Translations under genes and position numbers: made by a program
The notes under the pieces: generated by a model
The model's input: only the letters and a program-made list of their open reading frames with translations
What the model was told of the DNA's origin: nothing
Databases searched by the model: none
Assembly: GCF_001194135.2 (NCBI RefSeq)
Contig: NC_068982.1
Span: forward strand, 175,804,440 to 175,852,395
Reading direction: 5' to 3'
From: Octopus bimaculoides
Lineage: Eukaryota
DNA: 47,956 bases
Shown: piece after piece, positions 1 through 47,956 of the stretch
Layout of the letters: every line of letters begins with the position of its first letter
Position numbering within the stretch: position 1 is the stretch's first letter

Positions 1-212
1 TGTGTATCTGCATTTGTCCCCCAACATCACTTGACAACTGATGCTGGTGTGTTTACGTCCCCGTAACTTAGCGGTTCGGCAAAAGACACCGATAGAATAA
101 GTACTAGGCTTACAAAGAATAAGTCCTGGGGTCGATTAGCTCGACTAAAAGGCATTGCTCCAGCATGGCCGCAGTCAAATGACTGAAACAAGTAAAAGAG
201 TAAAAGAGTACA
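1..212 (+). mobile_element. SINE family A (CR1-type tail), 3' half
   Basis: Body ...ttagcggttcggcaaaagacaccgatagaataagtactagg... and tail gctccagcatggccgcagtcaaatgactgaaacaagtaaaagag match the reverse-strand copies at 17875-18060 and 28990-29160; runs into (AT)n. Confidence 0.85.
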
Positions 213-252
<40 letters not shown>

Positions 253-400
253 GTCTTTCATTATTTGTTTCAGTCGTTAGACTACAGCCATGCTGGGGCA
301 CCACCTTGAAAGGTTTAGTGGAACAAATTACCCCCAGTACTTTTCTTACCTGTTTTAAGTTTGGTTCTAATTCTATCAGTCACTTTTTATTGAACCACTA
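253..400 (-). mobile_element. SINE family A tail, diverged, tail-to-tail with the copy at 1-212
   Basis: tttgtttcagtcgttagactacagccatgctggggcacc is the reverse complement of the family A tail. Confidence 0.7.
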
Positions 401-526
401 AATATTACTATATTTAACTCACACTCCCTTTATATATTATGTGTGTGTGTGGTGTGTGTACATTATATACACACATACACACACATATATATCATATATA
501 TGTGTGTATATTATATGTATGCGTAT

Positions 527-800
527 AAGGTATTCGGCTCACAGCTGTAAGGTCATGAGTTCAGTTCCCTGCAGCGTGTTGTGTCCTTGGGCATGACACT
601 TTTATTTCCTCTTACTCCAGTCCACTCAGATGGCAAAAATGAATTGTATCTGTATTTCAAAGGGCCAGCCTTCTCACAAACTGTATCATGCTGACTCTCC
701 CTCAGAATTACATTAAGGATACACAACCATCCGCACATTAATGTCATAAACAGGCTTCATCAGATCAACTGGAACCCTCATTGTCATAACTGATGGAGTA
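527..800 (+). mobile_element. tRNA-derived SINE family C
   Basis: Degenerate tRNA-like head (B-box-like gagttcagttcc) followed by gtgttgtgtccttgggcatgacact; homologous to the reverse copy at 11325-11605. Confidence 0.7.
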
Positions 801-3436
801 CCATTAGCATGTGTATGTGAATATATATATATATATATATAATGACCCCCAAAAATGAAGAAATATGAAGAAAAAACACAAGAAAAAACAACAATGTGCA
901 GATGTGATACATGTAGAGTATTAGCAGATGCTCAGGGAAGGAAAGAAAGGTAGTTTTATGTTTCAAGCAAAGCTCTTCGTCAGAAACAGGAGACAGAGGA
1001 AAGTCCAAGAAGAAAGGAAGACGGAGGAAAAAAAATCGCAAACGATCCACATGTCATTACATTTTGTGCATATATATACATACACACACACACATATATA
1101 TATATACATATATGTGCACATGTTTATCCCCAAGTATAACAACACACATACATATATATTTACAGACAGTATTGTGTTCAAAAGACCAGGGGAAATATCT
1201 TGAAAATGAAACAGAGACACACACAAAGGGTTCTATAGCCCTTTAGTTACTTTGCATCTTTGTAAATGTTCTCTTGCTGGAGTGCGCAGAAGTTATTGAA
1301 GTCACATTTGCTGTATGTATCTAAAGAAAATTTAACACCTATTAATCCGCAGTTACATAACTCAAACAGCCATTATACTAATGAGAAATAGATTACTTAT
1401 TTGATACATTCAATTATATATATATATAAATGCATATGAAAATATGCAACATAACCAATCTTTGCAATGCAGTTCTTAAAATGCATTACTTGTTTGCTGA
1501 AGTATTGCATCCTATTTATTGACACACATGAAGCAATGTGCTAATTGCAAGTGCACTGAGGGCCTTTAGTGCAGCTTGACAGTTGTCACATAATCAATGA
1601 GATTAATTTTGATGCTGACAGGAAAGGATAAGCAGATTGTGCTTCTCAATACCATCAAAACAAATTGAGTTAGTAAACTAGATTTATTTAAAAAGAAAAA
1701 AAGTGGAGGACTCCAATTATGCAATGAAAATATTTAGCTAATCAGGTTGGCTCCTAAAAGACATTACAACTTTAGTTATATACTAAAAATATGACAAAAT
1801 AGTTCATAGTTTGAACAAGAGTTTGAAAATAGAGCTAAGTTTCCCAATAAGCAAATTTAGTTTGTGACACAGGATCAAATTATGGTTCAGTAATTTCTTT
1901 TTTTTTTTTTCTTTTCTAACATATTTATACCATGATTCAGATTTGGAACTGTTTTGGTTTCCAAATATGAAATGTAACCAGTATTTTGTTATATCAGCAA
2001 AAATCTGTCTAATGGTCTTCTTTGTAAACAGGTAGAAATTTTTTTGAATCTAGTTAAAACAATTTATGCATTCCAAAATTGTTCATTGAAAATCAGTCAA
2101 GCTTTGAGCACAGCTTATAAAAAGGGTTAATGAACAGGCAGTCAAGACACAATCAGAGACAGAGGTGGACAAACAAACAGAAGAGAGATGCAGTCATGTG
2201 TAAAGTTAGGCTCAGTTCAAGATCAGTTGTTTTCAACAAGACCAATCAGTATGATTGATCATTCTGCAACACCCAATGACTAGACTACTACTGACTTATA
2301 AATCTTCCTTGGCATAAGACATTTGTAGATANNNNNNNNNNNNNNNNNNNNGTCTCTCTTTATCTCTTTCATCAACACACAATCACACAAGATATTACTA
2401 AATTATTAAGGCAAGCACAGTATTCTGTTACAGAAGCAGGCCACACAGATCTGGTCAATGGAAAAATGAAGATAACATAGATGATTATGAAGTATTATGA
2501 AGAGTTGACAAAAATGTAATACCTTGTATACCTTGATTAACACTGCTGTGTTCAAAGTCCAGATGTTTCACTCCTGTAAGTTATAACTGTAAATAGGGAC
2601 AAAAGCAGCTCGCAAATGTAGGCAGATGCAACACTCAGTAAACTTGCAAGCAATACTGACTTCAAATGCCCTAACAGGCTTGAAAACTATAAAGCAAAAT
2701 CTGCTCTAATTCTCAGTCAGAGATCAACGTTTCCATTGCCTCAATTTCTCCAGATATATAGGATATTGTTCTTATTATTAATTGCATGTGATAGTAGCTA
2801 ACCTGAAACATAGCATTCTATATGAAATAACTCCTCACACACATAGCTACCACCAGGTATATATTTCATTTTATAACAAAAGGATCCATAATGATGGATA
2901 ATGAAGATAAGTACAGGGAAGCTCCTACAGAGTGAATACTATTTTCTTTCACTTACCTGGATTATCTCAGATATCTTTGATAAAGGTACAGATGTCACTC
3001 TCCCATTTACATAGATTGATTACTTAGAAACTTTACATATTTTAGGCAAAGTAGGAAACTGATGATGTTTGAGCTGAGTAATTCAACAACAGTTTTACCT
3101 GGAGGCTGAGTTGATGTTATTTGGAAAATTATACGCAAAATAAGGTCTTCTTTAAGAAAAATTTTATTTTGCATATAATTTATTCATATTTTTAAAATGT
3201 TAGTCATGCTTGTTACGCCTACCAAAACTAATTTTTTAGTATCCTTTCACTGTATTGTAATGTTTAATTTTCGTGACCTCTACTGTAAAGCTAAGAAATT
3301 ATCATAAATATTATTTTCAGCTACAGTGTACAGTGTATCATAAGGTAGTTATTTTCTCTGTACTCTGAGTTGATAGCATGGTGAGTGCTAGTTAGCCATT
3401 CAATCCTTCTGGGATGGACAAAAAAATAAATACTGG

Positions 3437-3620
3437 GGAGGTGACAGAGCAGATAAAATGACTACAAAATTCTCAAAACTCGGTGCCATGTTAATTAAGT
3501 TTTCATATGTTGAATGTTCAAATTCTGCTGGAGTGGAGAAAAAAAGTTTTCAGTCAAATACTGGGGTAGATACAATCAATTATATCCCTCCCTCAATGTG
3601 TAACTTATATTAGAAACATT
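3437..3620 (+). mobile_element. SINE family B, strongly diverged
   Basis: gttcaaattctgctggag and atactggggtagatacaatcaatt align with family B copies at 12045-12430. Confidence 0.55.
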
Positions 3621-3845
3621 TATATTATTCTGCTTGTCACAAAACATGTTCGAGTGTTACGCTTGTAATACCTTTGACTATGGAATGAAATCAAAGATAT
3701 AATAGAAATCATAATTAACACATCGAAACAAGTTTGAGTGCTGTGCAAATACCTTAGCTATGGAACATAATCAAAACCTTTGATCTAATGAAACAATCTT
3801 ATAAAGTATGTAAATGAGTCATCAAAACAGAAAATATATATATGT

Positions 3846-3925
3846 ATTCTTTTATTGGTTACAATCATTTGACTGTGGTTATGCTGGAGGACCACACATT
3901 GTCAAACAAATCGACCCCAGGATAG
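3846..3925 (-). mobile_element. SINE family A tail fragment
   Basis: atcatttgactgtggttatgctggag...caaatcgaccccaggat, adjacent to (AT)n. Confidence 0.65.
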
Positions 3926-4769
3926 ATTTTGTATGTGGCAGATGCACATGAGCAATAAACACTGAAAATGTGCAGAAAACAACTTCTGCCACATTCCAGA
4001 GAGAAAAACTAGAAGTAGTTGATAGCTTCCGTTACCTAGGTGACCAAGTCAGTAGCAGGAGAGCGTGCGCTGAAAGTGTAGCTGCTAGCATAAGAATAGC
4101 CTGGGCAAAGTTCAGAGAGCTTTTACCTCTGCCTCTCGCTCAGAGTAAAAGGCAGACTGTATGACGCACGTGTACAAACAGCCATGCTACATGGCAGTGA
4201 AACACGGGCCGTGACTGCTGAAGATATGCGTAAGCTCGCAAGAAATGAAGCCAGTAAGCTCCGATGGATGTGCAATGTCAGTGTGCAGTACCTTGAGAGG
4301 AAAGTTGGACCTAAGAAGCATCAGTTGTGGTGTGCAAGAGAGACGATTGAGCTGGTATGGTCATGTGGCAAGATTGGATGAGGATAGCTGTGTGAAAAAG
4401 TGCCACACCCTAGCGGTTGAGGGAACCTGTGGAAAAGGTAGACCCAGGAAGACCTGGGATGAGGTGGTGAAGCATGACCTTCGAACATTGGGTTTCACCA
4501 AGGCAATGACTAGTGACCGAGACCTTTGGAAATATGCTGTGCTTGAGAAGACCCGGCAAGCCAAGTGAGACCATAATCTGTGGCCTCTGCCAGGGGTGTA
4601 GCCAGCTCACTTATTCGTACCGTTACTTCATTAGACACTAAACTCTGCTTGCGAAGACCTGTCAAGGCAAGTGAAATCGAAATCGGACCAGATTCAACGA
4701 CTCCCATGCCAACCTTTCCTTCATTGGACACTAAATTGCTTGTGAAGACCTGTTGGGGTAAGTAAAATC
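3926..4769 (+). mobile_element. RTE-clade LINE, 3' part of ORF2 (frameshifted) plus start of 3' UTR
   Basis: Frames give LEVVDSFRYLGDQV...IRIAWAKFRELLPL, MLHGSETRAVT...LRWMCNVS and RRLSWYGHVARLDEDSCVKKC...GKGRPRKTWDEVVKHDL. These are post-RT motifs typical of RTE ORF2, ending at the stop at 4568. Confidence 0.9.
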
Positions 4770-4817
4770 AACTTGACCTCTGGCTCACAAGGATCTCGGT
4801 GAGCCAGAGGTCAAGTT
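4770..4817. repeat. Perfect 19-bp inverted repeat with 10-nt loop at the RTE/CR1 junction
   Basis: aacttgacctctggctcac (4770-4788) and gtgagccagaggtcaagtt (4799-4817). Confidence 0.95.
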
Positions 4818-5735
4818 CACGTTTGAAAACATCCACATCCACCCCATGAAGGCTCCTCAGATGCCTTGGCAGACAATTAAATAGCTGTTGATGTTATCAA
4901 TAGTTGCCATTTCACAATGTGTGTCTTCGGGGTCAAAGAACCTATCTGGCACAGTCACTTGTAGCTTCCCCAGAGGTATGCTGAAAGCACTCTTGTATTG
5001 TGCATTCAGTAATTCACTGATCCTCTGGGGTCCGCAGTTAGTGAGCTGTTGTCATCTAGTAGAGGCCCTATTTTGTAACGCTCTGAAGCAGATTCTCTCG
5101 CATATCTATAGAAGGCTTTAGGGTCCGCTTTAAAGTTTCTGATAGCCGTAGCTTCCTTTTCTGCTCTTTAATTTTCATGGGAAAGTTTGAGTGCGTTTTC
5201 AATCTCAAGCAAGGTGCATTTGAGGTGGATTCGTTTGAAATCTTTTAGATGTCCATTTAGACAGTTTGAGATTTTTGCTCTTCATCTCACTAGTACCCTC
5301 CTATCCCTGGGTATTATATCTTTTTCTTCACCCGTTGATTTGGTGTTCTCTTTGGAGTAAACTTACTTCAGGTATCATATATGGTTGCCATGAAGTTCTG
5401 TAGTTTCATGTCGATGCTTTCCCCAGAGAGGATGGTGGACCAGTTACATTTCAGGACCTGTTCCTCAATGCCCTTCCAGTCAGCTTTGTGGAAATTCAGG
5501 CTAAAGATGAGATGAGCGTTTCTAGTATCTTGTATGTCCATGGTCTTTTGTGGTCCATACAACATTAGTTCTATTAAATTATGGTCCGAAAAAAGCGTTG
5601 GTGTCACTTTCACATCTTGTATGAGTGCCAAGCTGTTTGTGAAACATAGGTACAGAATATTCTTTCCCCTTGTGGAGTGATGCACCATCTACTCCATAAA
5701 GAGTGCGTCAGTGAAGTCAAGCAAAGACTCTGCAT
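4770..5735 (-). mobile_element. CR1-clade LINE relic: endonuclease end plus linker joined to the ORF2 C-terminus (RT domain deleted)
   Basis: Minus frames give TRGKNILYLCFTN...FSDHNLI...NFHKADW (end of APE domain), FYRYAREK...IGPLLDDNSSLTADPQRISELLNAQYKSAFS (linker), then QLFNCLPRHLRSLHGVDVDVFKRELDLWLTEI (ORF2 C-terminus, compare 8770-8870). Confidence 0.8.
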
Positions 5736-5737
5736 CT

Positions 5738-5885
5738 AACTATCTATCTATCTATATATATATCTATCTATATATATATATCTGTAAAAGTATGTGACAC
5801 TTATTCAGTAGCCATATTTTTACAGATAAATTCCTCTATTTGCATAATATCGAGGTCTCTTTCTTTCTTTTGTTGCCATTCATGT

Positions 5886-5935
<50 letters not shown>

Positions 5936-6039
5936 ATATGCACATTTATACACACACACACACATATAGATATATATTCTTGAATCTCTGCGAGTGCTGT
6001 AAACAATCATTCGTTGTTACAATATATAACAGAATATAC

Positions 6040-6074
<35 letters not shown>

Positions 6075-6140
6075 CACAAATATATATATATATATAAATA
6101 TATGTATGTATACACCCACACACACCCACACATACATATA
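5738..6140. repeat. Compound (ATCT)n/(AT)n/(CA)n microsatellite block
   Basis: Direct reading. Confidence 0.9.
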
Positions 6141-6523
6141 GAATCAATAAATTTAGGCCATTTTATCGATTTATTTGAAGAAAACGTCCAACAAAATTTG
6201 AATAAAAAAAATACAACGGTAACAGTTACAAGAGACCAAGTCCGCTTAAAAGATCAAAAGGGAAGATCAAAAGCGATCAATAATGACAAATTGATTTACT
6301 CGTAAAATATACATGTCGTTTATGTGTTCTAAAAAATAAAGTCAACGCTTTCATGCCTTCACTCAAGACACATACACAAACGTGTCTTTGTTTGTCTGTG
6401 TGTCGATCTCAAAATTTCCTAGAAAAATTCTGCTTCATCTATATATTTAGATTCGCTTGACTGATGCACAAGCGCACCGATCCATACAAACACACAACCT
6501 AATAAACGCGCGCGTACGTGCAC

Positions 6524-6555
<32 letters not shown>

Positions 6556-6829
6556 ACGAGCTAACAAGATTATGCACAAACACACAGACATGGAAAGCAA
6601 TAAAATCTACATGCATTCAGACATACACATGAACGGCTATAAAATTCAAATGCGTTAGATCACACACCATCTACACAGATGGAATTAAATGGGTACATAC
6701 ATGAACATACACATACGCACAGAAGCATAGCTACATACAAATATACATACACCAGATAATAACGCACAAAAGTATAATCGAATGCATAAACATGCGTACA
6801 AACTAACCCAAATGAACACACGTAAACGC

Positions 6830-6907
6830 GCGCGCATACACACGAACACACACGCACGCACCCATGCGCGCATACACACGAACACACACGCACGCACCCA
6901 TGCGCGC
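6830..6907. repeat. 36-bp perfect tandem duplication within CA/CG-rich low-complexity DNA
   Basis: gcgcgcatacacacgaacacacacgcacgcacccat at 6830-6865 and 6866-6901. Confidence 0.9.
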
Positions 6908-7287
6908 GTTTGTAAAAATATAGAGAGGTCATGTCCCTTAACAGTTATTATTATTCAACATCTGGGTTATATGAGGTAGGAGAGGAGGGAGCGAGTGGAA
7001 TGGGAGAGCCGAACATAAAGAAATAGAGTGGGGAGTAGTAAGAGATGGTTGAAAAGAGAAATATAGAAAAAAAAGAAACACACACACACACAAAAAAGAA
7101 ACGTAAGGATAGAGATAGAAAGTGATTGGGTATGGGAGGTTATACAGAAAAAGAATCAAGATAGAAAACAAGGGGAAAGAAAGAGGAAAGAGTTAGAGAG
7201 AGTGGAAACGGGGAAACCAAGAGCTAGAAAAATGAAAGAATTGGCGACGAACACACGCACACACACACGCACTGGCGATAGCGGATC

Positions 7288-7380
7288 ACCGTCGTTCGAC
7301 GATGAGGATTGAGTTGTTCGATCAACTGAATTACCTGCTCCTGAATTCGGTTGGGCGTGGTTGAGCATTCTACAACCTTA
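7288..7380 (-). mobile_element. SINE family C tail fragment
   Basis: ccgtcgttcgacgatgaggattgagttgttcgatcaactgaattacctgctcc resembles 11331-11400 and 36945-37000. Confidence 0.55.
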
Positions 7381-7937
7381 AGNNNNNNNNNNNNNNNNNN
7401 NNNNNNNNNNNNNNNNNNNNNNNNNNNNNNNNNNNNNNNNNNNNNNNNNNNNNNNNNNNNNNNNNNNNNNNNNNNNNNNNNNNNNNNNNNNNNNNNNNNN
7501 NNNNNNNNNNNNNNNNNNNNNNNNNNNNNNNNNNNNNNNNNNNNNNNNNNNNNNNNNNNNNNNNNNNNNNNNNNNNNNNNNNNNNNNNNNNNNNNNNNNN
7601 NNNNNNNNNNNNNNNNNNNNNNNNNNNNNNNNNNNNNNNNNNNNNNNNNNNNNNNNNNNNNNNNNNNNNNNNNNNNNNNNNNNNNNNNNNNNNNNNNNNN
7701 NNNNNNNNNNNNNNNNNNNNNNNNNNNNNNNNNNNNNNNNNNNNNNNNNNNNNNNNNNNNNNNNNNNNNNNNNNNNNNNNNNNNNNNNNNNNNNNNNNNN
7801 NNNNNNNNNNNNNNNNNNNNNNNNNNNNNNNNNNNNNNNNNNNNNNNNNNNNNNNNNNNNNNNNNNNNNNNNNNNNNNNNNNNNNNNNNNNNNNNNNNNN
7901 NATATATATTGTTTGTTTTTATGTTCATGAATAACCC

Positions 7938-8290
7938 TTTCTACTATAGGTACAAGGTCTGAAATCTGTAGCAAGGGGCCAGTCGATTATATCGACCCCA
8001 ATACACAACTGGTACTAATTTTATTGACCCCGAAAAGATAAAAGGCAAAATCGACCTCGGTGGAATTTGAACTCAGAACGTAAAAACGGACGAAATGCCG
8101 CTAAGCATTTTGCCCGGCGTGTTAACGATTCTGCCAGCTCGCTGCAATTTTATGTTCGGTTATAATAGTTTCAAATTTTGGCACAAGACTAGCAAATTTT
8201 GGGGAGGGACTGAGTCGATTTAATCGACCCGGGCGGCATTTGAACTCAGAACATAACGTTGGAAGAAATGATTCTGCCAGCTCGCCACCT
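7938..8290 (-). mobile_element. Two tandem SINE family B copies (second internally deleted)
   Basis: Reverse complement of ...ttctgagttcaaattccaccgaggtcgattttgccttttatcttttcggggtcaataaaattagtaccag... at 7938-8145 and a shorter copy at 8165-8290. Confidence 0.85.
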
Positions 8291-8369
8291 TATGTTCAGT
8301 TATAATGAAAACAATTTTACATTAATCTGATGGGTTGCTCAATATTTTTATTCTCTACAGTACAAATTT

Positions 8370-8455
8370 ATTATTTTTAAACAATAAACAGTCTGACGAT
8401 GGCATAGATGGCCGAAACTTCGAAGTCACTGTCAACAATATTGTTTAAGAATAAT
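8370..8455 (+). ncRNA. Type I hammerhead ribozyme motif
   Basis: Stem I ACAGU(8388-92)/ACUGU(8428-32). Core CUGACGA (8393-99), then an extra U (8400). Stem II GGC/GCC with 7-nt loop. GAAAC (8414-18). Palindromic stem III ACUUCGAAGU. Cleavage triplet GUC (8425-27). Distal stem I is 17 bp (8370-86/8439-55, one G-U) beyond a 1x6 internal loop. Confidence 0.8.
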
Positions 8456-8475
8456 ACAGACAGATCGATCAGACT

Positions 8476-9022
8476 GACAAACATACGGTGGCGGAACTTG
8501 AGGCAATCCAGTACCACTACACAAAGAAAATTGAATCGGTGAAACAGATGAGCTATTAGGAGAGGCTAAAAGAATTGAAGCTCCATGTCCTAGAGAAAAG
8601 ACGTGAAAAACATGCAGTGATATACATGAGAAGATCCTGGAAGGTTTTGCTCCCAACTTTGAAACTTTCAAGCTATCCCAACCACCGAACAGGACACTGT
8701 GTAGTACTAAAGATCCTGTCTTCATCTAGAATAAGGACTCAGTACTGTGATAGTTAAGGTTTCAAGGGTCCACAACTGTTCACAATTCTGTCAAACAACA
8801 TCAGAGATTTGCGAGGTGTAGATGTGAAGGTTTTCAAAGAGCGTCTGGACAAATTTTAATCTGAGATATCAGATCAATTCGCATCGGGACAGGAGGCACA
8901 ATCAAGAGCAGCTATGTCCAACTCGCTACCTCACCAGAAGCAATACAGAACAGAAACCCAATCACACTAAAAGGTGGTGCCCCAGCGTGGCCTCAGCCTC
9001 TGGCTGAAACCAGTAAAAGATA
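8476..9022 (+). mobile_element. CR1-clade LINE 3' end (ORF2 C-terminus, 3' UTR, tail)
   Basis: LEAIQYHYTKKIESVKQMSY*ERLKELKLHVLEKRR and NNIRDLRGVDVKVFKERLDKF; ends ggtgccccagcgtggcctcagcctctggctgaaaccagtaaaaga then (AT)n. Confidence 0.85.
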
Positions 9023-9063
<41 letters not shown>

Positions 9064-9239
9064 TGTTTCTCCCTCTACCACTCTCTCTCTTCCCTTTACA
9101 CCGGCATGGTCACATGCTTCCGGTCAATAATCCTTTCCTTCCTTGGCTATCGCCGAGCAAACGCACGAACAACTTCGTCCCTTTCAAGTTCGTGCTTCAC
9201 AGCGTTCATACACACATAATTTTTCTCGTCTGGCCGTAA

Positions 9240-9485
9240 AGCCTTTTCTGTTTGGTTTCCTGTCTTGTTTTTTTGTCCGCCACTACATTCCTTTTAAGAC
9301 TGACACATGTACGCTACTTTTACGAGTTGGTTTTAAAAATCAGATCCACCCTAATCTTATCCAAAAATGTTGATTGACTGATTTTATATTTTCAACTGTT
9401 TCTAGATTTTGTCTATTGGTGGATAATCTCATTTGTTCGAATTTCATGTGTGCGCGTGTGTATATGTTTATATACATATACAAAC

Positions 9486-9530
<45 letters not shown>

Positions 9531-10850
9531 GTATATAAACATATACACACGCGCACACATGAAATTGGAACAAATGAGATTATCCACCAATAGACAAAAT
9601 CTAGAAACAGTTGAAAATATAAAATTAGTCAATCAACATTTTTGGATAAGATTAGGGTGGATCTGATTTTTAAAACCAACTCGTAAAAGTAGCGTACATG
9701 TGTCAGTCTTATAAGACTGCCTCAGCGGAGCAAATCTACTCAGCAATTTATAGAGAAATAGAAAAGTGTGAAGCTGATTACGAGTATTAACAATATGGTT
9801 CCGATGAACTGAGATTATCCGAGCAATTTGAAAACAAAGTCTCGCTCAACCTTATTAAAATATAAAAAAGCAACAGCGATAATTTCAGTGATATTGGTTA
9901 ATGGAAATGGGACCTTTAAAGGTCTGTAACGTTTATATTATAAATTTCTTCCCCACCCCAAATGGTCGTGATTTTGGTAATTAGCTTGGGAAACCACAAC
10001 TGTATAAATTTTCAATAAAATCGAGGCAAAAGTATAAAGCCAAAAGATCCTCCAAAATGTTTGGGATAATATGGAAAATAAAGATTAAAGTGAATCCAAT
10101 TTTTTAAAACTAACTACTGGGTAAAAGCAACGGACATCATAATGTTCTAGTTCGGAAAAGCAGGTGAAATAACCTCGTAATTTAAATTCATTCAATATAG
10201 AATGCAATGGACAGTATGCGTGATTTTTTGGCAAGGTAGTGATAACTCCGGACATGTTTTTATATTATTAGACTTCATCATCAAAGCATATTCTATTGTT
10301 GGTGCCAGATCTAAGAATAACTAGAGAAGATATAGGATCTTCGTCAATTAACACTGATAACTTAAAAGTATTTTTCTTTTGGGTAGTCACAAGTTTCAAA
10401 GAAAGGTAGAGGAATAAAAAAAAAAATGTAAAATGTGAGAACACGGGGACTCAAATTTTAAACTCCTCTCGTTACATATTCTATATATACTTTATGTATG
10501 GCACCGATGAGCAGAAATAGCTCATTTCGAGACGATCCAGCTAGTTGGGCTTTGAAGTATAGACTTTTTAAAAACTCTCTACGTCTTTGAAGGGATCTTT
10601 TTTGGATGAAATACGGTAGCCTAAAAGCGTTTAACAACATACATTAAGTATGTAACATTGATAATATATTTTCTATATTTAATCTTGACATTGTTTTAAC
10701 ATGTAAAGAAATAAAATAAGCTATTTAAAAAGAAAAATATACATGAAGAAGATATAAATCTTCGCAAGCTCTGATATATGTACCCAAGCATTCATGCATG
10801 TTGATAATGAACATCGAATTCTTTTCCCTCTTCTTTGAGCCTGTAAAGAA
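9240..10850 (+). pseudogene. Possible hAT-family transposase relic, interrupted by the fold-back element
   Basis: Frame CFFVRHYIPF|KTASAEQIYSAIYREIEKC...QYGSDE resembles the hAT (T)AE.I..AI...GSDG segment; later DLFWMKYGSLK resembles the FW motif before the dimerisation domain. Many stops; by-eye similarity only. Confidence 0.35.
9295..9719. repeat. Fold-back element: 184-bp inverted arms (2 mismatches) around an (AT)n-rich spacer; MITE-like
   Basis: Arms 9297-9480 and 9526-9709; TA on both outer sides; TAAGACTG directly repeated at 9295-9302 and 9712-9719. Confidence 0.9.
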
Positions 10851-11324
10851 ATTAAAGCTCATCTTTGCAGAAGATAATGTTGAAAACACAAGGGTAATTT
10901 CGTTTTAATTTTCCTTCCATTAATGTGTTTCAAATTTATTGACATTATATTTTGATGTATATATCAAAATCTGTACAATAAATAATTTTTTTCTGAAATG
11001 TCCACGTTTCGAGTTAATCCAAACGCAGATTTTTCAAGACTTAATTTAGATTTACTTGCTCGTCTTCGACTTTTTCTTTAATGTACACTGACTATCTGGC
11101 GCTAACATTGAATTCTGAAGGAGCAGCAGATGTTGTAAAGTCATGTAAGCCGTAAGTACCAGGCCACAAATGTTGCAGTTCGATAATTACCTGTCTACCG
11201 CGAGCAGCACTGCTTCTTTGTATCAAGACAACGTTCGCAATATTACGGTGTCTGTACGTCTATAACATAGACACACGGACGTCAACAAATAAATGCATGC
11301 ATGCATACATACATACATACATAC

Positions 11325-11605
11325 AGGCACTCCGTCGGTTACGACGGTGAGTTCCAGAGTTGATTCGATTAACGGAGCAGCCTGCTTGTGAAATTAACGT
11401 GCAAGTGACAGGAGCTCTCCACAGACACACCTACCCTTAATGTAGTTCTCAGGGAGATTCAGCGTGGTATATAGAATGTGACAAGACCGGCTCTTTTTTT
11501 AGCCAGCTGAGTGGAGTGGAGCAACGTGAAATAAGTGCCTTGCTCAAGTACACAACGCACTGCCAGGTATTGACATCACGACGATACGATCTTGAGCCGA
11601 ATAAC
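11325..11605 (-). mobile_element. SINE family C, near full length
   Basis: Reverse complement contains gcgttgtgtacttgagcaaggcacttatttcacgttgctccactccactcagctgg and ends ...gtcgtaaccgacggagtgcc; flanked by microsatellites. Confidence 0.75.
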
Positions 11606-11904
11606 ACACACACACACACACACACACATACATACATACATACATACATGCCAGAGTGTTGATGAATTGGCACAAAAAAAACTTTAAGAGTGCTCAAGAC
11701 AAGTTTGTGGTTGATGTTCTCTAACAATATATTTTTATGAGTAAAACTTGAAATTAATTCATACCTAATATTCACACAGCTCGCCAGGTTTCCCACAATG
11801 TATCGAATAAAATAGAAATTGTAATAATGCAAGTTTTCAAGTAAAAATTTGCTTCTATTTTCAATCGTTATTCCTTTTAGTTTTGTTCAGCGCTCAGCGA
11901 AATT

Positions 11905-11921
11905 CCACGTCACGTGACTCA
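11905..11921. promoter_or_regulatory. Overlapping bZIP/bHLH motif cluster CCACGTCACGTGACTCA (candidate only)
   Basis: Contains CCACGTCA (reverse complement of TGACGTGG), palindromic GTCACGTGAC and TGACTCA within 17 bp. No associated gene identified. Confidence 0.2.
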
Positions 11922-12044
11922 ATCTTCTACTTTTCAAGGATTTCCTCCCATTCACACGCCACTATGACAATAACCGGCATATGCGCTGGTTAGGGGAGTG
12001 CCATTCAAAAATTCACGTTTTTAAACAATTTTATTACTAATTAG

Positions 12045-12545
12045 GGCGGTGAGCTGGCAAAAAAACGTTAGCACGCCGTCTGTCTTTACGCTCAGAGTTC
12101 AAATTCCGCTGAGGTCGACTTTTCCTTTCATTTTGGAGTCGATAAAATAAGTACCAGTTGAACATAGGGGGCCAATGTAATCGACTTACTCCTCATCTGA
12201 AATTGCTAGCCTTATGCCAAAATTTGAAACCATTAATATTATTATTATGTGGCGAGCTGACAGACTCGTTAGCACGCCTGGCCAAATGCTCAGCGGCATT
12301 TCATCCGTTTTTACGTTGAGTTCAAACTCTGCCGAGATTGAGTTGTCCTTTCGGGGTCGATAAAGTAAGTACCCGTTGACGTAATCGACTAGCCCTCTCA
12401 CCCAAATTTGCAGGCCCTGTAGTAGAAAAGATTTTTCTTATTATTTATTTTTATTACATCGGCGAGCTAGCAGAATCGCTAGCACGCCGATCCGACTTCA
12501 CATTTCATCCTGGCGTCAATGTAATCGATTGCCTAGAAATTTCAG
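12045..12545 (+). mobile_element. Head-to-tail array of three SINE family B copies
   Basis: Heads ggcggtgagctggca/ggcgagctgacag/ggcgagctagcag at about 12045, 12251 and 12461; B-box gagttcaaattcc; central gtcgacttt...tcggggtcgataaa; (ATT)n-like tails between copies. Confidence 0.85.
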
Positions 12546-13110
12546 TAGAGATTATAAATTATTATAATAAATAATCTTTATCAGATTTCAGCTGTGTAAA
12601 TTTTGGTTCGCTTCGTATCATTACGAGGAGATAAATAGAGCACTGAGAAACATGCAGGAAGCGTGGAAAGAAGAAGAAGAAGAAGAAGAAGAATTAAAAA
12701 AAAAAAATAGAATTGCAAGGTAGGGAGAACTGAAAACGTAAAATCAAGGCAAGTTATCGTTTAGCCCCAAGCTAAGCCTGATCGAACCAGCCGTGACCAT
12801 CAGCTTTTTTTGTAATATCTAAGACTGCATCAGTCAATGTGTCCCCTTTTATTAAACCGACAGGGAGATTTAACTGCAACATCTAGCAGGCAAGCGACCA
12901 CGTAGTTGTTATAGTTGTTACCCTGGCTCGATGACGATTTGAAGAAAGATTTATTTATTCATGTATTTTTTTTATTTATTTATTTATTCTGGAGATAAGA
13001 CATACCACTGACTAGACACAATAGCAGACGAACAAACAGAAAATATCGAGTTGAAGGAAGGGGGGCGATTGTTTTCACACACTTTCTTTGATAGGGAACA
13101 ATAATGGTGA

Positions 13111-13619
13111 TGGAGGTGACAGTGTATGAGCCGAAAGGAAGGAGACAGTCCTAATTTATTTATTTAACTGTTTGTTCGTCTACTTATATCATCATGTGTC
13201 TAGTCAGTTTGCCTTATCGCTATCTATATTTGTCGGTCTTTTATGTTAGATTCAATCATTATGCCAGGTCACTTAATAACGTGATGGCTACACGATCACG
13301 TTTTTACTCCAACATTCATTGATTAGCTAACAAACTGGTTGGTTGCTTTCGTAGACACATACCACCAATATGCGAACGGGGATGCTCGAACGGCTTGAAA
13401 TAGCAACCAAATTTCCCTCAAATTAGACCCTACCTTTTTTCTTTTTTTTTTTATTAAGTGACCCGGCATAATGATTGAATCTAACATAAAAGACCGACAA
13501 ATATAGATAGCGATAAGGCAAACTGACTAGACACATGATGATATAAGTAGACGAACAAACAGTTAAATAAATAAATTAGGACTGTCGCCTTCCTTTCGGC
13601 TCATACACTGTCACCTCCA
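13111..13619. repeat. 169-bp inverted duplication (2 mismatches), 171-bp spacer
   Basis: Arms 13111-13279 and 13451-13619; no target-site duplication seen. Confidence 0.92.
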
Positions 13620-13700
13620 AAAAGACTTTAAATAATATGATCCTAGATACATTGCATTTAAACAAAAAAATGGTTCGGTCACGGCTGGAATGCTTCATCT
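13375..13700 (+). mobile_element. Interspersed repeat family E copy, split by the right arm of the inverted duplication
   Basis: aaatagcaaccaaatttccctcaaatt... (13398-13440) resumes as ...aataatatgatcctagatacatt...ggtcacggctggaatg (13620-13695); an uninterrupted homologue lies at 22960-23110. Confidence 0.65.
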
Positions 13701-16603
13701 GATGGATCAGAGATGACAGGGTTGAATAAGGAACAGTGCAAGCAGGGATACGATCGATGTGCCTACCACCCTTCTGCACCCCGACCAATATTTTACATAA
13801 ACGGAATAAATATTTGAGTTAACATTAAATCAAAACTATCGAATTGAAAAGAGAATATTCTCTTGACCCTGTATTTGAACGAAATTTTTCACTATTATTT
13901 ATAGCCACCAAATATGAAAGAGAATTTTGTTGCTATGAGATATAATCAACGTATTTCTATTGGATTTGGATTTTCGTATAAACAGCACTTTATCTAGCAT
14001 ATGACATGCTGAACAAAGCAGAGCAACGGATTCAGTATGGAAATAACTTCGTTATAAAAGCATAATTTGNNNNNNNNNNNNNNNNNNNNNNNNNNNNNNN
14101 NNNNNNNNNNNNNNNNNNNNNNNNNNNNNNNNNNNNNNNNNNNNNNNNNNNNNNNNNNNNNNNNNNNNNNNNNNNNNNNNNNNNNNNNNNTATATATATA
14201 TATATATATATGCTTAGCATTAAAGTAAAACGAAAATATCCCAATTATATCATTTCTGAGGAACCTGAGCAGACACAAACAAAATAAAATGATGGAAATT
14301 GATAAAATAAATATCAATCCAACTGCATCCACTCTTTCACAAATATGTAACATTTATAACAATGTAAGAAATCATTAATTTATTAATATGCAGAAGTAAA
14401 GGTATATTGCTCGTAGCCTGCCTTAAGCTCTTCTAGCCAAGGGGATATGGATAGTTTCATTGAGAGAGATTAGTGAGCTTGACAATCAGTATTGAAAACT
14501 TCTTGCAGCTTAGTGGAATTTAGTGACTGAATAATAATAAATGGGAAAGAGGGAGATAGTGATAAAAGGATATGGTACTGGGGAAGAAGAATTTTGCAAG
14601 CTGTTAAGCACCAGGATTTTAGTAGTGATACTCAGTGGATTTGTGCCAGGATATGTTATAAGGAAGAAGCAGATGCTGCATTAAATAAATTTCAGAAGTG
14701 AAAACAGCATGCAAGCTTGGAGGTGAGCACAACAAAACTACAATAACAAATGCAGGGACCTCTGTCATTTAGGGTCGACCATTTATCTGCATCTGTAAGC
14801 ACAGGCCTGGGCAAGGTTCTTTTGTTCAAGACTGGTGGTTGCTGATGCATATTAGCCTATCCTCTTCACACTACTGATATCATTCAAAAGAAAAGTCACT
14901 GCCGGCCAATACAGTTGGCATTAATACCATCACAGACATTTCTAGCAGAATACAAAAGACCAGAATGGACACTATGGAGCATCTGTTCCAGCCCTCTAAT
15001 GGTTCTACCAATTGAGTACTCTGGATTGGTAATTTTTCATCGACCTGAACAGCGGAAAGCAAAGTTGACCTTGGCAGGATTTCGACTAAGGGAGTTAGAA
15101 TACTCTCAGACATTCTTTGCAATACTCTAACAACTTTGCCAACTTGCTGCCTTACAAAAACAGAATGGTAAATACAAACAGGTTTAACATACTAAAAATT
15201 TAATAACAGTAAAAAAATGCATGAACAAGCATTATCATATTTCAGTCTTTATCTGCTTCCGGGTTTTTTTTTTTTTTCAGTATACAGACACTGTAAAATT
15301 AGAAGCAGATAAAAAGTAAAAGAACTTGAGCCAATGATCCAGGATGTTCAGAAACCCTTTCATTTGAAGTAAATATATTGATATGCATGTCCTTAGTGCA
15401 TGGATATAGCTACATACTTACATATGTATATGTGTATATAGGTGTGTGTGTGTGTGTGTACACATCTGTCATCTAAAAAGCAAGAAAAAGACTTATGTAA
15501 CTGAAGGAAAATGCAAAGAAGTAAAATGGGACAAGGAGAAGCAAAAAAGAGGGAGAAATGGAAAAAGAAAGGGGAAAGATATGTAATAAGGACTGAAGAA
15601 GTGGGTGATACACCCTCAATTTGGTTATTTCACTGCTGCATATATATTCATATGTGTGTGTGTGTGTGTGTGATCACACATGGGTTAACTTACATGCCAT
15701 GTTGTCTTTGTTTGATATGAAGATTGGCTGATTGATTAGTTAGTTATCATATTAAGCCAGTTGTTCGGTGCCAATAGAGCATAGTTAGAAGGATGTTATA
15801 TTAACTATTTATACGACTGGTTGGTCAATGGATGTATCTAGAAATAAGATTGGTTAAAGCAACAGCCAAAAGGAAGGAAAAAAAAATTGAAGAATTTCTC
15901 ATCTGCTATGCAAAATTGTGGTTGTGTTATAAATTGATGTTTTGGAAGTAGTTTGAAGAGACTCTTGCAAGGAGCAAATAAATGAATTTAGGCCATCGAA
16001 GTAGACATATTTCTGTGAGTTATTTGCAGCCTTTAGATTTACACATACTGAGAACATGTGACTAGGTGGAATTAGTAAAAAAAATTTAAAAAGTGCTGAA
16101 GAGTGTATAGACACAAGCAGGGTTGCCAGATCAATTTCATAAAAACCAGCATAGAAAATAGCTGATTGTGTTAAAAAGTAACACAAAATGAAAATTTTGC
16201 TGATAAATTAATATATAAAGATTGCTTGCAAGTTAGTTCTAATTTATTAAGTTGATAATTTGATAGGATTTTAGTTTTTTTTTAAATTAAAATTTTAAAC
16301 CAAATTATAAAATTAGCAGTGTGCAGTCCTGAAAGTTAGTTTAATACACCACTTATAGTCCAATCTCACACCCTGAATGCTAGCAGCATCAGGTGTTGTT
16401 GTCATTCATAGAAGGAAAATGGTCGAGTAAATATGTTGATATATCCAACCCATGCTAGCATGGAAAGCGGACGTTAAACGATTAAGAGTTCAAATTCACT
16501 GCATGTGTTTTCTCTGTGTTATTAGGCGAATATAAGTCAGATGATCTGGAAACCTTATTTTCAACATATTAGCATCCAACCAAAAACGAAATTTATCTTT
16601 TTT

Positions 16604-17134
16604 TTAACCCTTGAGCAGCAGAAACCGTCAATTGATGTTGCATTAGTGAACAGTGGACATCATTAATTGATGCTTCAAAAATTTTACACAGATTCAGCCA
16701 TCATCAACTGATACCTGAGTGTCTTCTTCACCAAATACACGTAAGCATAAGGGGCCCTTATCGATGGGAGAAATCAAGGTGCAAATGAAGAAGTTTTTTC
16801 TTGACTTTCCTTCCTCATAAGATGAGGTACATGATGATGATGATGCTCTAGATGACACAGAACAAATTAATGCTTCAGCTAGATCTGGATGGAAAAAGTG
16901 TGCCAACTTTTTTCCATAATTTTAATAACAAAATATTAAACTAAGGAACTTAATGTTTCTTTTATTTCCTTTTTGTCTTTCTTTTTATAATCTAAGAGTT
17001 AAAATATCATTTTCATAGTTTGCAGAATTGTTTTAAGTGAAAATAAGTATAAAAATTGCCCTTATGTATAAAGTACCTGCAATAAAAAGGTTTTTTTTGC
17101 TTGATGCAACTCTTTTCTGACATTTAAGGGTTAA
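16604..17134 (+). mobile_element. piggyBac-like internally deleted element
   Basis: TTAA|CCCTT...CAGAAA at the left end and TTTCTG...AAGGG|TTAA at the right end. Internal decayed acidic frame SMGEIKVQMKKFFLDFPSS*DEVHDDDDALDDTEQINASARSGWKK. AATAAA near the right end. Confidence 0.6.
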
Positions 17135-17269
17135 AAAAAAAACTTTCTTGGGGTTAAAAAGCATTTACATAATTTCACAGACACAAACTCAGAAATTTTT
17201 AGTTCAAATCTAGTGTAAATATTTTGTTGCTAATCTGGGCAGTAAACTTTTTCCTACATGTGCATCAGT

Positions 17270-17600
17270 TCATCATCATTGTTTAACGTCCGTTTTCCAT
17301 GCTGGCATGGGTTGAACAGTTTGACTGAGCCGTAGACTGTACCAGGCTCCAGTCTGATCTGGCAAGTTTTCTACAGCTGGATGCCCTTCCTAACGCCAAC
17401 CACTCCAAGAGTGTAGTGGGCACTTTTTACATGTCACAGGCATGGGAGCCAGTCAGGTGGCACTGGCATCGACCACGTTCATATGGTGCTTTTTACATGT
17501 CACTGGCACGGGAGCCAGTTGGGAGACACTGGCATCGACCATGTTCGGATGGTGCTTTTTACATGTCACCAGCATGTCACCGGCACTGGCTAATGATGGG
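17270..17600 (-). mobile_element. RTE LINE 3' UTR fragment with 66-bp minisatellite units
   Basis: catcattgtttaacgtcc tail (reverse complement of the (GAT)n end); units start at 17420, 17486 and 17552. Confidence 0.8.
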
Positions 17601-17629
17601 TTTCAAGATGATAAGTTATGTTACAACTT

Positions 17630-17870
17630 GTCATAAGACTGGTTGGCCTAGTAGAAGACACTTGCTCAAAGAGCCATGCAGTGATATTGAACCTGAGAAT
17701 ATGTAGTTGCAATGCAAACTAAGTAAACACGCAGCCATGCCTGCATCATTTTTCCCCATGAGGTCGACTTTGCCTTTCATCCTTTCAGGGTCGATAAATT
17801 AAATACCAGTTTCATACTGGGTTGATCTAATTGACTGGCCCCCTCCCCAAGAATTTCAGGCCTTGCATGG
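17630..17870. mobile_element. SINE A head fragment (-, 17630-17750) followed by SINE B 3' half (+, 17755-17870)
   Basis: tagtagaagacacttgctcaaagagccatgcagtg and gaggtcgactttgcctttcatcctttcagggtcgataaa. Confidence 0.7.
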
Positions 17871-17874
17871 GTTA

Positions 17875-18085
17875 CTCTCTTTACTCTTTTACTTGTTTCA
17901 GTCATTTGACTGTGGCCATGCTGGAGCACCGCCTTTAGTCGAGCAAATCGACCCCGGGACTTATTCTTTGTAAGCCTAGTACTTATTCTATCGGTCCCTT
18001 TTTGCCGAACCGCTAAGTGACGGGGACATAAACACACCAGCATCAGTTGTCAAGCAATGCTAGGAGGACAAACATAGACACACAA

Positions 18086-18128
<43 letters not shown>

Positions 18129-18254
18129 CGACGGGCTTCTTTCAGTTTCCATCTACCAAATCCACTCACAAGGCTTTGGTCGGCCCGAGGCTATAGTAGA
18201 AGACTGAACCCGGAACTATGTGGTTGGTAAGCAAGCTACTTACCACATAGCCAC
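17875..18254 (-). mobile_element. SINE family A, full length with internal (CA)/(AT) microsatellite and a 28-bp deletion
   Basis: tRNA-like head (reverse complement gtggctatgtggtaag...ccgggttcagtc), internal microsatellite at 18075-18128, body, and CR1-type tail. Confidence 0.88.
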
Positions 18255-19224
18255 TGAGAGAAAAATTGGGTATAAAGTAAAAAAGGTATCAGATCTAGTG
18301 TGTAAGAGAGAAAACTGTGCTGGTTTGGTCATGTGGTGCACATGGATGAGGACTAGAGTAGAAAAGAATATATTTTTCTCCAATTTCTTCCTTTTTAACA
18401 TTTCATCAGTTTTTTTTTTTCTTTCTTTTACAAAAAAATATTTTATTGCTTTGCTTAAGAAGATACGCAAGTGGAGGTTGTAAACTATTAAAGAGAAAAC
18501 TAGAACTGAAAAATAGAACTTCTCTTCATATCTGCTGGTCCATATGACTAGATGGTTTTCAGCTGTGAATGAGTTAGTTGGAACAGAATGTAGGTCAAAC
18601 ATAGACCACCACATTCATCAGTCTGTAGTAGCCTAATAGAGAACTTCTTAATATCTATAACACTATTGGAAAAATATATGTTCTTCAATGTTTAAGCAGT
18701 GTGTGTTATGTATAATATGACCATAATTGTGTGTGTGTGAGGGTGTGCATTAGTACAACCATTAGCAGATTCAGCAGTAACAGAAACTGTGTAGTTCATT
18801 AATGTGTATGGCAGTGATGTGTAAATGAGTAGTGTGTGTTTGTGTGTGCCTACACATTACCAGAAAAAAAAAATGCTCTTCTTATAAACTACATATATAT
18901 ACATTCAACATGTAAACAAAAAAAAATGCGTTCATGTTTTCTTTTATGTATATGTGTACATGTGTGTCAATAAAACCAAGTGATGTGTAGCATTTTATGG
19001 TTATTGATGAAGTTTTATAATATTGTTATTGATATATTTTTTCCTTTCTTTAGTTTTAAACTCAGACATCCAAAATGAGGCATTCTGTTTTTTTATACCA
19101 TGGGGTACATCGATGAACAGAAATAAAATCAGATATTTTGAGAGGCCATCAAACAAGAGGTAGATGGTTGAGTAGGGTCTCAGCCCAGTACACACATACA
19201 TATATATATGTGAAAGCAACATAT

Positions 19225-19385
19225 AATATATAAGTGGTTAATGTTAGAAAGGACATCCAGCCTTAGAAACCATAACAAAGCTGACATTGGGAGCATGGCA
19301 TAGCCATGCAGCTCACCATATACTGCCAAACTATCCAACTTGTGCCAGTGTGGAAAACAAACATTAAATGATGATGATAACAATG
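19225..19385 (+). mobile_element. RTE 3' terminal fragment
   Basis: gaaaggacatccagccttagaaacc...tgtgccagtgtggaaaacaaacattaaatgatgatgat. Confidence 0.65.
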
Positions 19386-20325
19386 ATCTTTTATATATAT
19401 ATATATATATATNNNNNNNNNNNNNNNNNNNNNNNNNNNNNNNNNNNNNNNNNNNNNNNNNNNNNNNNNNNNNNNNNNNNNNNNNNNNNNNNNNNNNNNN
19501 NNNNNNNNNNNNNNNNNNNNNNNNNNNNNNNNNNNNNNNNNNNNNNNNNNNNNNNNNNNNNNNNNNNNNNNNNNNNNNNNNNNNNNNNNNNNNNNNNNNN
19601 NNNNNNNNNNNNNNNNNNNNNNNNNNNNNNNNNNNNNNNNNNNNNNNNNNNNNNNNNNNNNNNNNNNNNNNNNNNNNNNNNNNNNNNNNNNNNNNNNNNN
19701 NNNNNNNNNNNNNNNNNNNNNNNNNNNNNNNNNNNNNNNNNNNNNNNNNNNNNNNNNNNNNNNNNNNNNNNNNNNNNNNNNNNNNNNNNNNNNNNNNNNN
19801 NNNNNNNNNNNNNNNNNNNNNNNNNNNNNNNNNNNNNNNNNNNNNNNNNNNNNNNNNNNNNNNNNNNNNNNNNNNNNNNNNNNNNNNNNNNNNNNNNNNN
19901 ATATATATACTAGCAGCTAAGCCCAGTTTCACCTGGTCGGTTTGGATGATGTAACTGTAAAACCTACTCTGTGTAAGCATTCAACTTGTTTGGGCACACT
20001 TATGTTAAAAAACAATTTTAGAATTACTTTTTTCTGTCAAAACGCTAAAAATAACTGACCAAACAAAAACAAAAAAAACAACCAAGATTCAACCAAATCA
20101 AAAAATAAACCCAAATATCAAGCAAACAAAGATGAACCATCCCACTTCCTGACGATTGGGCTATCCATGATTTTCTTACATCTAGCCCAGGCCTGTGCAA
20201 AACTGGAGAGGACATGAAATGTAAAAACCAGACTGAATTAGTTTATGCACAACTCCATTGTCTCCTGAGACAAAAGGATGCCAACAAATTGGGTTAAAAA
20301 ACCTTTTGGATACAAAAAATCAAAA

Positions 20326-20396
20326 GCTGCCCATGGGACTTGAACCTACATCTTCTGTAAACATGACAGACATTCTACCATTGGACTAAAGCACAC
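20326..20396 (-). pseudogene. tRNA-like pseudogene or isolated SINE head
   Basis: Reverse complement gtgtgctttagtccaatggtagaatgtctgtcatgtttacagaagatgtaggttcaagtcccatgggcagc, then tttt. A box TAGTCCAATGG, B box GGTTCAAGTCC, 5-bp stem TCTGT/ACAGA around 7-nt loop CATGTTT. Loop and acceptor stem are non-canonical. Confidence 0.55.
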
Positions 20397-21383
20397 TTTT
20401 AAATTTCTCTATTTTGGAAACTTTATTCTGACCATAAAAAGCACAATAAAGAGTGTGAGTTCATTGCTGTAGGTGACAGAGACAATGTAATCATTGCAAA
20501 TGTTTCTTTTTCATACACTACTTTATTCTGAGAGCCTCCAAATGAGTAGTGGCCATTGCAAAATTTGAATTTCACCAAAAAGCTGACAGGTAATGAAGTG
20601 ACTATTGAAGAAAAAAAAAAACTGGGTAGACTTTTGAAGTGTAGATACCAAGACAAAAGATAAAGTGATGGCATACAGGGTAGGGGCTCTCTCTCTGCAT
20701 TTTTTGTTTATTTTAAGTCTTAAAAATGTAATACATGAGCTTGACATTGATAGGATCTGAGGTCACAGCTGTGCAGTATCAAATTAGATACAGCAAAGCT
20801 AGATATCCTACACAATCACATCATTCATATTTTTCACACAGAATTATGATCAGTCCAGTCTCTAGTCACATTCAGATAAATATATGGTGTTAATACTTTT
20901 GACTATTACATCACAGTCTGTAAGAGGTAAATAACAGACGAATTTTAAGAATATTTAAACTCCTGAAGCATATGTATTGTCTGGGCCATTCTTATTTGCC
21001 CCCATAGTTTGGAATATCATTTCTGCTCATGGTTTACAATCCAAATGCTACTAAAAATAAATGCATGTCTGAGATATGAAAAGAAGTCTTAAATTGCATA
21101 CCCTTATGCTCAAATTCCTGTACACTAATATGGAGCTACTGAACTGCTGCACACTTTTGTTTATTAGAATACCTCACAAAATATGCATTCCATATAGAGA
21201 TTCATATTTAACCTCAGGTGACAACTGAACATTACAACAATGTATCAGTAACTGTGCAATATTGCTACCATGTGCCTTTAATAGAAAAAAGCCATGGGAG
21301 GTTATTTCAAATGCATTTTAGTCAGGTCATGAAAAAAAGTTCTTGTAATGCAATTTTTTTTCTTTTCTTTTTATTATTCATTG

Positions 21384-21421
<38 letters not shown>

Positions 21422-22051
21422 CATTGAATATAAAATGCCAATTCTTTCCAAATTGTAATGATCCATAAGTCCTGCTGCTTATCTCTAGTTTTTGTAGTGT
21501 TATAAAGATGAATAAACTCCTTCTGGGTAAAGTGCTGGTCTGTTACAGGCATTTTCTCCACTTGCACCCCACAAAAGAAGCTTAATTCAGCACAGCAAGT
21601 TAATGTACCACTCTATACTTGCTTGAATATGATTTATTTGTTTGAAAAATTGCTTTTTACAACTGCATACCCTTCTTACTGACAGCCTCTCGGCTTTAGA
21701 GTATATATAGAACTTGCGTTTTGTTCTCCTGGACAAACCAAATGAAGAAGAGCTCGATACTTTTCTCAGGATATTACACAATGACAGTAGTAAAGTCTAA
21801 ACTTATGAAAATGTTGCCAGTATTCCAGCAAACAGATGTCTTTCCACAGCAATAATTTAGCTCTTGTCTGTGAACAAGTTTATATAAGAGAGATTATAGA
21901 ATCAATATCCCTTCATATACAAGGTTCCTTTTTGGTTTTGTAATTCATATGTAAGGCAAGGTTGTATCACTTGTTTTGCATTTCAAACAACCCTTATTGT
22001 ATATTTCTGATACAACAGCAGAATGTCTCTAATATTCTAGTTAGGTTAGGT

Positions 22052-22131
<80 letters not shown>

Positions 22132-22759
22132 GATAAATGTTGCCTCATTTTTGTCATGAAAGTTTATACATCAGGGATGATGGGACACTTGTTGTTTTCA
22201 GGAGACTAAGTATGGAACTTTCAATCAATTCCCACAAACATTAAATGTAAGTAAAATGAAACAGTCATCTTAAAACTGAATTGAGGTCACAAGTTTGATC
22301 TGTCAGTTGATTACTGCTTAGTCAATATCACTTACCCAAGCATAAAATACAAACATTAAATGTTTGACTATGTATTTCAGAAATGTGTGATGTGTGAAAT
22401 AAAGAAATGTTTAGTTTCATTTGTATCATGTAACCTCAATATAGAAGCAAAGAGGCCAAGAGTGTAAAGTACCAAGTAACTCGTAGCAAATATGATAACT
22501 TTAAATTAACTGCAACCATCCGGTAGTTTTATTTTGCAGTATACTTATACTACTTTCTCTCAGCTGTCTTAGTTGCATGCGATAGGTACCCGATCACCTG
22601 ATATTACCTGAAATAGAATAGTATCTCTCTTATCCAAGGGGAGATTTGTTCTTTCATCTGCTTATTACCATGACACGAGGACTAAACACTGGTCTTTAAA
22701 AGCTTAGATAACATTTACCTTTTTATTGCAACTTACAATGTTACTACTAGTGGCTTTTA

Positions 22760-23125
22760 CATAGTCACTGAACCTGCTAAAAATAGAAGCCTAATCTTGC
22801 TTAAAACAACAGACACAATGGAAAAACACTGATAGCCTTTCAACTCTTTCATTGCTAGGATACTTTTGATCACAGGCCTGCTCAATCAGGATTTATTTGG
22901 GACTAAGCAACAAAAATCCAACAGTATTAAGAGCCAACAAAGAAGTTTATGCACGGGTTTTCAACTTGCTAGATAAAGTGGCCATATTTTTCTCAAATCA
23001 CACAATACAATCTTTAAAAAAAGAAAGCTACACTGAATAATGTAGTCTTAGATACACTATAGTTGACTAAAATGAGGTGGTCATGGGTGAAACACTTTTG
23101 ATCATAGATCTACCTGTGTGATAGA
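22760..23125 (+). mobile_element. Two copies of interspersed repeat family E
   Basis: Motifs gctagataaagtggccatatt...tcaaatcacac...gtcttagatacact...ggtcatgg...ttgatcata recur; other copies near 12760 (-), 26450 (-) and 40045. Confidence 0.55.
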
Positions 23126-25296
23126 CTTAATCTGTCAGTTGGTTTAGCACCACTATTTGGTTCTTTGTTCTTTTAGCTGAAGTTGACTCACTTTTAAGCT
23201 TTCACGGATAGCCCAAGTCTGAAAATAACTTCTCTAAGAGTTCTCAAAAGGCCTGAAAAGAGTCATGGGCACTGCATTTCCCCTTCTGATTAAACTTTAA
23301 AAAAAACAAAAAAAAACACAGAAGTGAACTGAAACTAATCAACAATTACTAATACTAAAACATGGTTCTCCACCAATTAATCTCTGTACACAAAGTTTGA
23401 AATTCTTACAGTCAACTTTCATTGTCAAACCTTAGTTCCTTCACTCCTTTCCAGCTTCAGATGTTGCAGGATAATGTTCATCTTGTATACACTATGTTTA
23501 GATTTCCCAAAGGGAGCTAACCATTTTCTTTGACCATCTGTCACTTTTGTGCATTGCCAATAGCCAAACCAGTAAACAAAACTATCTAATGAACTTCTCA
23601 ACATCAAATAGTAAAAAAAAATGGGCTAAGTTTAAACACAACATTGCAATTTCTTAAAACAATTAATCAATCAATTATACATTGTCCACACATCTCACAG
23701 CATTAAACTATAACTTCATCATGGTAATTATTTCCTGCATTAGAGATTGAATTAAACCACTTTGGCAAGTCATTGATTCAATACAGTGCTACTGACAAGA
23801 TGTAACCAGTGTTGACCTTGTTAACACCTTATCAATATGACTAGCAGTAAATATTATAAGGTTCTTGAGAACAGTGACAAGACACCAGTCCAAATCAAGT
23901 CTATGAAATTTGTATCTTCCTGGTGTGTACTATGAGAGAACAGATAGCCAGGTGGGAGGCTAACAATTCATATCATGTCCTTGATACTACTTTATGTCTA
24001 TGGAAAAAAAATGGTATTTATTTCTTTAAATCTAAATTTAACTAGATTAGATAAAGTTTGGTACTACTTTGGCATGTGATCTACAACTTAAAGGGCTATT
24101 ACTTTAGGTTACCTTTTAGTTTACTTTTCAATTCTTAAAAACCCTTAAAATATTCTTGTATTTCTAGTAGATGTTCACTCAATTCAGTGATAAAATTATT
24201 CAAATTTGTATTTCATTTTTATTATCAAATTGCCATTCAAATTTTTTATAAATTCTTTTGTATGTATTTAGCATTGTAAATGTATTTTTTCAAAATTCTT
24301 ACTATTTTAATAATAATAAAACCATGTTTCATTTATGCCTTAGTAAATAATAATAAGAAATCAAGAATAAACAACATAATAATTAAAATAAGCACATAAA
24401 TGACACAAGTTTGGCATCTCATTGCTGATCACACTGTAAAAATCTTTAGCCAACATCTTAAAGGCTTTTAGAGATTGAAAAGTAAACTAAAAAGTAACCT
24501 AAAGTAATCACCCTTTAAATTGTAGATGACATGCCAAAGTAACACCTAAAGTTCTTAGAGTAATATAGTTCAGCAATACAGGGTCCCAGAAGCTGTAATG
24601 AGGAGAAACATTCAAGAGTGTGTAGAAGCCTATAAATAGCACACACGGGGCTTGGAATGAATAGCCACAATCTTGAGTGCAGGAGCACAACTTCTTTCTA
24701 ACACCACTACTATACCCTTCATTATGATAATTATAACTAATGTGAAATATATCATTACAATGTACTTATTGTCGTTTCTGTACCTATGTCTTCATACACA
24801 CATACACACACACACACATAGGCTTTCCATCATCACAAATAACAATCACATGCCCCCCCCCCCATACACACACAAACACTGTACTCCTTATCATGAGACT
24901 TACAAGCAATAACCAGGTGAACTTTATCTTTTTGTCATGAAGTGTATTTTAGAATCTGCTGAAACCATGTTAGATTAAAATTAATATTCTGCAGTGGGAT
25001 GGGACATAGTGAGTAAGTTAAAGGTCACAAAAACTAGGTTTATGAAAATGTCCCAAGTCCATGTTATGCTTATTTAAAATCAAGGGCAATGGAGAACTTG
25101 GTTTTCAGAGGTGAAAATAAATCTCTCTTGCAAAGTATCCAACAATGATCAACCATAAGAGCAGAAATTTTTAAGGATCACATGCAGTCAATTGCACTGA
25201 GCTCATAACTTATTAATCTCACAGAAAGATGAGAAGCAAAAACCAACTCAAATTTGATTTAAACTCAGAATATGAGAGAACAAGACTGCTAGACAT

Positions 25297-25523
25297 TTAA
25301 TCCTTTAGTATTCATTAGTCATATCAGGCCCAGATATTCTGCCAGTTTTATGTTCAAACTGGAGAGATCAGGCCTCTCACACCTACCCTATGATGTCATT
25401 CTAAAAAATAAACAATCGTGTCATTAAAATCTCAAAGCTATGAGATAATGTATGATTATTTCAAAACAACGTGAATAGATAAGCATTACATTTGAGAGAG
25501 TAATCTGAACGCAAAAGGGTTAA
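25297..25523. mobile_element. TTAA-flanked MITE (piggyBac-like)
   Basis: TTAA|TCCTTTAGTATTCA ... TGAACGCAAAAGGG|TTAA; 219 bp, non-coding. Confidence 0.7.
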
Positions 25524-28500
25524 TCCAAATTTAATCCATTTTTGTCACTCCTTTCCCTTTTCTAATAATAATCATTATAAAAAGGATTTGTAACTTTAGA
25601 GCAATAATTCCATACATGTTGTGGACTTGTACTTATTTTATCAATCTGCCACGTGGATGAAAGGCAACCTTGACGTAATGGGATTTGAACCCTAAACATA
25701 AAGATCTAAAACTAAATACTGTAAAGAATGTAGTCTAATACTCTAGACTTTCTGTAATATTTTCTTTCTTAATCATATGAGCATTAGCAGTATGTTTCAA
25801 AAGTTCTTTGCTTCCTTTACTTAAACATTTGTCATATATATAAATTTATGTATATATATATATATATATACACACATATGTGCACACACACACACACAAC
25901 TCTGCCAAAACATTTACCAGCTCAAGTAGCAAAGCTGCTTGTTACCCTTTTACTTGTCTAGCTGTCTGTGTGTACCTGTGCTTCTGTCTAATCATAGACC
26001 TGCCCCAGCTGACAAATGATCTACTTGAATAATGTTATCTACCTGTCTATCAACCTAGCTAACCAATCTTCCTAGCCATTTTTCTATCTATCATCTGTTA
26101 GTTCAGTCACTCTTTCTTCAAACTTAAATTTCTCTGACTTGCCTAACCATTTATTTGTCTAGTGTCTGTCTGATCAGTTGTCTTACTCGGGGTGAAGAAT
26201 GGACGATGTGAGCTGAGTGAAGATGTATTAGATGATAGTGGATGTTAGTTGAAACTGATAGAGTTTGTGCTTCATTTTTGAACATGTATTAAGAATGAGT
26301 AAAAACTAATTGGTCAATACATTCAATATGAAACCACTGAATGTTTACTTCAATGTCTACTTTCAAACAGTGTTGCGATTTAGAGAAGTCAAATTTAAAG
26401 AGATTTATCATCAAAAAACATTCTATCCATAATCATTTTTTAAGAGGAGGTATCTTGGACTACATTAACAACCCTTGCTGATGATTAGATGCCAACTGAA
26501 TGAGACTTAGCTGCTATTGCTAGCAGGTTGAGCAACGTAGTAAAGATACCTACATTTGCTTGCCTTCAAACATTGCTTCCCTCCCAGATCTTTTTGTCAC
26601 ACCAGGCTTCATTAATTTTCGTTTCATTACAATAAACTATAGTGCTTATGAGAGAGAGAGGGGGGGGGAGAGACAGACAGACAGACAGACAGGCATAGCA
26701 ACCGAATCTCTTTTTAAAAAACTGTATGTTCCTTTCAATACCAATCCATCTGAAATNNNNNNNNNNCCGCCTCATCATAACTCTTAATAAGAACTTTTAG
26801 TTAAGATAGATTCCAAATACCTTATAGTTAGATATCAATGAAGTTGACTTCCTCCAAATTTTGATTATTTTCATTAGAAATACCATCACAAAAAGTTTTT
26901 AAGTCCAAAATTTTAGAAGAACATCTCTTTATATTAGAAAGTAGAATGGCTACAAATATAAAAAACTAATGGAATCATTTACTCAATCAGCTACATTATC
27001 AGAGCTTTCCAACAATTTTACTTCTTCCAAAGAGCCTAGCTGGGTTTCTGCTTTAACTCTATTTCTCAGTAATATATATATATATAAAATATCAAGCTAA
27101 GTATCTATAATGGTTAAGTCTAGAAACATAAAGAGTTTATTTTTCTACTGCTTACAGTTTCACATCCATTTTCTATTCTCTAATGGGCAGGATGTACTTC
27201 ATTTTTTTTTTTTTTTGCAAATTTATGTAATACTCAACCATACCTACATTTACATATTCCCCAGCAACTGTCAGTTTTTGTAGTTTAATATCCTATTTAG
27301 TGATGATAACTACACAACTGTGAAATAGAAATGGTCTAACTTACTTCAGCAGTCAAATAAAATGTTATGTTACTTAACCAATGCTACAACACAATAACTA
27401 TAGTAAAATTAAGATTTGAACTCATAACCATGTTTTCAGCAGCTTAGCACTTAGACCACACTGCCATTAAACTTCACTATAAAAACTGTTATTCACAGTT
27501 TATTTATAGACTCACTAAGGTATTAAAGGAAAAGAAAATATTTTCCAAAATTTTAACATTTATTTTCATTGTTAAAATGTTTAGAAATGGTTAAATTTAA
27601 GTCCAGATTTCAATTCATTATATTACAAGGTATTTACTTAATCAATGTATCTGGATTACATTATAGGTGGCAATATAACCCACAAGAATTCAGTCTTACA
27701 TTTAGATAGCTAACCAGAATCATTCAAAGTCATCATCTCACATTTAAACATCTGGTTTGTTTTCTCAAAGATAGATGTCCCTTCCTTACACCAACCACTT
27801 TATAGGTTATACTAAGTGCATTTTCTGCAGCCAGGAAAAATGGCAAACCCGTCGTTATATGTGCAAGAACTGGGAATCATAATGAAAAATGATGCGCCAT
27901 TTTAGGTGGTAAAAGTGTGTGAAAAAACTGGTAAGATGGAGCTTGTGAACAAGTCATGCTGATCCTATAAAAGATTTTTTTTTTTTTTCAGTTATTTGGA
28001 TTGTTGCTCTTCGCTATGATCCTCTCATTGTGTCAAGTTCACTACTGAAAAGAAAAATTTCAAAGTCCTACACTGAGAATATTGCCTCAGTGCAGCAGTT
28101 GAATTACTGGAAGTGAATTGAAAGGTTAAGACCAACTGGATCAAAGAAGAAAAATATATTTAGTAACAAACGAGCAGTAATTCATATTTGGAAAATATTA
28201 GAGGGACTTTGTGGACTAGGAGTTATGAAAATCATTAAACAAGATGCCTTGGCATGGTGCCAAGAGTTTTGTCTCAAGGTAAGATACTGCAATAGCTTAG
28301 AATTCAAAGAAACACAGCTCTTCAAAAGCATCTTCCAAAACACAAGCTATCTACATAAAATAAATGCCTACAAATTCAAACATTGTGTTGTAAATACTAA
28401 GATCTCAGATGAACCTGGATATAGTAAGAATCACACATGAGGACAACAATAACAAACACCCTATTTAACAGTATACTAGACACAAAATGAAGGCTTTGGT

Positions 28501-28989
28501 AATGTTAGCAACAGCACTAGATGCCACACTCAACTTACAGTAAACAGTGAGGTAGATAGGTCAATAGATATATAGAGGGATAGACAGACAAAGAGAAAAT
28601 AACAGAGAGAGATATTATTCCACTTAGCTACCCGTCTCATTTTTCTTTACAACAGTATTATAGCAAAGCAACATTTCTTGGTGAGATTCTGCAACTAGAG
28701 GATCTTGACACAGTGGGTAGTTACCACTACAGGTAATATATTTTAGAGAGGAACATTACAATTTATATTAAGCATACTAAAGTACAGCTTAACTGCACTT
28801 TTGAATATACTATTTCACCTTTTCACTAACCTGAAGATGTTTGTTGAGTTATGTTTCAGATAACATTCTTACATATGCATAATTCCTTAAACTATATATG
28901 TGAGTGTGAATGAGTACATGTGAGAATGTGTAAACATATGTACGCATACAGTGTGTGCATATATATGTATACATATATGTATATATATA

Positions 28990-29157
28990 TTCTTTTATAT
29001 TCTTTTACTTGTTTCAGTCATTTGATTGCAGCCATGCTGAAGCACCACCTTTAAATCGAAAATATCAATCCCAGAATTTATTCTTTGTAAGCCTAGTACT
29101 TATTCTATTGTTCTCCTTTGTTGAACTGCTAAGTTACAGGGACATAAACACACCAAC

Positions 29158-29198
<41 letters not shown>

Positions 29199-29624
29199 NN
29201 NNNNNNNNNNNNNNNNNNNNNNNNNNNNNNNNNNNNNNNNNNNNNNNNNNNNNNNNNNNNNNNNNNNNNNNNNNNNNNNNNNNNNNNNNNNNNNNNNNNN
29301 NNNNNNNNNNNNNNNNNNNNNNNNNNNNNNNNNNNNNNNNNNNNNNNNNNNNNNNNNNNNNNNNNNNNNNNNNNNNNNNNNNNNNNNNNNNNNNNNNNNN
29401 NNNNNNNNNNNNNNNNNNNNNNNNAAAACGGCCACGCTCGAAATGGTGTCTTTTATGTGCCACCCGCACAAGCCAGTCCAGGGGCACTGGCAACGATCTC
29501 GCTCGAAAATCCTACAGGAGCCAGTCAGGCGGTACTGGCAACGGCCACGCTCAAAATGGTGCATCTCATGTGCCACCCGCACAAGAACCAGTCCAGGGGC
29601 ACTGGCAACGATCTTACTTGGCTT

Positions 29625-29662
<38 letters not shown>

Positions 29663-29820
29663 CAGGCATTTTTTCGGGTTCCATCTACCAAATCTACTCA
29701 CAAGGCTTTGGTCAGCCCAATGCTATAGTGGAAGATATCTGTCCAAGGTGCCATGCAGTGGGACTGAACCCAGAACCATGTGGTAGGGAAGCAAGTTTCT
29801 TACCATACAGCCACTCCTTG
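28990..29820 (-). mobile_element. SINE family A split at its internal (AT)n by a gap and an RTE 3' UTR fragment
   Basis: Body and tail at 28990-29160, head at 29660-29820, same strand and order as 17875-18254. Confidence 0.8.
29425..29625 (-). mobile_element. RTE 3' UTR minisatellite fragment (113-bp higher-order unit)
   Basis: cggccacgctc(g/a)aaatggtg...atgtgccacccgcacaag...ccagtccaggggcactggcaacgatct repeated with period 113. Confidence 0.75.
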
Positions 29821-29886
29821 TGCATATATATATATCATATATAGAGGTATATATGTACATATATGTGAATGTATATAGATATACAA

Positions 29887-30190
29887 ATATTATCATCATC
29901 ACTTAACGTCCATTGTCCATGCTGGCATGAGTTAGACAGTTTGATCAGGGCTGGTAAGCAGAGGGGCTGCACCAGACTCCAGTCTGATTTGGCATGGTTT
30001 CTACAGTTGGATGCCCTTCTTAATGCTAACCACACGAAAAGTGTAATGGGTGCTTTAATGTGCCACTTGCATAACACCAATATCTGCTACAATTACACTA
30101 TCACTTGGCTTGATGGGTCTTCTTCTCAAGCACAGCATATTGCCAAATGTCTCGGTCATCAGTCATTGCCTCCATGAGGCCCATCACTTG
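29887..30190 (-). mobile_element. RTE LINE 3' end (ORF2 terminus plus shortened UTR)
   Basis: gggtcttcttctcaagcacagcatattgccaaatgtctcgg is the reverse complement of the RDLW.YAVLEKT end; tail catcacttaacgtcc. Confidence 0.8.
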
Positions 30191-30459
30191 AAATGTGTGT
30201 GTGTGTGTGTGTGTTATATTTGTAGGTGGTCATTTTTTACCAATTAAACACACACACGATATATTTGATCTTCACATTATAATTATTATTATTATTAGCT
30301 CATGTGTCAGAGCTCTTTCATTACACAGTTTGTGACATCTTCAGCAACTTTCTGCTCCTTGTGCCTTCTTTTAACCTGTCAAGACGAGACACAAGGAGAA
30401 ATGAGGGACAAGAGGTGACACAAGGGACCAAAAGTTTCTGAAAGAGGTTACAGAATGTG

Positions 30460-30497
30460 ATGAAAGAACTCTGAAAATGAACTGCCAGCTTGTCACC

Positions 30498-30554
<57 letters not shown>

Positions 30555-30752
30555 GTTTCAAATTTTGACAAAAAGGCCAGCAATATTGGGGAATAAGGTA
30601 CGTCAATTACATTGACTCTAGTATCCGACTGGTACTTATTTTATCAACACCAAAAGGATAACAGGCATTCGAACTCAGAATGTAGATTGGGACAAAATGC
30701 TTAGTGATATTTTGTCTGGCATGCTAACAATTCTACCAGCTTGTCACCTTAA
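30460..30752 (-). mobile_element. SINE family B tandem pair separated by a long (AAT)n
   Basis: ccagcttgtcaccttaataataat occurs at 30485 and 30737; (AAT)n at 30499-30552. Confidence 0.75.
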
Positions 30753-30944
30753 TAATAATAATAATGATATATACACATACACACACACACACATGAGGTA
30801 GAAGGTTATAATTATGCTACAACCTCTAAGATAGACAACACTCAGCATAGATTATTTCTAGAGTAGAAATTTATTGTAGGAATTGGACAGTCAAGTGACT
30901 CGCAGTCATCAGTCATCTCATCTTGGCTGATGGGAATATACAAC

Positions 30945-31174
30945 TTAACCCTTTCGTTACCGTATTTCTGTTGAGGTGTTCTGTGTTTCTTTCAATTACT
31001 TTAAATATAACAAAAGAATTTAGCAAAATAACTAAGTTATCATTAAGCTAGTGTTAGAAACATAAATTGTGGCTAAGGTTTGGTGGAAGATTTTAACTCA
31101 AAACTTATAAAAACAAGACATTTGTACTACAGAGCCAGAGGCAGTTTCGTCCGGGTTGGTATTGAAAGACTTAA
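30945..31174. mobile_element. TTAA-flanked MITE (piggyBac-like), second family
   Basis: TTAA|CCCTTTCGTTACC ... GGTATTGAAAGAC|TTAA; 222 bp. Confidence 0.7.
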
Positions 31175-31554
31175 GCAAAATTCTCAATAATTCTTTTCCG
31201 TTGAACATTCTGGCCAACAGTAAACAAATACAATGGAAAAAGGAACAACATTTTCCATACACTCTTCTAACGTCTATTACCACCCTTCCTGTTCTTCTGT
31301 ACTCTCTTATTCACCTTGTAGCTTGAAAGCTCAGGCTACCATCTTACCATGCTTATCTCTCCTCCACCTTCACTTTGATTACTCCCAACTGATTGAATAC
31401 TCTTATGTAAAGTGAATTACTATATGCCACTCAAATACCATGAAACCTCTTTCAGCTGTTTCTTTTGATACTCTAACTTCTCATCACCTAGCATAAAACA
31501 GCTTCCCGTCTCTACTGTGGTCCTACTCAGTTCAATGGGAGCTTAGTTTTGTAA

Positions 31555-31772
31555 TCTACATGACCTTCCTATTGTTGGTTTCATATGAAAAGCATCTTGC
31601 ACACCCTGTCAAATGGTTGGCATTAGGAAAGACATCCAGCTGTAGAAACCAAGCCAAAATATATTATGGAACCTGGTGCAGCCCCTGGTCTTGCCAGCTT
31701 GTGTCAAGTCATCTAACCCATGCCAGCATGGAAAGTGGACATTGAATGATGATGATGATGATGAAACGCACA
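31555..31772 (+). mobile_element. RTE 3' terminal fragment
   Basis: ggcattaggaaagacatccagctgtagaaacc...cccatgccagcatggaaagtggacattgaatgatgatgatg. Confidence 0.75.
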
Positions 31773-31812
31773 TATATATACAAAGACATTGCAATAGAAA
31801 ATGGATATCCCT

Positions 31813-31854
<42 letters not shown>

Positions 31855-31959
31855 TCATGATCATTTAACATACATCTTCTATGTGGAGAGTAAAGGATGA
31901 TATTGATGTATATAAGTATATATACATTTGTACAGAGACATATGTATATATGTTTGGAT

Positions 31960-32520
31960 GGTGATTTTTACGTGCCACAGGCACAGGAGCCAGTCAGGCA
32001 ACACTGGCATTGACTACATTTGGAAGATGCATTTTACATGTCACTGGAATGGGAGCCAGTCAAGGGGCACTGGCTACAGCAGCGATTTTGGTTTTACATG
32101 ACTCAACAGGTCTTCTCAAGCATATCATATCACCCAATGCATCAAGGGTACTTCTAAACAGGCCGGACATGCAACACTGGTATGAGCCATGGCTGCGATC
32201 TCACTTTAGTTGCTGGGTCTTCTCAATCACAGCATATCTCCAAAGGTCTCTATCTCCTGACATTGCTTCTGTGAGGCCCAACGTTTGAAGGTCATGCTTC
32301 ACCATCTCATCCCTTAACTTCCTGGGTCTACCTCTTCCAGAGGTTCCTTCTAGAGTTAGGGAGTGGCACTTCCTCACACAGCTGTCCTCATCCATACGTA
32401 ACACATGATCATACCAATGCAGTCATCTCTCTTGCACACCACATTTGATGCTTCTTATGTCCAACTTTTCTCTCATGGCGCTTCCACTCTGTTGTGCATG
32501 CACACTGACATTACACATCC
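31960..32520 (-). mobile_element. RTE LINE ORF2 C-terminus contiguous with the minisatellite-bearing 3' UTR
   Basis: LRMDEDSCVRKCHSLTLEGTSGRGRPRK...DRDLWRYAVIEKTQQLK* followed by 66-bp units. Confidence 0.88.
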
Positions 32521-32534
32521 AGCGGATAAAACTA

Positions 32535-32690
32535 TCGTCATCATCATCATTTAGCGTCTACTGTCCATGCTGGCATGGGTTGGATGGTTTGACCAGGTCT
32601 AGCAAGCTAGTAGGCTACTTTTATGTGACATGGGCACAAAGGCCATTTGCATGACACCAGTATCTGCCACAACTATGATGTTACTTGGCT
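32535..32690 (-). mobile_element. RTE 3' terminal fragment, deleted
   Basis: tcatcatcatcatttagcgtctactgtccatgctggcatgggttggatggtttgacc. Confidence 0.65.
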
Positions 32691-32899
32691 GACAATACAA
32701 AAGTATCACCTGATAATAACAGAGTGAGTACAACAAGACCGGTACATACAAGTTGAATATTTATACAGATTTTTCCTTTCTCGAAATGTGTGTACATTTT
32801 TTGAGTGGACTCTGTATATGTGGAAGATTCTGGAAGGACCTGCTATACTAATCACTGAACTATATGTCACTGCATAGTAGCAAAAATCCCATCCTCTCC

Positions 32900-33195
32900 A
32901 TCTGGAATAAGGTTCAAGAACCCACTTTTCAATCCCTTGCTTAAAAAAAAAAACTCTCAGAAATCAATTAGGTGTATATGTGGACATGCTCAAAAACCAG
33001 ACAAATTTTTTATCTGAGATACCAATTGAACCTACTACATCACAGCAAGAAACGCAAAGAAGGGCTTCCTTATCTCACTCACTACTTCACCAGAATCAAT
33101 TCCAGAGAGACGGCTTGGAAATCAGTTTGAGATAAGGAAAAAGCAATCACACTAATGGCAATGCCCCAGCATGGTCACCCCCTCTGACTGAAATA
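32900..33195 (+). mobile_element. CR1-clade LINE 3' end, diverged
   Basis: gacaaattttttatctgagatacc and aatcacactaatggcaatgccccagcatggtcac...tgactgaaa align with 8846-9010. Confidence 0.65.
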
Positions 33196-34746
33196 CATAC
33201 ATAAATACACAGACACATACACACACACACCTATATACATTGTTTGTGAAATGGAACAACTGTATGTGAATATGTTGATTAATTAATAAATTAATTTGTA
33301 TCCGTTAGATATTTCGGTTTTCTAGCTCAATAAAATGTTTGGTATTTTACGATACGATGTTCTATATATTATATTCTTGGAAGGATTACCTCTTCAAAAT
33401 TTAATATAGCAAACCAGTGTATCGTGGATAAATGTCCTTTGTGACTACTCTCTCTTTCCTTTCCTGAGCGTCCAATAATACTATCCATATCACGTCCTCA
33501 CTTTGTTGTTTTTTTTGTTATTGTTTTTTTTTAACTATATATATATATATATATATATANNNNNNNNNNNNNNNNNNNNNNNNNNNNNNNNNNNNNNNNN
33601 NNNNNNNNNNNNNNNNNNNNNNNNNNNNNNNNNNNNNNNNNNNNNNNNNNNNNNNNNNNNNNNNNNNNNNNNNNNNNNNNNNNNNNNNNNNNNNNNNNNN
33701 NNNNNNNNNNNNNNNNNNNNNNNNNNNNNNNNNNNNNNNNNNNNNNNNNNNNNNNNNNNNNNNNNNNNNNNNNNNNNNNNNNNNNNNNNNNNNNNNNNNN
33801 NNNNNNNNNNNNNNNNNNNNNNNNNNNNNNNNNNNNNNNNNNNNNNNNNNNNNNNNNNNNNNNNNNNNNNNNNNNNNNNNNNNNNNNNNNNNNNNNNNNN
33901 NNNNNNNNNNNNNNNNATATATATATATATATATATATACATAAACACACATATATATTCTCATACATACATATATACCAAACACTTTTTCACATACACA
34001 CATATATATATGCTAATAGAGAGAGACACAGAAAGAGAGAATGAGAGAAGAGAGGAGGAGTAAAGAAGCCTATGTAGTAGTATTAACGTAATATAAAAGT
34101 GCAGGTTAGCACAGTTAACTATTCTACACGTTAAGATAAACCTCGATTCAGGAAAGGAAGTGTGTGTCAGAGAAAGAGAGAGAATAGAGAAAAGGAGAGA
34201 GAGAGGGCGCCTACTCGCAAAGCAGCATTTGTAATAGTTAACCTATTAAAAGTAAAACAGGAATGGGAAAATACTTCGATGAAAATGTCATAAATGTAAA
34301 AAAAACGAAAGCAAGAAACATTGACGAGAAATAATCGTGTAATCTAAACAATATGCACCACACGCACACACACACACACCGAGCTATTACGACGATATCT
34401 CCTTGTCACAGAAACAGACACACAAGCGCGCGTGCGTAGAGTTGAAAATATTAATAGACGTTATTACTTTTCTTTTTTCATTCAGCTGCTGCAGTTGTAC
34501 CTTTGTTGCTGCTGCTAATACTAAGTGGTGCAATAGTAGGCTGACTATTACGTAGTATGCAATAACCTCGTTGCATAAATTGCACTAGTTTCGGTTTTCT
34601 TTCTGTCTTTTTCCTTTTGACATAACTGAAACACACCCACTCATACTTTCACATAGATATACATACACCCGGTTGTACTTTTAACTTAACAGCAACATGA
34701 AATGGTTAACATACTCGTACTTATATATATCTATAACATATGCATG

Positions 34747-34783
<37 letters not shown>

Positions 34784-34832
34784 CGCTCGCTTTCTGTCTG
34801 TCTCTCTCTTTCTCTGTACATACAACATACAC

Positions 34833-35070
34833 CACTGGTTCACAACCAGGATCCAGGTGACCCTAGGGGGTCCATATTAACATGTTACAATTTATGTATA
34901 GTAAATTGCTTATACTTCTACAATAGACTTTAAACGGTGTTTTTATTCAATTCCTTATATTCAATTATAAATATACGATAGTACTTTTTACACATTTAAT
35001 GGCTATGGGAGGCCACCCGAGTAAAACATGAATCAATGGGGTCTATAAGTAAAAATGGTTGAAACCACTG
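34833..35070. mobile_element. hAT-like MITE
   Basis: Imperfect TIR cactggttcacaacc / ggttgaaaccactg; 8-bp flanks acatacac / acagacaa (6/8 match) fit a decayed 8-bp TSD. Confidence 0.55.
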
Positions 35071-35147
35071 ACAGACAAACAAACATTACGCATGTATCAC
35101 ACACACACACACACACATATATATACATATATATATATATATATATT

Positions 35148-35290
35148 TCTTTATTGCCCACAGGGGGCTAAACATAGAGGGGACAAACAAGGACAAAGGG
35201 ATTAAGTCGATTACATCAACACCAGTGCATAACTGGTTCTTATTTAATCACCCTGAAAGGATGAAAGGTAAAATCGACCTCGGCGGAATA
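35148..35290 (-). mobile_element. SINE family B with an alternative 3' tail
   Basis: Central ...gaaaggatgaaaggtaaaatcgacctcggcgg as in family B, but the tail reads (reverse complement) ...atccctttgtccttgtttgtcccctctatgtttagccccctgtgggcaataaagaaa. Confidence 0.7.
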
Positions 35291-35949
35291 TATATATATA
35301 TATATATACATATATATTACACACAAAAATATATCGAAATAGATGTTCACATATTACATACACATGTGACATAATGCAGGAGGGCTGTGTGCGCGTGTGC
35401 ATGCGTGTGTAAAATGAATATAAATGAGGAAGATAGAAGGGACGAATTTTAAAACAAAACGAAACTGCAAAAGCCTCAGTCCTAATTACAATGTGTATCT
35501 TTGAAAATGGAACAGATTTACATTAGATACCAAATAATGACGGCTCACCGTTTTACGGTGTTTCCCACCTCTTTGTATTTTTTGTAAGCACTTTTTTCTT
35601 TCGTCTATTGACTTACATAGTAAATATGTTTACTTCAGAGCAAAGTGGAAATTTATGAACACGTGTAGCTCGGTCGACATTTTAATTACATAAATTAGAA
35701 ACATACATATTAAAAACGTACATACATAGGAAAAACCGTGACCTAATTCTAAACTATCCATTACATAATATGAGGCTTGTTTATGAAAGCGTAGACAGTT
35801 TAGGGTTAAGGTACTTGAGTTCACATCCCGACCAGTTTAAAATTTCCTTTCACCTTTCTTAGAGTCGTGAAACACAACTCAACTCAAATACTATATAAAA
35901 GAAAAGATTATTATTATTATTATTATTATTATTATCTCTATTATTACTA

Positions 35950-36500
35950 CTGAAAGGCAAAAAATTCAACCGAGGTCAACTTTGCCTTTGATCGGAGTCG
36001 ATAAAATATAGTAAGAGGGCTGGGGTGGATGTAATCGACTTCCCCCTCTCCTCAAAATTGTTCTCCAGGAGGCAAAATTAAAAGGAATTATAATTATTAG
36101 GAAGGCGGCAAGCTAGCAAAATCGTTAACGTGTCGGACAAAATGCTTAGAGGTATTTCTTCTGGGTTTTTTACGTTCTGGGCTCAAATCCCGTCGAAGTC
36201 AACTTTGCCTTTCATCCTTTCGTGGTCGATGAAAAAAAAGTAACAATCATGTACTTTCTACAGCCCTCAAAATTGCAAGTCTTGTACCAAAACTAGAAAG
36301 AATTATTATTAAGATTATGAAAGTAGCGTAGCAGACAAGATGCCTTGTTCTGTATTAGTTCATCCCTTTATGGACGAGGTCGTCATAACCTTTCATCTTC
36401 TGAGGTCGATAAATTTGTATACCTGTCAGGTGATGGAAGGATTAAGTCGACTACTCCGTTCCCCAAAATGTGACCTTGTGCCAAAGGTAAAAATTATTAG
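35950..36500 (+). mobile_element. Head-to-tail array of three SINE family B copies
   Basis: ctttgcctttcatcc...gtcgat motif near 35980, 36203 and 36390; (ATT)n-like linkers. Confidence 0.8.
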
Positions 36501-37247
36501 TATCAATACATTAACGTCGCTGGAGACTGAGTTTATGGAGTAGTCATGTGTGTGTCACGTCTGATAGATCAATAAATATATCTCTGAACAGGTTTCATTG
36601 AAAAATTTCTCGCCAGCAGCCAAAAGTCCCTGCATAACACCATGTACAAATATATTTATATAGTGTTAAATGTAGTACTATATTAGTAAAATGATTTAGA
36701 GGAAAGGAAATCATTTTAAACAGTAACAAACCTTCACGCTGATGTTTTTATGCATATATACTAGCATTCTCATATTTTTGGTCTTAGTATTTTTATTACC
36801 GCTAATTTCGGGACCAACAACAAAGACTGGGATAAAGATTGTCATTGACAACGGTTCATTTAGTGACCTAAATAACAGAAGGTTGTCAAATTTTTAATGA
36901 TCGTTTTTGCTATTCACACATACACGTATGTAGAGAGAATACCTGTCGCGCGACGATGAGGATTCAGTTATTCGATAAACAGAATTACCTGCTCCTGGAA
37001 AATAGAAGAACATTCCACAGATTGGTGTAACCTAAGTGCAATTCTCGGAGAGAATCGGTGTAACAATGTAATAAGGAGGTAACTTTAAATTTCAGACAAT
37101 CCACCTGAGCACTTTTTATTCAGTTTCTGTTAATATTTCACGTATTAGGTATGGGCTGACTCAAACCTATAGATCGAACCCGAGAACATGTTGCGAAACG
37201 AACTTCTTAACCACCCGGTCACACACACACACATACACACACACACA

Positions 37248-37380
37248 GGTGCGTGGCCAAGTGGTTAGAGTGTTGGCTCAATAAGGACGCGGGTTTAATT
37301 CCTAGATCGAGCAGCGCAGTGTATCCATGAGCAAGGAATATCATTTAATGTTCTAGTCTACTCAGCTGGAAGTAAGTAGT
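37248..37380 (+). mobile_element. SINE family C head
   Basis: ggtgcgtggccaagtggttagagtg (A box), gggtttaattcc (B-box-like), gtgtatccatgagcaagg. Confidence 0.6.
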
Positions 37381-39044
37381 TGCCCGACTGCCTTCTCTCC
37401 TCTAGCTGTTTTATCTCTGATGCTCCGTTGGGTCGAGCGAGAAAAGGGGGAGTACCGACAAAGTGTGTTTGCTCGCGATGAAAAAGGCACCTAGGACAGT
37501 TAATAAAAGTGTAGGACAGCAGACCACATCTTACTAAGCTCTTTGAACTTATGACAATAAAATACAAGTCACTGGTGTGAATGGTCACGACTAACATCAT
37601 CACCCTCAAATTTCAGGCTTTGTGTTTACATTACAGATATTTGGCTGTTATTTCTAGAAAATCGAACGATAACAGAGGGGATCCCTTGTTTGAGGGGAAG
37701 AGTTTTTGCTAGCTTTCTCATAATGTGTCGATGTTGTTGGCATTAATCAGCGTGTTGTGTTTGTTTGGGACGAAATGAAGGTAGGAAATGGTATTTTAGA
37801 GTTTTCTTAGCGGCAAACTTGCACTTTTGAACTATTTACCAAGGGGGATTGCGGAGTGTCAAAAGAGTAGGGATGAAACAGTGAGAGAAGTCGTGCAAAT
37901 GATTGCAAAATTAGCATATTGGGATAGGTTTGTGTACGTTCATCAAAAAGGTTCTCCCCGTATTATACACTATGAATTTCATTAAATCTTTTACGGATGC
38001 AAGATCAGTTTATCTCGGACAACTGGGTTTTACAGGAGAAATGGTTTTCATTACGGGATCTGAGTGGTGGGAGATACCCAGCTTGTTATCACGAAGAAAC
38101 AAAACTCGTTCTTACTATAATAGTTCTGATGAGCATGCTCAGAACCACGAGCCAGCTGAACGACTGGGTGTGACCCATAAAATGTATTTGTTCCAGATAC
38201 ACCAATCGTATGGAGAAGGAGAATGGCAGTCTGGGTAGGTTTATAGTTTCACCCCTGTAGAAGCCACTTCTACGCGCTCGTTCGACTTGCTACCTACGGT
38301 ATTCTAGGTATAGTAGTGCTAATACGCAAGAAGACGAGATGGTCAAGGTTGGAATGTCGATCGAATAATCAAAATTGTTGTTACGGTTAAGAGACCGAGA
38401 GATAACATCACATAAGTTTGTCTAGTCTAGTGTGCATAGTGTACAGAAGAATTAAGCTTTTTTCTATCTACCAGATGCATCTTGTATCGCTTTTTTCTCT
38501 TCATTTTTTTCTTTAGGGGACGAGAACGTTTACAAATACACAAGGAGAGTGTAGTAGATATAGTATAGAGTACTACTACATCGAAAGAAGAAAAGGAGAA
38601 CACAATAATATATGGAATAACAATTTTATTGTGGGTATTGGAAGGTTTAATACTTCACTAACCGTTTCTTCAGCTCGGCGAGAATCCGTGGACAGTGTGT
38701 GTATTACATATTATACACACATAAAGCACATCTATATGCATGTATACATACATATACAAACAAAAGCATATGCACATAGACATAATTAGCTACATATGTA
38801 TGAATTTATGTATCTACATGTCTATATAAATATAAGTATGCATATATTTGTACATACTACATATGAGTCTTATACACACACGCACTGATACATTAACTAC
38901 AATGAAGAAAGCAACCTTGACATACAAGACTTGCATTTATTTATGTTCGTTTTTTAGTCTCACGTGTGTTATTGATGTGGCTCTTACAACGACTGTAACT
39001 GGTCTTACATCAAGAACAACTCGTACAGCACCAACCATAACAAT

Positions 39045-39460
39045 ATCTATTTTAGGTACAAGGCCGTAAATCTGGAGGTTGAAGGGAGGTGGGCAGTCGA
39101 TTAAATTAAGCGCAAGCACTTACTTACCCAGGTTCAGGGAACCGAAAGGCAAAGTTGACACTGATGAGAAGTGAACTCAGAACGTTCAGTGATGTAACTC
39201 AATACTGCAAGGCATTTTATCTAGCACTCTACTGATTCTGTCGTCTACTGCCCTTGAACGTTTCTGATTTAGGTACAAGGCCAGCAGTTTCGTGGGGTTG
39301 AGGAAGTAGTCGATGCAGTCGACTCAGTACTTGTTTTATCAATCCCGGGGAATGAAAGACGAAGTTGACATCGGTGGTATTTTAAACTCAGAATGAAAAC
39401 AGCCTGATGAAATATAGCTCAAAACATTTTGTCCGACACTAACAATTCAACCAAGTCTGC
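39045..39460 (-). mobile_element. Two tandem SINE family B copies
   Basis: gaaaggcaaagttgacac...gaactcagaacg at 39145-39185 and gaatgaaagacgaagttgacatcgg...aactcagaatg at 39350-39395. Confidence 0.7.
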
Positions 39461-41344
39461 CATCGATGACGGATGAAAGGGGTATTATAGATAAAAGTAT
39501 AATTTCTTTACTTGCCACAAGAGCGGCGAATGAGGGGGTATTACAAGGACAAAGTGGATAACACGAGTTAGTTTCGATTCCTAGTCGGAGTAATCTCGCT
39601 TCACCTATGCCTCTAAACACTTTTATAAAAGCATCGACATCACAACATCCTAGAAGAAACCCATTATCACATTAATGTGTTGTTATTAGCAGTAGGAAAA
39701 TAGGGTGGCGGAAGGATAGTGATATTAAAAGCTTTACAATTATTCATTTAGTCCCCACTGAGTTCTGAGTTCAAATTATACAGCGAGCGACAACGTCTTT
39801 CGCCCTTACAGGGGTTTGATAAAAATAATTGTGGTATAGTGTTATTGAATGGGCACAAAGCTTCAAATATGAAGTTTTGGGTCTATGCAGGAAAATCAGT
39901 TGATGCAACAAGGTGGTAGTACAGTGCCGAACTATTTTGTTATACTGTTATGATATCGAACGCGAAGTGAGAGTGAGGATCGGTAAAAATAGAATACTTG
40001 GAATATTGTCTATTCAAATGTTAATCTGAGGCAACGAGGTTCTCAGTGGCTGTTGGAATTGCTAGAAAGAGCAGCCATATCTCCTACAAAACACACACAG
40101 TTTCAGAATTTTAGAAAGGGCATATTGACTGACATTTATATTTTATCTACCTAGGCAAAATTGCACACCCTTATGATTTAAAAAGCCGTAACTAAAAACC
40201 GCAAAAAATAAATATACTATGCCTGAACATAAAATTGATGGTCATGGTTAGAACGCTTTTGGCCCAAAGGTCACTTTAATCACGGTTTAAGACTATACAA
40301 GAAAATATATATTTTTTTTGAATTGTAAGTAAAAATATAAAATGAGTTGGAAACAAAATTCCAATATTGTAATGCTTGTAATCGTTTTGGCCTCGTGGCA
40401 AAATACAGATGTTGGCATTGTTGTTGCACTGCTGTCGTCCACTATGGTTCGTTTCTGTTGTTTCATCGCTCGCGTGGGATGTGTTTATATGTGAGTATGC
40501 TTGAGTGTGTAAAAAGAGGGGGAAAAAAGGATGAATATCGCAGTGTAACATCAAGGTATAGAAGGGAGAAGGGGCAACTGAAGAAAGGAAGGGGCGAAAA
40601 AATGATGCTAGAATTGTAGGAGAAGGAGGTGAAGTGAAGCGTGGGCTGAAGGGGTTCGGTCGGCGGGACGCACGTGAGCCGTTTTGTTATATTTATTTGC
40701 AAAGCTAAGAATTTGGGTTGCAGTGGTATGACGTGGATGGGTGGAGAAGAGGTGCAGATTAAAGGAGTTGAGGTTCGAAATTTGTTTCAAAAAGAAAAAG
40801 AAAAAAAAAGTTCAGAAACACTTATTCAATTAATAGTGGATTGCTGCGTCAACAAATAAGACTGGGGTTTGCATTCGCTTGCTGGTTACATTCCTGACAA
40901 TAACGTCTATTATTAATTCTCTCATTCAGCAACTAGTCCTTCCTTCCACCAATAGTTAAGATTCACAGGAAAATAAAAGTAAAAGTTAAGATAAACAATG
41001 TATAGGTACCCTATCTATATGTGGTCGAACGATTGTCATGTTTAAGAACATACTTAGAATTGCCTCACACAAGTCTTTAAAATAGTAACAAATTTATGAA
41101 GTAGAACTAGATTTGCATGTACACAAAAGTAAAAAAAAACGTCAGGTCATTGCTATGAACACACACCCTTTTTCATCTCCATCACTGCAGACCAAAGGTT
41201 CAACAACTGCTACACCATAAATTAATCAGTCGATCGAACTTGTAATCAACCGATCAATTAATCACTCAATCAATAACAACAAGCACACACACATACAAAT
41301 ATACATATAAGGATGTGTATATACATACATACACACACACACAC

Positions 41345-41345
41345 A

Positions 41346-41428
<83 letters not shown>
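41345..41428. repeat. (ATCT)n + (AT)n microsatellite
   Basis: Direct reading. Confidence 0.95.
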
Positions 41429-41430
<2 letters not shown>

Positions 41431-41721
41431 TCATCATCATCGTTTAACGTCCGCTTTCCATGCTAGCATGGGTTGGACGATTTGACTGAGGACTGGTGAA
41501 ACCGGATGGCAACACCAGGCTCCAGTCTGATTTGGCAGAGTTTCTACAGCTGGATGCCCTTCCTAACGCCAACCACTCAGAGAGTGTAGTGGGTGCTTTT
41601 ACGTGTCACCCGCACGAAAACGGCCACGCTCGAAATGGTGTCTTTTATGTGCCACCCGCACAAGCCAGTCCAGGGGCACTGGCAACGATCTCGCTCGAAA
41701 ATCCTACAGGGGCCAGTCAGG

Positions 41722-41723
<2 letters not shown>
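41425..41723 (-). mobile_element. RTE 3' UTR fragment, young-looking
   Basis: catcatcatcgtttaacgtccgctttccatgctagcatggg...; 106/107 identity to 29425-29531. Confidence 0.85.
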
Positions 41724-41758
<35 letters not shown>

Positions 41759-41771
41759 TGTATATAAATAC

Positions 41772-42063
41772 ATATTGCAAATACGTAAAATATAGGGTAG
41801 CGAGCCCCTCTAGAAACTTCACCACCAGTGGCCCAGCATGTATAAAAAGTCAATAGACAACATATTCTCAATATAAAATAGTGTACATTTAAACATAAGA
41901 GAAACTGCCTTCAACAGGCAGTTTTACACGCTAGAAGAAGTAGTTAAAACGACCAAAACCACATCTAAGAGCAATTTGACTACTTCTAGCGTGTAAAACT
42001 GCCTGTTGAAGGCAGTTTCTCTTGTGTTTAAATGTACACTATTTTATATATTGCAAATAGGTA
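41772..42063. repeat. Insertion bounded by 16-bp direct repeats and ending in a 75/78-bp hairpin
   Basis: atattgcaaata(c/g)gta at 41772-41787 and 42048-42063; inverted arms 41871-41948 and 41975-42049. Confidence 0.8.
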
Positions 42064-42246
42064 TATATATGGATATGAATGTATATATACATAACAATAA
42101 ACATATACATATATATGCACACACATACATAAAGACATGTAAATATATCAATATACACAAATATATACATGTAGACGTAAAAAGTATATAGCCATGTATA
42201 CACATGCATATAGCTATATATATATATATATATATATATAAAGATA

Positions 42247-42281
<35 letters not shown>

Positions 42282-42944
42282 ATATATNNNNNNNNNNNNN
42301 NNNNNNNNNNNNNNNNNNNNNNNNNNNNNNNNNNNNNNNNNNNNNNNNNNNNNNNNNNNNNNNNNNNNNNNNNNNNNNNNNNNNNNNNNNNNNNNNNNNN
42401 NNNNNNNNNNNNNNNNNNNNNNNNNNNNNNNNNNNNNNNNNNNNNNNNNNNNNNNNNNNNNNNNNNNNNNNNNNNNNNNNNNNNNNNNNNNNNNNNNNNN
42501 NNNNNNNNNNNNNNNNNNNNNNNNNNNNNNNNNNNNNNNNNNNNNNNNNNNNNNNNNNNNNNNNNNNNNNNNNNNNNNNNNNNNNNNNNNNNNNNNNNNN
42601 NNNNNNNNNNNNNNNNNNNNNNNNNNNNNNNNNNNNNNNNNNNNNNNNNNNNNNNNNNNNNNNNNNNNNNNNNNNNNNNNNNNNNNNNNNNNNNNNNNNN
42701 NNNNNNNNNNNNNNNNNNNNNNNNNNNNNNNNNNNNNNNNNNNNNNNNNNNNNNNNNNNNNNNNNNNNNNNNNNNNNNNNNNNNNNNNNNNNNNNNNNNN
42801 NNNNNNNNNNNNNNNNNNNNNNNNNNNNNNNNNNNNNNNNNNNNNNNNNNNNNNNNNNNNNNNNNNNNNNNNNNNNNNNNNNNNNNNNNNNNNNNNNNNN
42901 NNNNNNNNNNNNNNNNNNNNNTATATATATATATATATATATAT

Positions 42945-43140
42945 AGCATCATTTAACGTCCATGTTGGCATGGGTTGGATTGTTTAACAGGATCCAATTC
43001 CAATAGGGTGTAAGGGTTGCACCAGGCTCCAGTGTCAGCTCCAGCATGGTTTCTACAACTGGATGCCTTTCCTAACACCAACCACTTTACACTATAAACT
43101 AGGTGCATTTTCCATGTCACCAGCACTAGTGAGGTCACCA
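42945..43140 (-). mobile_element. RTE 3' terminal fragment
   Basis: catcatttaacgtccatgttggcatgggttgg...tttctacaactggatgcctttcctaacacc. Confidence 0.7.
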
Positions 43141-43569
43141 GGCTGCCTGCAAGGCTATTAATCTTAAAGTGGGAGAGACTTTTGCAAGGAGACTGAAGCA
43201 GAGCTACATGGCTACTCACAGGTAGAAGAGAGGGTGGAATAACCATGTGGAGCTGGAAAAAGAGTAAATAATGGTGATGTGGTGTCCAGGTGGCCCCTCA
43301 AGGTATGAAGTGAGTAGGGATACAGGAATTAGGAGCGTGGGAAAGTGGGTGGCGTTTTGGCAAGAGATGGGAGGAATGGGTGAGGGGAAAAGAGGTAGGC
43401 AATAACTAATGATTGGGTAGGGTTGAAGGCTGGAAGTAGTGAATTGTGGATAAGGGGTGGGAGATGACCAATGATGCATGTGGTTGGAGGATGCAGTAGG
43501 AAACAGCAGGACACAATGATGACAGAGTAGACAGGTGAAGGCTGATGGAGAGATGACATGATTGGGACT

Positions 43570-43935
43570 GAGAGCGTCACGTTCCTGGCACTTGTGCCGG
43601 TGGCACGTGAAAAGTCATTTGGGCGAGATCGTTGCCAGTGCCGCTGAATTGGCTCCTGTGCAGGTGGCATGTAAAGTACACCATTTAGAGCGTGGCCGTT
43701 GCCAGTTCCGCCCGACTGGCCTTCGTGCCGGTGGCACGTAAAAGCACCCACTACACTCTCTGAATGGTTGGCATTAGGAAGGGCATCCAGCTGTAGAAGC
43801 TCTGCCGAATCAGATTGGAGCCTGGTGTAGCCATCTGGTTTGCCAGTCCTCAGTTAAATTGTCCAACCCATGCTAGTATGGAAAGCGGACGTTAAACGAT
43901 GATGATAATGATGATAATGATGGTGGTGGTGATGA
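43570..43935 (+). mobile_element. RTE 3' UTR fragment with minisatellite units and (GAT)n tail
   Basis: gtggcacgtaaaagcacccactacactc...ggaaagcggacgttaaacgatgatgat. Confidence 0.85.
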
Positions 43936-44156
43936 TGAGAGAAATGGTTTCATTTCTCACTGGTGGGTATTGGTGATTAGTGTAGTGTGCGTGGAGGATG
44001 GAGGGAAAACAGTATTAAAGGATAACAGATGAAATGGTTCTGAAGAGCAAGAAAATAAATGGTATCAAGTAAATAGTATCAAGTTAGAGAGATGAGAGGT
44101 GGTGGAGGGTAATTTGAGGAAGAGAATGGGTGAAGGATTGGGGTTTCTCAAGAATC

Positions 44157-45480
44157 ATGTGATGCCATTCATCCTGGTCGTTTGTCATTTCCTCCATGAA
44201 GCTCAGGGTCCTTAGGCCAACCTTTGCACTCCCCTGTTTTCCAGTTTCCTTTTTCAGCAAGTTTCATTCACATTAAGTGATTGACACTTCTTTTTAAGGC
44301 TGTCCTCACCCATACACATCACATGTCCATGCCAACACAGTCTTCTTTTTTTGCAGATTACACTTAATTCCTATGCCCCGTTTTCCTCCCAGTAATTAAT
44401 ATTATGTTGTTCATGCACACTTACATTGCACATCCAACAGAGTTTGTTCATTTCATTTTTTTCTATTCTTCTGAAATCCTCTCTGCATTTAAGACCCATG
44501 TCTTATTACCATGCAACACTGCAGTTCTAACACAACCATCATAAAAATTAACCCTCCACTCAGAGAGAAAAAAACCTTCAATGCCAACAGTAGTAGTGGA
44601 TTCCTTGAACTTTCTCCAAGCTGTTCTTACTCTAATTGCTATAATTTCAGAGCAACCACCACCCTTGTAACTTACATTAAGGTAACAAAAGCTATCAGCT
44701 ACTTCTTGTGAGCCATCTTGGCATTCAAAGGAGTCTGATTTCAGTATATTCATAGCATGTACTGCTCTGGTGCATCTGTCACATACAAAGCTTATGTTCT
44801 CTGCTAATCTGTCTGTGTTTTCATTTCATCTCTTATGAGTTCATAGTTTACATGGAGTAAAGTGTATCGAATTTATACCAACTGTTTTTCTGCATATTGA
44901 GTATGGCCATTTCCCTGAAAATACTAGGGTCCTGTCTTCTTTCTTATTTATTGAAACCTTTGTCTTTGCTGAGTTTAATATCTCTCAATTCTAGGTTTCA
45001 TTTTCTTGGCTGGAATTTCCTCATTAATTCCCCTCTAGATTCAGCTACAAGAACTAGATAATCAATATTTAGCTGTTTCCATGGTCAGCCAGTTTTAAAC
45101 CTCTTTAATATGATCTGTAGGGCCATGATGAATAGGAAGGGACTGTGGACTGGGCTCTGATGGACACCAACTTACTGCATCTTTGTATGTTGTTTGTACA
45201 GCCCTCAGAGACCATTCAATAATACCTAGTTTCCTTAGTAATTTCTAGATTACAGTATGTGGTACCCTGTCAAATGCCTTCTCCAAGTCACTGAAAGCCA
45301 GGTATTCCTCCTGCAGTTGCCTCACTAGGACGATTACATCGTTGGTACCTCTTGCAGGTATAAAGCCAAACTGCACCTCATCTAGGTCTACCCTAAAATG
45401 AATCAGATGTGCTATGACTCTCTCCATGAACTTCATAACCAGTTCCAATAATTTGATTCCTCTCTAAGGCATCTCCTTTA
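44157..45480 (-). mobile_element. RTE-clade LINE ORF2 relic including the start of the RT domain
   Basis: KFMERVI...QFGFIPARGTNDVIVLVRQLQEEYLAFSDLEKAFDRVP; later DSFCYL...IRVRTAWRKFKE...AVLHG.KTW. Confidence 0.88.
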
Positions 45481-45974
45481 ACTTTTGTAGCTATTTTTGA
45501 TGATACTGCTATGCAAGTCATTGGGTGGTAAACATGTACCTTACCTCATCAGATACCCTTCCTTACACCTACCACAAAAGAAGGAGAGAGTATTGTTGGT
45601 AGATATGGGTGAGTATAAAGAATGATAGCAGGTAGGAAAGGTGTTAAAGATGCAGTATGGTGGATCTAAGATGAAGTTTAGAGGTGAGGGTGAGCTAACT
45701 GAAGGTGTAGGAAAGGGGTGATCAGTAGAACGTGGTGTGGGAAGAGATGATAATGAGAATGAAGGATGGAGTTTAAAAGAAGTGGTTTTAGGAGGAAAAG
45801 AAGATAGTTGGTAGCATTAACAGGGTGTAAAATACAAACTGCATCTGCTTCCAAATGATTACAGTAGCTGAATAGTGCCATAGTTAGGAGAGTAACAGAG
45901 GGACGGGTGTTAGGAAAAAGAGATGTGAGGGAATGCTTGATGGACAGATTGGGTGCAGGGCCCAGTATGAACTG

Positions 45975-46185
45975 GCATAAGCATAATATTTTCAGGACCT
46001 CATTTTAGCCATGATAGACAGATCTTCTTGAGCACAGTGAATCGCCATTCATCTCAGCTATGGGGAAATATCAACTTACTTGGAAACCGGTGAGGGTTGG
46101 TTACAAAGGGCATCTAGCCATAGAAAATCTGCTTCAATAAACTCAGGCCAACCCATCCAAGTATTAAAAGTGGATGTTAGTATTG
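45975..46185 (+). mobile_element. Repeat ending in the RTE-type tail (probable RTE-dependent SINE); homologue at 47505-47700
   Basis: atggggaaatat...ggaaac(c/a)ggtgag(g/a)gttggttaca...gcatc(t/c)ag...ccca/ccga shared between the two copies; the last 60 nt resemble the RTE terminus. Confidence 0.55.
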
Positions 46186-46337
46186 CTGACTACTGAAACT
46201 GAATTTTTATCTTGCAATTCAAATTTCACATTATTTCAGAAAATCTACATGCACATATAAGTGTGTATGTGTATACAGACACACAACCATAAACACATAT
46301 GTATATATGCTCATGCACGCACACATATATATATGCA

Positions 46338-46380
<43 letters not shown>

Positions 46381-46382
<2 letters not shown>

Positions 46383-47290
46383 GACCATTGATAAGATGAA
46401 CTTGAACTCAGCAATGAACCCTGATGAGTTTCCAGGGATTCTTTTAAAGACATGCACAAAATCCCTACAGACATTCTTCCAAAGCTTTCTTACAGGTGGC
46501 AAACTTCCCCAAATGAAAAAGAAGTCCTATCCATAGAAGAGAAAGCAGAGCAGATGCTAAAAATTACAGTGAGGAGACAGAAAATACTGTCAGAACGAAA
46601 CTGACCAAAGTTCCTAGAAGAAAATTACTTGCTCACTGACACACAGCATAGCTTCTCTCCAGGATAGCTTCTCTCACACAGCTACTACAGCATTATAACT
46701 GGGTACACAAACAGCAGCCCTCTCGTTTAAATTTGAATGTGATATATCTCAACTCTGCAAAGGCCTTCCATAAAGTTGATTACAGAAGGATATATTACAT
46801 AGTAGGAAAACTAGGGGAGTGATTGCACAACTTTTTTTAAAAGGTAGGATTCGGACAGTTGCAGATAGCTGTGCTCTCTTCATGGAGAATACTATTCTTA
46901 GAAGAATCCTTCATGGAAACTGTATCGGGACCACTATTGTTTCTCAGACATACCCTCATTCACACAGACAGCCATTCACACCAGGTACACAGATGGCATA
47001 AAAGTAAGACAGGCAGTTGAGATGATAATACAAAACTATGGAAAGACCAAGGTGTAATGCAAAAGTGAAGAAAACAACATGCAGTCCAATAATGAAAGAT
47101 TTCAAGCACTCTACTATTGGCCCACAAACAGATCGCAATCAGAAAACAGAAGACCAAGGGGTATTGCAACCCTGGAGTCACAATCAGATGGTGATCTGGG
47201 AATCCACATGAGTAATGACGCATTATTTCATGTGTTTATTACCAAGATGGGAATAGTGTGCAGGTAACTGGGTGGTTGGCTTTTGAAATC
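46381..47290 (+). mobile_element. CR1-clade LINE RT-domain relic, heavily decayed
   Basis: TIDKMNLNSAMNPDEFPGILLKTC, FHKVDY, GTVSGPLLFL and DLGIHMSND resemble the CR1 RT motifs SAPGPDG, FDKVDH, QGTVLGPLLFL and DLGV. Confidence 0.7.
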
Positions 47291-47855
47291 AGCCACATTT
47301 GTTCTCTGTTACCTGAATTGCTATTCCCAGTTATGACTGTCACATGGCATCAAACACACTGTGGAGCTAGATGCAACACAATGCTATTACACCAAGTAGA
47401 TGGTCTTGGTGCAACAGATGACCTACTGGAAGAGGTTAAAAGGTCTGGAGTTCATATCCCTAGGGTGATGATGTGAAATATATGCAGTGATATAGATACA
47501 TGTGTGTGTGTGTAACAGTACATGGTTGTTGTAAAAGAGTATCACCGTCATACAGGCAGTGCCATTCATTTCTAATATTCTACCAAACTATGTCTGCCAC
47601 TGGGGAAATATTACCATGCTTGGAAACAGGTGAGAGTTGGTTACAGGAGAGGCATCCAGTCATTGAACTTTATGCCATCCGACTCATGTAAGCATGGACA
47701 CAATATGTGGCCTGTGTGTTTTCTGTACTCTGTTTATCATTTTGTCCACGTTTTTTTTTGCAACGTCCTGTACCCAGATATGCATCTATATATACATGTA
47801 GATGTAGGTATGTACATACATGTACGTATATATGCATATACTCATATATTATTTG

Positions 47856-47861
<6 letters not shown>

Positions 47862-47927
<66 letters not shown>
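47862..47927. repeat. (AT)n + (GT)n microsatellite
   Basis: Direct reading. Confidence 0.95.
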
Positions 47928-47929
<2 letters not shown>

Positions 47930-47956
47930 CAATTAGAAAATGGAGGATAATATGCT

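Follow-up and report, generated by a model that had tools for sequence, protein, structure and literature searches.

A lone hammerhead motif of Penelope-like element and retrozyme character, probably a solo relic, in repeat-rich octopus DNA

A complete type I hammerhead motif of 88 bases was read directly from the sequence at positions 8369-8456 (+) of the window, the 47,956-nt stretch of Octopus bimaculoides DNA analysed here, which is made up of repeat-rich eukaryotic DNA with assembly gaps. The motif is non-random, matches the hammerheads of Penelope-like elements (PLEs) and retrozymes in its architecture, is predicted to prefer a dimeric form, and stands isolated in the window. It is a lone copy of a well-known class and no novel ribozyme type, and we consider it probable that it is the solo relic, about 150 bp long, of a PLE terminus or of a PLE-derived retrozyme-like element lying between a SINE and a 5′-truncated CR1-like LINE. 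We infer that the relic arose by retrotransposition from a parent family of this kind and has no function at the locus, where the lone copy is probably inert. An earlier note on this DNA had described an intact-looking type I hammerhead of the PLE or retrozyme kind, belonging to a known class, and the architecture laid out here agrees with that description. The motif and its borders consist of the following features:

8310..8368 (+): AT-rich stretch preceding the hairpin and presumably belonging to the same hammerhead-bearing fragment; SINE homology ends at about 8306-8310 and the 5′ boundary is uncertain
8369..8386 (+): outer helix I extension, 5′ arm, 18 bp with one G.U (8376/8449), kept in the minimum-free-energy fold
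8387 (+): single unpaired A that makes up the short (5′) strand of the helix I internal loop (1x6), read from the sequence
8388..8392 (+): helix I inner 5′ strand ACAGU (positions 2.5-2.1), from the sequence and the descriptor match
8393..8399 (+): core box C3 U4 G5 A6 C7 G8 A9 = CUGACGA, which both covariance models align with their core
8400 (+): extra U between A9 and G10.1, read from the sequence
8401..8413 (+): helix II, GGC 8401-8403 / GCC 8411-8413, three G-C pairs including G10.1-C11.1 (G8401-C8413), from the sequence and the descriptor match
8414..8416 (+): core G12 A13 A14 (GAA), read from the sequence
8417..8426 (+): helix III ACUUCGAAGU (A15.1...U16.1), a perfect 10-nt palindrome, read from the sequence
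8427 (+): C17, with the predicted scissile bond at 8427/8428 according to standard hammerhead numbering
8428..8432 (+): helix I inner 3′ strand ACUGU (positions 1.1-1.5), forming 5 bp with ACAGU, from the sequence and the descriptor match
8433..8438 (+): CAACAA, forming the longer (3′) strand of the internal loop within helix I; a candidate tertiary partner of loop 2
8439..8456 (+): outer helix I extension, 3′ arm, from the sequence, folding and the flank-pairing test
8457..8470 (+): junction zone from the hairpin to the start of the CR1-like LINE fragment, assignable to neither element by the limits of LINE homology

The type I hammerhead core (C3 U4 G5 A6 N7 G8 A9 / G12 A13 A14 / A15.1-U16.1 / H17) is present throughout, and three helices surround it, of which helix I leads into both the 5′ and the 3′ flank, as in type I. 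Direct reading (CUGACGA at 8393-8399, GAA at 8414-8416 and C8427) confirmed the earlier claim that all catalytic-core positions are found on the + strand, and the sequence likewise upheld a stem II of three G-C pairs closed by the loop AUAGAUG and a stem III that is a perfect 10-nt palindrome. For stem I, the 5 bp, the 1x6 internal loop and the single G-U stood as described, but the outer stem has 18 bp and not 17 bp. The helix II loop spans 7 nt (8404-8410), and helix III can be read as a hairpin of 3 bp with a UCGA loop or, in a dimer, as 10 bp. A9, the extra U and G10.1 together form an AUG (8399-8401) that is followed by GCA UAG and by a second in-frame AUG at 8408, giving the reading frame MA*MAETSKS with a stop two codons into the AUG frame. 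An AATAAA hexamer at 8383-8388 (+), located 5 bases upstream of the core, covers the inner end of the outer-stem 5′ arm and the helix I internal loop; the surroundings are AT-rich, and the hexamer may be meaningless.

Both strands of the window were scanned with our own RNAmotif-like descriptor, and the motif was the single site found. The loose form of the descriptor (helix I of at least 4 bp, helix II of at least 3 bp, 0-1 extra nucleotide, and helix III either palindromic or of 2 bp) gave 0.018 matches per first-order Markov-shuffled window, and the strict form, which adds a helix I of at least 5 bp and the G10.1-C11.1 pair, gave no match in 2,600 shuffled windows. As an empirical control, the pattern CTGANGA-N(8-30)-GAAACTTCGAAGTC, i.e., the core plus the exact palindrome, was searched for in sequence databases. 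The results showed 24 matches in 596 Gb of prokaryotic genomes, as against about 25 expected by chance, together with 21 matches in JGI metagenomes and none in IMG/VR. Not one of these 45 prokaryotic and metagenome matches had a helix I of at least 4 bp plus a helix II of at least 3 bp, and the longest helix I among them was 3 bp. In addition, the 40-nt flanks of the motif pair with each other at -17.8 kcal/mol (z = -5.8 versus shuffles), and the 93-nt hairpin has a folding z of -5.0 versus dinucleotide shuffles. Given the shuffle, database-control and flank-pairing results, chance is a poor explanation for the motif even when a genome-wide scan is allowed for.

The limits of SINE and LINE homology confine the hammerhead-bearing stretch to at most about 8310-8470 and mark it as alien to both of its neighbours. 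Upstream, a tRNA-type SINE, with further copies elsewhere across the window, is present twice at 7950-8310. Downstream, from about 8470 to 9020 (+), lies the 3′ end of a CR1-like LINE, 5′-truncated and carrying stops and a microsatellite tail, whose homology to a second LINE copy at about 46700-47497 starts at about 8470-8478. The motif was ruled out as a part of the adjacent LINE, since LINE homology begins only at this point, and as a part of the upstream SINE, since the SINE copies align only to about 8306-8310. A template-switch chimera, in which a hammerhead-cleaved RNA is joined to the LINE 5′ end, was ruled out as well: it would place the junction at the cleavage site, whereas the junction is found about 29-43 nt further downstream. 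The GC content of 8310-8470 is 0.30.

Within the window there was no second copy of the motif and no tandem repeat of it, and no convincing target-site duplication surrounds it. A tblastn search of the window with Poseidon_Ac and 120 diverse PLE proteins revealed no PLE coding remnant and no RT/GIY-YIG sequence, so that the window offers neither the further copies and tandem arrangement nor the RT/GIY-YIG linkage that the earlier note had raised. Beyond the window, copies of the motif were found neither in 20 kb of Octopus vulgaris nor in viral, prokaryotic and metagenome collections. Exact look-ups of the ORFs overlapping the motif returned nothing on record, and no protein with a start similar to that of the 44-aa ORF running out of the motif was present in a 5.8-billion-protein library, a miss that may count weakly against an autonomous parent. 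No gene, exon or conserved ORF is evident near the motif, the surroundings being SINE, LINE, microsatellite and assembly gaps.

Other repeats of the window have relatives in O. vulgaris. An RTE-type C-terminal ORF remnant at 4245-4568 (+) is 86% identical to an O. vulgaris predicted protein, and repeats of the window match the O. vulgaris chromosome OX597824.1 at 75-89% identity. The 20 kb of O. vulgaris around this RTE ORF (locus L053) was considered as the orthologous region and ruled out, being non-collinear, a paralogous repeat and devoid of the motif. A further retroelement ORF remnant, resembling a LINE endonuclease region, is present at 5368-5688 (-). Just downstream of the CR1-like LINE, the two arms of a 190-nt inverted repeat (9291-9480 / 9526-9715; 98% complementary) flank a (TA)n microsatellite, with 45 nt between them; the repeat may represent a foldback element or else an artefact of assembly. 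A 71-nt inverted repeat of 97% complementarity, with a 37-nt spacer (41871-41941 / 41979-42049), adjoins an assembly gap and (TA)n tracts.

Hammerheads of PLEs, which include minimal and small-palindromic-helix-III variants, are distinguished by an unpaired nucleotide between A9 and G10.1, a conserved G10.1-C11.1 pair, and a palindrome formed by 15.2-16.2 and loop 3 (PMC4209133). All three sequence features are found in the window motif (U8400; G8401-C8413; ACUUCGAAGU), and the extra nucleotide after A9, which the earlier note had described as tolerated in the CChMVd viroid hammerhead, is a published hallmark of PLE hammerheads (PMC4209133). The window motif and PLE hammerheads also share type I topology, a palindromic helix III region and predicted dimer action. 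A direct comparison was made with Poseidon_Ac, whose Repbase consensus across the unit junction reads CTGAGGA-T-GCCTGC-CATAGAT-GTGGGC-GAAAC-GTC (supplement of PMC11167929) and whose counterpart in the window is CTGACGA-T-GGC-ATAGATG-GCC-GAAAC[TTCGAA]GTC. The two have the same AUG and the same C-AUAGAU-G stretch (helix II/loop 2), whereas in the window helix II is 6 nt shorter and helix III is 6 nt longer. In Poseidon_Ac, A9-U-G10.1 is the start codon of the ORF (PMC11167929).

With Poseidon_Ac as the query, 1,709 PLE proteins were retrieved; the best 120 of these were mostly named arthropod and Anolis proteins or ENA/Logan/JGI sequences, and no cephalopod was among these 120. From the contigs of six PLE proteins (L046-L052, with RT/GIY-YIG) we extracted eight hammerheads. 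All eight contained the extra nucleotide, 7/8 had A-U-G at this place, and 3/8 showed the published U3-A8 core covariation. In the recovered contigs the AUG made by A9-U-G10.1 opens the RT-endonuclease ORF, and several PLE proteins begin with '..ETS..', which is the translation of GAA-ACN-UCN, i.e., of the hammerhead GAAAC-GUC box. The window carries the same ETS signature (MAETS), there interrupted by a stop. The A9-U-G10.1 triplet as a Penelope/Poseidon ORF-start AUG, which the earlier note had not picked up, is the most diagnostic detail of the motif. As a more general observation, in Penelope/Poseidon-type elements of unrelated sources the hammerhead supplies the start codon of the ORF and, with it, an N-terminal '..ETS..' peptide.

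The motif also departs from the PLE pattern. PLE hammerheads typically have a helix II of 6-8 bp and a helix I of 2-5 bp (PMC4209133), whereas in the window helix II has 3 bp and helix I has 5 bp plus the 18-bp extension. In the minimal hammerheads of autonomous PLEs compared here, helix II measured 6 bp and helix I 2-4 bp. Helix III of the window contains six extra palindromic nucleotides, whereas PLE minimal hammerheads are without an insertion in ACGU. Long flank pairing was absent at all six PLE loci tested (z within +/-1.5), in contrast to the z of -5.8 at the window motif, and, unlike the pLTR hammerheads of PLEs, the window motif is not followed by an RT/GIY-YIG ORF. On these features the motif is not a typical minimal hammerhead of an autonomous PLE.

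The retrozyme hammerheads for which cleavage has been tested have as helix III ACAGUACUGU in coral (a 10-nt palindrome), ACGCGCGU in mussel, and ACACGUGU and ACAUGU in axolotl, and in the tested constructs (coral Amil224, mussel Mg353, axolotl Ax353/Ax330) helices I and II measure 6 bp and 4 bp, respectively (PMC7229834). Retrozyme hammerheads and the window motif are alike in an 8-10-nt palindromic helix III, in a short helix II with a 5-7-nt loop, and in a helix I of about 6 bp (5 bp in the window) running into a highly paired flank. They differ in helix II, which has 4 bp in retrozyme hammerheads and 3 bp in the window, and in the insertion after A9, which retrozyme hammerheads lack and which is a U in the window. 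Metazoan non-LTR retrozymes are 170-400-bp tandem repeats, each with a hammerhead, with a GC content below 45-50% and highly self-paired RNA, and their expression yields linear and circular RNAs of unit length (PMC7229834). The window shares the low GC (0.30) and the strong self-pairing (hairpin z = -5.0), but holds one copy with no repeat. Under the proposal that animal retrozymes descend from PLE pLTRs, the PLE-like and the retrozyme-like resemblances are not in conflict. The parent was more likely a non-autonomous, retrozyme-like PLE derivative than a PLE of the Penelope/Poseidon type, in which case the motif would stem from the hammerhead-bearing end (the pLTR/ORF-start junction) of that element.

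The Schistosoma Sm-alpha and newt satellite hammerheads (RF00163) resemble the window motif in being type I, in having a stem I internal loop placed for contact with loop 2, and in having dimer-dependent variants with a weak helix III. Unlike these hammerheads, the window motif lies below detection at E<=10 by RF00163 and the other Rfam hammerhead models. In the giant squid genome, Rfam annotation lists 235 Hammerhead_1 loci (PMC6962438); no description of a cephalopod hammerhead family of the PLE/retrozyme-like kind was found in the literature.

Rfam release 15 returned no hammerhead match at the gathering threshold in the window, and the Rfam hammerhead models, RF00163 included, reported nothing even at E<=10 in a 301-nt or a 53-nt slice at the site. 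As a control, a permissive Rfam scan was run on six RT/GIY-YIG PLE contigs with unmistakable hammerheads at the ORF start, and no hammerhead was reported in these either. Because the same models miss bona fide PLE hammerheads, the miss at the site carries little weight; the RF00163 search put forward in the earlier note was without a match at either cutoff and is, by this control, uninformative for PLE-type motifs. The PLE branch of type I hammerheads is outside the coverage of the Rfam models.

Two covariance models were also applied to the site. Model R1 was made from the eight PLE hammerheads, with the window motif left out, and scored the site at 13.7 bits (E about 0.04), the second-best match in 96 kb, with helix III partly misaligned. 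Model R2 was made from three retrozyme hammerheads and scored the site at 13.5 bits (E about 0.085), which was top-ranked in the window with the helices correctly aligned and the U treated as an insertion. These E-values are marginal, yet consistent with membership, to which they lend weak support, and the two models are not independent since they have the core consensus in common. The best R1 match was at 10995-11045 (-) of the window (15.5 bits, E about 0.01), reading GUC-UUGAAAA-A-[19 nt]-GAAAC-GUG-GAC. This site has the U3-A8 core variant, a helix I of 3 bp, no helix II, and a G at position 17; it may represent either the decayed remains of a PLE minimal hammerhead or a coincidental match. 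The Rfam scan also produced a weak SNORD47-like match at 8255-8296 (+), inside a SINE copy (16.5 bits versus a gathering score of 50, E = 1.8), which is almost certainly due to chance.

The palindromic helix III implies dimer action. Helix III is predicted at +1.6 kcal/mol as a hairpin, whereas its self-duplex reaches -12.5 kcal/mol. When two 49-nt cores are folded together, the predicted ground state is exactly the double hammerhead, at -25.7 kcal/mol versus 2 x -9.0 kcal/mol for two monomers; helix II is intact in both copies, and helix III forms 10 bp between the two molecules. This predicted ground state lends support to the dimer action that the earlier note had associated with a palindromic stem III. 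The monomer hammerhead fold, at -18.6 kcal/mol, is 6.5 kcal/mol above the predicted minimum of -25.1 kcal/mol, and in the competing minimum-free-energy fold core nucleotides are paired with the C17 region. The prediction matches the dimer dependence shown for hammerheads of newt and axolotl and proposed for those of PLEs (PMC4209133, PMC7229834); for the latter, dimer action is predicted, in vitro activity is low, and the genomic copies are mostly solo and truncated (PMC4209133). Short-helix-III hammerheads cleave poorly as monomers (PMC7229834). Helix I (5 bp plus internal loop) and helix II (3 bp plus 7-nt loop) are each 1 bp under the canonical 6 and 4, and, since both are shorter by the same 1 bp, a contact between the helix I internal loop and loop 2 is geometrically plausible.

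In the parent element, the motif would act as a double hammerhead. Two copies, either tandem units of one transcript or units of two transcripts, would pair their ACUUCGAAGU segments into a 10-bp intermolecular helix III, after which helices I and II would dock and the RNA would be cut 3′ of C17; such cutting would trim multimeric retroelement transcripts to unit length. At the locus itself efficient cleavage is unlikely, because a solo copy can be cut at one place only and depends on a second molecule of RNA, and appreciable cleavage would require intermolecular dimerisation. The earlier expectation that the element would cut any + strand transcript crossing it did not hold up: this is unlikely for a solo copy in which the monomer fold is 6.5 kcal/mol above the minimum and the helix III hairpin is unstable, and poor cleavage of monomers has been published both for PLE hammerheads and for those with a short helix III (PMC4209133, PMC7229834).

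With one copy and no coding partner, an inert relic in which the core is intact by accident is the most likely reading. One alternative is that a hammerhead-like motif arose by chance in an AT-rich inverted repeat of another kind (a hairpin-forming repeat, for example, or the end of a MITE or a miRNA-like hairpin). Inverted repeats are plentiful in the window (56 pairs), 0.018 loose matches per 46-kb window correspond to the order of a thousand per octopus-sized genome, and neither an Rfam match nor a second motif copy is present in the window. The strict descriptor, however, was never matched in the 2,600 shuffles, and the helices were missing from all 45 real chance matches. A chance origin would also leave unexplained several features that had not been sought, namely the extra U making an AUG, G10.1-C11.1, the C-AUAGAU-G common to Poseidon_Ac and the 10-nt palindrome, as well as the exact register of helix I with the 18-bp stem, and Rfam gives no miRNA or other family at the site. 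We regard this origin as very improbable.

The intactness of the motif bears on two further readings. All core positions and 29/29 helix pairs are intact, whereas the SINE and LINE copies on either side share only 70-80% identity with their relatives and contain many stops. This would suit a young and competent copy, in which + strand transcripts would self-cleave after C8427 and an active octopus retrozyme or PLE family would make linear or circular RNAs. Consistent with such activity, 30 Penelope families have been recently active in O. vulgaris (PMC13282606), and retrozymes are strongly expressed in other molluscs (PMC7229834). A single copy, however, means one cleavage site and so no release of unit-length RNA; helix III is predicted to be unstable in the monomer (+1.6 kcal/mol), and the monomer hammerhead fold to be disfavoured by 6.5 kcal/mol. 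Moreover, PLE minimal hammerheads in vitro had no monomer activity and low dimer activity only (PMC4209133), reads ending at the hammerhead site were not seen for Poseidon_Ac (PMC11167929), and no target-site duplication marks a recent insertion, which together make a young competent copy rather improbable. The same intactness among decayed neighbours, and nothing else, speaks for an exapted host element, i.e., a hammerhead under selection that would process a host transcript, as has been proposed for intronic amniote hammerheads. This we find extremely improbable, given that the motif lies among repeats and assembly gaps, with no gene, exon or conserved ORF in evidence close by, and that a solo, dimer-dependent design suits cis-regulation poorly. 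It is unlikely, although less so, that the motif belongs to an undescribed octopus family of PLE-derived retrozyme-like elements with an intermediate hammerhead, perhaps still active. Such an intermediate form would have kept the PLE start-codon nucleotide (A9-U-G10.1 = AUG) and gained a stable bulged helix I and an extended palindromic helix III.

PLE and retrozyme hammerheads occur in thousands per animal genome, and a solo relic, if that is what the motif is, would be ordinary genome content. A complete hammerhead that is invisible to all Rfam hammerhead models implies that Rfam-based counts in cephalopods, such as the 235 of the giant squid, may be underestimates. In the motif, an AUG insertion specific to PLEs occurs together with helices I and III of retrozyme-like form, and a family with such a mix, if it exists, would bear on the proposed descent of retrozymes from PLE pLTRs; an intermediate family, if real, would be a molluscan intermediate supporting that origin. 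Both the undercounting by Rfam and the descent of retrozymes are points beyond what one copy can establish. Among the remaining repeats of the window, a 66-bp tandem repeat at 17423-17569 (2.2 copies, 88% match) has relatives at, e.g., about 29400-29800, 41500-41700 and 43400-43700, and in the O. vulgaris locus L053.
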